Source: an uncultured virus (IMG/VR IMGVR_UViG_3300035698_018388)
Taxonomy: Duplodnaviria; Heunggongvirae; Uroviricota; Caudoviricetes
Direction: 5' to 3' (one strand)
IMG/VR virus record: IMGVR_UViG_3300035698_018388
DNA: 64,000 nucleotides
The notes below the pieces were generated by a model. That model was not told the origin of the DNA, searched no databases, and saw only the letters and a program-made list of their open reading frames with translations. This document shows positions 1-64,000 of the stretch, piece after piece (positions within the stretch are counted from its first letter, which is position 1; every line of letters starts with the position of its first letter). Made by a program: the position numbers and the translations under genes.

Positions 1-138
1 AAGGGCATGATGCGGGTTGCTGAAAAATTAGGCATGGCCGAAGAAGGAAGGTTTACTGAAGGCGTATTTTTAAATGGTGAGTTTGTTGATGTCATTGCCT
101 TCGGTGTAACGGCAGAAATGTGGGAGGCGGCAGAATGA
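1..138 (+). CDS. GNAT (RimJ/RimL/PseH-like) N-acetyltransferase, C-terminal fragment
   Basis: Frame 1 reads KGMMRVAEKLGMAEEGRFTEGVFLNGEFVDVIAFGVTAEMW, the typical KlG..EG...nG...D C-terminus of RimL-type GNATs; TGA overlaps next ATG. Confidence 0.65.
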   Translation, partial: KGMMRVAEKLGMAEEGRFTEGVFLNGEFVDVIAFGVTAEMWEAAE

Positions 139-596
139 AAAAAGATGAAATAATAAATACTCTGGAATGTATAAGGTCAACAAGAGTTTGCACCTATGCA
201 ACTCCAATATGTGATTGTAAATACGGGATTGTAGAAAATGGATTAACGCGAAGTACTGCTTTTTTCCATGTTGGGGAAAAAACTGGTTGTCCTGAAATGA
301 GGGATATCATTAACCAATTAAAAGAAATGCCAGAAGAAGTTTTTGAGGATTTTGTCACCGACAATATTCAAAAGGCAGGTTGGAAAAAAGTCAGTTCTAT
401 TGGAGGGCATGAACATTGTCACGGAACGCCCGATGACGTAATTGACAGAATGCAAGAAGTCAGAAGCGATAACAATAAACTTTGGATGGGCTTGCTTAAA
501 CTGGCTTTTAAATATGCTCCGCAAGAAGCAAAGGCAATCATGGCTAACATAACATTTAATGACGGAAAGATCTCCAACCTTTGCAAACAAATATGA
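135..596 (+). CDS. hypothetical protein
   Basis: ORF; ATGA coupling and GGAGG RBS favour start 135 over 120. Confidence 0.6.
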   Translation: MKKDEIINTLECIRSTRVCTYATPICDCKYGIVENGLTRSTAFFHVGEKTGCPEMRDIINQLKEMPEEVFEDFVTDNIQKAGWKKVSSIGGHEHCHGTPDDVIDRMQEVRSDNNKLWMGLLKLAFKYAPQEAKAIMANITFNDGKISNLCKQI

Positions 597-605
597 GAGG
601 ATAAA

Positions 606-3449
606 ATGAAAAAGAAAAAGAGTCTGTTATTACAAAAAAATATGAAAGCCTTGAAATTAATAAACCAAAGACTTCACGATTGGATTGAAAAAGAAAAGGA
701 TGTTCCTTGGATAGAAGAAATCTATAGCAAGAATGGAAACCCAAATCTTATCATAAAAAATGGTGGAGAAAACATTACTGCTTATGATATGGTCAATCCA
801 AGAAAAGTAGCAAGAGACCATATGAAAAATGCGAATCTATACAAAGAGAACATTTCTATTGTTATTGGATTCGGTCTTGGATATCTCGTAAAAGAAATGT
901 TAAACAAAACTGAAAAGGGTCATAAAATACTTGTTGTAGAACCGGTTGGTCATATGATTCGCCTTGCCCTAAATACTCATGACTTCTCCAAAGCAATTAA
1001 AGATACTTCATTAATAATATTAAAAGACAAAGATGATCTCGTATTCGCATTGCATTTTTTATCAAGTCAGGGCGTAGTAAGCGATTGGTCAATAACAATT
1101 AATAAGTACACACAACACAAACCAGAAGAATATGGAAAGCTATCTATCGCCGCTTCTGAAATATTAAATCAAGTTCTTTGTAATACCGCTACAATTGCAG
1201 GAAATGCCGGGGCTATAATTGCAGATAACGATATTGCTTGTCTTCCATATGTTATTAGACATCGTGGAGTAAACGAAATACGAGATTTATATAAAGACAA
1301 ACCAGCTATCCTCGTTAGCACAGGACCGTCTCTCGCAAAAAACATACATAACCTTATGGGTTTAGAAAATAAAGCCGTTATTATAGCCGTTGGACAGGCT
1401 CTACGGGTGCTTCTTGCCTATGGAATTACTCCCGACTTCATTTGTTCTGTTGATTTCGGAGAAGTTAATATTGGTCACTTTAATGGCATGATGGATTCCG
1501 GTGTTCCACTTGTTACAATTAATAGAACATATGCTCCTCTACTTCAAAAATGGCAAGGGCCGAAATTTATTGCTGCAACTCCTGTTCCCGGATTTGAAGA
1601 AATGGCAACTGGAATATTAACAAACAAAGGTTATGTTGATGCCGGTGGAAGTGTTGCCCATTTATGCTTCGGTCTTGCAAAGGCTTTAGGATGCAATCCA
1701 ATTACCTTTACTGGTCAGGATCTTGCCCTTGGAGAAACATCCCACATTCCACTTGCTGATGCTGCCGGTGAAGTTAAAATAAATGAACACGGAGCAATCG
1801 ATTGGAAAGTAAAGGATCAAAGATGTAGTCTTTACGATAGAAAATCAATAGGAATGGGAACTGTAAATTTTGTTCCCGGTTACTTCGGAAAACCGGTTCC
1901 TACGAATATGGGATTGGCGTCTTTCATAACTTCTTTTGAAGCAATCATAAGCGATTATAAAAAGAGCAATGAAGATGCAATCGTTTTAAATGCAACAGAA
2001 GGTGGGGCATGGATAGAAGGTGCCAAACCAATGCTATTGAAAGAAGTAATAAAAAAATATCATAAAAAGAAAATTGATAAAACAAAGGTAAAAAAACTAC
2101 TTTCATTAGCAGACGATGGTAATGAACTTATTTCAAAAGTAATTCCATTACTCCAAAATGATATTGACAATCTAAATAAAATTATTACTAACAGTAGAAA
2201 GGGCATGGCTATTTGCTCCGGTATAAAAAAATTAATGAATCGACCGGAATACGAAAACTTATTTTCAAAAGAAATCGAAAATCAATTCAAAAAACTTTTT
2301 CAGGAATGTCAAAAAGATACGGGGCCAGATAGATCTCCAACGTTAATCTTCTTCGATGCATTACTTGAAAATGTAAAAGGCAAAGAACTTAAAACTCTTA
2401 TAGTTTTATCGGAAAAAAACTATAGGTTCTCCGAACTGGCTCATGGAAGTTCTTTATTAAACCCGCTGGTAAATGTTGCTATCTATGGGGCTACACGCCA
2501 GATACAAATGCGAGAAGTAAAAGGAGACCAATCAATAGAGGCATTTCTGAAAGATAAAGAAAATGCCTTTGCGAGAATGAAAAGAAACGTTATAATATTA
2601 AATGCCGCAAAGGGCGCAGCAAAATCATTAAAAAAATCATATAAGAAAACATTAAAACTTCTTAAAAAATATGACGAAACAAAAGACAATTCACTTCTTG
2701 TAAATATGGAACTGGAACCAATCAATCTTGATGATGCAGAAACTTATTTTGAAGCCGGTAATTGGGCACATCCCCTTCTGGACGCAAGTAAAATAATAAA
2801 AAATAATCAAAGAGATCGAGAAGCCAATGTAATATTAAAAGATGCATTGGAAGAAAGAGCGAAAACAGTTAACAAGGCGAGGAAAAGAGAAGAAAAAGAA
2901 TCAGAAAACGAAAGTAAATTACTTCGGTATAATGAATTGATTTCTGAAAGCAGGAAAGCTGGAACCGAAGAAAGATTCAAAGAGGCATTGGATCTTTTAA
3001 GAAAAGCAGTCAAATTACTCCCTGAAGAAACAGCAGCCCAATGGGGATTGGCTTCTGCCTTGCACCACTTAAAATTGTACAGGCAATCATTAGTGAAATA
3101 TCAAAGGCTCGTTAAAAGGTTTCCAGAAAATCATCGCTTCCGTTTTGAATATGGTCAGGTACTTTTGGTCAGCCAAAATATTGATGAAGGAATAAAAGAA
3201 ATTAAAAAGGTAATGTCGCAAACAGAAGAATTCGATAGTTTCCTTTCACGTCTTGGGGAAATATATGAACAAGCAAAAATGTTTGACGATGCTATTATTG
3301 CCTATACTTCTTATTTAAAAAAGTTCCCGCACGATCATGTTATTTGGAAACGAAAGGGTGATTGTTATCGGAAGGAAAATAAACCGAAAAAGGCAAAGAT
3401 CTGTTACAAGCAAGCCAAAAAAATATCAGGACTTGGAATTAAAATTTAA
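606..3449 (+). CDS. Maf-like (DUF115/MAF_flag10) glycosyltransferase with C-terminal TPR repeats
   Basis: GFGLGY, VVEP, STGPSL.KN, GITPDF..SVD, GGSV.H, GCNPI.F.GQDL and NATEGGA motifs; TPR-like helices in last ~200 aa. Confidence 0.85.
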   Translation: MKKKKSLLLQKNMKALKLINQRLHDWIEKEKDVPWIEEIYSKNGNPNLIIKNGGENITAYDMVNPRKVARDHMKNANLYKENISIVIGFGLGYLVKEMLNKTEKGHKILVVEPVGHMIRLALNTHDFSKAIKDTSLIILKDKDDLVFALHFLSSQGVVSDWSITINKYTQHKPEEYGKLSIAASEILNQVLCNTATIAGNAGAIIADNDIACLPYVIRHRGVNEIRDLYKDKPAILVSTGPSLAKNIHNLMGLENKAVIIAVGQALRVLLAYGITPDFICSVDFGEVNIGHFNGMMDSGVPLVTINRTYAPLLQKWQGPKFIAATPVPGFEEMATGILTNKGYVDAGGSVAHLCFGLAKALGCNPITFTGQDLALGETSHIPLADAAGEVKINEHGAIDWKVKDQRCSLYDRKSIGMGTVNFVPGYFGKPVPTNMGLASFITSFEAIISDYKKSNEDAIVLNATEGGAWIEGAKPMLLKEVIKKYHKKKIDKTKVKKLLSLADDGNELISKVIPLLQNDIDNLNKIITNSRKGMAICSGIKKLMNRPEYENLFSKEIENQFKKLFQECQKDTGPDRSPTLIFFDALLENVKGKELKTLIVLSEKNYRFSELAHGSSLLNPLVNVAIYGATRQIQMREVKGDQSIEAFLKDKENAFARMKRNVIILNAAKGAAKSLKKSYKKTLKLLKKYDETKDNSLLVNMELEPINLDDAETYFEAGNWAHPLLDASKIIKNNQRDREANVILKDALEERAKTVNKARKREEKESENESKLLRYNELISESRKAGTEERFKEALDLLRKAVKLLPEETAAQWGLASALHHLKLYRQSLVKYQRLVKRFPENHRFRFEYGQVLLVSQNIDEGIKEIKKVMSQTEEFDSFLSRLGEIYEQAKMFDDAIIAYTSYLKKFPHDHVIWKRKGDCYRKENKPKKAKICYKQAKKISGLGIKI

Positions 3450-3462
3450 AGGAGCTAAATAA

Positions 3463-3951
3463 ATGAAAAAGTATTCAGAAGATATTATGGGACAACCGTG
3501 TATCCGGGGATTAAAACAATTTGAAGATACCGGTTGTCCCGGCCCTTGGGATGAAAAGAGTAAAACCGGTTGCCCTGCTTGTATTGAGGGAGACTTTGAG
3601 GAATTACAAGACGGAAATAAATCAAAAAAAACCATGAGAACCTGTATTGATATGTGGGCATTCTATTTTAATTTCTGGCAACAAAGTAGACTGTCAGGAA
3701 TTCAAAATGCGGTTATCTCCTTGCGAAATTCTACATGTGAGCCAAATCCAAACGATCCTCTTAATGATAATTCAGCAAGACCCAAAGCCCCGGCTGAAAC
3801 GGCTTTAATGGCACAAGCATTAAATAAGGTTGTTGAATTGGTAGTAAAGGGGAATACACTAAGTACAAAGCTTCAACTTGAAAAAATGGCCTCGAAGATC
3901 GAAGCAATCGAGGCCACTCAGTCAAAACAGATTGAACATAAAGAAGATTAA
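3463..3951 (+). CDS. hypothetical Cys-containing protein
   Basis: 162 aa ORF with AAGGAG RBS; converges on tail fibre gene. Confidence 0.6.
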   Translation: MKKYSEDIMGQPCIRGLKQFEDTGCPGPWDEKSKTGCPACIEGDFEELQDGNKSKKTMRTCIDMWAFYFNFWQQSRLSGIQNAVISLRNSTCEPNPNDPLNDNSARPKAPAETALMAQALNKVVELVVKGNTLSTKLQLEKMASKIEAIEATQSKQIEHKED

Positions 3952-4601
3952 GTCTTTGTTGCAATAATTATTTCAATATAATAAGGGGCAGTATTGTCAT
4001 TGATAGTATGAGTATGTGCTGAACCGCCTGATGTCGCTCCGTGACTATGAGAATCATCACTAAGCCCATCTGTTGTTCCATCTTCACTTGTATAAGATGA
4101 ACCGGCAGCGGCAATGTTTTTAACTGCTGCATCATATGACGGTCTTGAAACATTACTATAATAAACTTCATGTGTATGCTTCGGAAGTTCAGCTTTTGTT
4201 AATACATGACCCCCACCTGTATGCGTATGCAAAGATTCATTTGCAGCCGTATGGGTATGTGCTGCTTTTGCATCAACCGCACCACCGGCTGCAATTGCTC
4301 CTGCCTGTGAATAAACAAGTTGAGAACCATCCTGAAGTGCTGCGTCCCTTGTCCATCCGGTTGGAGGAAGAGTATTTACAAAAACCATTTTGGTATCAAC
4401 AGGAAAAGCCAATGATTGAATTGCCGCCCACAATTGATCTCTTGTCTCTGTTGCTGCCGTTTTAAGAATAAGGCCAGAACCTTCTATTACGTTACAAATT
4501 TCTTCTTGAACAGCATTAAGCCAATCCTCCTCAACAACAGTCCCCGGAGGCCCGTTCTCAAACAAATTGGCGGCATTATTTACTCCTTCTGTTCTATGCA
4601 T
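3948..4601 (-). CDS. tail fibre protein (short)
   Basis: WLNAVQEEI..VI...G...QL..AI N-terminus of Mu-type fibres; HTH(T) metal-binding repeats; follows baseplate genes. Confidence 0.75.
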   Translation of the reverse strand: MHRTEGVNNAANLFENGPPGTVVEEDWLNAVQEEICNVIEGSGLILKTAATETRDQLWAAIQSLAFPVDTKMVFVNTLPPTGWTRDAALQDGSQLVYSQAGAIAAGGAVDAKAAHTHTAANESLHTHTGGGHVLTKAELPKHTHEVYYSNVSRPSYDAAVKNIAAAGSSYTSEDGTTDGLSDDSHSHGATSGGSAHTHTINDNTAPYYIEIIIATKT

Positions 4602-4614
4602 AATTTACCTCCTT

Positions 4615-5220
4615 TTAGTTGGCAACAATTCCCCACCCATAAGAAGGATCAAATCTCCAAATATTTGTCGCTGCAACTAAACCAGTACTTTGCTCCGGCT
4701 CAATAAAGCCAAGAACGATACAGCTTGTCATTGAATCTGTTGTAATGCTTCCCGGAGCCCCTTCTACAGCGGTACTTGCCAGATAAACAGGGAACCCAAT
4801 TCTTCCTTCAAAACTTGCGCTCATATCAGAAATATAAACAAGACCACGACGAAGAACAGTACCAAAAGTGCTTGTTGCATAACTGTCACAAGCAACCCCA
4901 AGAGTCAAAGGCTTGTCTGAAACAACAGAACCAATTACTCCACTTGCCAATACCCATTGTCCAGAAGCCCCTCTTGTCAAAATGTTTCCAAATGAAACGG
5001 CTTCAGAAATCAATTGGGAATAATCCATCCACCCCCGAACATCTCCATCTGCACTTACTTGTGCGGAATCAGGATCTTTCCAAAAGTCGCCAACATAAGC
5101 AAATTCTTCTTCCATTACCGTCACCAGAAAATCACGCAAGTCTTGACATGAAACTTGTCCAGTAACATTGTCTGCCAATAAAGCAATTAAAGCCGCTCTT
5201 GTTCGTGCTGTATCTGCCAT
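4615..5220 (-). CDS. putative virion structural protein
   Basis: 201 aa ORF with GGAGG RBS in the tail module. Confidence 0.55.
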   Translation of the reverse strand: MADTARTRAALIALLADNVTGQVSCQDLRDFLVTVMEEEFAYVGDFWKDPDSAQVSADGDVRGWMDYSQLISEAVSFGNILTRGASGQWVLASGVIGSVVSDKPLTLGVACDSYATSTFGTVLRRGLVYISDMSASFEGRIGFPVYLASTAVEGAPGSITTDSMTSCIVLGFIEPEQSTGLVAATNIWRFDPSYGWGIVAN

Positions 5221-5248
5221 AATACTTTCCTCCTATTTTAACTGTTAA

Positions 5249-5953
5249 CTATTCGGGTCTATCAAACCCATCACCAAAAGCGGTAAATTCAAATCCGCCA
5301 CCATATCGAACATCGAAAGACACATCGAAACAACGGCCAAAACCACCCTCAAGATGCGAATCCGATGGTAAAGAAGCAAAACATGGGCCAAACCCCCTAT
5401 CAAATTCTGGCCCCTCAATAATGACTTGAAGCGTTGTATGAGCAGGTTTATATCTTTGAAGAACACAATTCAAAAGTTCAATGCCGGGAGCATATATTAA
5501 TGGATCGCCACTTTCACTTCCTCCAGATCGAAAGTAAATCCATTCATCTCCATACTCCATGTTGACTTGCCACTTAAAAGTATCTGCGGCAAACTCAGTT
5601 ATCGTAACAGTATATCCAAAGGTTGCCATTAAATCAATATAATACTGTTTGTCTTGTCTTCCTATTGCTGTTAACTTCGCATGAACAATACTCCTCCTTT
5701 GTTGTAATGTTTCTGCCAATTCAGAACATTCATCTGGTATTCCAAGATCGATTTCATGATCTGTTATTAATTCCGTAGTATAACGAGTATCCCTTTCTGT
5801 TAGTAAATCATTTGCTCTTGACTCCACACGAGCAAATTCATCTGCCAATCCCTTTAAAAAACTTGCAAGAATAGAATCTTCATCCAGATTCCATGCTTTC
5901 CCTCTTGGGAGCAAGGATTGGAATAATCTAAAATAATCCGTTGCATTTTTCAT
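5249..5953 (-). CDS. baseplate wedge protein, Mu gp48/YmfQ (DUF2313) family
   Basis: LLPRGKAW, L..LA.E..RV, G.PD.C, KPAHT motifs; directly after baseplate J. Confidence 0.9.
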   Translation of the reverse strand: MKNATDYFRLFQSLLPRGKAWNLDEDSILASFLKGLADEFARVESRANDLLTERDTRYTTELITDHEIDLGIPDECSELAETLQQRRSIVHAKLTAIGRQDKQYYIDLMATFGYTVTITEFAADTFKWQVNMEYGDEWIYFRSGGSESGDPLIYAPGIELLNCVLQRYKPAHTTLQVIIEGPEFDRGFGPCFASLPSDSHLEGGFGRCFDVSFDVRYGGGFEFTAFGDGFDRPE

Positions 5954-5968
5954 ATAATCATCCGTTGA

Positions 5969-7066
5969 TTAATAATCGTTAAATGTAACTGTTCCGAGAA
6001 CATGAACTTGCGTATTTGTTGCCGTTGAATCTAAAATAGGACTTGTTAAAACGTGTCTTACTTCTCCGATACTTTGACTTATTGCCTCATTAATATTTGA
6101 AAGATAAACAGTTTCGCCGGGGCCACCATCACGAAGTAATAGATCCTCTAAATTCTCTTCAATCGAATCTTGAACAGCAGACGTATTAGGAGAAAGAGTG
6201 ATTACAAAGTTTACAGCCAACTCGGTAATCGTAATGACTTCAAGCCCCGGTTCTGCAGTTACAGGAATACCAACGGTTTCGCCAGTATAAGGATCCTCAT
6301 GCTCAATTATATACGCTTCTACAATTGCCCTTTCAGCAAGACTTGGAACAATACTTCCAGAATCATCGTCTCGAACAAATGCAACACCAACAGTTCCAAC
6401 ACCATTATATTGAGGGAAGCACCATGCTCTTGTAACCCCTGCGACTTCTTTTGCCCAAGTAATATAATCAAAATCAGCACCACCATGAGGCGGCTGTCTT
6501 TTTCTTGCCAATACTCTTTCTCTTAATGATGAATCTATTTCCTTATCGGTACCACCAGAAATACCATCGGCATCTACAGTTACAGAAGTATTTACTCCAG
6601 CAATAGGACTTACAAATGTTAACGTTATCCCTGCATCATCATTAGCATCTTCTCCTCCAATTCCAGCAGTAAAAGCAAGTGTCCCCGCTCCAGCAACAAG
6701 AGTAACATCTGCATCAGTAGTATATGTATATCCGTTTGTAGAAACAAGTTCAGAACCTTCTGGAATTAATATTCCTGTTGTTCCTATTATCGCCCCAGAT
6801 CCAACTGCAAATTCTGCCGCTTTTCTAACAACACCATATTCAGAAGCAATCGCATCTAACCCCGCACTATCTGAAGTTGTCGCAAAAAGTTGTTTTGACA
6901 TATAATCTAAATATTCATATAAAAGATGAACGACACCAGCAACAATGCGAGCGATTACTCCAAGGACAGACCGACGAAGTAAAGAACTTGCCCCTTCAAT
7001 CCTTGTTTGAAAATCAGATAAAATCCGATCTATAATAGTTTGTAATGACGAACGGCTAAAAGGCAT
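5969..7066 (-). CDS. baseplate J / Mu gp47-like protein
   Basis: GG.D.E....LR.R, PPHGG...DY..WA..V.GV.RAW, GTVGV motifs. Confidence 0.95.
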   Translation of the reverse strand: MPFSRSSLQTIIDRILSDFQTRIEGASSLLRRSVLGVIARIVAGVVHLLYEYLDYMSKQLFATTSDSAGLDAIASEYGVVRKAAEFAVGSGAIIGTTGILIPEGSELVSTNGYTYTTDADVTLVAGAGTLAFTAGIGGEDANDDAGITLTFVSPIAGVNTSVTVDADGISGGTDKEIDSSLRERVLARKRQPPHGGADFDYITWAKEVAGVTRAWCFPQYNGVGTVGVAFVRDDDSGSIVPSLAERAIVEAYIIEHEDPYTGETVGIPVTAEPGLEVITITELAVNFVITLSPNTSAVQDSIEENLEDLLLRDGGPGETVYLSNINEAISQSIGEVRHVLTSPILDSTATNTQVHVLGTVTFNDY

Positions 7067-7084
7067 TTGTCTCCTCCAATAAAA

Positions 7085-8476
7085 TTAATAAGATGATTGA
7101 GATTTCCATTGCAATTCATATTTAAACGTTTTTACATTGTCATACTGCTGATAAATTTCAACAAGCAAAGCAAGAATATCATTTCCAACGATTCCAATTC
7201 GATCCACAGTAATATTAATTTTTACAGCAACTCCATCATCAAGCATCCATTTTAGGGCTTCTTCGGCATATATCTTTGCTTTCGCAAGAACTATTTCTTC
7301 TGTTTTCTCCCTACTTAATAACCATAATCGTGAACCGATTTGATCTCCTTCTACTTCTGGCCTTGCAAGATCTCCCCACCATCCACGGAGATCAATATTA
7401 TTTACATCCGGTAAAATATCGTCTTCATTTGCCCGACGATCTGAAAAAAGACTTATGATAACTGCTGTTTCAAGTCCTTCATCAGTTGACAAATCATTTG
7501 TATCCGATATTTCTTGTCTTCCGAGATGGACAAGCTCAAGCGAAAAATCATCAAGAATAAAGAAACTAACAGGGACAACATATTCAAATTTAATTTTAAG
7601 CCCGTATGCATCAACAGGACAAACAAAATTGTTTATCTCGTGAGTTCCATTTTCATAAGCAACATAAGTACTATGAGGAGTAATTGGGTTATCATTTATA
7701 TCGGTAAATAAAATATGAGCAGATTCTCCAACCCCCAATTCGGAAAGCACAAAAGATAAATTGTATACTGCATTTTTAATTAAAGAAACTGATTTATATA
7801 CTTCAGCATCCCAAAAAGTATAAAGACTTAATTTATATTCTGGCCCGGTAATAGGATCGAAAGAAGGATAGAATCTTTTCCCATCTATATCCCAATCGAA
7901 AATAGAATATTCATCAACAACAATATTTTTTAGATAAAATTTATCATTCCCGCCTAAATCTTGAAATGTAATTACGCCTCCATCCGATGCATAAAATTTT
8001 AGAACATTTCCCCCATAGAACCAATATTCAGCATCGGTAGCAACACCCAAGACAGAAAAATCAGATCCTCCAGAATTGTATCTAATTCCATCAATATTAC
8101 TTTGTCCTACCGGAATATAATATCTAAAACTTATTTTATATAACCTTCCATACGTTGTTGACCCAAGTTGCTTGTATGCAAAATGAGCACCATTTACATC
8201 ATTGCAAGTATATTCTAACCAATTATCTTCTCCTGCAATAGTTACCGGAGCAGACAAAGTTCCCGTTACTGGAGGATAAACATAAGATTTCCAATTATCT
8301 TCATCAATAATAAAATTAGAAATATACCAGTCAGTATGCTGTGATAATTGGCTAAAGTCACCATTCGCAATAAGATTTCCAACCGCCGGGGGAGCAGAAA
8401 AGATTTTGTTTCCAATAAAATTAAAATCCCCCTCCATCAAATCTAAATCCCAAGCTATTTTAATATCTCCTGACAT
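7085..8476 (-). CDS. Mu gp46-like baseplate protein with large internal insertion
   Basis: C-terminal LETAVIISLFSDRRA, GWWGD, GSRLWLL.REK, YAEEAL.W..DDG motifs of gp46. Confidence 0.85.
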   Translation of the reverse strand: MSGDIKIAWDLDLMEGDFNFIGNKIFSAPPAVGNLIANGDFSQLSQHTDWYISNFIIDEDNWKSYVYPPVTGTLSAPVTIAGEDNWLEYTCNDVNGAHFAYKQLGSTTYGRLYKISFRYYIPVGQSNIDGIRYNSGGSDFSVLGVATDAEYWFYGGNVLKFYASDGGVITFQDLGGNDKFYLKNIVVDEYSIFDWDIDGKRFYPSFDPITGPEYKLSLYTFWDAEVYKSVSLIKNAVYNLSFVLSELGVGESAHILFTDINDNPITPHSTYVAYENGTHEINNFVCPVDAYGLKIKFEYVVPVSFFILDDFSLELVHLGRQEISDTNDLSTDEGLETAVIISLFSDRRANEDDILPDVNNIDLRGWWGDLARPEVEGDQIGSRLWLLSREKTEEIVLAKAKIYAEEALKWMLDDGVAVKINITVDRIGIVGNDILALLVEIYQQYDNVKTFKYELQWKSQSSY

Positions 8477-8477
8477 T

Positions 8478-9128
8478 TTACGATGCCCTTGTTTTAGAAG
8501 TTAAATGTGCTGCCCCCAAAGTCGTTGTTGGTGCTCCAGTATTACCCGGCCCAACATCTACTCCGCTATGAACATGATCATTAAACAAATCAGTAAAACG
8601 ACTATCAACAAGTTCCCGTACAGATGCCCACTCAGCGCTACCAAGCATTACCTGTTTTGAATCAATTGCATGTGACGATAAATTTGTATGTAATTCAGTA
8701 GGAACAGTAGTAGTTTTAATTGTATCAAATGTCTCTATTAATTGATCGCCTTTAACATCGAAAATTCTTCCAGTCTTTAAATGAATTCTAAAAGAAGAAG
8801 TTTTATCTTCACTTGTATATAATGCAACTTCTCCTTCTATTAAATCAGTCGGTCTATACCTCCGGTCGTGGACGCAAAGAGCAATTCCATGACCCCGATT
8901 ACCATTTAAAAATCCTATAAAAACTTCTGCTTCGGCAAGTGGATAAGTTTCAAGACCATATTCTTGAAAGCGTTCTATGCCTGTAATTACTTCATCACTT
9001 AAAGCCATAACCTGAACCGTTTGTGTACTCTCACTATTATCAATTGCATACAATATAGCTCTTCCGAGTAAAAGAAATATCTTTTTTCTTATCGGATCTG
9101 TTAATCTTTTAAAATCTCTAAGGTTCAT
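8478..9128 (-). CDS. baseplate spike, Mu gp45/gpV-like
   Basis: ERFQEYG, G.R.H, D.RYRP..L..GEV.LY motifs; C-terminal H.H (HVHSGV). Confidence 0.9.
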   Translation of the reverse strand: MNLRDFKRLTDPIRKKIFLLLGRAILYAIDNSESTQTVQVMALSDEVITGIERFQEYGLETYPLAEAEVFIGFLNGNRGHGIALCVHDRRYRPTDLIEGEVALYTSEDKTSSFRIHLKTGRIFDVKGDQLIETFDTIKTTTVPTELHTNLSSHAIDSKQVMLGSAEWASVRELVDSRFTDLFNDHVHSGVDVGPGNTGAPTTTLGAAHLTSKTRAS

Positions 9129-9137
9129 TCTGTACTC

Positions 9138-10307
9138 CTAATTATCAATTTCTTCGGTCTCAGTTAACACCCGCTTATATTTACTCCAATCGAATTTTGT
9201 CGCAATACCTTCAATTGGTGTTTCTATAAGTTTAAAAGTTTCAGGATCAACAACATTTATACTTGTTACTGAACCACCATCAACATCAAGAGTAAAAGAA
9301 GTAGAAGCAATCAATAATTCCTTGTGAACCCCTAATAAATCATCCTTAACATTAACCAGAGAATTTAAAGGCCAAACCTTTCCATTTGTTTGAGTCCATC
9401 CTTGAACGATATACTCAATACTTCTTGACTTCCCTGCCCGATTTCTCGCCTCCCAACTTGCCCGATCCTTACATCTTCTTAGATCACCTGCTGTTTCTAA
9501 AAAGAAAACCATCGGTCTATATCTTAAAATAACATTATCCCATGCTTCACCAGATGGATTAGTCGTTGCAAACAAAGACTTCGCATCCTTCCCAACGCCC
9601 TGCCCTTTTACTATATACTTTTGGAACCTGTCTTTATTTGATTGCTCCATAGCCGCAGATATTATGTTTACACCAAATTCAAGAGCGTCACTTGCCTTCG
9701 CAACCGTTCCCGCTCTTGTTAATGTTAATTTCCCATCACCATAACTAACAGGAAGAATCGCTTTTGCATTACAAAGAGAAATAATTAAATCAAAAACAAC
9801 ATCCCCTTCATTTGCTTTAAATGATTCTGGAACTATATATTTTACGACATCAGTAACAGAACTATCAACAACAACATTTATATTATATGGTTTACACAAG
9901 GCCTTTACAATAGACAGAAGACTTTGCCCAGAGAATTCAGTTTCATTTGACGTTTCCCAAAAACTTTTTGGCTTTACTGATTTTACTTTTGTTTTTACGA
10001 AAGAACAATCCACAAGGTCTGCCGTTTTATCTCTACCTCCAACTTGAATGCTATGGCTTTCAGAATCATATGCAATCGGAATGTCTTCTATATAACCTTT
10101 TATGATTGACTGTCCATTTATTTCTACAACGCATTTATCTCCAAGTTTAAAATCCCACTTATCTCCATGACCGGGATATTTATCGGTTACAGATAATCCA
10201 AATGCTCCTGTCATTTGATATAAAGACTTATCAATTTGTGCAGAAGTCCATCCGTCAAATCGCTTGCCGTTTACGCTTAGAACGGGTATGTTTCTTTTAT
10301 CATTCAT
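9138..10307 (-). CDS. baseplate hub, Mu gp44/gpP-like
   Basis: F.GW, GRDKTADLVDCS, RA.WE...RAG, GW....G..W..N motifs. Confidence 0.9.
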   Translation of the reverse strand: MNDKRNIPVLSVNGKRFDGWTSAQIDKSLYQMTGAFGLSVTDKYPGHGDKWDFKLGDKCVVEINGQSIIKGYIEDIPIAYDSESHSIQVGGRDKTADLVDCSFVKTKVKSVKPKSFWETSNETEFSGQSLLSIVKALCKPYNINVVVDSSVTDVVKYIVPESFKANEGDVVFDLIISLCNAKAILPVSYGDGKLTLTRAGTVAKASDALEFGVNIISAAMEQSNKDRFQKYIVKGQGVGKDAKSLFATTNPSGEAWDNVILRYRPMVFFLETAGDLRRCKDRASWEARNRAGKSRSIEYIVQGWTQTNGKVWPLNSLVNVKDDLLGVHKELLIASTSFTLDVDGGSVTSINVVDPETFKLIETPIEGIATKFDWSKYKRVLTETEEIDN

Positions 10308-11835
10308 TTAAAATATTAATCTCCACACCACCCGGTAAAAATCCGGGATGTTTTATTGTCGGAGTATTTCTTTCAATAATTTCCTTTTCACGATCCAAAT
10401 TCATATACTTATCATATGCAACTGTTAATGTAGAAGTAACATCAACACCAATCAAAACGGTTTGTGTTTTTGAAAGAGATGAAGTAATTGCCTCCATTGC
10501 CCGAACAAAAATAGGTCTAAAATTTTTCAAAGCCTCATAAGAATATGGATCTGAAATAGATATATTGTAATCTGAATATGTAACATTTTCTGAATCGTTT
10601 CCAAGTTTAAGAAGAAAAGCATCTATGGCATCTAAAATATTATCTCTAACTTCAATAGCCATTTCGTAACTCGTATATTTTATTCTGACAGCAGTACGAG
10701 CAGCAATCAGAATTGAATTCAATCTCATAAAATTAACTGTTGCAACTGTATTTGCAGACTCAATTGCTCTTGTCTTTGTTGTAATATTTATGACCGGTAA
10801 AACTCCTCCATATTTATTATCCGTTGATACCGTTGTATCACCAAAAGAGTTTAATGCCAAACATGAATCAACAGTTGTCTTTCCAACAATTTCAGGTATG
10901 CTTCCAGAATCAGAAGTCGTACTTGCTTCATATCCTCCTGTTGTTAATTTTGATTCTGAATCCGTAGATGCACCGGACATAGGACCGGAAGAAATACCCC
11001 TTACAACGGCGCTACAAGGCCCAAACAACTGTTCAATTATTGTATCACCATACATACCACCAAAACTTAATAATCCATTTAACATTCCTACTGCTTTATT
11101 TGCAAAAGAACAAGTGTCTGCTATTTCCGGTAAAGTAATTGCAGAATATGATTCGGAAAGGTATCTTAATGCTTCTGCAACTTGAGTAGGCATTGCCCCT
11201 TGAACAGCAAGTGTTACCTGTTTTATCATAACATTTAAACTATCCATAGAACTCTTAATTGAATCTGCAACAAATCCAACAGAGTTTGCATAAACATTTC
11301 CAAGTCCGTCCTTTGAATCTTCTATTGCTTCTGACACAGCAACATCAACATCCCCGACAGGATCTTGAACTATTTCTGGCTGTTTAGATACAACATTATC
11401 ACCTTCGCCAAGTGGAGTAGATGCCGCCCCTACTTGAACAAAAGTCATTGTAAAATTAGCAATGCCGCCCCTTGAAAATGACTCTGCTATACTTGCCTTG
11501 CCAACAAGATTTACTTTTACACTTCCAAAAAATGGATGAATTAATGTTCCCGGACCCTTCTCTTTAAGGGCCGCAATTAATCGATCTCTTTCATCGAAGT
11601 AATCTTGACCGTTCTCTTTGTTCTGAACGACATATCCAGTAATCGTAAATTCTGAAACATCAAGGCCAAGATCTTCAATATATGGATCGTCCTTTTTAGG
11701 ATACCGATGAACAACAGTTTTCCTCCCGATACTTGCATCAGTATTGCTTACAAAGAAAAAAGCATTTCTAAAAGAAGCCTTCTTCCTTAGTTTATTCGAT
11801 GCGTCTGCCCAACTTAATCGATCTTTCCAAGACAT
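10300..11835 (-). CDS. Mu gpN-like DNA circularisation/tail protein
   Basis: ASFR...F.V, GR....H.YP....YIEDLG, GPGTLIHP.FG, C-terminal HPGFLP. Confidence 0.9.
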   Translation of the reverse strand: MSWKDRLSWADASNKLRKKASFRNAFFFVSNTDASIGRKTVVHRYPKKDDPYIEDLGLDVSEFTITGYVVQNKENGQDYFDERDRLIAALKEKGPGTLIHPFFGSVKVNLVGKASIAESFSRGGIANFTMTFVQVGAASTPLGEGDNVVSKQPEIVQDPVGDVDVAVSEAIEDSKDGLGNVYANSVGFVADSIKSSMDSLNVMIKQVTLAVQGAMPTQVAEALRYLSESYSAITLPEIADTCSFANKAVGMLNGLLSFGGMYGDTIIEQLFGPCSAVVRGISSGPMSGASTDSESKLTTGGYEASTTSDSGSIPEIVGKTTVDSCLALNSFGDTTVSTDNKYGGVLPVINITTKTRAIESANTVATVNFMRLNSILIAARTAVRIKYTSYEMAIEVRDNILDAIDAFLLKLGNDSENVTYSDYNISISDPYSYEALKNFRPIFVRAMEAITSSLSKTQTVLIGVDVTSTLTVAYDKYMNLDREKEIIERNTPTIKHPGFLPGGVEINILNE

Positions 11836-13628
11836 TATGGATAACCTCCCAAGTATGCTTCAGTTGCGATCATTGCTTTTGTCGCACCTTTACTCTTTAC
11901 CTTTTCAACTACTGCTGATGATCCTTGTTCCGCAGCAACTCTTATTTTTACTTCTGTTTCCGATTTTTGTGTATTAATTGTATTTACTGATTCTCCAGTA
12001 TCAGGGCCAAAACCACCCATACCAAGACCCCCGCTCATATTTTCACCAGCACTCTTAAAACCACTTCCCAAAAATTCTTTCAGGTACTTCGCCTCTTGTT
12101 TCAAAAATTGCCAGTTGTCATAAACGGCTTTAATCGCCATTGCAACAGCAGTAAATGCAGCAGCAAAAGCTAAAGCAGGGGCAGCAAAAGAGACCATTAA
12201 CCCAAGAAGTGTTCCAAGACCACCAATCGCCGTAAGACTTCCAATTGCAGAAGCGAGAAATCCAAAGACCATTAACAAAGGCCCAAGAGCAGCAGCAAGA
12301 AATCCAACTACCATTATGACTGCTTTTATAGCCGGATTTAATTTTGTAAACCAATCAACTATCGGCTTTAAAAAATTAATGATTCCAATTAAAACAGGCA
12401 GAAGAATATTCCCAAAAGAAACGGCCAACTGTTTAACTCTATTGCTAAACATTATTAATTGAGAAGCAACATCTTTATTTCTTTTCGCCGCTTCTTCCGT
12501 CAACGCTATATTTTCTTTATATGCCTTTGACGATTTTTCAATTGTTTGCCTAAACATGTCTCCAGAACCGGCGGCTCTCAATAGAGCATCCGCAATCCTC
12601 ATTCCATCCAGCCCCAACTTATCTAAAATAATATTTACATTCTTTCCTTCCTTATCAAGTCGGCCCAAACCTTCTGTAACTTTTATTAAAGCTCCAACAG
12701 CATCCGTCTTCCATTGCTCTTCAAATACTTTAACCGGCATTCCCGCAACCGTAGCAAAACCTAACATTTTTTGACTACCAGTTCCAATTTCTTTATCTAT
12801 CTTTCTCATGATTTGAGAAAATGCCGTCCCGCCAGATTCCGCTTTAATACCAAGCTGAGCCAAACCCGCTGCAAGCCCCAATATTTCCGGTTGGGCCAAT
12901 CCAATAATACTACCCGCACCAGCAAGCCTTTGTGTCATGTTGAGAATTCTATCTTCAGTTGTCGCTGTATTATTCCCAAGATAAACAAGAGCAGAAGCAA
13001 AATTGTCAAAATCCTGCTGTGACATTTTAGTCACATTTGCAAATTGAGCAATCTGTGTAGCTGCTAATTGCATATCTAATATAGGAGCAGCAGCACCAAG
13101 GTCTGCCATCGTCTTCACGAAAAGCGGAATATTTTTTCTTTTTACATCAAGTTGACCAGCCGTTTCTGCCAAAGCAAATAATTTATTTGTTGCAACGGGA
13201 ACCTTTAATGCCAAATCCAAAATCTCTTTTTTCAAGGCGGCATATTGAACTTCGGTTGCATCAACTGTTTTTCTAACCCCGGTAAAAGCACTTTGAGAAT
13301 TCATTGCCATTTTAATTGCAGCACCACCCATTAAAGCAATAGGCAATGTCACTTTTAATGCAATGTCTCTTCCAACAGCACTCAGCCGCTTTCCCATTTT
13401 CGTAAAGCCAGATCGTTCAATACTCCTTCCCGTTTTAGCCATACGACTATCAAGCATTCGCAATCTTGCACTTAAACGATCTACTCCAGTTCCGGCGGTC
13501 TTAAAAGAAGTTGTCATCGTTCTGAGAGGTCTTGAAACATTACCAATTGACCTCCCAATTTTGCGAAGTGGTCCCGTCGCTTTGTCAAGCACTTTTAAAA
13601 TAATACTAATGTCATATTGGTTCGCCAT
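11835..13628 (-). CDS. tail tape measure protein (TP901-type core)
   Basis: AF.GV.KTVD, GI.AE.GGTA.S motifs, hydrophobic C-terminal segment; start at ATG 13628 with GGAGG RBS. Confidence 0.9.
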   Translation of the reverse strand: MANQYDISIILKVLDKATGPLRKIGRSIGNVSRPLRTMTTSFKTAGTGVDRLSARLRMLDSRMAKTGRSIERSGFTKMGKRLSAVGRDIALKVTLPIALMGGAAIKMAMNSQSAFTGVRKTVDATEVQYAALKKEILDLALKVPVATNKLFALAETAGQLDVKRKNIPLFVKTMADLGAAAPILDMQLAATQIAQFANVTKMSQQDFDNFASALVYLGNNTATTEDRILNMTQRLAGAGSIIGLAQPEILGLAAGLAQLGIKAESGGTAFSQIMRKIDKEIGTGSQKMLGFATVAGMPVKVFEEQWKTDAVGALIKVTEGLGRLDKEGKNVNIILDKLGLDGMRIADALLRAAGSGDMFRQTIEKSSKAYKENIALTEEAAKRNKDVASQLIMFSNRVKQLAVSFGNILLPVLIGIINFLKPIVDWFTKLNPAIKAVIMVVGFLAAALGPLLMVFGFLASAIGSLTAIGGLGTLLGLMVSFAAPALAFAAAFTAVAMAIKAVYDNWQFLKQEAKYLKEFLGSGFKSAGENMSGGLGMGGFGPDTGESVNTINTQKSETEVKIRVAAEQGSSAVVEKVKSKGATKAMIATEAYLGGYP

Positions 13629-13629
13629 T

Positions 13630-13791
13630 TTATATATTCCCTCCAACCCACTTTGCAACTTTTGACATTCCTATATGCCAAAACAAAAGTTCTTTCATTT
13701 CCATTTCCCAAATTTCACTCGCCGGAAATTTGTAAATGTATGCGACCCCCCAGACTACTTCTCGCCAGTCGAGAGGGACGTTGATAAAAAA
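13630..13791 (-). CDS. tail chaperone -1 frameshift extension (P2 gpE'-like)
   Basis: -1 frame after U UUU UUA reads DWREVVWGVAYIYKFPASEIWEMEMKELLFWH and stops just before the tape measure ATG. Confidence 0.75.
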   Translation of the reverse strand, partial: FFINVPLDWREVVWGVAYIYKFPASEIWEMEMKELLFWHIGMSKVAKWVGGNI

Positions 13792-14060
13792 TTTCCTAAT
13801 TCCCCTGCAATTTCGATAAGATCCTCAAGATCCATTTCATCAACACATTCTATAGGAATATTGGCAAGGGCAGAAATCAAAGGAATCATTTCAACTGGTT
13901 TTACTTCCCCATCACCCTCAAACATTGAATCAGGCAAATGTCTTAAATGCTTTGCCTTTAAACGCCCGAGTCGAATGGAATCAACTTTAATATTCCCACC
14001 ATCCTTTTTTGGAATATCAATCGGAAATTTTAATTTTATAACTTTTTCTTCTGTACTCAT
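13755..14060 (-). CDS. tail assembly chaperone (Mu gp41/P2 gpE-like)
   Basis: I.L..P, R.KA..L, DEMDLED motif; between tube and tape measure. Confidence 0.85.
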   Translation of the reverse strand: MSTEEKVIKLKFPIDIPKKDGGNIKVDSIRLGRLKAKHLRHLPDSMFEGDGEVKPVEMIPLISALANIPIECVDEMDLEDLIEIAGELGNFLSTSLSTGEK

Positions 14061-14094
14061 TTATTTATTCCTTTTATTTTTTATTAAATACTAA

Positions 14095-14490
14095 TTATGT
14101 TTCGCTGGTATTTTCTGTCCAAAACGGACCTTCAAAAATAACCGCTGTTTCACCTTCGCCAGCAGTCAAAGTAAAGTTGCGAAGACAAGTCGCCCCTTCC
14201 ATCACGTACTCTTTTCCACCACCAGCGGCCCGAAAAATAACGGTTCCATTTTCTCGAATTCTTGCAAGATCAGAAAGACTGACATCACTCCGATCTGTAA
14301 TTGTAACTTCACATCTTGCAGGAACTGGCTTTTCAATATATCCATGACTACCGCTGTCACCTTGAATTGCTTCAAGTTCATAGTTTTGTTCCCCTGAAAT
14401 ACCAATACCAGAAGCCGTAGCGCCAGCCTTATTCAATAATAAAACTCCATTAACCAAAATTTCCACTCGACCAGTAATTCGTTTTGCCAT
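14095..14490 (-). CDS. tail tube protein (Mu gpM-like)
   Basis: RITG....VNG, HGY.E, GEGE....FEG; follows sheath; GGAGG RBS before ATG 14490. Confidence 0.85.
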   Translation of the reverse strand: MAKRITGRVEILVNGVLLLNKAGATASGIGISGEQNYELEAIQGDSGSHGYIEKPVPARCEVTITDRSDVSLSDLARIRENGTVIFRAAGGGKEYVMEGATCLRNFTLTAGEGETAVIFEGPFWTENTSET

Positions 14491-14513
14491 TTTGAAATCC
14501 TCCATTAAAATAT

Positions 14514-14560
14514 AAAAGAAAAAGAATGTTTGTGAGGGAGTTAATCCTCCCTCACAAACA
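14514..14560 (-). terminator. 14 bp hairpin plus U-tract between sheath and tube
   Basis: tgtttgtgagggag-ttaatc-ctccctcacaaaca, followed on minus strand by ttctttttctttt. Confidence 0.6.
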
Positions 14561-14581
14561 AATCAAACAAACAAATTATAT

Positions 14582-16108
14582 CTAAAGAATGAACTGAATA
14601 TTTCCGGCAAGGACTCTAAATTGATTAATCAAATCTGCCGGGAGTAATACATCAACACGATTTCGGTCTGCCAGATTTCTTTCAACAACAAGGTTATCAA
14701 TAAAGTCATCCAGATTTTCAATCAGACCAACATCCCTCAACAAAGTAAACAAGGCAATCGTTTCTTGTTTAACTGTTTTGGGAGTAGCAACATTCGATCC
14801 CGGTTGAACAGGAAAAGTATCATCGGCCAATTTGAATCGAGGAATAATAAAACGATTGACCATTCTGGTTTTATACTGATACCGAATTTCTCCCAATGTC
14901 GCCAGCGTTTGAATATCCAGATAACTTGGATCAGGAGTGCCAAGAGCATTTTCTTGATAAGAAGTAATACTCCGTTCGATCAAAACATTTCCACCAGAAT
15001 CTACAATCCATGTTGCAATTCCATCATACAAAAGGGTATCACGTTCTGAACGAATATACCGATCCGAAATCGGAGGAGGCAAGATGCCTTTCAATTTCAG
15101 GGTGTGGAGTGGTCGGGCCGGATCTATATTAAGGTTCCACGCCGCCTGAGCACCCCATGCAGCCGCCCATCTTTCGGGCGTTTGCGGTGCATTGGTATTT
15201 GCAATGATCGTGTTGTGAGGACTGTTCCTTGTGTTACCAAGAGTAGTAGCACTTGCCATTGCTCCACGGACACAAGTAAATCCATGACCCTGAAGATCTT
15301 CAAGAGGGAGAAAACGATCTTCCAATTCGTCTTCGATTTCCGTTAAATTTGCAGCAGCAATATAAGGTTGAATAATATAATGGAATTGCTCCCCGGCGAT
15401 TACTGCCCAAGCGTCTCCAAGATCAGGATCGGTTGCGCCACCAGTAAAACTGTAATAAAATGAAGTGCTGACCGCAGCGGTAGAAACAATTTTAATCATC
15501 TCTTGACTGAAGCAAGAAGGCGTTTGTGTTCCATAATAATTTTCAATAATGGAAATATAATTTCCAAGAGTTCCAGAACAAACAGCCGTCAACCCAACAG
15601 TACCCGCACTAATGGCTGCTGTTATTGGAAGATTTGAAGTACTATTAATCATCGATGCAATTTTTGTCGCCATTCCCACACCACTCATACCACTTGTGAA
15701 AGCAACTTCCAACTGCTGACCATCAATCATTATGTACCATGTATGCGTTCCAGAAATAATATCGGAGTAAATCGCAGCGGAAAGCATAATATCCGCTGAA
15801 GCCGCAGTTCCACCAATTCCACTTCCAAGAGCCATTGCATATACTTCCGTATTCGGATTATTATCCTTGAAAGTATTGCACATTCTGGCAAGAACACTTC
15901 CTGCCCCAAAAAAACCATCAGCCAGATTGTCTCTTGAAATTGCCGTAAGCGTATCAAACGGAGCACTTCCCGCTGCTAACTTTTGGCCCAAGATCAAAAC
16001 CTTATGAGGATTTTGAACGAGGCCTTTTAGTGCTCTTGAATTATCGATCTCGACATAAGCACCGGGAGTTCTAATCGTTGTCGGAATATTATTAAAAGTA
16101 ATCGCCAT
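14582..16108 (-). CDS. tail sheath protein (Mu gpL-like)
   Basis: F..IP...R.PG.YVE.DNS.A, FGAGS.LA.M, DPARPL.TL.L, DL.NQ.RV.A motifs. Confidence 0.95.
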   Translation of the reverse strand: MAITFNNIPTTIRTPGAYVEIDNSRALKGLVQNPHKVLILGQKLAAGSAPFDTLTAISRDNLADGFFGAGSVLARMCNTFKDNNPNTEVYAMALGSGIGGTAASADIMLSAAIYSDIISGTHTWYIMIDGQQLEVAFTSGMSGVGMATKIASMINSTSNLPITAAISAGTVGLTAVCSGTLGNYISIIENYYGTQTPSCFSQEMIKIVSTAAVSTSFYYSFTGGATDPDLGDAWAVIAGEQFHYIIQPYIAAANLTEIEDELEDRFLPLEDLQGHGFTCVRGAMASATTLGNTRNSPHNTIIANTNAPQTPERWAAAWGAQAAWNLNIDPARPLHTLKLKGILPPPISDRYIRSERDTLLYDGIATWIVDSGGNVLIERSITSYQENALGTPDPSYLDIQTLATLGEIRYQYKTRMVNRFIIPRFKLADDTFPVQPGSNVATPKTVKQETIALFTLLRDVGLIENLDDFIDNLVVERNLADRNRVDVLLPADLINQFRVLAGNIQFIL

Positions 16109-16111
16109 TGT

Positions 16112-16345
16112 TTATTTCTCCTTTCCTGTTGCACTTCTCGGTTTCTCGACGGGTACAACAACTGAAGATTTGTTTACCTCTTTCGGTTTGCCAATTGAAA
16201 CAGTTCCATCCTTAATTCTTCGTCTCCAATACCTCCCTTCAGGCCCGATCATCGGTTTAAGTTCTCCACCCTTAATAAGCGGAACATGTGACCTTGGATC
16301 TCTTACAATAAGGTCATTAAGCGGAATTAAAAAAGCTGATACCAT
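16112..16345 (-). CDS. DUF2635 / Mu gp38-like protein
   Basis: VRDP...YWRRRIKDG.V motif upstream of sheath. Confidence 0.85.
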   Translation of the reverse strand: MVSAFLIPLNDLIVRDPRSHVPLIKGGELKPMIGPEGRYWRRRIKDGTVSIGKPKEVNKSSVVVPVEKPRSATGKEK

Positions 16346-16366
16346 TTTAAGTTTCCTCCTTTTTTA

Positions 16367-17008
16367 TTAATAGATTTTATATGTATCAAATTCAATCGAA
16401 AAACCTCGGCCAAAAGCTCCGGCCCTTGGATCGTCAGTAAAATCAATTTTCGTTTCCATATCAGGAATAAATGATTCAACTGGAAGTACTTCAGTCACCG
16501 GCAAATTAGCACATGGAGACAAGACCCAATCAGCATAAATAGAATCAAAATCATCAAGGGCTCCCATCTCCACTCCATCTTCATCATCAATTCTAAAAGA
16601 AGCCTCGAACTCAAACTGATACCACAAATTAGATCTTGTCAGTTTAAATACTTTTCCTCCTGAATAAGAAACAAGACTTTCGGCACCTGTCATTTGCCAC
16701 CCAAGAAGGGCTTTAAACAATTGAGTTCTTACTTCATACAATGTATCATAAGCCGTCAATCCAGTTTTGTCTCTTTGCGTTGTCGCATTATCAATTGCGA
16801 CAATTACTCCGAACCGTTCTGTTATTTTTTGATTAATTCCACTATCCATAGCATTAGCATTTGCCCGTTCTGCCAATTGCACAACAAAAGCGACTTCCTT
16901 TTGAAGTGTTTGATCCACAACATTCACAAGTTCAGCAGCACCGGCAACACGGTCTTCAAACCGGGTTTCTGCTAATCTTATTTTGAGAACTATTGGGCCA
17001 ATTCTCAT
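16367..17008 (-). CDS. tail terminator (Mu gp37-like)
   Basis: V.GAAE, Q...E.F.V.V, L..ALLGW, LWYQ.EF motifs. Confidence 0.8.
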   Translation of the reverse strand: MRIGPIVLKIRLAETRFEDRVAGAAELVNVVDQTLQKEVAFVVQLAERANANAMDSGINQKITERFGVIVAIDNATTQRDKTGLTAYDTLYEVRTQLFKALLGWQMTGAESLVSYSGGKVFKLTRSNLWYQFEFEASFRIDDEDGVEMGALDDFDSIYADWVLSPCANLPVTEVLPVESFIPDMETKIDFTDDPRAGAFGRGFSIEFDTYKIY

Positions 17009-17021
17009 TTTGAATTACTCC

Positions 17022-17477
17022 TTATTTAATCGACGATTTTATTGCATCAAAAAGAACTTCACTTGCTGAATCTGCAAGATCATCTAAAAGTTGTTCTTTA
17101 TGTTCTTCTACAGATGGAGCAATAAATGGTCTCGCTTTCATTTTTGATGTTCCCAATTCTAAATACTCCCCATAAACAAGGCCACCAGATCCGATCTCAA
17201 GTTCCATTCCATTAACATCGAAGTCAATACTTTGTATAAGTTTACCACTATTGCTTGCGGGATATTCACCGGGAGCAGAAGCCTGATGATTGCCATATGT
17301 TTTCCCTGTCTTCGGCGGATTCATTATCCCTTCAATAATTGTATTCCTAATTTCAATTCCGGCAGCATTCAACGTGTTATTAACCATTTCAGGATAAAAT
17401 TCAATTGCTTTTGTAAACTTTCTCGCAAGTTTTTTAATCGTTCTATTAAATTTATTTAATTTTCTTACGTCAATCAT
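17022..17477 (-). CDS. neck protein, HK97 gp10-like
   Basis: HQASAPGE.PA..G.L..SI, Y..YLE.GTSKM.ARPF..P motifs. Confidence 0.9.
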   Translation of the reverse strand: MIDVRKLNKFNRTIKKLARKFTKAIEFYPEMVNNTLNAAGIEIRNTIIEGIMNPPKTGKTYGNHQASAPGEYPASNSGKLIQSIDFDVNGMELEIGSGGLVYGEYLELGTSKMKARPFIAPSVEEHKEQLLDDLADSASEVLFDAIKSSIK

Positions 17478-17920
17478 GCCGGATAACCTGTTCCTCGTTC
17501 TTCAACTTCTTCTGCCAGAATTGTCACATACTCATTTTGCTCTTTGTTATTTAAAAGATTATCAACCCTGAAAAGTCTTCCCTTAACAGTTGACCCACAT
17601 TCTAAAAATAGATAATAATCTGACTTTGGATTTGTCAAGTCATTCTGAATATTTAATCCAGAACCAAACCCAATTGCAAACTCTCCTCCAAACGCTGTTA
17701 CTTCTATATACCTTGCCATAAATTCATGAGTAATAGCAGCATTAATCTGTTGCCCACGAACATATCTCACCCCATCAGATTTATATCCGAAGGTCTTTAC
17801 TCCCATCCATAAGGTTGCTAACACATCCAAAGAAAAATCAAACCCGCCATCATCATTTTCAGTTTGTATTGGTTTCCCTATTTGAACTTGTTGATTTAAT
17901 TTCGGAGTAATCCAACTCAT
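17474..17920 (-). CDS. head closure protein (SPP1 gp16-like)
   Basis: L...V.I......DD.GG pattern and position; likely start ATG 17920. Confidence 0.7.
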   Translation of the reverse strand: MSWITPKLNQQVQIGKPIQTENDDGGFDFSLDVLATLWMGVKTFGYKSDGVRYVRGQQINAAITHEFMARYIEVTAFGGEFAIGFGSGLNIQNDLTNPKSDYYLFLECGSTVKGRLFRVDNLLNNKEQNEYVTILAEEVEERGTGYPA

Positions 17921-17921
17921 T

Positions 17922-18218
17922 TTAAGATCCTTCATCATGAATGTATTCAGTAAAGGGTTCACCGGGTGCCGCCCTTCCATCTGAAAAAGTAACATAACTC
18001 CAAAATGTCCATTCGCCAGAAACGCCCAATGTTTCTCCAAGAGTAAAATCTTTATAAACAACCCCATTGAGTTCGTCATCTACTGTCGTTACTGCCCATG
18101 ATCCTTCGGTACCATTAGGATCTTTATACTTTATAACAGCAGTAGCATCTGACAGAGTATAACCAATGTGAATCTTTATCCTGAGAAAATCTTGGTCTTT
18201 ATAAATTTTTCCAGACAT
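17922..18218 (-). CDS. small Ig-like (BppU-like) structural protein
   Basis: I.Y..P.G..GSW...GEW.....VTF.DG pattern. Confidence 0.55.
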   Translation of the reverse strand: MSGKIYKDQDFLRIKIHIGYTLSDATAVIKYKDPNGTEGSWAVTTVDDELNGVVYKDFTLGETLGVSGEWTFWSYVTFSDGRAAPGEPFTEYIHDEGS

Positions 18219-18223
18219 TCAGA

Positions 18224-18454
18224 TTACCTCCCCAACAATGACATTCTATTTAAAACTGATTTCAATTCCGATCCTTCTGAAAGTTCTTCTTTGATACCAG
18301 ACATTTTAACCAAAGTTTTTTTTATACTTGAACCCCCAATCAAAATTTCAGATGGAAGGAAAAGAGCATATCTGCTACTATAGTTCGTAAGGAATCCGGT
18401 GCCAAAATATCTTTGGTGTTGGTAGTACTCAAAATATGTCCATTCAAATATCAT
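18224..18454 (-). CDS. hypothetical protein
   Basis: ORF packed between neighbouring genes. Confidence 0.5.
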   Translation of the reverse strand: MIFEWTYFEYYQHQRYFGTGFLTNYSSRYALFLPSEILIGGSSIKKTLVKMSGIKEELSEGSELKSVLNRMSLLGR

Positions 18455-18459
18455 AGCAA

Positions 18460-19101
18460 TTATCCCGTCGTTACAATCGTGATTACTCTTTGATCCGCAC
18501 CGGTAGCTGTAAACTTTAATGTTATAATACTCGCATTCATTTCCGTTTGTGTCAAATTAATTTTATAAACACCGCCGGATATTTCAGATACCGAATTCGT
18601 ACACGCTGCAAATGCTTCTCCGTCTTTTGAAATTTCGGCAGTAACCGTTAAGGCGGGTTTCCCCGTAATATGATCACTACTTGCAACCATAAAGAACTCA
18701 AAGTTATCAAGAGCAACATTTTTTCTTACAGAAGAACTTGCAGTATCCACCGTCAAATTAAACATCTGGAAAAACACATAACATCCAGCAACTTTGATTG
18801 TAATAACAACCCAATCGGCTCCTGCAGCAAAGGCCGCATCAGATGAATCAAAACGGTATTGACCCGGAGTATTTGTAGAATCCACTTCTTTAAAACCACC
18901 GTCAGCATGTGCAGAATCAACAGCCGCAAGAGTAATAGCTGGAATATTAACCCTGATGCCCCCCTGCCGCCAATACGAAGCTGTTACATCACCAAAAACT
19001 TTTCCTGTTACCTCCGTATTGTCAGAAGTACTTCTTAAAATAACAGGAATGCTTAAATTAACACTACCAGCTAAAACTCCACCTTGTAATTTTTCGCTCA
19101 T
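18460..19101 (-). CDS. putative virion structural protein
   Basis: Two similar beta-rich halves (EVD....PG.Y / EIS.GVY); AGGTG RBS. Confidence 0.6.
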   Translation of the reverse strand: MSEKLQGGVLAGSVNLSIPVILRSTSDNTEVTGKVFGDVTASYWRQGGIRVNIPAITLAAVDSAHADGGFKEVDSTNTPGQYRFDSSDAAFAAGADWVVITIKVAGCYVFFQMFNLTVDTASSSVRKNVALDNFEFFMVASSDHITGKPALTVTAEISKDGEAFAACTNSVSEISGGVYKINLTQTEMNASIITLKFTATGADQRVITIVTTG

Positions 19102-19112
19102 TTAATTCACCT

Positions 19113-19622
19113 TTAAGCAAAAGTCAATGTCCAAGTTACAACAAGCGAATCGGCTGCCAACTTATTGACTGCTGCAAAATCAGCGTAAGTTAAAAGGTCA
19201 GTCGTATTCTGGGTAACCACATTAAAAATACCGGCTTCTGTAATTACGCCTGTTCCAACTCCTGCACCAAAAGTACAGATCATTGTTACGATTGCGTTTG
19301 CTCCTCTTGTTTTTGAATCAAGAGCCGTTCTTGATGCGACAATGTAGGTCGCTAATGTCGTGCTTGCCGCTGTCTGGCCGGTTCCTGTTCCTAATTCCAT
19401 CCAGCCGGGGCTGATAACTGCTGGCGCTGCCAAAATTCGATCTGCGGCCATTTTATGGCATAAAGTGGTAACAGTATTAAAAATCTTCCGGCTGTCTTTA
19501 AGATTGCCAAACTTATCAAACAGTTTTGCTTCAAAAATTCCTCGCATTCCAATAACATCCTGAATTGCTTTTCCTACCCCAAGACTTATTTCATCTTTCA
19601 TTGACATTCCATCATTAATCAT
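19113..19622 (-). CDS. putative structural protein (tail-fibre/baseplate-like)
   Basis: N.VT..., MELGTG, TEAGIFN, K...DSL..TWT.T pattern common in phage virion proteins. Confidence 0.65.
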   Translation of the reverse strand: MINDGMSMKDEISLGVGKAIQDVIGMRGIFEAKLFDKFGNLKDSRKIFNTVTTLCHKMAADRILAAPAVISPGWMELGTGTGQTAASTTLATYIVASRTALDSKTRGANAIVTMICTFGAGVGTGVITEAGIFNVVTQNTTDLLTYADFAAVNKLAADSLVVTWTLTFA

Positions 19623-19634
19623 TTGTTTTTCTCC

Positions 19635-20420
19635 TTAAAATAAATTTTGTAATGAGTGAAGACCAAGCTGTTCAATTATAAATCCGGCAAGGCCCGAAAT
19701 ATCATTTCTGTCTGAAAGCCTTATCATATCAGACTTGTTAATCCCAAATTGCTTTGCCACACTATCAGAAATCGAAATGGCATCTGCTTTATTTAATCCA
19801 AATCCTTTTAATAAAAGATCTGTCAAACTTATTGAATCCGATTTCGATAATTCTACAAGTTTGGAAGTGGCATCTGTCAAATTAATTACATCTTCTTTAC
19901 TTGCCAAAAAAGATTTTACAATTACATCAGACAAATTAATGGTATCTGATTCTGTAAGATATACTTCTTTAACAATTACATCTGTTAAATTAATTGTATC
20001 TGCTTTATTTGCTAAAAAAGATTTAAAAGGAGTATCTGTTAAATTAATTGTATCTGCTTTATTTGCGCCTATACTTTTAACAGATCCATCAGATAAAACA
20101 ATCACATCTGTTTTATATAATCCCGGTGTCTTAACAAGTCCATCTGATAGAGTAATTGTATCTGCTTCACTTAATCCAAACGCCTTAATCGGAGTATCTG
20201 ATAAAGTTATCGAATCAGATTCCGGCTTTCCTACCTTTTTAACAAGTCCATCTGAAAGAGTAATTGAATCAGATAATGATTTTGTTAATGCACTTCCCGC
20301 AAACTCATCATCAAACTCAATATAATCAGCAGACGCAACCCACCCTTTCTGGGTGATTAATATCGACCCATCGGGAAGTCTGACAATATTGAGATTTGTT
20401 CCTAATACTTCTTCAGCCAT
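19635..20420 (-). CDS. 18-aa tandem repeat protein
   Basis: About 11 copies of D-x-I-x-L-S/T-D-xxx-K; 54 bp DNA periodicity. Confidence 0.7.
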   Translation of the reverse strand: MAEEVLGTNLNIVRLPDGSILITQKGWVASADYIEFDDEFAGSALTKSLSDSITLSDGLVKKVGKPESDSITLSDTPIKAFGLSEADTITLSDGLVKTPGLYKTDVIVLSDGSVKSIGANKADTINLTDTPFKSFLANKADTINLTDVIVKEVYLTESDTINLSDVIVKSFLASKEDVINLTDATSKLVELSKSDSISLTDLLLKGFGLNKADAISISDSVAKQFGINKSDMIRLSDRNDISGLAGFIIEQLGLHSLQNLF

Positions 20421-20423
20421 AAT

Positions 20424-23330
20424 TTATCCTAACTGCACTTTCGGCAGCCAAATACTTTGTCCAAAGTTACTCCAATTATCAGGTGTGTACGGATTATCTG
20501 TAATAGCAAAATTTGCGATCATTATATTTGCCACATTTGTTTCAGAGGCATCATCAGCAGTAAAAAACATAGTGGCATCCAAAGTCGGTGCAACATCAAC
20601 ACCTGTTTGCAAAATACTACTTGCTCCTCCCAGACCATCAACTTCAATTTCTAAATAAGTACTTGCTTTCCAACGACATACAACGGGATGCCACTTTATA
20701 TCATCAGCGGGAAATGCAGTTGTCATTCTAACAGAATCAGTATTATATAGAAAAACAATATCATTATCCGAATCGTCCCACCAAATTTTAAAAGCAGCAT
20801 CAGCGTAAAAGAAGGTGCAATCACCAGCTAAAGCTGCGTTTGGAGCAAACCAGAAGCAAAGCATTCCTTCAGCAGCAGATATATTTCCTGCGGTTGCTGC
20901 TGAAGCGTATTCAGGATTTGCATCCGATTGATCATTTCTAAATGCTTTATCCCCACTTGGAGCATCTTGTGTATAATCACCATTACTGGTTATATCCGTA
21001 CCTATTGGAGTTACATCTGCACCATTCCATAAAAAATTTACATCCTCATCAGCCACGGCAACTTCAACTTCCCCATTGCCAACCCAAGGGCCACCGCCAA
21101 ATGGGATAATACAACCATCAAATAACTTTATTTCTTCCGCGTAGAACGCACCATAATATGACAGGCCAGCTATATGGAAAACAGTAGGCTTTCCGGCCCA
21201 ATCTTCCGCGATTGTCGGTGTGATAAAAATTGCATCATTGATCGCAAGGTAGCCAAATTTTTTAGCCACATTAATGCCAAATTTAATTGTATGCCATTGT
21301 TGTAAATTTGTATTAGATTTATAATAACTGCCAGTATGACAGGCCGCTGCAATACTATAGGAATTGCCACCAAAATACAGACCAAGAGTCCATGCTTGCT
21401 GTGCGGATGTAAAATAAAGCGTAATGAAATCATTGACACCATAAGAAAAGTAAAAATAGGATTCACTACCCGGAGTAATGGTATGATTTGGTTTTACTTT
21501 CATCATTATCGTGAAATTGCTTTCATCAAAAGTTGCATGAGCCAGAATTGATGACCAATTAATATATTCATCCGTACCATTAAAAAGAAAAGATTTTCCA
21601 CGAACAGCATCCGAATTTGTTACTTCATCACAAGTTGCATTTACCAATTCACCATCATAAGCTCCTAAAACATCATCAACGACTGTATCGACATCTATAT
21701 CATCACATTTTAAATAACCAAGAAGCGGGTCAGTTCCCGGTGAAGCCCCATAAAGCAAAGGCCAATCAGGGACAACAATAGCAGGACAATTTTCAGCTTG
21801 TCCAAAGGTAATCTTCCCTGCATTACTACTATGATCGATATGCCTTGCTGCATCTGTGGCTTGACCATCAGCATCGGTAATAATATCTGGAATATTCTGA
21901 TCAGTAATTGCCGTACCAGTATTTATTGTTGCTGCTGTATCATTTTTGTATTGAATTCCTAAAACAAGACGGTCAGCCGAATCATAAAGTAGTGCAGCCC
22001 CAACGCGTTCTTCGGTGTCAACAATAACCATATTTGCTATTGTATGTGTACCAGCACTTATTGTTGTTGCTGTGGTGTATCTGGAAAATACACCTACTGC
22101 CGCACTCCAAATGTATTCGTCAAATGTTGCACCAACTTCTGTGTGTTCAAGATTTATTACTTGAAGATTAACCTCATCAGAAGTTAATCCAATATAATCA
22201 CCCGTTTTTATCCCAACACTTCCACCATTGCCAGAATTCTTTTCCGCTGCACCATCCTCATATATATAATCTTCATTAGTATTTGCTCCAAATTCAAGTC
22301 GAAACAGACCACCACTTGAAACAAGAGTTATAGTATCTGAAGTTACCCAAGTACTTTGCCAAGTATAACGGTCTGAATAAATAGTCCAAATGACCTGATA
22401 AGAAGTGGAATTGGCCATTACTGTTGGCCCTGTCTCATACAAATTTCCTGTGACTCTTATAACCACCCTTGTTGAATTATTCTCAAGGATTTCCAAGACT
22501 CTATTCGAATCAATATCAAATTCAAAATAACCAGCAGAAGTACGCAAAGATCCTGTTTCTAAATTACATAAAACCGTTGATCCATTCAACATATAAATCT
22601 TTGATGAAACTGCTCCTTGAGCAATACGCAATATATAACCATCACAAGTAACATTGACATATGTGCTTTGTTCATCAATAGACAGATAAGGATCAATTAT
22701 CAGGCTATCCTTGACACCTTTTGGTTCAAAGATGATTTCATAAATCGGATGTTTCTCTTCATCAAAGCCAATAAAGTTTTCTTCAATATTACCTTTGTAA
22801 TCAGAATAATCCAATATGGTATCAAACTCATTATAAATAGTAACAACCATCCGCCCACGGATTACATAACCGGGTTTCTCCAAATAGAAGGTGAGTTTAT
22901 TCTTTCGCTCAGTTTTAGGATCGCCACCGATAAATTCAGAATTAATTTTAAAGCCAGTCATTTCAGCTGAAACTTTATCAGTCAAAACATCTTTTGTGAT
23001 TGTTGATTTCAAGCCGTCAAGTTCTTTGGTAACAGCCAGTGTTTTGGTATCAACCGTTTCCAAATATAATTTCATAACCGCTGCAAGTTTATTATTATAA
23101 AACAACTTGCAACAATCATTATAAATATGTAAATCCTGTAAGCCTTCATTCTCAGCACGTTTGCGGTAGCTTATGCCTTCTTTGAATTGGATCTCTTGGC
23201 ATGAAAGTGTATATGGATATTTGGTTTCGAGTACTTCACCCTTTTCGTCATAGGTTATCTCAGGGCGTGTTTCATCCGGGAGATAAAACAGGTGCGGAGT
23301 CTTTACACTATTTATTTCTTTGAGATTCAT
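20424..23330 (-). CDS. large virion protein with LamG/concanavalin-like domains
   Basis: 968 aa; F.GTDEYI, FTI...VKP, WH.I, KWH.V..RW LamG-like motifs. Confidence 0.65.
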   Translation of the reverse strand: MNLKEINSVKTPHLFYLPDETRPEITYDEKGEVLETKYPYTLSCQEIQFKEGISYRKRAENEGLQDLHIYNDCCKLFYNNKLAAVMKLYLETVDTKTLAVTKELDGLKSTITKDVLTDKVSAEMTGFKINSEFIGGDPKTERKNKLTFYLEKPGYVIRGRMVVTIYNEFDTILDYSDYKGNIEENFIGFDEEKHPIYEIIFEPKGVKDSLIIDPYLSIDEQSTYVNVTCDGYILRIAQGAVSSKIYMLNGSTVLCNLETGSLRTSAGYFEFDIDSNRVLEILENNSTRVVIRVTGNLYETGPTVMANSTSYQVIWTIYSDRYTWQSTWVTSDTITLVSSGGLFRLEFGANTNEDYIYEDGAAEKNSGNGGSVGIKTGDYIGLTSDEVNLQVINLEHTEVGATFDEYIWSAAVGVFSRYTTATTISAGTHTIANMVIVDTEERVGAALLYDSADRLVLGIQYKNDTAATINTGTAITDQNIPDIITDADGQATDAARHIDHSSNAGKITFGQAENCPAIVVPDWPLLYGASPGTDPLLGYLKCDDIDVDTVVDDVLGAYDGELVNATCDEVTNSDAVRGKSFLFNGTDEYINWSSILAHATFDESNFTIMMKVKPNHTITPGSESYFYFSYGVNDFITLYFTSAQQAWTLGLYFGGNSYSIAAACHTGSYYKSNTNLQQWHTIKFGINVAKKFGYLAINDAIFITPTIAEDWAGKPTVFHIAGLSYYGAFYAEEIKLFDGCIIPFGGGPWVGNGEVEVAVADEDVNFLWNGADVTPIGTDITSNGDYTQDAPSGDKAFRNDQSDANPEYASAATAGNISAAEGMLCFWFAPNAALAGDCTFFYADAAFKIWWDDSDNDIVFLYNTDSVRMTTAFPADDIKWHPVVCRWKASTYLEIEVDGLGGASSILQTGVDVAPTLDATMFFTADDASETNVANIMIANFAITDNPYTPDNWSNFGQSIWLPKVQLG

Positions 23331-23332
23331 TA

Positions 23333-23974
23333 TTACCTCACAACCAGACTTGATCTTCTATACAAATCCAATTTGCTTTTGGCTTCTGGTGGAGGATTCT
23401 TCGGGTCAACAACTCTGGTCGAATAAATAGCTGCTGCCCACAATTTTATTCCGTCCCTTATTATTTCAGGAACGTCTGAAGAAACCGTTCCATACCCTGC
23501 TTTATAGCGAATTCCAAAACCGCTATAATCCCTTGAAGTATTTTCCGGTTCACTCACAGACTGTTTTATTATTAACTTCCCCGGTTGTGCAGAAGGAATA
23601 CAATAATAACTCGAAGAACTATACTCCGTCTCAGCATCATCTTCGTCCAAAGTAAATACTTTTGTAATCGAAATCAATGGTGGCCTTGGAAGATCTATTA
23701 CATCACCGGGCCAAAAGTCCATAAGGGCTTTTATTGTCTGCTCTATAAATGCCCTTCCAGTATATTCCTCCGCTGCCATTCTTGCAGACACAATAAAGCC
23801 GGTAAGCAAATCATCTTCCGCAGAAGTAGTTATCCTTGAGAATGTTTTTAATTCCGCAAGAGAAACGGGTTCTGTCTCCGGCCCCGTTTCTACTACCCAA
23901 TTCATATTCCCATCTTTGGGGAGACGTTTACCAATTAAACTACTTGACTGCCCAAAAGGATTATAATCTGACAT
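23333..23974 (-). CDS. head-tail connector (HK97 gp6/phiE125 gp8-like)
   Basis: EPVSLAE.K...RI, I.SAR..AE.YTGRA.I.QT, Y.AGYG...DVP motifs. Confidence 0.9.
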   Translation of the reverse strand: MSDYNPFGQSSSLIGKRLPKDGNMNWVVETGPETEPVSLAELKTFSRITTSAEDDLLTGFIVSARMAAEEYTGRAFIEQTIKALMDFWPGDVIDLPRPPLISITKVFTLDEDDAETEYSSSSYYCIPSAQPGKLIIKQSVSEPENTSRDYSGFGIRYKAGYGTVSSDVPEIIRDGIKLWAAAIYSTRVVDPKNPPPEAKSKLDLYRRSSLVVR

Positions 23975-23986
23975 TTCTATGATCCT

Positions 23987-24496
23987 TTATTTTTTAATTG
24001 CTTCACGGATCTCATTAACTTCACTTTCCGTCAAACCCGAAGAAGACGTACTTGTAAAAATACCAAGCCCCTTTGCTACTTTAACAATTTTTTTGGATGA
24101 CCTTCCAAGTTCTTCAGCCAATTGAAAAACTCGCATGAATGCCCTTCCGGATTTATTATCTTTGTCTTCTTTTTCGTCATCATCATCGGAGTCATCATCG
24201 CTCTGATCATCATCATCTTTTTCATCATCGCCGCCGGTCAAAAGATCAGAAACAACATCATCTTCCGTTTTATCTTCTTCAGAACTTTTGTTATCAGGAG
24301 CGTTTCCCATCGCTGCATTTTTTGGAGCAGACGAAACTGCTTTTTCTTCAATCACAAATTCGGCAACACCCATTCCAACAAACGTTTTTGCCAACTTATC
24401 AACAACATGATATTTTATACCGGCAGCAAATTTCGTAACATGGCTACCATCCTGACTTCCCGGAGTTGACTTCTTCATCAAAATTTCAATAGTCAT
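23987..24496 (-). CDS. hypothetical protein with acidic linker and C-terminal IF2_N-like domain
   Basis: C-terminus MRVFQLAEELGRSSKKIVKVAKGLGI...SSGLTESEVNEIR. Confidence 0.65.
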   Translation of the reverse strand: MTIEILMKKSTPGSQDGSHVTKFAAGIKYHVVDKLAKTFVGMGVAEFVIEEKAVSSAPKNAAMGNAPDNKSSEEDKTEDDVVSDLLTGGDDEKDDDDQSDDDSDDDDEKEDKDNKSGRAFMRVFQLAEELGRSSKKIVKVAKGLGIFTSTSSSGLTESEVNEIREAIKK

Positions 24497-24559
24497 TTTT
24501 TATTTCTCCTTATTGATTATCACCGTTTATAAAATTCTCCTTCTTGAAAACGATAAAGT

Positions 24560-25132
24560 TTATTCTACAACATTTCCTTTTGTTGCAACAATCGCCCAAA
24601 TATTATCGGCAATAGCCAGAAGATGAACCATACAATCACTGGCAAGCGAAGTGTGCATTTCAAATCCACTAATATCGGCACCAACAGAACCAAGAATGAG
24701 ACAACCGGAATGCGAAAAATCAATTTGAGTACTTGCATTTGTAAACGTTCCTATTGAATCACCATGAAGATAAAGAAAAACCTCACGACCAGCAGATACA
24801 GAAGTCAACCAGAATGAAGCACTTTGCGTTGTATCCGACCCATAAAATCTCACATGGCGAACGTTCTTGGGCAGATTGGAAACCGCAAGATCAATAGCAG
24901 CCGGCTCAGGTTCAATTACTACCGTCCCGGCAAATTCACTTGCCAATATTCTTCGTGCATCATCAACAGCTAAATCGGCTCCGGCCAATCCGAGAACGGC
25001 ACAACTAATCATGCTCAAAGCAGCGCCACTTTCAAGAGTAATTTCTCCACCGCTTGCAGCGATAAACTTATCACCACCCGTTCGAGAACCACCCTCAAAA
25101 TACACTTTTGTAGTGTAAGTTTCATCAGGCAT
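24560..25132 (-). CDS. putative head-associated protein (paralogue 2)
   Basis: Paralogous to 25199-25774; downstream of capsid. Confidence 0.65.
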   Translation of the reverse strand: MPDETYTTKVYFEGGSRTGGDKFIAASGGEITLESGAALSMISCAVLGLAGADLAVDDARRILASEFAGTVVIEPEPAAIDLAVSNLPKNVRHVRFYGSDTTQSASFWLTSVSAGREVFLYLHGDSIGTFTNASTQIDFSHSGCLILGSVGADISGFEMHTSLASDCMVHLLAIADNIWAIVATKGNVVE

Positions 25133-25198
25133 AATAATTTCCTCCCCTTAACAATTTTAAAAATATTTAATATTAACTATATTTAATTCTGCTTTCTT

Positions 25199-25774
25199 TT
25201 ACTCCTGTTTGACGTATCCCATCTGCCCAACAATTGACCAGACATCATCGGCAATCGCTGTCAAATGAACCATCGTACAACTTGCAACTGAAGCGTAAAG
25301 CACAAAACTCGCAACCGCATCACCAACAGATCCAAGAATAATACAACCAGAAGTCAAAACAGTAAGGCCAGTTTCATTTGCCGTAAACGCTCCGGTGTGG
25401 TCTCCAAGCATCATTAAATACAATTCACGACCAGCAGATACAGAAGTCAACCAGATTGAAGGTTGAGAAGCAGATATCGCTCCAAGAACTTTAACAACTC
25501 TTTCATTTCTTGGAACATTACTGATTGCAAGAACACTTTCTGTTGCTAATACCGTTCCCGTTTCGATTAAAGTTGTACCACCAAATTCACTTGCCAATAT
25601 TCTTCTTGCATCGTCAGCAGCAACATCTGCTCCTGCAAGCCCTAAATTTGCGGAGCTAATCATGCTCAGTACTGCTCCACTTTCAAGAGTAATTTCGCCA
25701 CCACTTCCTGCGACCATACGCCCGGCACCATTTTCAAGATATACTTTTGTTTGATACGTTTCATCCTGAGCCAT
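25199..25774 (-). CDS. putative head-associated protein (paralogue 1)
   Basis: Shares DETY.TKVY.E, SGGEITLESGA, DDARRILASEF, WLTSVSAGRE with 24560-25132. Confidence 0.65.
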   Translation of the reverse strand: MAQDETYQTKVYLENGAGRMVAGSGGEITLESGAVLSMISSANLGLAGADVAADDARRILASEFGGTTLIETGTVLATESVLAISNVPRNERVVKVLGAISASQPSIWLTSVSAGRELYLMMLGDHTGAFTANETGLTVLTSGCIILGSVGDAVASFVLYASVASCTMVHLTAIADDVWSIVGQMGYVKQE

Positions 25775-25871
25775 ATTTAAAATCCTCCCAAAAATACATT
25801 AGAATTTTTAGAATAGAAGTGGAGGATTTCTCCCCCACTTCTCTTTTGTTATATTTAACTACAATTAACGA

Positions 25872-26501
25872 TTACGCACCAGCGGTTCCATCGGTCGCCC
25901 GTTTGACCATATTGATCGGCCAATCACCTTCCAACCCAAGGACACAGAAGGCAGCAAAACCAACACCGGATACTTCAGCAGCAGCACTTGCAGACAGGTG
26001 CATTCTTACCCATCTTCGAGTGCCAATATATCCGGCTCCCCATACATGAGATTCCACATAGCTGAGATAACCAGTAGCAACTGAAACTCCATAAAAATGG
26101 AAAGTACCTTCATCCGGTCCAGAGCCACAAGAGGTTCCATCCATACCGGCCATGAATCCCCAAGAAGTATTACCGACATCGGACATTTGCCCTTCAAGCG
26201 TTTCATCAAAGAGCATTTGCGATGCCTGACAATTCGACCAGACAACCGTTCCGGCGGCATTGCTTTCTCCATGCTGCATACGGCAGAAGTAACCAGACAA
26301 AGCACTTCCGGGCTGAACACCAGAAGCCCAAGTAGACGCCGATGTAATAACATCAAACTTCATAGCATGAAGAAAAGTTACTGTTTCATAACCCTGCCGA
26401 TCAATGGTTTCCCCATCGATACCGACAAGTCCAGCGGTCATTTGCGGCTGAATCGCCGTGAAAAATTTGAAATTGCTATAACCGTCTCTTACTCCACCCA
26501 T
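25872..26501 (-). CDS. putative head decoration protein
   Basis: G.TIDRQGYE and GYIG.RR..R motifs, common in genes right after HK97 capsid genes. Confidence 0.65.
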   Translation of the reverse strand: MGGVRDGYSNFKFFTAIQPQMTAGLVGIDGETIDRQGYETVTFLHAMKFDVITSASTWASGVQPGSALSGYFCRMQHGESNAAGTVVWSNCQASQMLFDETLEGQMSDVGNTSWGFMAGMDGTSCGSGPDEGTFHFYGVSVATGYLSYVESHVWGAGYIGTRRWVRMHLSASAAAEVSGVGFAAFCVLGLEGDWPINMVKRATDGTAGA

Positions 26502-26577
26502 AAGATTTCCTCCTTATGTTTATAATTAAAATTAAAAAAGATAAAACAATAAAGTTAGTCGTTAAAAGAAATACTAC

Positions 26578-28002
26578 TTAGACAGAAATAACACCCAATT
26601 TAATAGCCTGAAAATTGGTCACATCGCCGCCTACACGTTTGCGGGTATAGAACTCCACATACGGTTTGACGGTATAGGGGTCACGTTGCATTGTGATGCC
26701 CAAACGGTCAACAATCATGTATGCATCTCGCCAATCGGCAATCGCAACGGACAGCGCACTTGCGGCCACTACAGGCATGGTTGTAGACATACGAACAGGC
26801 AATCCCAGAATGGTGCTGGTTTCATCTCGGGAAAGTCCGGGGGACCAGATATATCTTCCCGATCCATCTTTGAGATACATTGCATCGGCAACAGACTGAC
26901 GATTCATCATCCACGTTCCGCGATTCAAGAACTGTTCAATCAAGGAGTACTTCAGACCAATAAAACCATCAGCAGTCAAAGCAGCGGCAGCACCCATTGC
27001 TACCTGTTCTACTTTACCCCATTGATCAACTCCGGCAGTATCATAATCGTCATAGGTCAGAAACCCACGAGGTTTTCCAACGCCATTACCATCAACAAAC
27101 GCAGCCGCTTCACCACGGAGGAAACGATTGGCAACTTTGTCTGCCAACCAGCTTTCAATATTGATACCGGAATCCTCCAGAAGTGTTTGAGTCGCTCTGG
27201 GTTTGGCATACATCACATGAACGGGAATTCTTTTCTTATACAACTGAGGAGTATCCGTTTCCCCTCCAGTTTCCGTTTCGCCTTCCCATCCCCAACCGGC
27301 CTCACCATAGTCAACAAGCCATTCAATTGCTCCTGTTGAAATTGACTCCACCGCAGAAATTTGCCGGATAGGATCGGATTCAAACATCCGTGTAATAACC
27401 CGGTTGCTCATTACCGGCGTGACCGTATAACCACCATCAGGATCAATACCAACCGAAAGGGCTTTCACCTGATCGGCAGTAGCACGACGTTCATCACTTC
27501 GGAGGAAACCCTCAAAGGATTTGATGTATGCCTTATACTCGTCAAGGTTAACCTCCATATCCTTGACACGATTAAAGGTTGCACCTTTTTCTCCTTTGTC
27601 TTTTACAACCAGAGCATTGATCATAAACGACTTCGCCGCTTCCATCATTTCAGCAGTTTCTTTTTCATCATCACCGCCAGAGCCACCAGTCCGTTGCATG
27701 GCAACTTCAATTTCATCCATGCGTTTGTTAGCCGCTTCTTCAGCAATGGTAGCCGAAGCAATGCTCTTGTCGATTTCATCCTGCCGGGTAGTAATATCAC
27801 TTGACAGTTTTGAGATCTTCTCCGCAACGGTAGCCTCCAGTTTATCGGTTCCCATACCCTCCTTAACCGAATCAACGACTGCGGCCAGTTCATCATAATT
27901 CTTGCGAAGAGCATCGTAGTTTTCCTTGGAATTGTCTCCAAGTTTTTTGATTTCCTTCTGAACAGCCTCGACAACTTCTTTAACATCAACAGGTTCGGCC
28001 AT
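26578..28002 (-). CDS. major capsid protein, HK97 fold
   Basis: ALS.G.DPDGGY.V, YA.P.ATQ.LL.DS, G.G..KP.GFL, RDPY..KPYV.FY..KRVGG motifs; coiled-coil delta domain. Confidence 0.97.
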   Translation of the reverse strand: MAEPVDVKEVVEAVQKEIKKLGDNSKENYDALRKNYDELAAVVDSVKEGMGTDKLEATVAEKISKLSSDITTRQDEIDKSIASATIAEEAANKRMDEIEVAMQRTGGSGGDDEKETAEMMEAAKSFMINALVVKDKGEKGATFNRVKDMEVNLDEYKAYIKSFEGFLRSDERRATADQVKALSVGIDPDGGYTVTPVMSNRVITRMFESDPIRQISAVESISTGAIEWLVDYGEAGWGWEGETETGGETDTPQLYKKRIPVHVMYAKPRATQTLLEDSGINIESWLADKVANRFLRGEAAAFVDGNGVGKPRGFLTYDDYDTAGVDQWGKVEQVAMGAAAALTADGFIGLKYSLIEQFLNRGTWMMNRQSVADAMYLKDGSGRYIWSPGLSRDETSTILGLPVRMSTTMPVVAASALSVAIADWRDAYMIVDRLGITMQRDPYTVKPYVEFYTRKRVGGDVTNFQAIKLGVISV

Positions 28003-28050
28003 GTTAAATCCTCCTTATCTTTTGATTAAAGTAAAAAACATAAAACAAAT

Positions 28051-28815
28051 TTACACGTTAACTTTTTTTAACGCATCCAAAATACCGGACATCCCTTTTG
28101 TTTGCCGGAAGACATCAAGATCATCATTGATGCTTTTTAATCCTTCCAACAAAATAGAAACACCTTCCACTCCTTCATCCAATTCTTCTTCGCCACCTGC
28201 TGACTCCCTCAGCTTCAGTTGCGGCCCAACAAGAGCAGTAATATATAACGCATCGGATTTAGAAACACCTAACTCCCTCAGGCCTTTCTCAAATTCCCTC
28301 GGCGTTTTCGCCTCGTCAAGTGCTTTGACTTGCGTGACGGTTGCTCCCAATTTTGCGGGAAAAGTAACAATACTCAATTCCCATAAGTCTACTTTTGTGA
28401 GTGTTCTTATTTTCTTTTCATCATCACGTTCTGATAAAATCGTATCATACCCAATTGACAATCCCATCTTAAAAGTTCCAAGTTGAGAAGACAATTTTAA
28501 AATTTCATACACATCACTTCCAAGAGAAGTCTTGAGCGCAAGAGCACCCGTAACCTTTAACCCTTTACCATCTTCAGCCATAGAAGCCCAGACACCGGGG
28601 ATCTTATCAGACTGATGTTGCCAGAGCATTGCTACTCCGGTTTTGTTTCTTCCACCAGCCAAAAGCGAATCAACAAAAGCTCCTTTAGCAACGAGATCGC
28701 CATACGCATCAGGAGTCTTATTAAACAAGGAGCCATGCCCCTTGAAAATTCCATCCTCCTGAATGTCCTCCGCCTTAACTTCTAATGGAACATCCAAAAA
28801 ATCATCTTTTCCCAT
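28051..28815 (-). CDS. HK97-family prohead protease
   Basis: MLWQH, GLSIGY, L.ELSIVTFPA motifs. Confidence 0.95.
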   Translation of the reverse strand: MGKDDFLDVPLEVKAEDIQEDGIFKGHGSLFNKTPDAYGDLVAKGAFVDSLLAGGRNKTGVAMLWQHQSDKIPGVWASMAEDGKGLKVTGALALKTSLGSDVYEILKLSSQLGTFKMGLSIGYDTILSERDDEKKIRTLTKVDLWELSIVTFPAKLGATVTQVKALDEAKTPREFEKGLRELGVSKSDALYITALVGPQLKLRESAGGEEELDEGVEGVSILLEGLKSINDDLDVFRQTKGMSGILDALKKVNV

Positions 28816-28845
28816 AATAATTCCTCCTTGTTATTAACAAAATTT

Positions 28846-28998
28846 TTATGCCCTATCACCTTCAGGATCTTGGGAAGTATCCTCCATTAATACTATTGGA
28901 TATGGGCTTCCATCTTTATGAACAAACTCAATTGAATCTAACCAAAGGTTAAAATCTTCTTCTTCTGCTTCTGTCCAATTGTCATATGGATCTTGCAT
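28846..28998 (-). CDS. small acidic protein, candidate immunity protein of the MuF fusion
   Basis: 50 aa MQDPYDNWTEAEEEDFNLWLDSIEF..., starts 2 nt after MuF stop; below ORF-track cut-off. Confidence 0.5.
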   Translation of the reverse strand: MQDPYDNWTEAEEEDFNLWLDSIEFVHKDGSPYPIVLMEDTSQDPEGDRA

Positions 28999-29000
28999 TT

Positions 29001-31937
29001 TTATTTAACCCCTTTTGGAACATTTTTTAGCCACCATCTATTTTTTAAATCCAAATCAGGGAACCCCAAATTTACTTTTCTTACCTTCTCTTTTTTTATC
29101 TTTCCCACAATATCCTTTTTCAAAAGACTGATCTTGCCCGTTTTAGAACCAACAATATATTCAAATTCTTCTTTCCCGCCGAAGACAAAATCAGAAGTAC
29201 GAATATATGGAGATGTATGATGACTGAATAAAATTTCGTCAATGCCAAATTCTTTTTTTATCACAACTCCATTTCTACCAGCAAATTTCTTCGCTATTGA
29301 TTCTTCAGATGTCCAACTTGACGCTGGTTTTACTCCAACTTCAACTTCGCCAAATTTTCCGATACCTTTCTTAATATCTTTTGCATAATCTCCAGTTACA
29401 CCACGATATAAAACAATCTTCTTTTTCGGATATCTCTTCTTCAAATCTAACAATGTTCTTTTAACTTCAGAACCAAATTGATTAACCGCATCTTGTCCAT
29501 TCTTTATTGCTGCTGCAGACATTGATGAAATATCTTCAAATTTATAAGTAAACAAATTCTTCTTATGATTCTTATATGCAGAAAGATTTTTCAAAAACTT
29601 TGCATATACTTTATCTTTTTTTGCCAATTTTACTAATTCTTTATATGATGCCTCACTTCTTTTTACCGTCGAACTAAAAGAGACTCCTGTTAATTTAGAC
29701 CGCTTCAAATATGCATCTGCATGGGCAGAAATAATTTCTGCCCCTTCTCTTTCTGTTAATGGTGATTTATACATATGCAAATTACTTGTAATTATATCTT
29801 GCCCTTTTACTTCTTTGAACTTTGCAAAATTGCCACCTTTCATTTCTTTAACAAGAAGTTTATACTCTTCATCAACAATGTCTGATATTTCTTTAATTTT
29901 ATATGCATCTTTTCCAAGCCATTCCTTTGGACCGATAACAACCTTTCCATCGAATTGAACCATATTGCCAGTAGACTTTCTCATGAATCCAGTACCACGA
30001 CAAATATAAATAATATCATCGTCTACCTTTACAAAATAACTACTACTTTCCAAAGAATTTCTTGAAATATCAAATTTATCAGTAATATCTAATATAACTC
30101 TTTTAATTGGCCCTTTTACCTTTGCAACGACCCTCTTCGGAACGCCTCCAATATAATCAAAGGTCAAAGGATCTATATAAGAATCCAACGCCATTTTAGG
30201 AGTATTCCTTAAAAAACCACTTACCTTTTTAGAAACATTTTTAATTATTTTCGCCTTCTCTTTATCATTTAATTTAACCAATCCATATTTCTTTAACTCC
30301 TGAAATGCAATCCTTGTCCCATGATATGTTCTAAAGTCCTTTACGGTATATGCTTTGTTCCCTGCAATCTGGCTCAAATAACTATTTAATTGATTCGCTG
30401 AAACATCAGGGAAAAGTTGTTCTCCTATTTTACTTGCCTTCTTTCTTTCCCTTAGAAACTTTGCCAGCACCTTATCTTGTATTTCATAATGAGCCTGTAT
30501 TCCTTCCTTCGCAGGAAAGTCAAATATAATTCGTTCACCCTTTATTATAACATGCTCATGTTGTAAAGTAGTTAATCCATATGCTTTTACTTTTGCCCTA
30601 TAATCTGTTGTACTCCCATTTCTTATTGCCGTTCTTTGTTCAATATCAAGAAGGAAACCTCTTGGGTCTGCTTCTTCTATTCCCTTTCTAATTCCTTTGC
30701 GAATCTTCGGCATATCTTTACTGAATACTTTTATACGATCAAAATTTTCTCGCTTCCTTAATATTTCAGGACCGGGATTTAATTTATACTGCCAACGTTC
30801 TGCTGCATCCTGCCCAATTGCAACATACTTCTTAGGATCTTTTGCAATCACAACATTTTTCCAAGAAGGAGGAATCGCTAATTTTTTAATTCTTTCAAGA
30901 TCAGCTTCACCAACAACTTCTTCACCTTGATAATAAAACTTTCCTCCCTTTCTTACAATATCTTTACATGGATCAATTCCACCCCTTGCCTTTCTCATGT
31001 CATAAATAAAAACGCCTTTTCTTTTTGCCGCTGAAGTCAAACACTTCTGAAGACCACCAATAGATGACATCGGCGCTCCATCAGCAAAATCTTTATTCCC
31101 CTGATACGGTTTAATATAATCATCTGTACTTTTTCTCGTATGATATAGGACAACGCAGCGGCAGTTTATAATATTTCCCGGACTCCCACTTGGATCACCC
31201 GGAAGTTTTAAGGCTTGACCGGTCATTACAAAATGACCATTCAACAAAGCCCTCTCTTTATTCGGCCCAAGTGGGAAGTCAAGGAAATGTTCATACTTTG
31301 CTCCTCTTATTCTTGATCGTGTTCTATTGTCTCTTGAAGAAACCCATTCCTTTTCTAAATCAAGTCTGGTGCTTTCCATACTGGCATCGGTACTCTTAAC
31401 GGCAGCGGTATGCGTTTCTGTTCTCGCAATTGTCATCGCTCTTTTTGGATTGGTTATTATTCCTGTCTTCCTTATTCGTTTTGCAATTTTAGTATTACTC
31501 TCTCCTTTTGCAACACCAACTTTTATTACCTTTGCGATATTATTCTTCGCTGTCTTTTGTAAACCCGATATTTTTTTAGCAGCTTGCGTATCCATCCAAC
31601 CGTTCATTTCCTTCCAATACTCATCTTTAGCCGACTTCACTTCCGGTATAAAAATATCTTTTGATTCTGCTAAAATGGCCTCAGCCTTGTCTCCAAATAT
31701 AACAGCCACCCTTTTATAATGATTTTTTAGAACGGCCTCAAGGCGACGTCTGTGGCGGTCTACTGCCACATCTATTCCGTCTCGCATACCCTGTTTAACA
31801 AAGGATGCAACATCGAAGTATTGCCGATTCAAAACCGGCCTTATCTCCTTTGCATTTATATTTTCAAGAGTAATCATCATCCGTGTAACCTCTATTCGAT
31901 AACGGTCTCTTGCTTTTGGATTTGTAATATTAATCAT
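29001..31937 (-). CDS. MuF/SPP1 gp7 minor head protein fused to type IB topoisomerase and ADP-ribosyltransferase-like domains
   Basis: RA.TIARTE, K.W....D.RTR, PGDP...IINCRC (MuF); IPPSW, GLTTL, KDFRT, NTP...SYIDP (Topo IB); LYRG...SSWT...EEFE (ART). Confidence 0.85.
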   Translation of the reverse strand: MINITNPKARDRYRIEVTRMMITLENINAKEIRPVLNRQYFDVASFVKQGMRDGIDVAVDRHRRRLEAVLKNHYKRVAVIFGDKAEAILAESKDIFIPEVKSAKDEYWKEMNGWMDTQAAKKISGLQKTAKNNIAKVIKVGVAKGESNTKIAKRIRKTGIITNPKRAMTIARTETHTAAVKSTDASMESTRLDLEKEWVSSRDNRTRSRIRGAKYEHFLDFPLGPNKERALLNGHFVMTGQALKLPGDPSGSPGNIINCRCVVLYHTRKSTDDYIKPYQGNKDFADGAPMSSIGGLQKCLTSAAKRKGVFIYDMRKARGGIDPCKDIVRKGGKFYYQGEEVVGEADLERIKKLAIPPSWKNVVIAKDPKKYVAIGQDAAERWQYKLNPGPEILRKRENFDRIKVFSKDMPKIRKGIRKGIEEADPRGFLLDIEQRTAIRNGSTTDYRAKVKAYGLTTLQHEHVIIKGERIIFDFPAKEGIQAHYEIQDKVLAKFLRERKKASKIGEQLFPDVSANQLNSYLSQIAGNKAYTVKDFRTYHGTRIAFQELKKYGLVKLNDKEKAKIIKNVSKKVSGFLRNTPKMALDSYIDPLTFDYIGGVPKRVVAKVKGPIKRVILDITDKFDISRNSLESSSYFVKVDDDIIYICRGTGFMRKSTGNMVQFDGKVVIGPKEWLGKDAYKIKEISDIVDEEYKLLVKEMKGGNFAKFKEVKGQDIITSNLHMYKSPLTEREGAEIISAHADAYLKRSKLTGVSFSSTVKRSEASYKELVKLAKKDKVYAKFLKNLSAYKNHKKNLFTYKFEDISSMSAAAIKNGQDAVNQFGSEVKRTLLDLKKRYPKKKIVLYRGVTGDYAKDIKKGIGKFGEVEVGVKPASSWTSEESIAKKFAGRNGVVIKKEFGIDEILFSHHTSPYIRTSDFVFGGKEEFEYIVGSKTGKISLLKKDIVGKIKKEKVRKVNLGFPDLDLKNRWWLKNVPKGVK

Positions 31938-31940
31938 TTT

Positions 31941-32474
31941 TTATACAACCATGTATAAACATAAACCTTGAAGTAATCCGTAAATAAGTTCGCCGGTTTC
32001 CCACCTACGATCAAGAAGTTTAATTTTAAATACTGGTATTCGTTTTGCAAATTCAAATGATAACGGAAATCCAACGCTACAAATCAATATTGAAACCAGA
32101 GCAAATATTGAAATCTTAAAACACAAGATTACTGGTAGCCACCAAAACAGACCAATTAGAGCAAGTGAAAAATAAGAGTACCTTAAATAATTTGTTGGAA
32201 ATATTCTCAAAGCAATCTCACTTGCAAACACTTCTCTTATTCCTTCAATTGGTTTTGGACTAATCACCTGATTTAAAATATATCCAATCCACCAGCCCCA
32301 ACCACAAGATTGACCAAGAAAATAAAATCCCGCTGCAAGTAATCCAATTATCCAAGAAGGCCAAAGCAAATAAAACAAGATCGCCATTATTCCTACTTTG
32401 CCGATCCATGTAAAACCATTTGCTCCCCTCAACCGATTAAGAATTGCGAATAATGGAATTAATAAAATATTCAT
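31941..32474 (-). CDS. membrane protein
   Basis: Multiple hydrophobic segments, NRLRG and WE.GEL.YG. Confidence 0.65.
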   Translation of the reverse strand: MNILLIPLFAILNRLRGANGFTWIGKVGIMAILFYLLWPSWIIGLLAAGFYFLGQSCGWGWWIGYILNQVISPKPIEGIREVFASEIALRIFPTNYLRYSYFSLALIGLFWWLPVILCFKISIFALVSILICSVGFPLSFEFAKRIPVFKIKLLDRRWETGELIYGLLQGLCLYMVV

Positions 32475-32476
32475 AA

Positions 32477-33967
32477 TTACTCCTGTCCCGGTCCGGGTCT
32501 TCCTTCACGTCTCATTTTGCCCCCACACTTCGGGCATTTAAAAGTGTTACAATGAACTTTAGAAGTCTTCTTATATCCGCAGCTAACACACTCGCATTTA
32601 TAACTTGCCTTTTCATCAGAGTATCCAAGCATATCATTTATTTCATCTTCTGAATAACCCTCTTCTCTTAACTTTTCTTTTTCATCTTCATCTTCTTCAT
32701 CTTCTATTTCTCCTTCGTCAACATCTTCTTCAATTTCCATATTGACATTTGCCAAAGGAACAAGACCAGCAGCAACGAGAATAACATCTCCATCATCATC
32801 CGGTTCATAACCAACCATTTTTCGTTTTTCGTTTTGAGTCAAAAAATTACTTTCTTGTGCTCTCTTCCAAATCTTATCTCTCTTGATTGCAAACGCCGGA
32901 ACGTCATCTAAAATATAATCTATAAATAAAGAACTTCCCTGCTGATACAACCAATTATTTAATTCCTCACGAATATAATTCAAATAAAAGAATACAGTAT
33001 TCTCCCAGAAGAACAATCTTGCCTCTGCTCTATTTGCATATGTTGCATCCTGAATACCAAGAAGTTCAGGAGGAACACCATAGGCAGTACATATTTTTCT
33101 CGAAAGTCTTAAATCACCTTCGTTAAAATCAAGATCTTTAGGAGACCATCCATACGGTTCTGCTTTCGTTCCTGTATCACCAGCAATAATTAAATTCTTC
33201 CCTGCATTTTGTGGCCCTGTTCTACTATCAAGATGTCTTTCTAATTCATCAAGTTGCGCTTCTCCGGCACCAATTAAAGTAAAGATCATCCCCGGACGGC
33301 CCTCATTATCCAGAATACTCTTATTCCATTGTGTCGCGGAATTACTTGTATCAATTTCTCTTGCCGCTGGTTGCGTTGCTGCGGCTCCCCACCAATCGTC
33401 TAACGGATGAAACCCTTTAAGATGAAGAACATTTGCTTGACCCGTAATTTTATTGACATCAAAATCCGCATGTCTATTCGAGACGGAGTAAATGTATTTT
33501 ACAATTTGTCCAGTATCTGGATTTATTTTTATTTTAAAACGATCCGGTCTTAAAACATATAACTCCTTCGGTGTTCCTTTATTCGGGCCTGTAATTGGAG
33601 CAACCTTTTCAAAAAACGAATTGCCAGACATCGCCAAATAAGCAGAAGCACGGAGTAATAAATATGGAAGACCGTCATTTGGATTTGGTCTTTCAAGTAA
33701 ATCAGGAATTGTCCCCTCCTCACTTATTTCCCTTTCATCATCCGAAAGTTTTCTGAATTGCTTCCAAGGAACAGAAGCAACACTTTTGCCTATTTCATCA
33801 ATAGATTTGAAGGCAATAACATTTTTCAGATACGTTTCTTTGGCAAAATTTGTGTAGTCAACAGGACTGAAAACAGCACCACCAGAACCCGGAGTCGCTA
33901 TCACCTTTGCCACTGCACTTTGTTTTTTACCAAATACAAACTGTTTAAAAGAATTCCATCGGCCCAT
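32477..33967 (-). CDS. portal protein, HK97 family
   Basis: LL.RPNP, EL..LRPDR, F.PLDD..G, YGVPP.LLG...ATYAN..EAR..FW motifs. Confidence 0.95.
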   Translation of the reverse strand: MGRWNSFKQFVFGKKQSAVAKVIATPGSGGAVFSPVDYTNFAKETYLKNVIAFKSIDEIGKSVASVPWKQFRKLSDDEREISEEGTIPDLLERPNPNDGLPYLLLRASAYLAMSGNSFFEKVAPITGPNKGTPKELYVLRPDRFKIKINPDTGQIVKYIYSVSNRHADFDVNKITGQANVLHLKGFHPLDDWWGAAATQPAAREIDTSNSATQWNKSILDNEGRPGMIFTLIGAGEAQLDELERHLDSRTGPQNAGKNLIIAGDTGTKAEPYGWSPKDLDFNEGDLRLSRKICTAYGVPPELLGIQDATYANRAEARLFFWENTVFFYLNYIREELNNWLYQQGSSLFIDYILDDVPAFAIKRDKIWKRAQESNFLTQNEKRKMVGYEPDDDGDVILVAAGLVPLANVNMEIEEDVDEGEIEDEEDEDEKEKLREEGYSEDEINDMLGYSDEKASYKCECVSCGYKKTSKVHCNTFKCPKCGGKMRREGRPGPGQE

Positions 33968-33978
33968 AATGTCTCCTG

Positions 33979-34128
33979 TTATCGTCCACCTTCTTCCATT
34001 GAATCAAAACCGTCGTCAACAAAAAAGTCATCTAATTCTTTACACCTTGGGCAAACAAAACACTCATCTTCATCAGAAGTAAACTCATTTCCACACTCCT
34101 CACAAATTATTGTTTCCCGAACAGTCAT
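33979..34128 (-). CDS. small zinc-ribbon protein
   Basis: 49 aa MTVRETIICEECGNEF...CPRC...; TAATG coupling to upstream gene. Confidence 0.55.
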   Translation of the reverse strand: MTVRETIICEECGNEFTSDEDECFVCPRCKELDDFFVDDGFDSMEEGGR

Positions 34129-34583
34129 TAGCGATTCATCGGTTTTACAATTAAAATTCCGCTCTTACTTCTATCCCAATTCCTTGTATCAAAATGAAAC
34201 CATGTTTTTGCGATTGCTCCGTCTTCAATACAAGTAATATGTTTAAACGTTGGTCTCCTTGGATTCTTTTCTAAATCTTCTCTTACTTCATCTGCTGAAA
34301 GTTGTTCAAACCACGGATCTGCCGCAGTTCCCCTTCGATGTTGAGAAAGTTTTGCTCCTTCAGGATCTTCAGGAGAACGATAACCACGGCTGTCGTCTTG
34401 TCCTCCCCATTGCCAGTTATTCATATTCGTCTTGCCATATCTTTCACGAAGACGATCAAGAGTAATCAGCATTGCCGCATCAAAAATAAACCAAAGGTTA
34501 TTGCCATACTTCGCAATATTATCTTCATAAACAGCTTTTGAAAGAAGTTCTTGAAGACCAAAATGTTTGCATTTATAAATCAT
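34128..34583 (-). CDS. endolysin, peptidase M15 family
   Basis: RGYR, SQH..G.A.D, W.H.D.R zinc peptidase motifs. Confidence 0.85.
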   Translation of the reverse strand: MIYKCKHFGLQELLSKAVYEDNIAKYGNNLWFIFDAAMLITLDRLRERYGKTNMNNWQWGGQDDSRGYRSPEDPEGAKLSQHRRGTAADPWFEQLSADEVREDLEKNPRRPTFKHITCIEDGAIAKTWFHFDTRNWDRSKSGILIVKPMNR

Positions 34584-35065
34584 TTTACTTCACCCTCTAT
34601 TTTTTCAGTTGGTTTACTCTTAATCCCTTCTCTAACGGCTTCCTTTATTGCTTTTAATAACGCAGCCGGTTTTATTTGATGATTTAAAATCGACTGTTGA
34701 TTATCGACAACTTCGATTTGTGTCTCTCTAATTTGACTTATTGTTTCTGACATCTGACACATTCTTTTATCAAGTGCTTCTATTTCTTTATTCTCTTTTA
34801 CAATCGCAGTTGTATTATTTGCTCTTAATTCTTTTTCCTGAGCAAATGATCCCATTGCAAAAACAATAAAGATAGCAAGGATAGAGCAGACCGCAACGAG
34901 AGTACTAAAGAAGCCAATCTTAGACATCTTCGTCTTCTGCATTTTCGACACGCATCCAAAGACGCCACTAAATCCATCTTCACCAACAATAAGAACCTTA
35001 TTTGTATGAATATCTTTTTTCACCGGAGCAAATTTGTCGTCGCATTGTTTTGGAGTACAAACCAT
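34580..35065 (-). CDS. single-TM coiled-coil protein (possible lysis accessory)
   Basis: One TM segment then coiled coil; adjacent to endolysin. Confidence 0.5.
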   Translation of the reverse strand: MVCTPKQCDDKFAPVKKDIHTNKVLIVGEDGFSGVFGCVSKMQKTKMSKIGFFSTLVAVCSILAIFIVFAMGSFAQEKELRANNTTAIVKENKEIEALDKRMCQMSETISQIRETQIEVVDNQQSILNHQIKPAALLKAIKEAVREGIKSKPTEKIEGEVK

Positions 35066-35066
35066 T

Positions 35067-35483
35067 TTATTTCTCCTCAGACCATTTGTCAGGATTCATT
35101 ATCTTGAAATCAAGTTCTCCCCGATCAGACATATACTGCAATAAATGGTTCAACTCATGGCCCAAGGCCCATTGATTAAAGATATGTTCATGTGTATTTT
35201 TAAAACGAGAAGATAAAATCCACAATTCAGATTCATTGGTATTTGGATCATTATCTCTCCATGCCAAGCCAACGCAATTTGGCATTTCCTGTTGATGCTT
35301 TATAAAATAATATCCTCTCATTTCTTTTTCGCTACAGAAAGCATATAACTTAAATTTGACTTCTACTCCCTCGAAGATCCAGTCACTACTCTCCTGCCCC
35401 TTTGTAACGGCATTCCACCAAGAGTTTATACCCTTTATCATTTCACGAAAGTGATCACCAAAACTCCAAGAAAAGAAGCCCAT
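35067..35483 (-). CDS. hypothetical protein with HExxH motif
   Basis: LGHELNH; AAGGAG RBS before ATG 35483. Confidence 0.5.
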   Translation of the reverse strand: MGFFSWSFGDHFREMIKGINSWWNAVTKGQESSDWIFEGVEVKFKLYAFCSEKEMRGYYFIKHQQEMPNCVGLAWRDNDPNTNESELWILSSRFKNTHEHIFNQWALGHELNHLLQYMSDRGELDFKIMNPDKWSEEK

Positions 35484-35496
35484 TATTTTTCTCCTT

Positions 35497-36591
35497 TTAT
35501 CTATATTCCACAAAGCCATTCAGTGATATTCTAAAAAATAACAAAAGGCTAAAATCATCCTCAATCGTAAATGTTATTTTGTCTAAGTCTTCTGACTTCA
35601 ACACGAGAGGCACATTATACTCCTGATGAATACTTATCATTGTATTTGATTTGTCCGACATTGCATCAACCAATTTCGATTGCGGAAAACTTAACAGGTC
35701 AAGCAAACTGGTTATTCTTTCTTCATCTTCTGGATCATCTTTTCCTTCAGCATATCGTTTATAAATATAACCAGCCGTAGGACTCATTCCTAAAATCTGG
35801 TCAAACGATAAGTTCGGCAAAGTTGCATCCGCATCAATTGTAATCAGTGCATCGGCGAAGATTGTTTTGAATGCATTTACATGAAGCCATGTACCCTTAT
35901 CAGGTTCAACCGTGTAGATAATAGGAACACCGGATGTCTGCAAATACATATTGTCGATATAAAACTTCGGACTCTTGCCTCCTTCTCTTGCCGCATTTTC
36001 TATTCTAAATGCATCGACAAGACTTGCTTCTATTCCCAAATCTGTTAATGGAATATTAACATATTGATAAATATCATAAGTATCATAATCAAAATAATCT
36101 TCTAATGCGACCGAATTTCCAACAAGTACTCCGCCTACATATGCATAAAGAGTAATTGAATCTCCGGCAAGCCAATCTTTATCAACATTAATCCACATCG
36201 TAAGAGCAATATAACCACCCATATCAACATCGGTGCCGGGGCCGACATTGTTTATCAATTGCATTATATCTCCGATAGCAGGATTGTCACACTTTAATGA
36301 CTTCGTTCCGGCATACGGTCTATCTGTTGAATTGTCGTCCCACTTCCCTCCAACTTCATTACTCATTGTCCATGCTACATTATCTGTCCCATTATGGAGT
36401 AAAAGTTCTCCAGCCCCAAATGCTGCGTCCTGCGCCATTTCCCTTCCATAAGTTTCATTGGTAAAGAATTTAGTCACAGGATAAAACGTTTTATGTGGGC
36501 GTGTTGCAACTACCAATCCGGTATCCTCTCCAAGATCGGTATTTACTTCGACTGGTTTCCCGCTTTTATTTGATAATATAAATTTCCACAT
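35497..36591 (-). CDS. putative structural protein with carbohydrate-binding-like domain
   Basis: G.KSL, Y...NIPL.DLG, FYIDN.Y pattern of galactose-binding-like folds. Confidence 0.5.
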   Translation of the reverse strand: MWKFILSNKSGKPVEVNTDLGEDTGLVVATRPHKTFYPVTKFFTNETYGREMAQDAAFGAGELLLHNGTDNVAWTMSNEVGGKWDDNSTDRPYAGTKSLKCDNPAIGDIMQLINNVGPGTDVDMGGYIALTMWINVDKDWLAGDSITLYAYVGGVLVGNSVALEDYFDYDTYDIYQYVNIPLTDLGIEASLVDAFRIENAAREGGKSPKFYIDNMYLQTSGVPIIYTVEPDKGTWLHVNAFKTIFADALITIDADATLPNLSFDQILGMSPTAGYIYKRYAEGKDDPEDEERITSLLDLLSFPQSKLVDAMSDKSNTMISIHQEYNVPLVLKSEDLDKITFTIEDDFSLLLFFRISLNGFVEYR

Positions 36592-36600
36592 AATTAGATC

Positions 36601-37161
36601 CTACGAATGATAATAAAAAACTACTGTTCCCCTGATATTTGTATCTCCTCCAACACACCACAAACTGAAAATTTGATTTTGTGGCAGGATAACATCCATC
36701 TCAAAATTATGCCATTTTTTATCAGCAAGCGCAGTTATCCAAAGTCGATCAATTTCTCTTCCGGTTCCGTCCATACCTGTTATGTCAACAGCCCCATCAC
36801 CCGTATTACTCCAACAATCTACGTCCGCTGGATTGGCACTTCCAGAATTACAGTTTGCCGGCGTTTGAATGGCTCCGGCAGTTAGCACTGCCGTACCAGT
36901 ATTTGCGATCTTAACAATGATTTCCTCGGCAGCAGAAGACATATAAGAAAACCCTTCTATCATCATTACTTGAATATCTTTATTTTTTAAATAGAAAAAA
37001 CAATCTCCAGCCGCATCAGGATCAACAGCAAACGGCACCTGAAATGCTTTTTTCGTAACGTGATTGGCATAATGTTCGGCTGAATGTGTAATTGCTTCTG
37101 TTTCTAAATGGCCTTGTGCATTTACATTTGCAGGCTTGCCGTCTGGTCCATAAATAATCAT
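36601..37161 (-). CDS. hypothetical (putative structural) protein
   Basis: 186 aa ORF with AAGGAG RBS. Confidence 0.55.
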   Translation of the reverse strand: MIIYGPDGKPANVNAQGHLETEAITHSAEHYANHVTKKAFQVPFAVDPDAAGDCFFYLKNKDIQVMMIEGFSYMSSAAEEIIVKIANTGTAVLTAGAIQTPANCNSGSANPADVDCWSNTGDGAVDITGMDGTGREIDRLWITALADKKWHNFEMDVILPQNQIFSLWCVGGDTNIRGTVVFYYHS

Positions 37162-37173
37162 TTTAAATTCTCC

Positions 37174-37365
37174 TTATATTCCGTCGTCGTTAAGTTCATC
37201 ACCACTTCCAACCGACAAGTGATACTCTATTTTTTCTAACCTTATAAGTTGTTGTTCAAGCAAATCAATTATTTTTAATTCTCCAACGGTAGCCTCAGCT
37301 TCACTACCAAAGATAGCTGCCCATATTTCAGAAATATTCCTTCTCATTGCAATTGTATCAATCAT
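37174..37365 (-). CDS. hypothetical protein
   Basis: Short ORF; start adjusted to ATG after upstream stop. Confidence 0.5.
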   Translation of the reverse strand: MIDTIAMRRNISEIWAAIFGSEAEATVGELKIIDLLEQQLIRLEKIEYHLSVGSGDELNDDGI

Positions 37366-37367
37366 TA

Positions 37368-38072
37368 TTATACTCCGAAATAATCTCTTTCGTATCCAAA
37401 AAGAGTGCTCCATTCAGACGCAGATAAAGCACGATTCCAAAAACGAGGCCTCCATAATTTTCCATTATACCAATCCCAATCCTGCGAAAACCGGCAATTG
37501 CATAAATCGTTTGGACTTGTCTCTGGATCAAGAAGGCCTCCTGTAACCATATCAACAGCAGCACCGTTTCTATAATGTAATGCTTCTCCTCCGCCAGTTC
37601 TGCTGATACCCAAAAACAACCATTCTCCCGGTGTCCAGTGAACAGAGTAACATGCCGATCTTGTTGTTGCCCCTGCTGCATGAGAATGACGAAGTGTTAA
37701 ATAATTTATGCCTCCAGCGCCGAATAAATATATTTCCCATCCGCAAACATTTAACTCATATCTTCCCATTATAATTTGAGAAGACGTATCGTCAGTCCAA
37801 TTAATCCAACAACCAAAACTGTAGTCACCGCCCATGAAGTTAAGATCAACACAATCGGCAGCAGCTAATTTTAAATATTCATCACTAATTCCATCGAAGG
37901 TTAAAACGCTAAGACCACTTGCAAGAGTTTCCCATGTAGGAGTATTAATTAAATCAACATCCTGATGGTGCGGCTTTGCTACATCCCTTGTTACCGCTCC
38001 TCCGGCTTCATAAAATGGAAGGTCCATTAACAGGCCAGAAGCATTTTCAGGTATTTTATCATAGCTTATCAT
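37368..38072 (-). CDS. LamG-like jellyroll protein
   Basis: L.FDG...Y, S...WI, W......, YRNG, WNRALS..E motifs. Confidence 0.75.
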   Translation of the reverse strand: MISYDKIPENASGLLMDLPFYEAGGAVTRDVAKPHHQDVDLINTPTWETLASGLSVLTFDGISDEYLKLAAADCVDLNFMGGDYSFGCWINWTDDTSSQIIMGRYELNVCGWEIYLFGAGGINYLTLRHSHAAGATTRSACYSVHWTPGEWLFLGISRTGGGEALHYRNGAAVDMVTGGLLDPETSPNDLCNCRFSQDWDWYNGKLWRPRFWNRALSASEWSTLFGYERDYFGV

Positions 38073-38869
38073 ATCTTAAAAATACCTTCATAATCGTAAT
38101 CCTGATTTGTACCACCGGTCTTTTCAATCGTTACCTTTACTCCGTATCTGTTTTCTTCAAGATGGATATTTATTAATTCAGGATCTTGTACTCCGGCAAA
38201 TGTTTTTTCATCTAACAGAATAAAGTCACCACCAGTTTTTATTCTATAGTATTCTCTTATCACAACCGTCTCTGTCGCAGTTTGGTTTGTAAAGTCAATT
38301 TGAATAATCTTGGGATCGAAAACAGCAGGAGGAGCGTTGTTATAATAAAGATTCTGCTCCGTTCCATCTGTAGTTAATGTCGCTCCCGTTTCTGTCAATA
38401 CCAAAAACATAGATAAGAAGGAAAAAAGTGTAGCATAGACTTGTTTAATTATCGCAACAATAGAAGTTGTATTACTCGGTGCAGCAGCAACGTCTTCTTT
38501 ATTTCCAATTACGTTTGAAGGCAAAAGATTAGCTGCAGAATCAGGAGCCGAAATTAAAGCCATATCGGCAACAAGAATAACGTATGCAACTAATCCCGGA
38601 GTGGAAGTAAAAGGATTATCAGCATCAAGAGAAAATATACCCGTTACACCACCAGAGTAAGAAGCAATCTTCCGCATCTGATAGGCGCAGTCGCCCGTTA
38701 AAGGCATTAACAGCTTGCCATCCCAATAACCGGCATCCTTTAAATAAACGTCATCTGCAGGGGCCGTTGCCGAGTCTGTAGTAAAGATACCTGTAGCAAT
38801 AATATTATCTTCAAGAATACTCTTGTCAATATTAAATATATTGCCCGTTTTATTTCCAAAATTACTCAT
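38069..38869 (-). CDS. hypothetical (putative structural) protein
   Basis: ORF coupled to both neighbours. Confidence 0.55.
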   Translation of the reverse strand: MSNFGNKTGNIFNIDKSILEDNIIATGIFTTDSATAPADDVYLKDAGYWDGKLLMPLTGDCAYQMRKIASYSGGVTGIFSLDADNPFTSTPGLVAYVILVADMALISAPDSAANLLPSNVIGNKEDVAAAPSNTTSIVAIIKQVYATLFSFLSMFLVLTETGATLTTDGTEQNLYYNNAPPAVFDPKIIQIDFTNQTATETVVIREYYRIKTGGDFILLDEKTFAGVQDPELINIHLEENRYGVKVTIEKTGGTNQDYDYEGIFKI

Positions 38870-39276
38870 GCTGTTCCTAACCTTGCAATTGCTACACCTG
38901 ATTCATAATCGTCTTTTTTAATTCCTAAACGATACCAACAGACTTCTGGCTCACCCTTATCAGATATGTTTTCGCTACATGATTCTTCCCCATCAACCGC
39001 AACAATAGACCATGATTCAACATCATGCCAGAAGTCTCCGCCCATTTCCTCCCTGTTTTGCCTTTGGACTGTAATGACGGCAGAGCAATTAGACAAAGGC
39101 CCGGAAAGAGGAGAACTAAGAACCGCTTCAGATAACATATCAGAGACAATCGAGCCGACAACAATACCAACATTTACTCTTTGATATGCCTGAACAAGAA
39201 TTGTACTTGTGTAGACATTATCAGAAAGCAGAAGAACGGTTGCTGCCTTTCTATCTATGGTTCTAAAGAAGGTCAT
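38866..39276 (-). CDS. hypothetical protein
   Basis: VQR......W.DV...E...WYRLG.K...Y.SG pattern. Confidence 0.55.
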   Translation of the reverse strand: MTFFRTIDRKAATVLLLSDNVYTSTILVQAYQRVNVGIVVGSIVSDMLSEAVLSSPLSGPLSNCSAVITVQRQNREEMGGDFWHDVESWSIVAVDGEESCSENISDKGEPEVCWYRLGIKKDDYESGVAIARLGTA

Positions 39277-39278
39277 TT

Positions 39279-39557
39279 CTATTCCCCAACAGGCTCAACA
39301 TAATCAGGGTCATCAATCTGGCGCAAGAAGGTCGAATACGTTTTGATCTTATCCAGCAGAGCATTGTTCTTCGTATGAAGATCTGTCAATGCGGATATAA
39401 TGGCTGCGTCCATTCCGCAATTGGTAGCATTCAACAAATGCCCTTTAAGAATTTCACAGACCGGCTCCACTTTATTCATTAATTGCTGAAGTGCTTTGAG
39501 ATACATATACTGGTCATGCCCTGTTTTGTACTCTACGATTGTATCAATTATAGCCAT
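39279..39557 (-). CDS. hypothetical protein
   Basis: ORF with AGGAGG RBS. Confidence 0.6.
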   Translation of the reverse strand: MAIIDTIVEYKTGHDQYMYLKALQQLMNKVEPVCEILKGHLLNATNCGMDAAIISALTDLHTKNNALLDKIKTYSTFLRQIDDPDYVEPVGE

Positions 39558-39583
39558 TTGTAAATCCTCCTAATTTAAAATTG

Positions 39584-42385
39584 TTATGCCATTTCCCTTG
39601 CAATATTTTCTATTTGTTCCCATTCAAGAACAGGATCAAGCAAAGGAAGAAATAATAGATCCCTTAATTCAAATGGACGTTCGCTATCATAGCCTGCAAT
39701 GATATCTGCTCCTGTTGTATACGCTCCATCAAAGGCAAATATCGCTCCCCACTTAATGATACGAGAAGAACAATCAAGCGCTCCAATTTGAAACTTTCTA
39801 CTCGTTCCATCTTTAGATCCCCAATGTATAAAAAGGATATAAGAAGTACCGGCAACAAAAGTCAATGCAAGAGTTGCTTCTGTTGTTCCATCATGGGACG
39901 CAAAGCCATTACTACTAACATCATGATAAAGAAATAAGCCGTCTGCATTAATGGATAGAAAAGCATTATCGGCAGATGCTTGGGCTTCTGAAAATCCGGG
40001 GGTAATTCTACAAAACATAGTTCCTTGCGCTTCTACCTCTACTTCCTTTACTGTAAAATTGGTAACAGATCCGTTGAATGTTGTAGATGATTCAACCGCA
40101 AATCGTGTGCTTGTTGCTTTTATGTAACTGGTGAATACTCCATCAGCACCACCAGAAGCACCAATGGCTCCACTTCCCAACCGCAACCAAGCACTTCCTG
40201 CAATCCAATTCTTAATTTCAAAAGAGCATTTATACATTTGGCCAACAGTCAATACTACATCTTCCCACATTCGCCATTGACTAAATTGAGTTCCGTCTTG
40301 ATCATATTCATCATTTACAGCATCGTAAGTCCAGTTCCCTTGGGCAACATCAAACCAATCAGTAGTACAATCACCAAGAGGAAGTAATTCAGCTCCAAGT
40401 TCTTCTGCAAATTTAACATCGGCAGGAAGTGAAATCTTCTGTATTCCTGCTTCGGAAACACGAACATGGCCGTATTCTACTACTTCGACATCATCAACGG
40501 ATATAACCAAAGCAGCAGCGCTGATAATACTTAGAGATCCACCGGCCCCGGCAATCCCGTACAACACATAGTCACCAGACGCAGTGATGTCTTTTATTTT
40601 TGTGGCCCCAAAATAGATCCGCGCAGTTCCAACACAATCTGTCAAAGATGCACTAAATCTATAAACAAGACCCTCCGTTAATATCGCTTGCGAAAGTGTT
40701 GCAATCCCATTTCCAATCTTCTGCGCCTTCCCCGTAAGACTTCCCGCCGTGGCTTGAGGAGCCCAGCCTGTTCCTGCGGTCCAGTGAGTGAAGGTGACCG
40801 GAAACACCTTGTCCCCTGCGTCCAGAAGTCCTACACCTGTAGTTGTCGCGTTAAAGTAGGTTCCCGCAACATTATCCGGCGAACCCGCAGAAATAAAATC
40901 ACCATCTGTTCTAAGGGATATGAGATAACAATTACCGATTGTGAGCAGGCCGGTAGCAAGCTCTCCAACATCGTCAGTCACACAATCAAAACCGGGATCA
41001 ATTACTTTCTCGATTGCGCCGTCGGTGAGGGTGAGATTTGCTACCCAACCGGAGATGTCTTTTGCTGTCTGTCCGTTATTACGGGAAGCAATACCGTAGG
41101 CATATCTAAAGGCTGTATTAATTACGGTGCCGCCAATCGTATCAATATCGCCAGCAGCGCCAGCGTCACGGAGTGCTGCCGTTGAATATATCTCTGCCGC
41201 AGCGGTAGTTCCTGTGCGATCAATAGACAAATAAACCACAGTCCCCGTATCGATTTTCTCGGACGTGTCAATCGCAGCCGTTAATGCCCCTTCATCACAC
41301 TCCTGTAGTCTGATTTGATACTGTGTAGGACTGGCCCATATCATCGAAATAGATAAATAGCTCCCATTTGCAATATCTATATCTCCAAGATCATCATCAG
41401 CATTAGATACTGCCCAAGTGTAAAATTCTGAGTACCCATCAACTCCATTATCTGTCATACATATAGTCACCCGATGCGTGAAATCAGTTATCGCACCAGC
41501 GGTTTGATCCAGCGTCAAGTAGTAATCTTCGTCTCTGTCACCATTTACAAGTTCAATTATACTTGGGTAGACATTCAATTTGCCGGGAACATCTGTTTCT
41601 GAGCCGGTCGAGAAATCTTGCATCGTCGCAAGCGAAAGGCCATCATTGTTAATCGCGCTTGTCGCATATATGGTAGTAAAAAGATTTGGAATACAAACTT
41701 CGATTGTATCACCAGAAGTAGCAAGTTTAAACCCTAATTGAGGATCGGCTGCGGCCTTACTAACAGAAAAGTATTGATAGGAAGACGTCAATACTTTTAC
41801 TGTCCATGTCCCTCCATTATCAATGGTCATACTAAAAGCACCAGTTCCAGTTTTTCTTCTTACCCCAACAAGGAAAGTATGATCAGTTGTAGATGATGTT
41901 TGAACAGCAGAAATTAATGTTCCATCATTTGCTCCAGCAGTTAAAGTCCATGCTTTATTTGCAACACCGAACCAATCTGTAGCGTCCATTACCGGAGTAA
42001 GATTCGTATCCGTCCAATCGGTCAGAACTTGCAGAAGTATATTCGCCCCTGCGCCTTCATTCAGTAATCCATTCTGCTGGATACGAGGAGTATTGGTTAC
42101 TCCATATTGCATTATCCCATCTTTATCAATATAGGTAGCATATCCCATACGAGTCAATGTATAATCGACAGTCCATGCATCTATACCCCACCACCAAGGA
42201 GTATTAAACCGATGGAATGGAATGAAGGCTTTTGTGCTAAACCTTTTCTCTATTCCATTTACGGATATATAATCCCTCTGGATATTGGCATTAATAGTTA
42301 AACCATTTCCTCCACCACGGCTAAGAAGAAGGTTTTCGCCATTAACTTCAAGAACAGGATTCTTTGATCGTATCGGTGCTAACAT
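39584..42385 (-). CDS. large fibre/spike-like virion protein
   Basis: TR...ATY.D.DG......N.PR....GLL.EG...N.L N-terminal motif of phage fibre proteins; several CBM-like blocks. Confidence 0.65.
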   Translation of the reverse strand: MLAPIRSKNPVLEVNGENLLLSRGGGNGLTINANIQRDYISVNGIEKRFSTKAFIPFHRFNTPWWWGIDAWTVDYTLTRMGYATYIDKDGIMQYGVTNTPRIQQNGLLNEGAGANILLQVLTDWTDTNLTPVMDATDWFGVANKAWTLTAGANDGTLISAVQTSSTTDHTFLVGVRRKTGTGAFSMTIDNGGTWTVKVLTSSYQYFSVSKAAADPQLGFKLATSGDTIEVCIPNLFTTIYATSAINNDGLSLATMQDFSTGSETDVPGKLNVYPSIIELVNGDRDEDYYLTLDQTAGAITDFTHRVTICMTDNGVDGYSEFYTWAVSNADDDLGDIDIANGSYLSISMIWASPTQYQIRLQECDEGALTAAIDTSEKIDTGTVVYLSIDRTGTTAAAEIYSTAALRDAGAAGDIDTIGGTVINTAFRYAYGIASRNNGQTAKDISGWVANLTLTDGAIEKVIDPGFDCVTDDVGELATGLLTIGNCYLISLRTDGDFISAGSPDNVAGTYFNATTTGVGLLDAGDKVFPVTFTHWTAGTGWAPQATAGSLTGKAQKIGNGIATLSQAILTEGLVYRFSASLTDCVGTARIYFGATKIKDITASGDYVLYGIAGAGGSLSIISAAALVISVDDVEVVEYGHVRVSEAGIQKISLPADVKFAEELGAELLPLGDCTTDWFDVAQGNWTYDAVNDEYDQDGTQFSQWRMWEDVVLTVGQMYKCSFEIKNWIAGSAWLRLGSGAIGASGGADGVFTSYIKATSTRFAVESSTTFNGSVTNFTVKEVEVEAQGTMFCRITPGFSEAQASADNAFLSINADGLFLYHDVSSNGFASHDGTTEATLALTFVAGTSYILFIHWGSKDGTSRKFQIGALDCSSRIIKWGAIFAFDGAYTTGADIIAGYDSERPFELRDLLFLPLLDPVLEWEQIENIAREMA

Positions 42386-42409
42386 TTGCTACTCCTCAAA
42401 AAATGAATA

Positions 42410-42814
42410 TTAACTCCAACCACCAGCCGGTTGTGTAACGGCCCAGCCAGCGATTTCAAGGCCGAAGACATTGACAGCCGATATAATCAAAGACATATTA
42501 AGAACGTCTCCTGAGTGCAATATGAGAGTCCTTCCCGGCTGATACAGAACGTCATCTACTCCTAACATCGCTTGGGATATCAGAAGTTGATTATAGGCAG
42601 AATCAAGATGGTGGCTTAGATTAAGTGTATAATCTACAACGCTGATATGAACGGCAGACATATGCAACCGTATCATATCAATCTCAAATGCAAATGAAGG
42701 AGCAAAGGCTTCTGTAAACTCAACATCAGGAGCCACAGCAGCACTTCCACCACTTGCAAAAAAGGTAAAGTACTTTTGTCGTTGAACTGGCAGGTATTTG
42801 GCTGTAAAAGACAT
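42410..42814 (-). CDS. hypothetical protein
   Basis: ORF with AAGGAG RBS. Confidence 0.55.
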   Translation of the reverse strand: MSFTAKYLPVQRQKYFTFFASGGSAAVAPDVEFTEAFAPSFAFEIDMIRLHMSAVHISVVDYTLNLSHHLDSAYNQLLISQAMLGVDDVLYQPGRTLILHSGDVLNMSLIISAVNVFGLEIAGWAVTQPAGGWS

Positions 42815-42816
42815 TG

Positions 42817-43053
42817 TTATTCTCCTTTGTTTTCTTGGGACTCTTCAATTAATTTTTGTTTCAAATACATTGCTAAATCCAGTACCTCTTGATAAGCATC
42901 CAACAAAGAACTTCTGCCATTATTGGATTGTAAAGTGGTTCCATATTTCTTACGGCCAACTATATCCCGATCTTTCAAGTCTTTTATCACTTCAGGCAGA
43001 ACATCGATACGCCCTTTCTTTGGTTTTTGTTGTTTTGTCGCAGCTTCGTTCAT
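42817..43053 (-). CDS. small conserved phage protein (possibly MazG-like fold)
   Basis: G.KKYGTTL...DAYQE.LD...YL pattern. Confidence 0.55.
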   Translation of the reverse strand: MNEAATKQQKPKKGRIDVLPEVIKDLKDRDIVGRKKYGTTLQSNNGRSSLLDAYQEVLDLAMYLKQKLIEESQENKGE

Positions 43054-43685
43054 CTTCCTATTACTCCTTTTCCAAATAGCTTTAGAAGGTCTTTTATGGG
43101 GAGGTTATTATTGGGACTTACCAACTTTGCCTGATTCACCTTTTCAAGCCCTCTACTGCCCGCTGTGACCCCCAGAACGGTTGTCCATAGCATATATACA
43201 GACGAAGGAATATGGGTCCATGTAAAGATAAAGGGCACATATTCAATTCCGGCCTTTAATGCAGCGACTTTCAACACTTCCATTTTGTAATTAATGAAGT
43301 TTTGAACTATTTGGGAAACGAAGTAATCGCAGAATAAGGTAATGCCAAAAGCGAACCCATTAAAAGGTCTCCATGATCTTTGCCATAAGGAACTGGAAGT
43401 GCTTTCTGCCCTCATGGTCGTGTTGACTGTTTCTAAGCGCTTGGTGTCTTCCTTATACAGATCAAGGGTTAATTGCATGCCGGCTTTTTCGAATTCAAGT
43501 GCAATCTTCGGATCAGCCATTATCGCATCATGGGCCTGTTGCGGATCGGCCTTCCCTGTAATAGAAGAAGCCATACCAACAACCTGTTCAGCAACCTTTT
43601 CAGCATTGTCTCCTGCAAGTTTTCCTATAAGAGAAGGAATGTACTTTGCTGCTAATGAAATTGCAATTGGTATTAATGGAAGCAT
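43050..43685 (-). CDS. putative holin (3TM gene-transfer-release type)
   Basis: MR.E..S...W...WRP..GF, TM segments, LG....R..EK. Confidence 0.7.
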   Translation of the reverse strand: MLPLIPIAISLAAKYIPSLIGKLAGDNAEKVAEQVVGMASSITGKADPQQAHDAIMADPKIALEFEKAGMQLTLDLYKEDTKRLETVNTTMRAESTSSSLWQRSWRPFNGFAFGITLFCDYFVSQIVQNFINYKMEVLKVAALKAGIEYVPFIFTWTHIPSSVYMLWTTVLGVTAGSRGLEKVNQAKLVSPNNNLPIKDLLKLFGKGVIGR

Positions 43686-43897
43686 TCATTTTCTCCTTCT
43701 GTGAATATATTAACTTCTTCACACCGACATCTTAAAATTCCTGAATTGGCCGGGCACTTAGCAATTGACAAATCATGAAACTTTTCGCAAATAGAACAGT
43801 AGCCATATGTTGAAGCACAAGTATGACAATCTCCAATGCGATAAGCCTGACCACAATGGGAACAAACAACAAAATGATCGCCTGATGAATATAACAT
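43673..43897 (-). CDS. small Cys-rich protein
   Basis: Multiple CxxC pairs; AAGGAG RBS. Confidence 0.5.
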   Translation of the reverse strand: MLYSSGDHFVVCSHCGQAYRIGDCHTCASTYGYCSICEKFHDLSIAKCPANSGILRCRCEEVNIFTEGENECFH

Positions 43898-43907
43898 TCT
43901 TCACTCC

Positions 43908-44105
43908 TTAATGAATAGTCGGTTGTTCTCTTAAAAAATCTTCGTAATCTATATTCCTTTTTGCCATTACAATATTACAATTGGAGCACTTTATTAATAA
44001 TCCATCTTCGCTTTCTGTAACCATACCACAACCGCAATTAGGACAAGAGACGGTAAAGATTCTTTTTGCATCCAAGATATTAATGGGAACATTTTTAATA
44101 GCCAA
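43908..44105 (-). CDS. small zinc-ribbon protein
   Basis: CPNCG...CSNC; probable TTG start with GAGGAG RBS overlapping terminase stop. Confidence 0.5.
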   Translation of the reverse strand: MAIKNVPINILDAKRIFTVSCPNCGCGMVTESEDGLLIKCSNCNIVMAKRNIDYEDFLREQPTIH

Positions 44106-45804
44106 TTCCGCTTCTCCTCTTCCCACCGATCTTTTCGTATGCGATAACCTTATCGCCTTCATATACAGCAACGAGTTCTTCACCCTGTTTCATTTCCGGT
44201 TTCTCTAATGCCGTATTCTTATTCTCCCCTTCAACATGAACACGAATACCGAATACTTTCTTGGGCGCAGTTACCTTATTAAATGCTCCTGCTGATGAAT
44301 CCCATTGGTCTTTAAATTCGTAATTAGGAGCCTTTTCATGTTCATCAATAAACCCTCTATTCCAAGGAGCAATAAGGAGATACACTAATCCGTTATCAAC
44401 CGCTGCCTGATACGGTTCAGAACGGATTACTTTATTTCCTGTTACTCTTTCTGCTTCACTAAGTAAACCATTTTTAATAAGATTCTTCGTTGTCCTTTCT
44501 GCTGATTCTTTTCCTCCTGAACCCGGTTCCTGCTCATGCCATGTTTTAACATTTATATTTTTATAATAAGCATTACATAGAATAGCGAATGTTAATATTC
44601 GTTTTTCTCTTTTCGTATAATCCCATTGTCCTCTTTCAACACCTGCAACCAAAACATTCCCTGTCATTAATTGGAGCATAAAGATACCAGAGGAAAAATC
44701 TCCGCCACCTTCCGTTCCTGCTTTATCCCAATAAATTAATGCTTCCTTTACTAATGATTCATCAGGCATATCTTTCATGAACTTAAAATTTTCAACTTTA
44801 AAGATACCACCACCACGAGGAGAAGGTCGCTGCTGTAATTGACCTGCCCTTGAATACTCCGTCATCCGTGCTTCTCTCTTTTTTAACTTGCGATCAGGGA
44901 AACGACCCTTATCTAATTCTTCGCCTTCTTTCGTTCTGGGATCTTCAAACTGTAATGGTGTTCTTGTTTGTAAATTTAATTCTCTTTCCTTTTCAAAACG
45001 AGCAGGTAGTATTAAACGAACAACATCATTTCCGCTTTCAACATCCATTGCCTTTTCCATTACATGACCGCAAAGATCCATATAATGTGTTCGTTGTGCA
45101 ATAATTACATATGCTCCTGTATCTTCATCATCTAAACGAGTAGACATACTTTCATCCCACCAAACGTTTGTCTCCCCTCTGATTCTATCCGATTCAGCTT
45201 GCTTCACATTATGTGGATCATCGACAACTATTCTATCTCCACCTTCACCAGTTCCCATTCCACCAACAGATGTAGCAATACGATATCCTGTTTTGTTATT
45301 ATCGTATCTTGTTTTTTGGTTCTGATCAGAAGTTAGAGTAAAACGATCACCCCAATTATTCTGATACCAATCAGATTGTATAATTCTTCTTGATTTTAAT
45401 GCGTCTCTTGTAGAAAGATCTTGTGCATATGAGGAGTACACATAACGCATTGTAGGAAGGTTTCTCGGACCCCATTCCCATGTAGGCCAAAGAACTGAAA
45501 CACATAATGACTTCATATGACGAGGAGGAACGTTTATAATAAGATAATGGATTACTCCATTCGTAACCGCTTCAAGGTGTTCACAAATAGCATCTAAATG
45601 CCAGTTCCATATCAGCGGTTTCTTTGGCTCTAACAAAGGCCATGCTAATCTGGCATACTGTCTCAAAGACTTTTCCGCAAGAACCATTTCAACAAGAGCA
45701 ATAGATGGGATATTTTCTAATATCGCTCTACTCTGACTCTTGCTGATCGTCTTCGGTATTCGCCTTGTTATTGATCTTTTGGAGGATATCTGTAAAGTGT
45801 TCAA
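44095..45804 (-). CDS. terL: terminase large subunit
   Basis: INVPPRHMKS Walker A, IVVDDPH Walker B, YWDKA and DQWD nuclease motifs, QQ.P.P.GG.IFK; start uncertain. Confidence 0.95.
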   Translation of the reverse strand: MNTLQISSKRSITRRIPKTISKSQSRAILENIPSIALVEMVLAEKSLRQYARLAWPLLEPKKPLIWNWHLDAICEHLEAVTNGVIHYLIINVPPRHMKSLCVSVLWPTWEWGPRNLPTMRYVYSSYAQDLSTRDALKSRRIIQSDWYQNNWGDRFTLTSDQNQKTRYDNNKTGYRIATSVGGMGTGEGGDRIVVDDPHNVKQAESDRIRGETNVWWDESMSTRLDDEDTGAYVIIAQRTHYMDLCGHVMEKAMDVESGNDVVRLILPARFEKERELNLQTRTPLQFEDPRTKEGEELDKGRFPDRKLKKREARMTEYSRAGQLQQRPSPRGGGIFKVENFKFMKDMPDESLVKEALIYWDKAGTEGGGDFSSGIFMLQLMTGNVLVAGVERGQWDYTKREKRILTFAILCNAYYKNINVKTWHEQEPGSGGKESAERTTKNLIKNGLLSEAERVTGNKVIRSEPYQAAVDNGLVYLLIAPWNRGFIDEHEKAPNYEFKDQWDSSAGAFNKVTAPKKVFGIRVHVEGENKNTALEKPEMKQGEELVAVYEGDKVIAYEKIGGKRRSGIGY

Positions 45805-46354
45805 GTTCTTTACCTGTTAATGTTCTTAATGCTTCAAGAGTTATTTCTTTTATTCCCTGCCCAACATCGCCAGTTATATCCGCTTCTATTTTTAACTTTT
45901 CGTTGGTAACTTCTTCATCATGGATATTATAATTGCGGTTCTGTCCATATGTTTCTCGTGCTATTAATTCAAGATAACGAGCAGCAGCTTTCCAATCAGG
46001 ATTGGTTATCTTATTTACAGTTGTTATTTCTCTTCCTTTTGGCCCTCTTACTACTTTCTTTTCTTTAAACGAATGACCGCCTTTTGCTGCAAGACGTATG
46101 ATTTCAATTGCTTCTTTTTCCCGTTCATTTATAATTGATTTAACATTTCTCCTAAAACGATTGTGAAAGAAATCATTAGGGTCTCTTCCCTTTATCATCC
46201 AATCTCTAAAAGTAGCATATGTGATACCAGAAAGTTCAACTGCTCTTGTTAATGGAAGTTTTGCTTTCAATGAATCGTAAATGATTCTTTGGATTGCTCT
46301 GGTAAACTTTGATCGATTAGCTCTTGGATTCTTTCTTCTTGTTATTGCTCTCAT
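45728..46354 (-). CDS. terS: terminase small subunit
   Basis: HTH (A..LSGI...TF..W), DWKAAA.YLE motif, directly upstream of terL. Confidence 0.75.
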   Translation of the reverse strand: MRAITRRKNPRANRSKFTRAIQRIIYDSLKAKLPLTRAVELSGITYATFRDWMIKGRDPNDFFHNRFRRNVKSIINEREKEAIEIIRLAAKGGHSFKEKKVVRGPKGREITTVNKITNPDWKAAARYLELIARETYGQNRNYNIHDEEVTNEKLKIEADITGDVGQGIKEITLEALRTLTGKELEHFTDILQKINNKANTEDDQQESE

Positions 46355-46398
46355 TTTTCCTTTCCTTAACCCAAATACTTCTCATGTAATTTAATGAC

Positions 46399-46427
46399 AA
46401 TATATTCGTTATAATACCATATGACAA
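46399..46427 (-). promoter_or_regulatory. sigma70-type promoter for the morphogenesis arm
   Basis: TTGTCA-17bp-TATATT on minus strand about 45 nt upstream of terS; atgacaata occurs twice. Confidence 0.5.
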
Positions 46428-47188
46428 TAAAAAAGATTATAATTGCCTTTATTTGCGAAAAAGCATGTATAGAACGTAAAAAATATATTGATTATAGTAT
46501 ATATGGCCTCTTAAGTACCATTATACTTTTATTGTATTCTTTCAATTACTTCTATATAAGAACTGATAAGAACTCCTTTAATACCGGCTTTGAATAAAAA
46601 ACCGAAGAAAAGGGGAACAATGTGGTATTTTACTTAAATATACCCATGTTATATCACATTTTTATGCTATAAATACAGTAACTTAGCAAAATAGCTGAAT
46701 CCCCGATTAACAGGGACTAACAGAAGCCGCTTGCAATATGGCATAAAAACAGTCACTTATAGTCAGTTGCAGGTCCCCGATTGAAGGTACTTTACAAGCG
46801 GCATTTAATCCCTTATTCTATACGGCTTCGCATAGAAAGCGGCCCAATGATATCAGGGATCTACAGCGTTTTTAAAAGTTGCCATTTTCAATGGATCGAA
46901 ATGGGTTTTTTCAGTCCCTTTTGTAAACGAGCCATTGAAGCGGCTTTAGGTGGTGTTTTTTATGTTGTGAAGGCGCTTCAATCGGGGCTTTATGAAATTG
47001 GCTCTAAAAAACGTAAAATATGACGATTTATTGCATTTTTAGGCTGTTTTTAGCCTAAGTGACCGATATATAACGAAATAATAATTTTTTAAGGTGTTTT
47101 TAGGTCTTTGAATATCGTCAATGATTATAGTCAGTTAAAAACGGCGCTGCCTGGTAGCCGATCGGGGCATTTATGGCCTGTTTTTATG

Positions 47189-47216
47189 TTGCATACAGCA
47201 GCAGGGGATATATAAT
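47189..47216 (+). promoter_or_regulatory. sigma70-type early promoter
   Basis: TTGCAT-16bp-TATAAT. Confidence 0.5.
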
Positions 47217-47219
47217 GGT

Positions 47220-48078
47220 TGTGGTTCCGGGGTCCGGTGCCTTCACGCTCTTTACATAACGTTTTAATGATCGAATTTTTTAATGGCCTTTGCCGCTGGG
47301 TTTAATTTGTTGGTCGGCATTGGCTGCGCATCCCGCAAGTTGTCTTTTGGCCTTTACAGGTTTTTTCGGTTTGTATCGCGGGCGCTGTCTAAGCTTCTGG
47401 AAATCATTAAAACTTGGGATAACCTTTTCGGTGGCCTTGTTGCGAAACAATGCCGGATCTAATCGATCCCCTTTCAAAAGTAAAGTTTTTTAATCTTCTA
47501 CAGTAACCTCTGAGATACGGTGGGCGAATTCATTAGGTTGAAAGATTTTACCATAGACCCATTCAGTGAGCCATAATGTCAAATCCAAAAATCTACCTGT
47601 CCATAAACTTCATGCATACGAGGATGTTTTTCTTCTCCCAGATGCTATATGGAATTTTTGAAATGCGTGCCTGATTTATTTAGTAGGGAGCGTCCGCATT
47701 ATGCATATATCCCACAAGTCCATTTAAAAGTAACCGCGAAACGAGAATAGAGAAGGCGAATATCTTCAGTAGCCCCAAAATAAACAAGACGGCGAAAATA
47801 TGGATTATGGTTATGTTTTAAAACATGATGTTTGTACCGGGAAGAAAATAGCGTAGGTGAAGAAATTAAGTAGCCTCATGGCAAAACCAGTCAGGAAGTA
47901 AAGATTGAATCGAGTCCAGTTATTTTAAAGCCTCGGATCTTTGCTTTCTTAAAGATTGGCTCTTATAAGTCCGGGCGGCATTACAAAGCCAATTGATCGT
48001 TTTATTGGCACTTCATGTTTAAAGGCATAACTTAGGGATTCTCCTCCTCCTTAAAGATGGGACCGGGCAACCGGTCCC
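47220..48078 (+). ncRNA. putative large structured leader/ncRNA (~850 nt)
   Basis: No credible ORF; several hairpins (ttgtt-gcga-aacaa, ggatc/gatcc, agccataat/attatggtt); ends in gggaccgg-gcaa-ccggtccc. Confidence 0.45.
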
Positions 48079-48111
48079 TACCTTTTAAGTACACGATGGA
48101 AAGGAAATAAT

Positions 48112-48330
48112 ATGAAAAGATTTATTATTATGGCTACTGGAAAAAAAGAAGTTTACGGATACTCTAAAGTGATGTGTAATTTTATTTCTTTCCGACCGGG
48201 TCGTTTGAATATTTCAGAATGTAGTATCTTTGTTGAAAACGAAGTTGATAAAAAAGTTAATGCTCTTATGACCTTCTGGAATAACGTTCCTAATAGTGGT
48301 TATTCAGATATTAAAAAAATTGAAATATAA
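48112..48330 (+). CDS. hypothetical early protein
   Basis: AAGGA RBS; enclosed by 21 bp inverted repeat. Confidence 0.6.
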   Translation: MKRFIIMATGKKEVYGYSKVMCNFISFRPGRLNISECSIFVENEVDKKVNALMTFWNNVPNSGYSDIKKIEI

Positions 48331-48398
48331 ATTTTGCATCGTGTATTTAAAAGGTAGAATATCTTAAAAAAACAAAACCTAACAAGGAGGAGTTAAAA

Positions 48399-48674
48399 AT
48401 GATTAAGAAAACTATTAATGTTGAAGAATTAAAGAACATGGTAAATTCAAGACTTTTACATTCTTTAGATGACCACAAAGGAAAACGAGAAGGTCAAATT
48501 GATTTGATCGAAACCATTCTAATGAAAACTGGAAATTATAATGGCTACAATTTTTTGGATGCTGAAAAAATGAAAGGCTCCTCAAATGGCACTACCGTTG
48601 GTATTAAAGAACAAAAAGCAGACGGAAGTTGGAATTTTGACGATACCGACCACACCCGAATTTATTTTTATTAA
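48399..48674 (+). CDS. hypothetical early protein
   Basis: AAGGAGGAG RBS. Confidence 0.7.
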   Translation: MIKKTINVEELKNMVNSRLLHSLDDHKGKREGQIDLIETILMKTGNYNGYNFLDAEKMKGSSNGTTVGIKEQKADGSWNFDDTDHTRIYFY

Positions 48675-48683
48675 AAAAAAGTA

Positions 48684-48740
48684 TTTCTAATTTCATCGGT
48701 GCTTTACTTGAAAGGGTAAAGCACTCATTGAAGATAGAAA
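48684..48740 (+). repeat. type A intergenic stem (RNase III-like), copy 1
   Basis: tttctaatttcatcg-gtgctttac..gtaaagcac-tcattgaagatagaaa. Confidence 0.75.
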
Positions 48741-48770
48741 GTTAACGTAAAACAAATAAGGGGGAGAAAA

Positions 48771-48944
48771 ATGTTAAAAACAAGTACGAGAAAAACAAAG
48801 TATGGATACCGTGGATATGTTATTTGTTACAACGGCAAAAAAAGGTTATGGTGTGAAAGTGCAGGAATTGACAGGATCAAAAGAGAACATGCTCAAGAAG
48901 ATGCGAATTTGAGAAAAAAAGATAGAGAACAAACATGGGTTTAA
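48771..48944 (+). CDS. hypothetical early protein (57 aa)
   Basis: MLKTSTRKTKYGYRGY...; AAGGGGGAGAA RBS. Confidence 0.65.
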   Translation: MLKTSTRKTKYGYRGYVICYNGKKRLWCESAGIDRIKREHAQEDANLRKKDREQTWV

Positions 48945-48948
48945 TAAA

Positions 48949-49013
48949 TATCGAAACGGGGAGTAATCCCCGTCTATGTAAAGTGATTCTTTGCATACTG
49001 ACGAGATAAATCA
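48949..49013 (+). ncRNA. hammerhead ribozyme, type II (canonical core)
   Basis: tatc-GAAA-cgggga/tccccg-TC-tatgtaaag/ctttgcata-CTGACGA-gata; loop tgatt pairs with 3' aatca; predicted cut after 48974. Confidence 0.92.
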
Positions 49014-49039
49014 AACAACAATTAAATAAGGAGGAGAAA

Positions 49040-49549
49040 ATGATTACTTTAGAACAAGCAAAAAAACTTTCCAACGGACAAATTATTTTTCATGCAGTTG
49101 CAAAAAATGCCGATGGTTCTCCCATGAGATGGAGAGTAAACGGGATGGTGAAGTTGTGGAAGCGTAATCCCAAACGGATTCAGGTTCCTTTGAAGCATGG
49201 TCTCTATGATCACGGCTATCTGGTCGAATCGAATTTGAAAGAATTCTTTCTGACAGAAGAAAAAGTTAAAATGGCAGTTTGCTCCTGTGGTCTTCAATGG
49301 CAATGGGATTTTGATGTTGACACTTTCTTCTATGCCAACACGGATGAAGAAGTTAAAACGGTTGATTTGTTTCCCGATTCTGGTTCTGTTGAAGACGATG
49401 ACGATGAAATCCACGGCGTCACCGTTTATATCTGCTCTTGCGGAAAAGTAAATTCTGCTATTATTAATAATGGCGGGGCGACCGTCGTTCAGATCAAAGA
49501 ATGGGATAAGATCGATTGGGAAAATGATTTGAATTCGTACTGTTTCTAA
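49040..49549 (+). CDS. hypothetical early protein
   Basis: AAGGAGGAGAA RBS; stop lies inside type A stem. Confidence 0.75.
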   Translation: MITLEQAKKLSNGQIIFHAVAKNADGSPMRWRVNGMVKLWKRNPKRIQVPLKHGLYDHGYLVESNLKEFFLTEEKVKMAVCSCGLQWQWDFDVDTFFYANTDEEVKTVDLFPDSGSVEDDDDEIHGVTVYICSCGKVNSAIINNGGATVVQIKEWDKIDWENDLNSYCF

Positions 49550-49641
49550 TTTCATCGGTGGTTCAAGGATCAAAATGGGAGGGTAACAACTGATCACTTT
49601 ATTCTTCAATTAGATTCTTGAACCACTCATTGAAAATAGAA
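49543..49641 (+). repeat. type A intergenic stem, copy 2 (extended apical stem)
   Basis: Same base and tcg/tcat internal loop; gtggttcaagga/ttcttgaaccac upper stem. Confidence 0.75.
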
Positions 49642-49670
49642 GTTAACGTAAAACAAATAAGGAGGAGAAA

Positions 49671-49961
49671 ATGTTAAACAACTTTAAAAAAGTAAGAGAG
49701 TTTGATGACAACGATTGGGACGGTTTGGCTGGTGCTGAAAAATTTGAAGATGGAAGTCTTCCTGTAATTAGGGAAGCAACAAATTTTATGGCTATTGGTG
49801 ATGCAACCGGAATTGAAATTTATCTGGAGGCCGATGCCGAAAACAATTTTAATGTTTCAATCAAAACCAGTCAAAAAGTAATCGCAGCATTCATTGAAAA
49901 TATGGATGCCAATTTAACCGAAGAAAAACTTTTGGCAATGGGATTTAAAGCCGTTTATTAA
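49671..49961 (+). CDS. hypothetical early protein
   Basis: AAGGAGGAGAA RBS. Confidence 0.75.
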   Translation: MLNNFKKVREFDDNDWDGLAGAEKFEDGSLPVIREATNFMAIGDATGIEIYLEADAENNFNVSIKTSQKVIAAFIENMDANLTEEKLLAMGFKAVY

Positions 49962-49964
49962 AAG

Positions 49965-50045
49965 CGTATCAGGTCCTGAGCGGCAGGGGGTAGCAATACT
50001 CCCTGCGTTGCGATTAACGAAGTATGTCAGGACATACTTCAAAAA
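49965..50045 (+). ncRNA. pistol-like ribozyme, circularly permuted (P1 on the 3' side)
   Basis: P2 cgta, TCAGG, tcctga, GCG, P3 10 bp GNRA hairpin, GT, tgcg; then P1 gaagtatg/catacttc with loop tcagga, then AAAAA; predicted cut 50007/50008. Confidence 0.75.
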
Positions 50046-50060
50046 TAAGGAGGAGAAAAA

Positions 50061-50285
50061 ATGAAAGTTGATAAGAAAATAATTGATGCCGGAATATCAG
50101 AAAAGAAAATTGTTGCTCAGTTGGCCGTCATAGTCAAGAATATTGACAACCGACGTTTTCTATTCAAAAGAATTAAAAACCTTTATACGGCTAATCTGGT
50201 GGCTTATTACTATGCTGCCAGGACGTATGCGGATTGGAATTTATCAGCAGCAATCAGAACGGCAATTTTTGAAAGAGCACTTTAA
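50061..50285 (+). CDS. hypothetical early protein
   Basis: AAGGAGGAGAA RBS. Confidence 0.75.
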   Translation: MKVDKKIIDAGISEKKIVAQLAVIVKNIDNRRFLFKRIKNLYTANLVAYYYAARTYADWNLSAAIRTAIFERAL

Positions 50286-50342
50286 TTTCTGTTGTCTTCG
50301 GTGTCATATGTGAAAGCATATGACACTCATAGAAAATAGAAG
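50286..50342 (+). repeat. type A intergenic stem, copy 3
   Basis: tct-tcg-gtgtcatatg/catatgacac-tcat-aga, covarying with other copies. Confidence 0.75.
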
Positions 50343-50369
50343 TTAATATAAACATAAGGAGGAGAAAAG

Positions 50370-50603
50370 ATGAGAATGACAAAAGAACATTTTGCCGCCA
50401 TTAAAAAAGCAATGGATGAAACGATGAAGCGATATCCAAAAATGAAACAGGAATATAAAAAACAAAGTCTCAGCAAAATCCGCTATGCATGGGATATTTT
50501 CAATGCTTCTTTCCGATCAGATTATATTTGTAAATTTCTTTATCCATATTTAAACGATTCGCATATTCAAACAGCACTTCTTAAAATCGTAGGAGAATAT
50601 TAA
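50370..50603 (+). CDS. hypothetical early protein
   Basis: AAGGAGGAGAA RBS; R..WD...LY.YLND.HI.TAL. Confidence 0.75.
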   Translation: MRMTKEHFAAIKKAMDETMKRYPKMKQEYKKQSLSKIRYAWDIFNASFRSDYICKFLYPYLNDSHIQTALLKIVGEY

Positions 50604-50605
50604 AT

Positions 50606-50680
50606 CCTATTAGGTCTTGTGCTGGACAGGATTGCTCCTGTCCATTGGGTGAAACGTCAAGTGGCAAGAGACTTGACATA
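50606..50680 (+). ncRNA. permuted pistol-like element, divergent core
   Basis: ccta, TTAGG, tcttgt, GCT, P3 ggacagga/tcctgtcc, AT, tggg; P1 gtcaagt/acttgac loop contains gcaaga. Confidence 0.6.
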
Positions 50681-50707
50681 ACAATTAACTAAGGAGGAGA
50701 AAAGAAA

Positions 50708-50908
50708 ATGGCAAAAATGAAAATTGCATCGGACAATGTGAAGATGAATGTGGATGATGGAATCCTGACGATCAAAGTCAATTTGAAAAAAGACTTTGGT
50801 GAAAGCAAATCCGGGAAAACGATTATTGTTGCTTCTACTCTGGGCAACAAAAAAATCGAAGGAACGGAAATGACAATGGGATTGAACATCTACAAGTACG
50901 CTGAGTAA
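50708..50908 (+). CDS. small conserved hypothetical protein
   Basis: LTI.V.L....G.SKSGKT.IVAST.GN; AAGGAGGAGAA RBS. Confidence 0.8.
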   Translation: MAKMKIASDNVKMNVDDGILTIKVNLKKDFGESKSGKTIIVASTLGNKKIEGTEMTMGLNIYKYAE

Positions 50909-50966
50909 TTTCTGTTTTAACCAGTACTCTTAATCCTAAAATTAAGAGTACTCATGAAGATAGAAG
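50909..50966 (+). repeat. type A-related intergenic stem, copy 4
   Basis: tttctgtttt...agtactcttaat/attaagagtact-catgaagatagaa. Confidence 0.7.
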
Positions 50967-50997
50967 TTAAACAACAACAACAAACAAGGAGGAGAAA

Positions 50998-51243
50998 ATG
51001 AAAAAAGTAAAAGGAAGTGATCTTCGGTTACGAGATGAAATCAGAAGTTTTAATGATAGCCCTTACAACACATCAACCGTTATTAAAATTGAAGAACATT
51101 CTGTCCATTTGTTTCGGCCCTATGTTCACACTTCTGATTTTTCATCGACTGCCGGAGTAATCCCGTATGTTGGATTTGAAAACTATTCAATCGGTAAAAA
51201 TACGGAAGTTGAATTGCTTCGCAGGAACAAAGCTCCAAAATAG
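50998..51243 (+). CDS. hypothetical early protein
   Basis: AAGGAGGAGAA RBS. Confidence 0.75.
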   Translation: MKKVKGSDLRLRDEIRSFNDSPYNTSTVIKIEEHSVHLFRPYVHTSDFSSTAGVIPYVGFENYSIGKNTEVELLRRNKAPK

Positions 51244-51263
51244 ATTTCTACAGGGAGACAAAA

Positions 51264-51458
51264 ATGAAAAGCGATTTAAGCGGAATTTATTTTAATGGTT
51301 CTCCAATTGATCCTGATTGCTTTATCCCCAGAAATAAAGATACAAAAGAAATAATGGACTCCGCAATGGCAATCAAAAAAAGTATTTATCGGAAACCAAC
51401 AAAAAGATTCTCCTGTCAAGATGAAAAAGATGGGCCTTTAAAAATTATTCATTTCTAA
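51264..51458 (+). CDS. hypothetical early protein
   Basis: GGGAG RBS; stop inside type A stem. Confidence 0.6.
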   Translation: MKSDLSGIYFNGSPIDPDCFIPRNKDTKEIMDSAMAIKKSIYRKPTKRFSCQDEKDGPLKIIHF

Positions 51459-51508
51459 TTTCATCGGTGTCATACTTTGAGGAGTATGACACTCATTGAA
51501 AATAGAAG
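51452..51508 (+). repeat. type A intergenic stem, copy 5
   Basis: gtgtcatact/agtatgacac upper stem with conserved base. Confidence 0.75.
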
Positions 51509-51538
51509 TTAACCACAACAACATAAGGAGGAGAAAAA

Positions 51539-51853
51539 ATGTTAAGAAAATTTGAAAAAAGCGACTATGTGAAGTATCCCGGTGTTGAATCAAAAGACTG
51601 CCAAATTGACGACGATCTAAAAATGATGATAAAAGGTATAGAGTTCAAAGCCACTTTGCTTCGTGATGGATCATTAGTTCATCTTTATTGCTACAACGAA
51701 GATGGGAAAATGGTTCTAATGTATTATCGCAATGTTTCAACAAACAACTTCGCAGTTGAAGTTACAAAAGCTCTTTCGTCAATGTCGTCAATTACCGAAA
51801 ACTTTTTAATGACCGCTCTCGGTTTTGAAAAAAACACATACCGGTCTTTTTAA
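51539..51853 (+). CDS. hypothetical early protein
   Basis: AAGGAGGAGAA RBS. Confidence 0.75.
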   Translation: MLRKFEKSDYVKYPGVESKDCQIDDDLKMMIKGIEFKATLLRDGSLVHLYCYNEDGKMVLMYYRNVSTNNFAVEVTKALSSMSSITENFLMTALGFEKNTYRSF

Positions 51854-51866
51854 AAAGGAGTATAAG

Positions 51867-52031
51867 ATGGACAGGAAGCAAAAGCGGTTCATAAAGAAAA
51901 AAGTCAAGTCGCTTGGATCAAGATCGGAAGCCAAATTATTTTATCGGAGTAACGATGCCGTCAGCAAATTTGCAAATGATTTTGCTGAAGAAATCTTTCC
52001 GGTAGAAATCACAAGGAGAAAAAAGAAATGA
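51867..52031 (+). CDS. small basic protein ending in ITRRKKK
   Basis: AAGGAG RBS before ATG 51867. Confidence 0.6.
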   Translation: MDRKQKRFIKKKVKSLGSRSEAKLFYRSNDAVSKFANDFAEEIFPVEITRRKKK

Positions 52032-52198
52032 TTAACATGATTGCTTTAAAAAGTTATGATGACAAAATGCACGTTTCCAATTTTAAAGACCGAGAAAAGG
52101 CATTTGAAAAGGCACAAGAGCTAATTGATACCGGACAGGGATTGCAAGTAATCCTTCTTTGCGATTCTGAAATTATCTTTAATGAAAACAGTTTCTAA
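52028..52198 (+). CDS. hypothetical protein (56 aa)
   Basis: ATGA coupling, AAGGAG RBS; stop inside type A stem. Confidence 0.6.
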   Translation: MINMIALKSYDDKMHVSNFKDREKAFEKAQELIDTGQGLQVILLCDSEIIFNENSF

Positions 52199-52248
52199 TT
52201 TCATCGGTGCTTTACTTGAAAGAGTAAAGCACTCATTGAAGATAGAAA
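52192..52248 (+). repeat. type A intergenic stem, copy 6
   Basis: Near-identical to copy 1. Confidence 0.75.
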
Positions 52249-52275
52249 ACAATAACAAACCATAAGGAGGAGAAA

Positions 52276-52521
52276 ATGAAACTATCAGAATTTTTTAATG
52301 ACCTTTCAACTATTTTCTTTAAACATGGAGATCTTGATTTAAAGTTTAAAATTTTTCATCCAGAATGCCCAATCAATAACGAAACGGTTGCAAAGGAAGG
52401 AACTCTTTTACTTCCAATAGATACGGATGAAATAATTGAAAATGTCCATCTTGGAAACGGAAACAAAAAAGAAAGAGTAACACCAGCAACACAATTAACA
52501 ATAGTAATTGAATGTAAATAG
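52276..52521 (+). CDS. hypothetical early protein
   Basis: AAGGAGGAGAA RBS. Confidence 0.75.
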   Translation: MKLSEFFNDLSTIFFKHGDLDLKFKIFHPECPINNETVAKEGTLLLPIDTDEIIENVHLGNGNKKERVTPATQLTIVIECK

Positions 52522-52591
52522 TGTCGAAACGGGGAGCCTAACGTTCCCCTTCTATGTAAAGTGATTCTTTGCATATTGATAAGACAAATCA
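52522..52591 (+). ncRNA. hammerhead ribozyme, type II (U3-A8 core variant)
   Basis: tgtc-GAAAc-ggggagc/gttcccc-tTC-stem I-TTGATAA-gaca-aatca; predicted cut after 52552. Confidence 0.82.
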
Positions 52592-52622
52592 ATTTTATTC
52601 ATAATTAACTAAGGAGGAGAAA

Positions 52623-54077
52623 ATGGAAAACAAAGCAAAAGAAATCGTCAGCTACCTAAGAGCGGGATTTTCAACATTCTGGATTCCAACGGCTGAACCA
52701 ATGAGATTAGAATCTTATATCCAACCGATCATTGAAGACTTTGAATCCAAAGCGGGAGACAAGTGGAATGTGAAATCGTGGCGATGCACCATTGACAACG
52801 GGACTCCGGAAGACAAAGATCCGGTGAAGTTTTTAAATAAACTTTCAAATGATGACTCCCCGGAAGGAACTGTCTTTTTCCTTCACAACTTCAATTGGTT
52901 CATCGAAAAGAATAAGCTGCTTGTCCAAATTATTCAGGACCAGTCTCCGGTCTGGGCGAGTCAGGGAAAAGCGATTGTTGTTATTTCTCAAAGTGCAAGT
53001 ATCCCGGTTGAATTGCAAAAGTTTTTTTGTTTATTGAAATTAGATCTGCCGAATGAAGAAGAAATAATTAAATCGGTAGAAAAGATTTCTTCGGCAATTC
53101 CAAATGCAAAACCGGATAAAAAATGCCTTCCAAAAATTGTCAATGCTGCTAAGGGATTAACGTTAAATGAAATTGAAAACGTTTTCTCTTTATCACTTGT
53201 CGAAAAGAGTGCAATCGCACCGGAAGTGATTAACAGTTACAAAGCCCAAATGATTGCCAAAACGGGATTTCTGGAAGTTATTCCGCCGACAAGAAATTTT
53301 TCTTCAATTATCGGTTACGATAGCTGGAAGCAATTTACTCTTGAAACGGGTCGTGACCCACGGAGTAAAGGTTCTCTTTTGATTGGTCATCCGGGAACCG
53401 GCAAGACCATGTTGCTTTATGGAACTGCCGGTGAGTTTCCAGACAAGTCTACCGTAAAACTTGTTATTGGAAAACTCTTTTCAAAATTTGTTGGTGAAAC
53501 GGATGCGAATGTTGATTACGTTATTGATTTCCTAACAGCAATCGGTAATTGCAATTTAATTATTGACGAATTCGAGAAGCAATTCTCGGGCGTTGGTGGT
53601 TCTGACGATGGAACGGGTGGAACAACTATCCGGGCAAATTCCAGATGGCTTGACTTTCTTCAATTCAGACCACCGGGAATTAATGTTTATGGAACCGCAA
53701 ACTCTGTTCGTGGTATTCCACCGGAGTACTTAAGAGCCGGTCGTTGGGATGTTGCTCCCTTTTTCGTTGGATTGCCTTCTGATAATGTTAAAGGAGAAAT
53801 CCTAAATCATTATCTGAAAATTAATGAAATGAAAAAACCGGCTGCTTCTTTAATCCCGAAGATGGAAAAATGGGCTGGATGCGATATTGAAGCATGTTGC
53901 AATCTGGCAAGTATGCGGAGCATTTCATTAATTGAAGCCTCTAAGTTTATCAGGCCTCAGGCATTAACGATGAAAAGGGAAATTGACGAGTTAGAAAGTT
54001 GGGCAAAGGATCGGTGCATCCCTGCTGAAGATGCTCCCGTATCAACGCCCATAAAGAGACGGAAGTTAGCGATCTAA
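52623..54077 (+). CDS. AAA+ ATPase, Ycf46/SpoVK-like
   Basis: GHPGTGKT Walker A, LIIDEFEK Walker B, PPE.LR.GRWD, SK.VGET. Confidence 0.9.
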   Translation: MENKAKEIVSYLRAGFSTFWIPTAEPMRLESYIQPIIEDFESKAGDKWNVKSWRCTIDNGTPEDKDPVKFLNKLSNDDSPEGTVFFLHNFNWFIEKNKLLVQIIQDQSPVWASQGKAIVVISQSASIPVELQKFFCLLKLDLPNEEEIIKSVEKISSAIPNAKPDKKCLPKIVNAAKGLTLNEIENVFSLSLVEKSAIAPEVINSYKAQMIAKTGFLEVIPPTRNFSSIIGYDSWKQFTLETGRDPRSKGSLLIGHPGTGKTMLLYGTAGEFPDKSTVKLVIGKLFSKFVGETDANVDYVIDFLTAIGNCNLIIDEFEKQFSGVGGSDDGTGGTTIRANSRWLDFLQFRPPGINVYGTANSVRGIPPEYLRAGRWDVAPFFVGLPSDNVKGEILNHYLKINEMKKPAASLIPKMEKWAGCDIEACCNLASMRSISLIEASKFIRPQALTMKREIDELESWAKDRCIPAEDAPVSTPIKRRKLAI

Positions 54078-54137
54078 TTTCTATTTTAACGCTTGCCTTT
54101 GATTTTAGGAGGTCAAGGGCAATCATGAAAATAGAAA
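54078..54137 (+). repeat. type A-related intergenic stem, copy 7
   Basis: tttctatttt...ttgcctttgat/gtcaagggcaa-tcatgaaaatagaaa. Confidence 0.7.
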
Positions 54138-54192
54138 ATGAAAATTTCAAAACCGTGTTATAATATTAATATCAACCCATAAGGAGGAGAAA

Positions 54193-54360
54193 ATGAAAAA
54201 GGCAATTGGAAAAAAAGAAATTATTGAAATTTTTGAATTCGATCCAAAATGGAGAAAAGACGGAACAAGTCTACCACTTTGCCGACATCTTCGCCGTCTT
54301 CTCCCCGCTTACAAAAAAGAAAATGGATACCGAATTGAAATTACAGAAGTTAAACCTTAA
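54193..54360 (+). CDS. hypothetical protein (55 aa)
   Basis: MKKAIGKKEIIEIFEF...; AAGGAGGAGAA RBS. Confidence 0.7.
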   Translation: MKKAIGKKEIIEIFEFDPKWRKDGTSLPLCRHLRRLLPAYKKENGYRIEITEVKP

Positions 54361-54429
54361 CAGCAGATAGCCATTAGGATCTGTGCGGTAGCAAGTAATT
54401 GGAAGATTACTTGCTACGTTGGCTAAAAA
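54361..54429 (+). ncRNA. pistol-like element lacking P1, copy 1
   Basis: gcagat, agcca, TTAGG, atctgt, GCG, P3 gtagcaagtaat/attacttgctac, GT, tggct; predicted cut 54418/54419. Confidence 0.65.
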
Positions 54430-54464
54430 TTTTATTAATGTAAAAACAAAATAAGGAGGAGAAA

Positions 54465-54689
54465 ATGAAAAAAATTGTAATCACTCTTGGCAAGAACGGT
54501 TCTAAGAAAGTTGAAACTTTTGGTTTCAGCGGCCCGAGTTGTAAAGAGCAAACCGGCTTTCTAAATAATATTTTTGGCGCTCCTGTAGAATCGGAGTTAA
54601 AACCAGAATTTTATGAAGAAAACGAAACGGAGTCTAACGTAATGTTAGATGTTCACGGACTGCCTGAAGGTGGCCGCTTTTGCGGATAA
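54465..54689 (+). CDS. DUF2997-like protein
   Basis: I.I....G...V...GF.G.SC...T.......G......LKPEFY. Confidence 0.8.
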   Translation: MKKIVITLGKNGSKKVETFGFSGPSCKEQTGFLNNIFGAPVESELKPEFYEENETESNVMLDVHGLPEGGRFCG

Positions 54690-54735
54690 AAAAATCTTTA
54701 AAAAATATAATCCGTTATCCAAAAGGAGAAAAGAA

Positions 54736-55107
54736 ATGAGCCATATTTCAACTTTTTCTGAAAGAATCAAAAACGTCAAGAAGCTTGTAGAGATTGCAAA
54801 AAAATGTGGTTATGAAGTAAAAGAAGATGTGACCGTAACCATGTTCGGTTCTCAAAAGGTTTTTAATGCCGTCTCTATTTCACTCCCCAAATGGGGATAT
54901 CCGGTTGCCATTAGTTCTGTTGGAGACGTTCTTTATGATTTCTTCGGCGCTGAAAAAGGACCGGGGGTTTTTGAACAGCTTGGCAGTCTTGTCCAAAATT
55001 ACAATGAAGCAATTGTAATGGATGAAATTCAGTATGATTGCATCACAAGCGTCGATACCATAGAAAACAAAACCACCGGAGATCGTGTCATTACAATCAC
55101 AATCTAA
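54736..55107 (+). CDS. DUF1257/Ycf35-like protein
   Basis: MSHIST..., LP.W.YPV, YD...G...L..L.Q.Y; AAGGAG RBS. Confidence 0.75.
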   Translation: MSHISTFSERIKNVKKLVEIAKKCGYEVKEDVTVTMFGSQKVFNAVSISLPKWGYPVAISSVGDVLYDFFGAEKGPGVFEQLGSLVQNYNEAIVMDEIQYDCITSVDTIENKTTGDRVITITI

Positions 55108-55167
55108 TTTCTGTTTTAACGCTTGCCTTTGATTTAAGGAGGTCAAAGGCAATCATGAAGATAGAAG
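55108..55167 (+). repeat. type A-related intergenic stem, copy 8
   Basis: Near-identical to copy 7. Confidence 0.7.
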
Positions 55168-55202
55168 TTAATATTAACACAACACCAAACAAGGAGGAGA
55201 AA

Positions 55203-55502
55203 ATGGAAAAGAAATTTGCACAATCAATTTTGGATGCTGCCGAAATAAGAGAAGAATCTTATGATAATGTTGCAGCAGAAACAGCATCAAGAAAAGAAAA
55301 GTATCCAGATTTTTCAACATATTATCGGAAGACGATTGTAAAATCGGCGGAAGAATCTTGCAAGAAAAACAAGATTAATGAAGCCTTTGCAGAAGTCATC
55401 GATTGGGCTTTGTATTCCCATTGGAATGACATCATCGATTGGGCTCAACGAATTCTTGGAAAAGTTAATGCCCATGAGAAAAAAAAGAATAACAATTTCT
55501 AA
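55203..55502 (+). CDS. hypothetical early protein
   Basis: AAGGAGGAGAA RBS before ATG 55203. Confidence 0.75.
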   Translation: MEKKFAQSILDAAEIREESYDNVAAETASRKEKYPDFSTYYRKTIVKSAEESCKKNKINEAFAEVIDWALYSHWNDIIDWAQRILGKVNAHEKKKNNNF

Positions 55503-55550
55503 TTTCTTCGGTGCCGTAACTTCGGTTATGGCACTCATAGAAAATAGAAG
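55496..55550 (+). repeat. type A intergenic stem, copy 9 (cUUCGg loop)
   Basis: gtgccgtaac-ttcg-gttatggcac. Confidence 0.75.
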
Positions 55551-55580
55551 TAAACAACAACAACATAAGGAGGAGAACCG

Positions 55581-55931
55581 ATGAGAACTAAAATTGCAAG
55601 AAACGAATGTCTTTTCTGTAATTTGTTTAATGGTTTTGTATGCGAATGGGGGAATTCCGAAGATTGGAAGTTTGTCTTCCATAACCACATGACCAAGTCG
55701 ATGATCGATGACTCCCTCCAGAAATGCCGCTTGGTCACGGAGGCAAACAGGATCACGGATACCAGAATCAAGATCGAAAGGTTCTGGGGATTCAAAATAA
55801 ACAAACAGGTCGGTCCCAAAAGAACGTTCCTGTTCATTGCCCCGTTATATGTCAAACTGATTAAGGAGTATATCACCAATTTCGCTTTCACAATTCCCGT
55901 TCACTTCTGGAAAATGAAATCCAATTTCTAA
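55581..55931 (+). CDS. hypothetical early protein
   Basis: AAGGAGGAGAA RBS. Confidence 0.7.
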   Translation: MRTKIARNECLFCNLFNGFVCEWGNSEDWKFVFHNHMTKSMIDDSLQKCRLVTEANRITDTRIKIERFWGFKINKQVGPKRTFLFIAPLYVKLIKEYITNFAFTIPVHFWKMKSNF

Positions 55932-55981
55932 TTTCATCGGTGTCATACTTTGAGGAGTATGACACTCATTGAAGATAGAAA
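55925..55981 (+). repeat. type A intergenic stem, copy 10
   Basis: Near-identical to copy 5. Confidence 0.75.
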
Positions 55982-56006
55982 ACAACAACAACATAAGGAG
56001 GAGAAA

Positions 56007-56270
56007 ATGAAATTTTTAACGTGCAAAGAAAGAATGGAAAAAATAAGAAAAATAAAAGATGAAGCAAAAAAACCAATCGAATGCAAAAGCTGCGGAATGG
56101 AAATTTCAAGAACGGCAAAAACCTGCCCCTATTGCGGAGAATTGGCATCAGGTGAAAAGGTAGCCCAAGCAGGGAAGGCAATGATCTTCTTCGGTTTGGG
56201 ATTTATCGGTGTAATTGGGTTAGTTGCATTTGGATTAATTATTTTTGCAATTATATTTGGGAATGTATAG
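56007..56270 (+). CDS. zinc-ribbon membrane protein
   Basis: C.SCG.EIS..A..CPYCG plus C-terminal TM; AAGGAGGAGAA RBS. Confidence 0.75.
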   Translation: MKFLTCKERMEKIRKIKDEAKKPIECKSCGMEISRTAKTCPYCGELASGEKVAQAGKAMIFFGLGFIGVIGLVAFGLIIFAIIFGNV

Positions 56271-56272
56271 GG

Positions 56273-56342
56273 TGTCGAAACGGGGAGCGTTATGCTCCTC
56301 TTCTATGTAAAGTGATTCTTTACATATTGATAAGACAAATCA
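56273..56342 (+). ncRNA. hammerhead ribozyme, type II (U3-A8 variant)
   Basis: Stem III ggggagc/gctcctc, stem I tatgtaaag/ctttacata; predicted cut after 56303. Confidence 0.82.
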
Positions 56343-56377
56343 AAAGCAACTAACAGCTAACTAAGGAGGAGAAAAAA

Positions 56378-56803
56378 ATGGAAAACAAAGCAAAAGAAAA
56401 AAAACCGAAAAAAGGAACAATCAAAAAGAAAAGAATGCCAATTATTAAAAACAAAAAAGATGAATTTATGGCGATTGTAAAAAGGATTCAATCGGCCAGT
56501 CCAAAAGAACTCGATCAGTTAAAAGAAGACATTGGTGTTTTAACTGATCAGATTGAAGAAAAAGAAAGTGGCCTTGCCGAAATAAAAGAAATGACACTTG
56601 AAGCAGAAAAGGCATTTGTAAAAGCCAAAAAAATCTTTGAAAGGATTACCCAAAACGGGGATAAATTTTTCAAAGACAAAAAAGGACCAATCAATTCGGA
56701 TATAATCAATTTCCTTTTCACCGAACAAGAACATGATACAATCAAAGAGTATTTATATACAATCGAAGAGTTGTTCGATTTTTACGCTACCTTGACAGAT
56801 TAG
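56378..56803 (+). CDS. hypothetical coiled-coil protein
   Basis: AAGGAGGAGAA RBS. Confidence 0.75.
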   Translation: MENKAKEKKPKKGTIKKKRMPIIKNKKDEFMAIVKRIQSASPKELDQLKEDIGVLTDQIEEKESGLAEIKEMTLEAEKAFVKAKKIFERITQNGDKFFKDKKGPINSDIINFLFTEQEHDTIKEYLYTIEELFDFYATLTD

Positions 56804-56875
56804 TGTCGAAACGGCGAGGGCAAGACCCTCGCCTTCTATGTAAAGTGATTCTTTGCATATTGATAAGACAAATCA
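56804..56875 (+). ncRNA. hammerhead ribozyme, type II (U3-A8 variant)
   Basis: Stem III ggcgaggg/ccctcgcc; predicted cut after 56836. Confidence 0.82.
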
Positions 56876-56913
56876 ATTTTATTAACGTAACAATTAAATA
56901 AGGAGGAGAACCA

Positions 56914-58014
56914 ATGAAGTTAATCGGATTTGGTAGTACAGTAAAAGGAACAGCAATTCATGGGATTATGGGGATTCGTGAAGGGGTAAAGAAAAATTCT
57001 GCTCTTTGCGATAAAAGAATCGTCGGGCTTATTATCGACAAGGGTTTGACTGCCGAAATGGTAACTTGCAAAAAGTGTTTAAAGAAGGCCTCTATCTTAA
57101 AAGGGGAAAAACCCAAAAAGAAAGCACCGGACAAAAAAGCACTTTCGCAAACAACTCCTGTTCCGGCAAAGAAGACTCCAGCACCGGTAAAGGAAACGGC
57201 TAAGAAGCCACCTATAAAGCCCAAGGCAACACCCAAAACACCGGTCAAGCCCAAAACCAAACCGGTCAAAAAAGCACCGGTTAAAAAGGCACCTGCTAAA
57301 AAAGCATCTGCTGCTGTTCCACCGAAAACAAAGCAAAAACAAATTGAACTACCGCTGAAGGCTTTAAATGAATTCAAACTCGATCAACAATCAACAAACG
57401 GTTTATTTTTTATAACTCATACTCCATCTGAAAAAGTCTTCTTCAAAAACATTGAAGCCGGTCTCGCAACCGAAATTTTGAAAATTGTAAATCAACTGAC
57501 CGTCGGTTGGAATGGGAAAGAAAGTCTTCCCAAGGAATTTCGGTCTTCCGTTCTTACTGCATTTAAACAGGCTCATGTAAATTTGGAATTGGCCCTGCCA
57601 ACAAAATTTGAAGAACGGGAAGAAAAGGAACAAAATGATGAACCGCCGAAAATAACAAGACGGGGAGTCAAAAAAGGTAATTCCAAAACGGAAACGAAAA
57701 TAACAAGACGCCATGCAAAAAAAAGATCAACTGTTAATATTGATCAGCCGATTACAAGGAGAAAAAGGACTCCAACAAAGGTTGTCCGGCACTTCTTACA
57801 TTATGGAGGACAACTTACATCTGTTCTGGTTGAACTGGTAACCGAATTTGGGTTTACCGAAACCAGAGCACAAGCAAAATTCAAATCTATTCTCCGGAAA
57901 ATAACCAGAATACAAAGAAGAACGGTCGTTCATACCATAACAAATCACCCGTTAAACGACCACTACATTTTTTTACCGTCAAGAAAATTACCGGAAGATG
58001 AAGCTAAGGAATAA
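56914..58014 (+). CDS. basic protein with Lys/Pro/Ala-rich (histone H1-like) linker and ITRR repeats
   Basis: PAKK/PVKK repeats, N-terminal Cys cluster, three ITRR motifs. Confidence 0.75.
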   Translation: MKLIGFGSTVKGTAIHGIMGIREGVKKNSALCDKRIVGLIIDKGLTAEMVTCKKCLKKASILKGEKPKKKAPDKKALSQTTPVPAKKTPAPVKETAKKPPIKPKATPKTPVKPKTKPVKKAPVKKAPAKKASAAVPPKTKQKQIELPLKALNEFKLDQQSTNGLFFITHTPSEKVFFKNIEAGLATEILKIVNQLTVGWNGKESLPKEFRSSVLTAFKQAHVNLELALPTKFEEREEKEQNDEPPKITRRGVKKGNSKTETKITRRHAKKRSTVNIDQPITRRKRTPTKVVRHFLHYGGQLTSVLVELVTEFGFTETRAQAKFKSILRKITRIQRRTVVHTITNHPLNDHYIFLPSRKLPEDEAKE

Positions 58015-58021
58015 ACCTTAA

Positions 58022-58089
58022 CAGCAGATAGCCATTAGGATCTGTGCGGTAGTACTCAATTGGAGGACTGAGTACTGCGTTGGCTAAAA
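58022..58089 (+). ncRNA. pistol-like element lacking P1, copy 2
   Basis: Core identical to 54361 copy, different P3 (gtagtactca/tgagtactgc); predicted cut 58079/58080. Confidence 0.65.
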
Positions 58090-58119
58090 TAAATTAATAA
58101 ACAACATAAGGAGGAGAAA

Positions 58120-58995
58120 ATGAAAAGTCAGAAGGTAGATCTTCACGAAGACGGAATTCTTATTTCCATAAAGATTAGAAAGTGGGATGCTCGTAAATCG
58201 CAGAATGTCAAACAATTAGGAAAAGACATTCCCGCTGAAATTATTAGAGCATCGAAAAGTCTTATTGATGACCGAACCGTTCTCAAGGACTTTTCCCGGC
58301 TTGGAAGGGAGGCAAAACATTTTATAAAAATGAATAGTGCTCCTTTCCCGGTTGATAGTGTTTTCTGGATTCCCAAAGAAAGAGTAATTGCCATAGACGA
58401 AAAGCTCATTGATATCGAACAAAGATTTACAGTTTTAAAAAATGAGCTTGCAAAAAACATCGGCAAATTTCAGAAGCGTTATGCAAAAAAATATCCTGCA
58501 TTTTATGACCCTGAAAAATATCCCTCTCCAGAAGAAATAAAAGCAAAATTTAATATCAAATGGAGATTCTTTGATATGACATTACCAACAACAAAGAAAG
58601 GTCTTTCTGTAAAGATGCTTCGCCGAGAAGAAGAAAAAGCAAAACAAATGGTGAAGGAAATTGAAGAAATGACCCTCAATATGTTTGGTAATGCGATCAT
58701 AAGAAGACTTGCGAAACTGAATACTCAGTGTAGCGATGGCAGGGCAAATCAGGGAACTTTAAATTCGATAAATAAACTTCTGAAAAATTGGGAAGACCTC
58801 TGGGGTAATCATGTTGACGATAACTCCTTCAGAATGGCAATCAACCGAATTAAAAAACAAATGAAAAAAACAGATGCGGTAAGACTCAGGGACAACGATG
58901 ATTTCAGAAACAAAGTCGAAAAGGAAACTAAAAAGATCATCGGCAAAATTAAGAACGTTCCCAACTTCCAGTTGAACCGAAAAATTTCTTTGTAA
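58120..58995 (+). CDS. DUF3150-like protein
   Basis: I.I..W..RK, K.LID, FWIP, YP....I..KF...W pattern; AAGGAGGAGAA RBS. Confidence 0.6.
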   Translation: MKSQKVDLHEDGILISIKIRKWDARKSQNVKQLGKDIPAEIIRASKSLIDDRTVLKDFSRLGREAKHFIKMNSAPFPVDSVFWIPKERVIAIDEKLIDIEQRFTVLKNELAKNIGKFQKRYAKKYPAFYDPEKYPSPEEIKAKFNIKWRFFDMTLPTTKKGLSVKMLRREEEKAKQMVKEIEEMTLNMFGNAIIRRLAKLNTQCSDGRANQGTLNSINKLLKNWEDLWGNHVDDNSFRMAINRIKKQMKKTDAVRLRDNDDFRNKVEKETKKIIGKIKNVPNFQLNRKISL

Positions 58996-59093
58996 AAACC
59001 GGCCTGACGAAAATAAAACAGGGTTAAACCGCCGAAGCACTTGAGAAGTACTTTATAAGTATTTGAATTAATGGGCAATAAAAAATATTGCAA

Positions 59094-59122
59094 TTGCCCG
59101 TTATTTAATGTTAGGTTATAAC
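59094..59122 (+). promoter_or_regulatory. possible promoter for replication genes
   Basis: TTGCCC-17bp-TATAAC, overlapping an inverted-repeat arm. Confidence 0.4.
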
Positions 59123-59161
59123 CCTGTTTTATTTTTAAATAAACGCATATGGAGATAAGAA

Positions 59162-59605
59162 ATGAAAAAAAAATTAACGCTCTGTCTTTACTGTGAATTC
59201 GCCCCGCCATTGTTCAGCGAAAAAAAAACAAGATGCCCTCAATCTAAAAAGATGGTAAACACCCAAAGCAAGAACTGTAAAAAATTCTCCCCGAAAAATT
59301 ATTTTCGCTGCCTTAAATCTAATCAACGGATACACTTTGCTGCATGCATTGGCCGCCGACTTAATACACAACTAAGTCCACATGAAAAATGCAAAAAGTG
59401 TCGGCAATTTGAAACAGAAATTTTGCCAATCATAACTTCATTTGGAATCGAAATGCAAAAAAGACCGAAAAAAAAGAAAGGGTCAACAATTACAAGACGA
59501 GAAAAAACAGAAACAATTGAAGAACCAAAATCAAAAATAACAAGACGGGGAAAAACAAAAATCGCAAGGCGTAAAAAATCAACGATCACAAGGAGGGGAA
59601 AATAA
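59162..59605 (+). CDS. Cys-rich basic protein with ITRR repeats
   Basis: Several Cys pairs; tail TITRR..KITRR..KIARR..TITRR. Confidence 0.7.
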   Translation: MKKKLTLCLYCEFAPPLFSEKKTRCPQSKKMVNTQSKNCKKFSPKNYFRCLKSNQRIHFAACIGRRLNTQLSPHEKCKKCRQFETEILPIITSFGIEMQKRPKKKKGSTITRREKTETIEEPKSKITRRGKTKIARRKKSTITRRGK

Positions 59606-59980
59606 ATGAAGGTAGTAAAAGCCTCAAATTATCAATCCGCATATGCCGTTCTAACCGGAAGGTGGTTGCGGATAAACACGATAGAATCAACATTTGATAG
59701 AGATGAAGAAAACGGCCAAATATTACCCTCTAAAATTGAAAGTCCTGAAAAAACATTATTAAAAAAAGAAGCATTTGAATTATTATCTGCCGAAGCCAAA
59801 GAAATAATAAATACCATTTTAAATGGCCCCGAAGAAATTCTCGATCTATTTGCAAGTCCTGTCGAAAAGAAAATAAATAAGAGGAGAATCACAAAGTACT
59901 ACTGTGATCAATGGAATTCAAAATTAATTGTCAACTCTGTTATTGCCGAGATAAAGGAATGGACACAAAACCTCAAATAA
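59606..59980 (+). CDS. hypothetical protein (possible DNA-binding)
   Basis: ORF abutting upstream stop; LS.EAKEII helix. Confidence 0.6.
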   Translation: MKVVKASNYQSAYAVLTGRWLRINTIESTFDRDEENGQILPSKIESPEKTLLKKEAFELLSAEAKEIINTILNGPEEILDLFASPVEKKINKRRITKYYCDQWNSKLIVNSVIAEIKEWTQNLK

Positions 59981-61350
59981 AAATTCTTGATGCCGTTCAT
60001 TGCAAAGCAAATGCCAAAGCAAGGAAATTAATACTCCCTTGTCTGACGGTAAAAATTGCAACAAGAGAAAAAACGAAATACGGAACCGTCCCGGGGACAG
60101 GAACCAAATCACTTATCACCGGGTATAATGGTTCTGCAGGAATCTTCTTAACTGGTTTTTTGCCGAAAATTAAAAAGTACTGCAAAAAAAATGAAATAAA
60201 AATTAAAATAAAAGGAATGGAGGAGAAGATTGTCCCTGAGACAAAAAGCCCAAAATTAAAAGGGATAACATTCAGGAACAATCAAATAAAAGCAATTAAA
60301 AAGGCTTGCAGAAAAGGCCGAGGGCAAATCGTATTTCCTACAGGAAGTGGGAAGACGATTATAGCCCTCGGCCTTTTTTTGTGCTTTAAATCCAGTGTTA
60401 GATTATTCCTTTGTCACACTAATGATATATACGATCAAACAATAGCGGAGTTAAAAAAATATAAATTAAAACATTATGAAATTACTACCAAATCAAATTG
60501 GGATGAAATTAAAAAAAAGAAATCCTGCATATTAATTTCAAAAGTTCAATCATTTGCAAGAATAAATATTGATAATTATATTGACTTCATTGATATGGTT
60601 ATTGTTGATGAGGTACACCATGTGAATAAAGAAGATAGTCAATATGGGAAAATCCTAAAACACATGCTTGCCCCTATTAGGATTGGCCTCACCGCAACAA
60701 TTGATCCAAACAAATTAAAAGCATTAATAGCAGAAGGACTATTCGGACCGATAATATATGAACTATCAATAAAAGAAGGAGTAGAACTCGGACAAATAGT
60801 AAAACCAAAAATAAACTTAGAGGCGGTTCCTTATGATATAAGAATAAATAAAAAGGGAAACTACAAATTTAAAGATCTCTATAAATATGGCATTGTAGAA
60901 AACAGAGCCAGAAATAGAATTATTGCAAATATAGCGAAAGAAGAAGTTGATAAAAATAATATTGTTTTAATTCTTATTGAAAAAATTGAACATGGTGAAA
61001 GAATAAAAAAAGCTCTTGCCAGAAAAAACATAAAGGCCCCTTTTGTTCATGGTGGAACCAAAAGAGAAATTAGAACAGAAGTAAAAAACAAATTAATAAA
61101 TAAAAAAATAAATATAGCAATTGCTTCTCGTGTATGGAAAGAGGGAATAAATATTCCATCTTTAAACCATATCATAAATGCTGCTGGTTATAAGGATGAA
61201 AAAGGTGTACTACAAGCCCTCGGGCGTGGTCTGCGGCCTGATAAAAATAAATCAATGATAACCCTAACAGATTTTTGCGACCCGTACAGATTCCTCGCAG
61301 AGCATTCTATTTTCCGAATTCAAATATATATCCAAAAGGGGTGGCTATGA
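59959..61350 (+). CDS. SF2 DNA helicase (UvsW/ResIII-like)
   Basis: PTGSGKT, IVDEVHH, GLTAT, EGINIP.L, QALGRGLR motifs; AAGGA RBS before ATG 59959. Confidence 0.92.
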   Translation: MDTKPQIKILDAVHCKANAKARKLILPCLTVKIATREKTKYGTVPGTGTKSLITGYNGSAGIFLTGFLPKIKKYCKKNEIKIKIKGMEEKIVPETKSPKLKGITFRNNQIKAIKKACRKGRGQIVFPTGSGKTIIALGLFLCFKSSVRLFLCHTNDIYDQTIAELKKYKLKHYEITTKSNWDEIKKKKSCILISKVQSFARINIDNYIDFIDMVIVDEVHHVNKEDSQYGKILKHMLAPIRIGLTATIDPNKLKALIAEGLFGPIIYELSIKEGVELGQIVKPKINLEAVPYDIRINKKGNYKFKDLYKYGIVENRARNRIIANIAKEEVDKNNIVLILIEKIEHGERIKKALARKNIKAPFVHGGTKREIRTEVKNKLINKKINIAIASRVWKEGINIPSLNHIINAAGYKDEKGVLQALGRGLRPDKNKSMITLTDFCDPYRFLAEHSIFRIQIYIQKGWL

Positions 61351-61598
61351 CAAATCTTCTAACTATGAAAAAAGCAATGGATACAATTGGCTGTCATGGA
61401 TTGCCAAAAGAAGTAGGACAACCCGATTGGCAAACATTTATTTGTCACCCTATGGTTTATCATAATCTGACGTTGGTAGAGGCAAGAGCCCTTCTTGAAT
61501 TTTTTGGAACACTTGTAGATCGGGGTAAGCCAATAGATAGGATTTTAAAACAGATAGCTGAAAAATATCCGCAACAAATCGGGAGGGATAAAAAATGA
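61347..61598 (+). CDS. hypothetical protein
   Basis: ATGA coupling to helicase. Confidence 0.6.
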   Translation: MTNLLTMKKAMDTIGCHGLPKEVGQPDWQTFICHPMVYHNLTLVEARALLEFFGTLVDRGKPIDRILKQIAEKYPQQIGRDKK

Positions 61599-62152
61599 TT
61601 ACTCTCTCAAAAATTAAAAGAGCCATAAAAGAATTAAATTTTTTCTCAAGAATTAATTTTGCAGATGTTAACGAAAAAAGGCAAATGATAGGTCTTGATC
61701 CGCTTACCAAAACAGATGTATGGCCTAAAATTGAAACGAATTATTATCCAAGTGAAAATGTAGCAATGATGACAAAAGAAACAGTAACAAAATACAAAGA
61801 TAGAACGAATATAGAAATAGAAGAAGTATTTGCAGATATGGCATTTGGATTTAATCAACCACCACCAACTCCGTATATAGATACAGAAGGAGAACTTGTA
61901 ACAGATAGATCATTTGAAAACGATCTTGAAAATGCTCTTCTTGAAAGTAGAACTTTCGATCCTTCTCCATTTGCACTACCAGCCCATACCCATAGTCATA
62001 CTGGCGCCGACCATGCCAATCATAGTCATCAGGGTAGTTTAGTTTATGGAACCGGAGCAAATCCACCCCAAGGAATAATTAGAGACTTAATCGAAAAAGA
62101 AGAAAAACCAAAAATTCATCCATCTAAACTCCTAAGGAAAATAGTATTATGA
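61595..62152 (+). CDS. hypothetical protein with His-rich segment
   Basis: ATGA coupling; HTHSHTGADHANHSH. Confidence 0.6.
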   Translation: MITLSKIKRAIKELNFFSRINFADVNEKRQMIGLDPLTKTDVWPKIETNYYPSENVAMMTKETVTKYKDRTNIEIEEVFADMAFGFNQPPPTPYIDTEGELVTDRSFENDLENALLESRTFDPSPFALPAHTHSHTGADHANHSHQGSLVYGTGANPPQGIIRDLIEKEEKPKIHPSKLLRKIVL

Positions 62153-63078
62153 CAATCATAGATCTTCTAAAAGAACAAGGAGTAAGAATCTGGACTGAAG
62201 GAAAAAATGTTAGAAAAGGATGCGTAAATATTCAGTGCTGCTATTGCGATGATAAAAGTAACCACCTTGGAATAAACAAAAGAACACTAAAATCAGATTG
62301 CTGGCGATGCGGTGAAAAAAACATATACTCCATTTTAGCAACAGTAACAGATTTATCCAAAAAACAAATAAGAGAAGAAATTAGAAAAATCCGTTCTGAA
62401 AACAAAGGAGATATATCTTATGAAAAAGAATCAACAACAAAGGATACAGCATCAATAACCCATCTACCAAAAGAAGCAATAGATATTTTTCCAAAAGGCC
62501 ATATTAGATACCTTAGAAAAGAAAGGTGTCTTTCAAATAATCGAATAAAAGAAATAATATCAAAATATAAATTAAAAGCCGTTCATACAGAAAGCAAATA
62601 TAGATTCAGGATTATTATCCCTATATACATGAATCATAAACTCGTTGCTTTTACTTCAAGAGCAATATCTAAAAAGCAAGAACCAAAATATTTAAACTGC
62701 ACCCCAAAAGATTGTTCCTTAAATCCAAAATGTCTTATTTATAATTATGATACAATTGAATCCGGTGGAAACGCTATCGCTGTTGAAGGCCCAACGGATG
62801 TATGGGCTCTTGGAGATAAGAGCTTTGCATTGTTAGGTGTTGAAACAACAAAAGAACAATTGACGATGTTAATAAAAAAGAAGATCAAAAAACTATTTGT
62901 TTTCTTTGATAATGATGGTCCGGGTAGAAGAAGATCATATTTCTTCGCAAGGAACATGTCGCATATTTGCCGCAATGTTACAAATATAAAATTAAAGAGG
63001 GGGACAAAACTTGATCCGGGAGAATTAACAGAAACAGAAGTAGAAAAAATAAAGTATGATATTAATTTTTATAATTGA
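62149..63078 (+). CDS. DNA primase (DnaG-type)
   Basis: Zn finger C.YC.D...H...CWRC; RIIIP; TOPRIM VEGPTD and FDND..G. Confidence 0.92.
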   Translation: MTIIDLLKEQGVRIWTEGKNVRKGCVNIQCCYCDDKSNHLGINKRTLKSDCWRCGEKNIYSILATVTDLSKKQIREEIRKIRSENKGDISYEKESTTKDTASITHLPKEAIDIFPKGHIRYLRKERCLSNNRIKEIISKYKLKAVHTESKYRFRIIIPIYMNHKLVAFTSRAISKKQEPKYLNCTPKDCSLNPKCLIYNYDTIESGGNAIAVEGPTDVWALGDKSFALLGVETTKEQLTMLIKKKIKKLFVFFDNDGPGRRRSYFFARNMSHICRNVTNIKLKRGTKLDPGELTETEVEKIKYDINFYN

Positions 63079-63089
63079 AGGAGGATAAA

Positions 63090-63470
63090 ATGGGAGAACA
63101 AAAAGTTACAAATAAAAACCTTGAAGATATTAAACGAGTTTTAAAACACCCGTCTCTTTTAGTCTCAAAAGAAATGGTTCTATCCTTTGGAATTAAAACC
63201 GCTGTATTCTTATCCTTTCTTCAAATAGAACATGAAAATTTTGAAGATGAAAATAAATTAACAAAAGATGGATATTTTTATTGTGGAAAAAGAAAAATTG
63301 AAAGATCGACAAAAATTTCGTTTAAAGCCCAGACGAAAATTATAAAAACTCTAAAGAGTACAAAGATCATAGATGTAAAAAAAAGAGGTGTTCCGGGGAA
63401 ATACTATTATAAAATTCTTCTTGGTGTTGAAAAACATAGAAAATATTCTAATATGATGGAGGCAATATGA
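63090..63470 (+). CDS. winged-helix replication initiator-like protein
   Basis: DGYFY......T......Q...IK.L....II....RG.P...YY.I; AAGGAGG RBS. Confidence 0.7.
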   Translation: MGEQKVTNKNLEDIKRVLKHPSLLVSKEMVLSFGIKTAVFLSFLQIEHENFEDENKLTKDGYFYCGKRKIERSTKISFKAQTKIIKTLKSTKIIDVKKRGVPGKYYYKILLGVEKHRKYSNMMEAI

Positions 63471-64000
63471 AATCAGAAAATAGATATAAACAAATGGTTG
63501 GAGGTGGGCGATTTCATATCATAAGTGAAAATTGGAGAATAATTCTTGGATTAAAAGCAGCTTTATTTATTTCCGATCTAAAATTAAAATATAGTATATG
63601 GAAAAACAATCTTGATGACGACGGATATTTTTATTGTACCCAAGAAAAAATTCAAGAGGATACTGGCCTTACTCCAAAACAACAACGCAAAATAATAAAG
63701 ACGTTGAAAGAACTAAACGTATTAGAAATAAAAAAGAAGGGTGTTCCTAAAAAAAGTTATTACAAAATAAATTTTGATGCAGAAATGGAAGCGATAAAAA
63801 AGGGCGCAACTGAACAGGCAAAAAGTGCCTATACAGATAGGCAAAAAGTGCGTAAAAGAATTAATACTAAAACAACTAATAACTATAAACATAAAGAAGT
63901 TTATAGTTATGCTAACGAAGATAAATCTTCGTTAGATAATAATTTTTCCTCTGGAAAAATAAAGATTACAAGACGGAATAAAAAACCACGATTAAAAAAT
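63467..64000 (+). CDS. replication initiator protein, truncated by window end
   Basis: MKSENRY...DGYFYCTQEKIQEDTGLT..QQRKIIKTL...KGVPKKSYYKINF; open to window end. Confidence 0.75.
   Translation, partial: MKSENRYKQMVGGGRFHIISENWRIILGLKAALFISDLKLKYSIWKNNLDDDGYFYCTQEKIQEDTGLTPKQQRKIIKTLKELNVLEIKKKGVPKKSYYKINFDAEMEAIKKGATEQAKSAYTDRQKVRKRINTKTTNNYKHKEVYSYANEDKSSLDNNFSSGKIKITRRNKKPRLKN
63816..63935. repeat. iteron-like direct repeats and palindromes (candidate origin)
   Basis: aggcaaaaagtgc at 63816 and 63839; inverted repeats taactataaac/gtttatagtta and ctaacgaagat/atcttcgttag. Confidence 0.5.

Follow-up and report, generated by a model that had tools for sequence, protein, structure and literature searches.

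Stripped-down pistol-like RNA elements without a P1 hairpin in two gene spacers of an uncultured salt-lake phage

Introduction

What becomes of a pistol ribozyme when its P1 hairpin is missing? This question is raised by two gene spacers of an uncultured salt-lake phage, each of which contains a stripped-down pistol-like RNA without P1. The P1 hairpin and the A-minor linker have so far been held to be very important for pistol. The class has been given one fixed layout, with P1 important for activity, and natural permutations have been named only for hammerhead and twister (PMC6765202, PMC10085705). Neither a permuted nor a P1-less natural pistol was found in the literature searched. Here, "the window" denotes the whole 64,000-nucleotide stretch of phage DNA that was analysed.

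Results

The layout of the two copies is given in Table 1. They share an exactly identical segment of 41 nt (TAAACC...GGTAG; 54351-54391 and 58012-58052), as the original prediction had stated, and the flanking bases on both sides of this segment are unlike between copies. The 11 nt 3' of P3, GTTGGCTAAAA, are also the same (core identity, 41/41 and 11/11 positions), as are 21 nt where the next gene begins, ATAAGGAGGAGAAAATGAAAA, and the parts of copy 2 are those of copy 1 displaced by +3661. Reading of the sequence placed stop codons in 3/3 frames of copy 1 (54351, 54358, and 54368), provided by UAAACCUUAACA and by UAG at 54368-54370; the upstream ORF ends at 54358-54360, inside the 5' block.

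Table 1. Positions of the pistol-like elements of the window and of their parts
Feature	Position	Strand	Basis or remark
Copy 1, whole element	54351-54429	+	
Copy 1, 5' block UAAACCUUAACA	54351-54362	+	Same sequence in copy 2
Copy 1, pseudoknot partner GCAGAU	54363-54368	+	Single strand, abuts P2 on its 5' side
Copy 1, P2 5' strand AGCCA	54369-54373	+	Pairs with UGGCU, 54420-54424
Copy 1, UUAGG	54374-54378	+	Rfam Pistol conserved positions
Copy 1, pseudoknot strand AUCUGU	54379-54384	+	Rfam Pistol alignment
Copy 1, GCG	54385-54387	+	Rfam Pistol conserved positions
Copy 1, P3 hairpin, 13 bp	54388-54417	+	Minimum-free-energy fold and descriptor parse; compensatory differences versus copy 2
Copy 1, predicted cleavage dinucleotide G/U	54418/54419	+	Two-base P3-P2' junction; Rfam alignment and descriptor parse
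Copy 1, P2 3' strand UGGCU	54420-54424	+	
Copy 1, A-run	54425-54429	+	3' of P2'; GUUGGCUAAAA same in copy 2
Copy 2, whole element	58012-58089	+	
Copy 2, 5' block	58012-58023	+	Begins with UAA (58012-58014), stop codon of ORF 56914-58014
Copy 2, pseudoknot partner GCAGAU	58024-58029	+	
Copy 2, AGCCA (P2 5' strand), UUAGG, AUCUGU, GCG	58030-58048	+	Same letters as copy 1
Copy 2, P3 hairpin, 10 bp	58049-58078	+	Sequence unlike copy 1
Copy 2, predicted G/U	58079/58080	+	
Copy 2, P2 3' strand UGGCU	58081-58085	+	A-run then to 58089
Third element, relocated-P1 type	50606-50677	+	Descriptor parse
Third element, A/U	50644/50645	+	
Third element, P1 hairpin	50656-50677	+	GCAAGA in loop

The unusual 5' side that had been described for these elements was read in both copies. 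There are 0 bases between GCAGAU and P2, the partner is not presented by a hairpin, and the AAA linker is absent; AUA alone precedes P2, and an A-run is found 3' of P2' instead. P2 can be extended to 6 bp (UAGCCA/UGGCUA), in which case it overlaps the partner's final base. Each copy has a short hairpin upstream of the partner (copy 1, GUUAA/UUAAC; copy 2, UAAGG/CCUUA), and these were rejected as a substitute for P1: their registers differ, and stacking would occur at the wrong pseudoknot end. No conserved pairing of the P3 loop with the 5' block, or of the 5' block with the 3' tail, was found.

At the gathering threshold of the Rfam Pistol model (RF02679; cut-off, 34.5 bits), 0 matches were obtained in the window. 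Below this threshold, copy 1 was aligned to model positions 21-68 of 68 with a score of 24.2 bits (E value of 0.013 in a 271-nt search); all conserved letters of the core were present, and P1 was absent. Copy 2 was unreported at E values up to 10, despite a core identical to that of copy 1, and each of the nine pistol-like elements considered in this work was either below the cut-off or unreported. The features of pistol found in copies 1 and 2 are P2 with covariation, P3 between GCG and the cut site, the U-U-A-purine-G junction, G-C-G, and the two-base G/U; those lacking are a gathering score, a P1 hairpin with the partner in its loop, and the AAA linker. Hammerhead models gave no match in the region of either copy.

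The alignment bears out the earlier statement that the pistol core is intact, its conserved letters falling on RF02679 positions, and the cut sites proposed there match the two-base junction of the alignment. Of the two interpretations offered at that time, a rearranged or minimal pistol is supported by sequence and comparison (model positions 21-68, the elements of a related phage described below, and helix changes on both strands). There is no need for the other, a related new self-cleaving motif, because the core is that of pistol. Judged on these grounds, copies 1 and 2 are pistol-derived.

The P3 stems had been reported to differ and yet to pair, and this was confirmed (13 and 10 bp). Manual reading of the parse revealed four double compensatory changes and one single change in the first ten stem positions, and identity in the P3 interior was 15/26 by manual reading of the alignment. 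Since MAFFT failed to align P3 across elements, its base pairs were counted per element by script. For P2, 96.3% of cells were paired across the nine elements, compared with 36-57% when the partner was slid; both sides had changed in 3/5 pairs, and the covariation score was reached in 0/500 shuffles. The G-C pair enclosing the pseudoknot strand was invariant (9/9 elements). The competing fold of CCUUAA with UUAGG, named at the outset as one that would speak against the motif, was absent from the minimum-free-energy structures.

These helices bear on whether the copies merely resemble pistol by chance or arose neutrally by recent duplication and have no function as RNA. The core identity between copies is what recent duplication would give. 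Such an origin is nevertheless disfavored and, in our estimate, highly improbable: the P3 stems have diverged with compensation, P2 covaries, a distant relative carries homologous elements at matching gene positions, and no chance matches are expected (when at most 3 mismatches are allowed, the window contains two occurrences of a 23-nt stretch of the core; expected number, 0 from 100 shuffles). The identity of copies 1 and 2 could be due to gene conversion rather than selection.

The partner GCAGAU is complementary to AUCUGU through five Watson-Crick pairs and one G-U pair (duplex energy of -5.1 kcal/mol) and is the sole 6-mer partner of that strand within 40 nt upstream and 60 nt downstream. 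Shuffling produced some 6-mer partner in the same range at a rate of 18% (3558 and 3621 of 20000) and one within 3 nt of P2 at a rate of 0.8-1% (158 and 194 of 20000). Taken alone, the pseudoknot partner is weak evidence. Since the partner does not differ between copies 1 and 2, they count as one observation of pseudoknot pairing, and we infer the AUCUGU:GCAGAU pairing in the window form from one independent sequence. No population variants at the elements were present in the DNA contigs of four runs, so there was no population covariation to draw on. Among the runs listed as containing this DNA, none was of RNA. The G-U pairs of the pseudoknot and of P3 are compatible with + strand RNA only.

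The same pseudoknot could instead belong to a regulatory element or switch, in which an H-type pseudoknot and the 5' CCUUA influence how the following gene is translated (CCUUA might, for instance, pair with the Shine-Dalgarno UAAGG, with or without cleavage), or to a ribozyme that needs a trans factor. In a 141-nt fold of copy 1, CCUUA did pair with the downstream UAAGG (duplex energy of -4.9 kcal/mol), and neither the 5' block nor the ribosome-binding region differs between copies. However, this pairing amounts to just 5 bp over about 95 nt and is not predicted in copy 2, in which there is a competing UAAGG upstream. Moreover, the 5' block is missing from the elements at the matching genes of the related phage, and other genes use the same ribosome-binding sequence. 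A regulatory role of this kind is consequently regarded as improbable.

A related complete phage, G002, encodes an ATPase 56% identical to that of the window and contains six pistol-like elements (G002/L092) in which the P1 hairpin with its pseudoknot loop lies 3' of P2', a circular permutation. Two of these are situated directly upstream of homologues of DUF2997 (58% identity) and DUF3150 (50% identity), the genes found 3' of window copies 1 and 2, respectively. The third window element is of this relocated-P1 type, in the order P2 CCUA, UUAGG, UCUUGU, GCU, P3, A/U, UGGG, a 6-nt linker, and P1. Relocated-P1 elements have a linker of 4-6 nt after P2', then the P1 hairpin (four different stems; loop, RGCAAGAR), and then an A-rich tail. 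They resemble window copies 1 and 2 in their core letters, in their slots before DUF2997 and DUF3150, and in a pseudoknot that ends in G-C and U-G pairs, but they keep the P1 hairpin and A-rich tail that these copies lack. The core letters are kept between the window and G002 even though the helices have undergone compensatory change: P2 reads AGCCA/UGGCU in copies 1 and 2 and UCCCU/AGGGA in G002, and the pseudoknot is AUCUGU:GCAGAU in the former and UCUUGU:GCAAGA in the latter, with three positions altered on both strands.

Among the collections searched and the matches listed, the pistol-like family was carried by two genomes only. IMG/VR searches with exact and degenerate DNA patterns gave chance matches or G002's own copies among the matches listed, and blastn against GenBank phages gave no match. 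The shared ribosome-binding 20-mer was found at eight loci, the element being present only at the two from G002; a hammerhead-like 20-mer gave 0 matches, and the DUF3150 protein had no IMG/VR relatives. In cultured phages, tblastn with the ATPase detected only relatives of about 24% identity. A metagenome scan with the ATPase alignment confirmed 6 of 599 candidate stretches: one, L094, has the same sequence as the window, and the other five are short contigs from which the pistol core was absent. A genome scan, in which 1 of 586 candidates was confirmed, yielded L223, in which that core is likewise absent. The nearest record in the collections searched, G001, does not span the element region.

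Other spacers of the operon contain hammerhead-like three-way junctions and long hairpins. L223, a third relative, has two canonical type II hammerheads (54.8 and 51.9 bits), one of them immediately upstream of the ATPase gene, a slot that is filled by a pistol-like element in G002 and by a hammerhead-like one in the window. In G004, a further related phage, four spacers have 61-nt hairpins only. Copies 1 and 2 were rejected as terminators or promoters, no terminator-like or promoter-like site being present at either. The distribution of these elements suggests transcript-cutting modules at the gene boundaries of this phage clade. Pistols, hammerheads, and plain hairpins share interchangeable slots there, and this exchange makes the long-open question of the purpose of phage ribozymes directly testable.

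Discussion

The reading that we favor, with a probability of about 0.6, is that each window copy is a minimal pistol of ~62 nt that cleaves itself. Its P2, P3, and catalytic letters (UUAGG, GCG, and G/U) are canonical, and the core would be clamped by a pseudoknot formed from the 5' single strand GCAGAU running into P2 rather than from a P1 loop; P1 is absent, as is the A-rich linker by which it is docked. The element would be transcribed inside a long + strand early operon and cut between G54418 and U54419 (copy 1) or G58079 and U58080 (copy 2). The upstream message would then end with the P3/pseudoknot structure and a cyclic phosphate, and the downstream message, for the DUF2997 or DUF3150 gene, would carry a 5'-OH at the start of its 46- or 40-nt leader, respectively. 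The role envisaged is one in message processing.

Joint loss of the AAA linker and P1 is coherent because A19-A21 of pistol dock into the P1 minor groove (PMC6101554). Crystal structures place P2 opposite the pseudoknot helix (PMC6154101), so a short link between partner and P2 is plausible, although this step is our own inference; the zero-base link may strain the fold. Against a ribozyme stand the scores, copy 1 being below the Rfam cut-off and copy 2 unreported, and the cost of losing P1: in canonical pistol, mutations that break P1 led to substantial loss of activity, and compensatory mutations restored it (Harris et al., 2015, PMC4604425).

The same P1 result and the score of copy 1 speak for a relic, an RNA of pistol descent in which self-cutting went with P1 and which is kept as a structured spacer, perhaps as a 3' end protector, a cistron insulator, or a target of an RNase from the host or the phage. 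The long hairpins in other spacers of the operon resemble sites for protein RNases rather than ribozymes, and the hairpin-only spacers of G004 fit as well. Nevertheless, every catalytic core letter is retained by both copies and shared with a relative whose flanking proteins are 50-58% identical, a structure-only role has no need for UUAGG, GCG, and the two-base G/U junction, and the changed pseudoknot strand is matched by a new complementary partner. We therefore consider a relic unlikely, if the most credible competitor to a minimal ribozyme.

Compared with canonical pistol (RF02679; Harris et al., 2015, PMC4604425; env25 and env27 structures, PMC6154101, PMC6101554, PMC6795133), the window copies share P2, P3, the U-U-A-R-G junction, the 6-nt pseudoknot strand, G-C-G, the two-base G/U, and the phage-spacer setting. 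They differ in the absence of P1 and the AAA linker, in a partner that is a 5' single strand joined to P2, and in falling below the Rfam gathering cut-off.

Across the clade, the pseudoknot clamp may have moved between positions and been reduced in the window copies to a bare 5' strand, an evolutionary course to which we give even odds. If the copies cut, P1 and the A-minor linker would be dispensable, the minimal natural pistol would be ~62 nt, and the 3'-P1 form would be the first natural circular permutation of the class. The minimal pistol would then be redefined, evolutionary rewiring of the distal clamp of a small ribozyme would be demonstrated, and the failure of standard models to find such copies (nine elements under the cut-off or unreported) would be explained. 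A circularly permuted pistol ribozyme has reportedly been engineered by Mustafina et al. (2021, ACS Synth Biol). That RNA, as represented by its title and the text that cites it (PMC10761166), suggests that pistol tolerates rearranged connectivity; it is synthetic, not natural.

Pistol P2, P3, and pseudoknot have been likened to hammerhead stems (PMC6795133), and the hammerheads of bacteria and phages are similar in that a distal contact, variable in form, holds the three-way-junction core. The pseudoknot-containing hammerhead (Zhan et al., 2024, PMC11300833) has a pistol-like secondary structure and connectivity with a pseudoknot clamp; it differs in its CUGANGA and GAAA core, neither motif of which occurs in the window copies, and in a stem-loop bearing the partner. 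In this phage clade, hammerheads occupy spacers equivalent to those of the pistol-like elements, with a catalytic core that differs from that of pistol.

Anatomy and Genomic Setting of the Two P1-less Elements

Direct reading of the sequence bore out the presence of two pistol-like elements without a P1 hairpin, here termed copy 1 (54351-54429) and copy 2 (58012-58089), at the positions originally predicted. The 41-nt block said to be common to both is exact (54351-54391 = 58012-58052), and a 23-nt stretch of the core occurs twice in the window, compared with zero occurrences expected from 100 shuffles. The anatomy of each element was parsed with a structural descriptor, and the resulting coordinates are collected in the table together with those of related features. 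On the 3' side of P3, both copies have the same GUUGGCUAAAA, and their downstream genes share an identical ribosome-binding stretch of 21 nt. The P3 stems were found, as predicted, to be different yet paired, with 13 bp in copy 1 and 10 bp in copy 2; the parse and alignment reveal four double compensatory changes and one single change between them, and an interior identity of only 15/26. The P3 loops (54400-54409 and 58061-58070) have AAUUGGARGA in common despite the different stems, and that of copy 2 resembles a Shine-Dalgarno sequence (GGAGG); no pairing partner for AAUUGGARGA was found when one was sought.

Coordinates of pistol-like elements and of other structured spacer elements
Feature	Sequence	Position	Strand	Basis or remark
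Copy 1, putative pseudoknot partner GCAGAU	window	54363-54368	+	descriptor parse
Copy 1, P2 strand AGCCA	window	54369-54373	+	descriptor parse
Copy 1, UUAGG	window	54374-54378	+	descriptor parse
Copy 1, AUCUGU	window	54379-54384	+	descriptor parse
Copy 1, GCG	window	54385-54387	+	descriptor parse
Copy 1, P3	window	54388-54417	+	descriptor parse
Copy 1, predicted cut between G and U	window	54418/54419	+	descriptor parse
Copy 1, P2' UGGCU	window	54420-54424	+	descriptor parse
Copy 1, A-run	window	up to 54429	+	descriptor parse
Copy 2, all parts	window	copy 1 shifted by +3661	+	descriptor parse
Copy 1, location	window	between 55-aa ORF and DUF2997 gene	+	gene calls
Copy 2, location	window	between 366-aa ORF and DUF3150 gene	+	gene calls
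Relocated-P1 element	window	50606-50677	+	descriptor parse
Relocated-P1 elements	L092	5506-5585, 5825-5895, 6901-6971, 8442-8512, 9522-9602, 10457-10535		
Hammerhead-like three-way junctions, three copies	window	52522-52592, 56273-56343, 56804-56876		
Imperfect hairpins, 55-70 nt, at least nine copies	window	48689-56000; starts near 48689, 49548, 50284, 50909, 51457, 52197, 54078, 55494, 55923		
Long hairpin, 61 nt, four copies	L093	3818-3878, 6571-6631, 6892-6952, 8430-8490		
Canonical type II hammerheads	L223	589-656, 1741-1807		51.9 and 54.8 bits, above Rfam cut-off

In this uncultured phage, every gene from ∼48.6 to 64 kb lies on the + strand, including those for an AAA ATPase, DUF2997 and DUF3150 proteins, a helicase and a primase; the sequencing runs containing the window DNA are labelled salt lake metagenome. 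The predicted cut precedes the start codon by 46 nt in copy 1 and 40 nt in copy 2. Neither terminator-like nor promoter-like sites were found at either copy, and no population variants were seen there in the DNA contigs of four runs. The 5' block (54351-54370 and 58012-58031) carries stops in all three frames (UAA, UAA, UAG), so that ribosomes arriving from upstream would terminate ahead of the ribozyme core, whatever the frame; this arrangement fits a portable cassette.

In an Rfam search of the whole window at gathering thresholds, no match was obtained. A permissive search of 271 nt gave copy 1 a score of 24.2 bits against the Pistol model (E 0.013; cut-off 34.5). This alignment covers model positions 21-68 of 68, leaving P1 and most of the linker uncovered, and places every conserved core letter, with GU at the two-base junction. 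Copy 2 gave no Pistol report at E values up to 10, although its core is identical to that of copy 1, and the rest of the window gave no other relevant Rfam score.

Relocated-P1 Elements in a Related Phage

A search of IMG/VR with the ATPase identified two related phages, G002 (locus L092; 56% identity) and G004 (locus L093; 42% identity). The G002 genome (65.6 kb) is complete, has terminal repeats and contains six pistol-like elements within ∼5 kb, two of which score 29.1 and 27.1 bits with the Rfam Pistol model, the former being the maximum among elements of this form. The 5' half consists of an A-rich flank, P2 (UCCCU; CCCG in one copy), UUARG, UCUUGU and GCG (GCU in one copy), and is followed by P3, GU, P2', a linker of 4-6 nt, a hairpin with the loop RGCAAGAR and an A-rich tail. 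Given that GCAAGA is complementary to UCUUGU, the 3' hairpin corresponds to P1; with P1 located 3' of the core, the element has the canonical pistol order in circularly permuted form. The window contains a seventh element of this kind, and the P1 stems of the seven covary, with four different sequences that are all paired. Judged from sequence, these seven elements constitute a putative natural circular permutation of the pistol ribozyme. When the descriptor was applied to 266 sequence sources (377,729 nt), it returned only nine elements (the six of G002 and three in the window), along with five minimal chance hits and repeats from loci that overlap.

The literature searched yielded no pistol that is naturally P1-less or permuted; Weinberg 2015, Ren 2016 and Nguyen 2017 lie outside it and could change this. 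In excerpts of a review from 2019 and a study from 2023 (PMC6765202, PMC10085705), hammerhead and twister are the only ribozymes for which natural permutation is mentioned. A circularly permuted pistol has been made synthetically (Mustafina 2021, as cited in an excerpt of PMC10761166).

Two relocated-P1 elements have GCU in place of GCG (window 50621-50623, with 50644; L092 9538-9540, with 9567), and they differ at the predicted cut site, which lies between A and U in one and between G and U in the other. This may represent covariation between the counterparts of G42 and G53, two bases that touch each other in pistol crystal structures (excerpt of PMC6795133).

Equivalent Gene Positions and Possible Origin of the P1-less Form

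Two of the G002 elements, Lb and Le, lie directly upstream of homologues of the DUF2997 (58% identity) and DUF3150 (50% identity) genes, respectively. Each of the two window copies is thus matched by an element before the corresponding gene in G002, whose proteins are about half diverged. UUAGG, GCG and GU are unchanged between the two phages, whereas P2 is UCCCU/AGGGA in G002 and AGCCA/UGGCU in the window copies. The predicted pseudoknot, UCUUGU:GCAAGA in G002 and AUCUGU:GCAGAU in the window copies, differs at three positions on both strands, and its partner is located in the 3' hairpin loop in the former but in a 5' single strand in the latter. In an alignment of the nine elements, P2 is paired in 96.3% of cells, compared with 36-57% when the partner is slid; three of the five pairs are changed on both sides, and the covariation score was reached by 0 of 500 shuffles. 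The flank 3' of copy 2 is similar to the post-P1 tail of two G002 copies, with the hairpin absent, which suggests that the 3'-P1 form gave rise to the window form through loss of the hairpin and gain of a 5' partner. Many elements in both phages are followed by a ribosome-binding stretch, ATAAGGAGGAGAAAATGAAA, that is nearly identical (window 54450-54470 and 58105-58125; L092 5596-5616 and others), and the conserved or copied unit seems to begin at the stop codon and extend to the start codon of the following gene.

Structural Plausibility of a Pistol without P1

In crystal structures, P1 forms a stack with the pseudoknot helix and part of P3, with P2 opposite the pseudoknot helix (excerpt of PMC6154101), and the active site is located where P2, P3 and the G33-C41 pair meet in a three-way junction (excerpt of PMC6795133). 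The conserved linker A19-A21 makes A-minor contacts with the P1 minor groove (excerpt of PMC6101554), so the joint loss of P1 and the AAA linker is coherent. P2 is expected to have its far end near the exit of the partner strand from the pseudoknot helix, and a very short link between partner strand and P2 is therefore conceivable. Nearest-neighbour energies predict the pseudoknot (-5.1 versus -4.9 kcal/mol) and P2 (-7.1 versus -6.0 kcal/mol) of the window form to be about as strong as those of G002, and the nested halves are equally stable (pseudoknot + P3, -22.0 kcal/mol; P2 + P3, -22.3 kcal/mol).

Counting against an active P1-less form, P1-disrupting mutations in a canonical pistol led to substantial loss of activity (Harris et al., excerpt of PMC4604425). 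A pseudoknot partner arose somewhere in the flanks of 18% of shuffles, and one adjacent to P2 arose in 0.8-1%, such that the partner is statistically weak when taken alone; in this respect copies 1 and 2 count as a single observation. Gene conversion may be the source of their identity, and the family of P1-less and relocated-P1 elements was found in two genomes only among the sequences searched. The retained core, the same gene positions in G002 and the covariation of P2 uphold the original reading of a rearranged or minimal pistol. On these sequence comparisons, copies 1 and 2 are pistol-derived and conserved, and the likeliest reading, at a probability of roughly 60%, is that both are minimal pistols capable of cleavage.

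Other Structured Elements in the Operon Spacers

Nearly every operon spacer carries one structured element; the contents comprise three pistol-like elements, three hammerhead-like three-way junctions and at least nine long imperfect hairpins. The hammerhead-like elements have the order UGUC, GAAAC, hairpin, UUC, hairpin, UUGAUAA, GACA, AAUCAA. They map onto the type II hammerhead, except that U3-A8 replaces C3-G8, a covariation documented for eukaryotic hammerheads (PMC4209133), and loop UGAUU can pair with tail AAUCA where the canonical form has a UGG/CCA pseudoknot. Rfam hammerhead models gave no score for these three junctions. The 55-70-nt hairpins, which sit directly at stop codons and have the form UUUCUAAUUUC, variable stem, CUCAU(N)GAARAUAGAA, matched no Rfam family and could represent an unknown ribozyme or sites of processing by an RNase III-type enzyme.

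G004 carries its 61-nt hairpins in spacers that include the two immediately flanking the ATPase gene, where other relatives have ribozymes. The third relative, a contig (L223) filed under a Desulfobacteraceae MAG, encodes an ATPase homologue of 46% identity. The spacer directly upstream of the ATPase gene holds a hammerhead-like element in the window, a 3'-P1 pistol in G002, a 61-nt hairpin in G004 and the canonical type II hammerhead of 54.8 bits in L223. The interchangeability of such modules, self-cutting or cuttable, at the boundaries of genes points to a role in splitting a long early transcript, which would be processed to single-gene messages.
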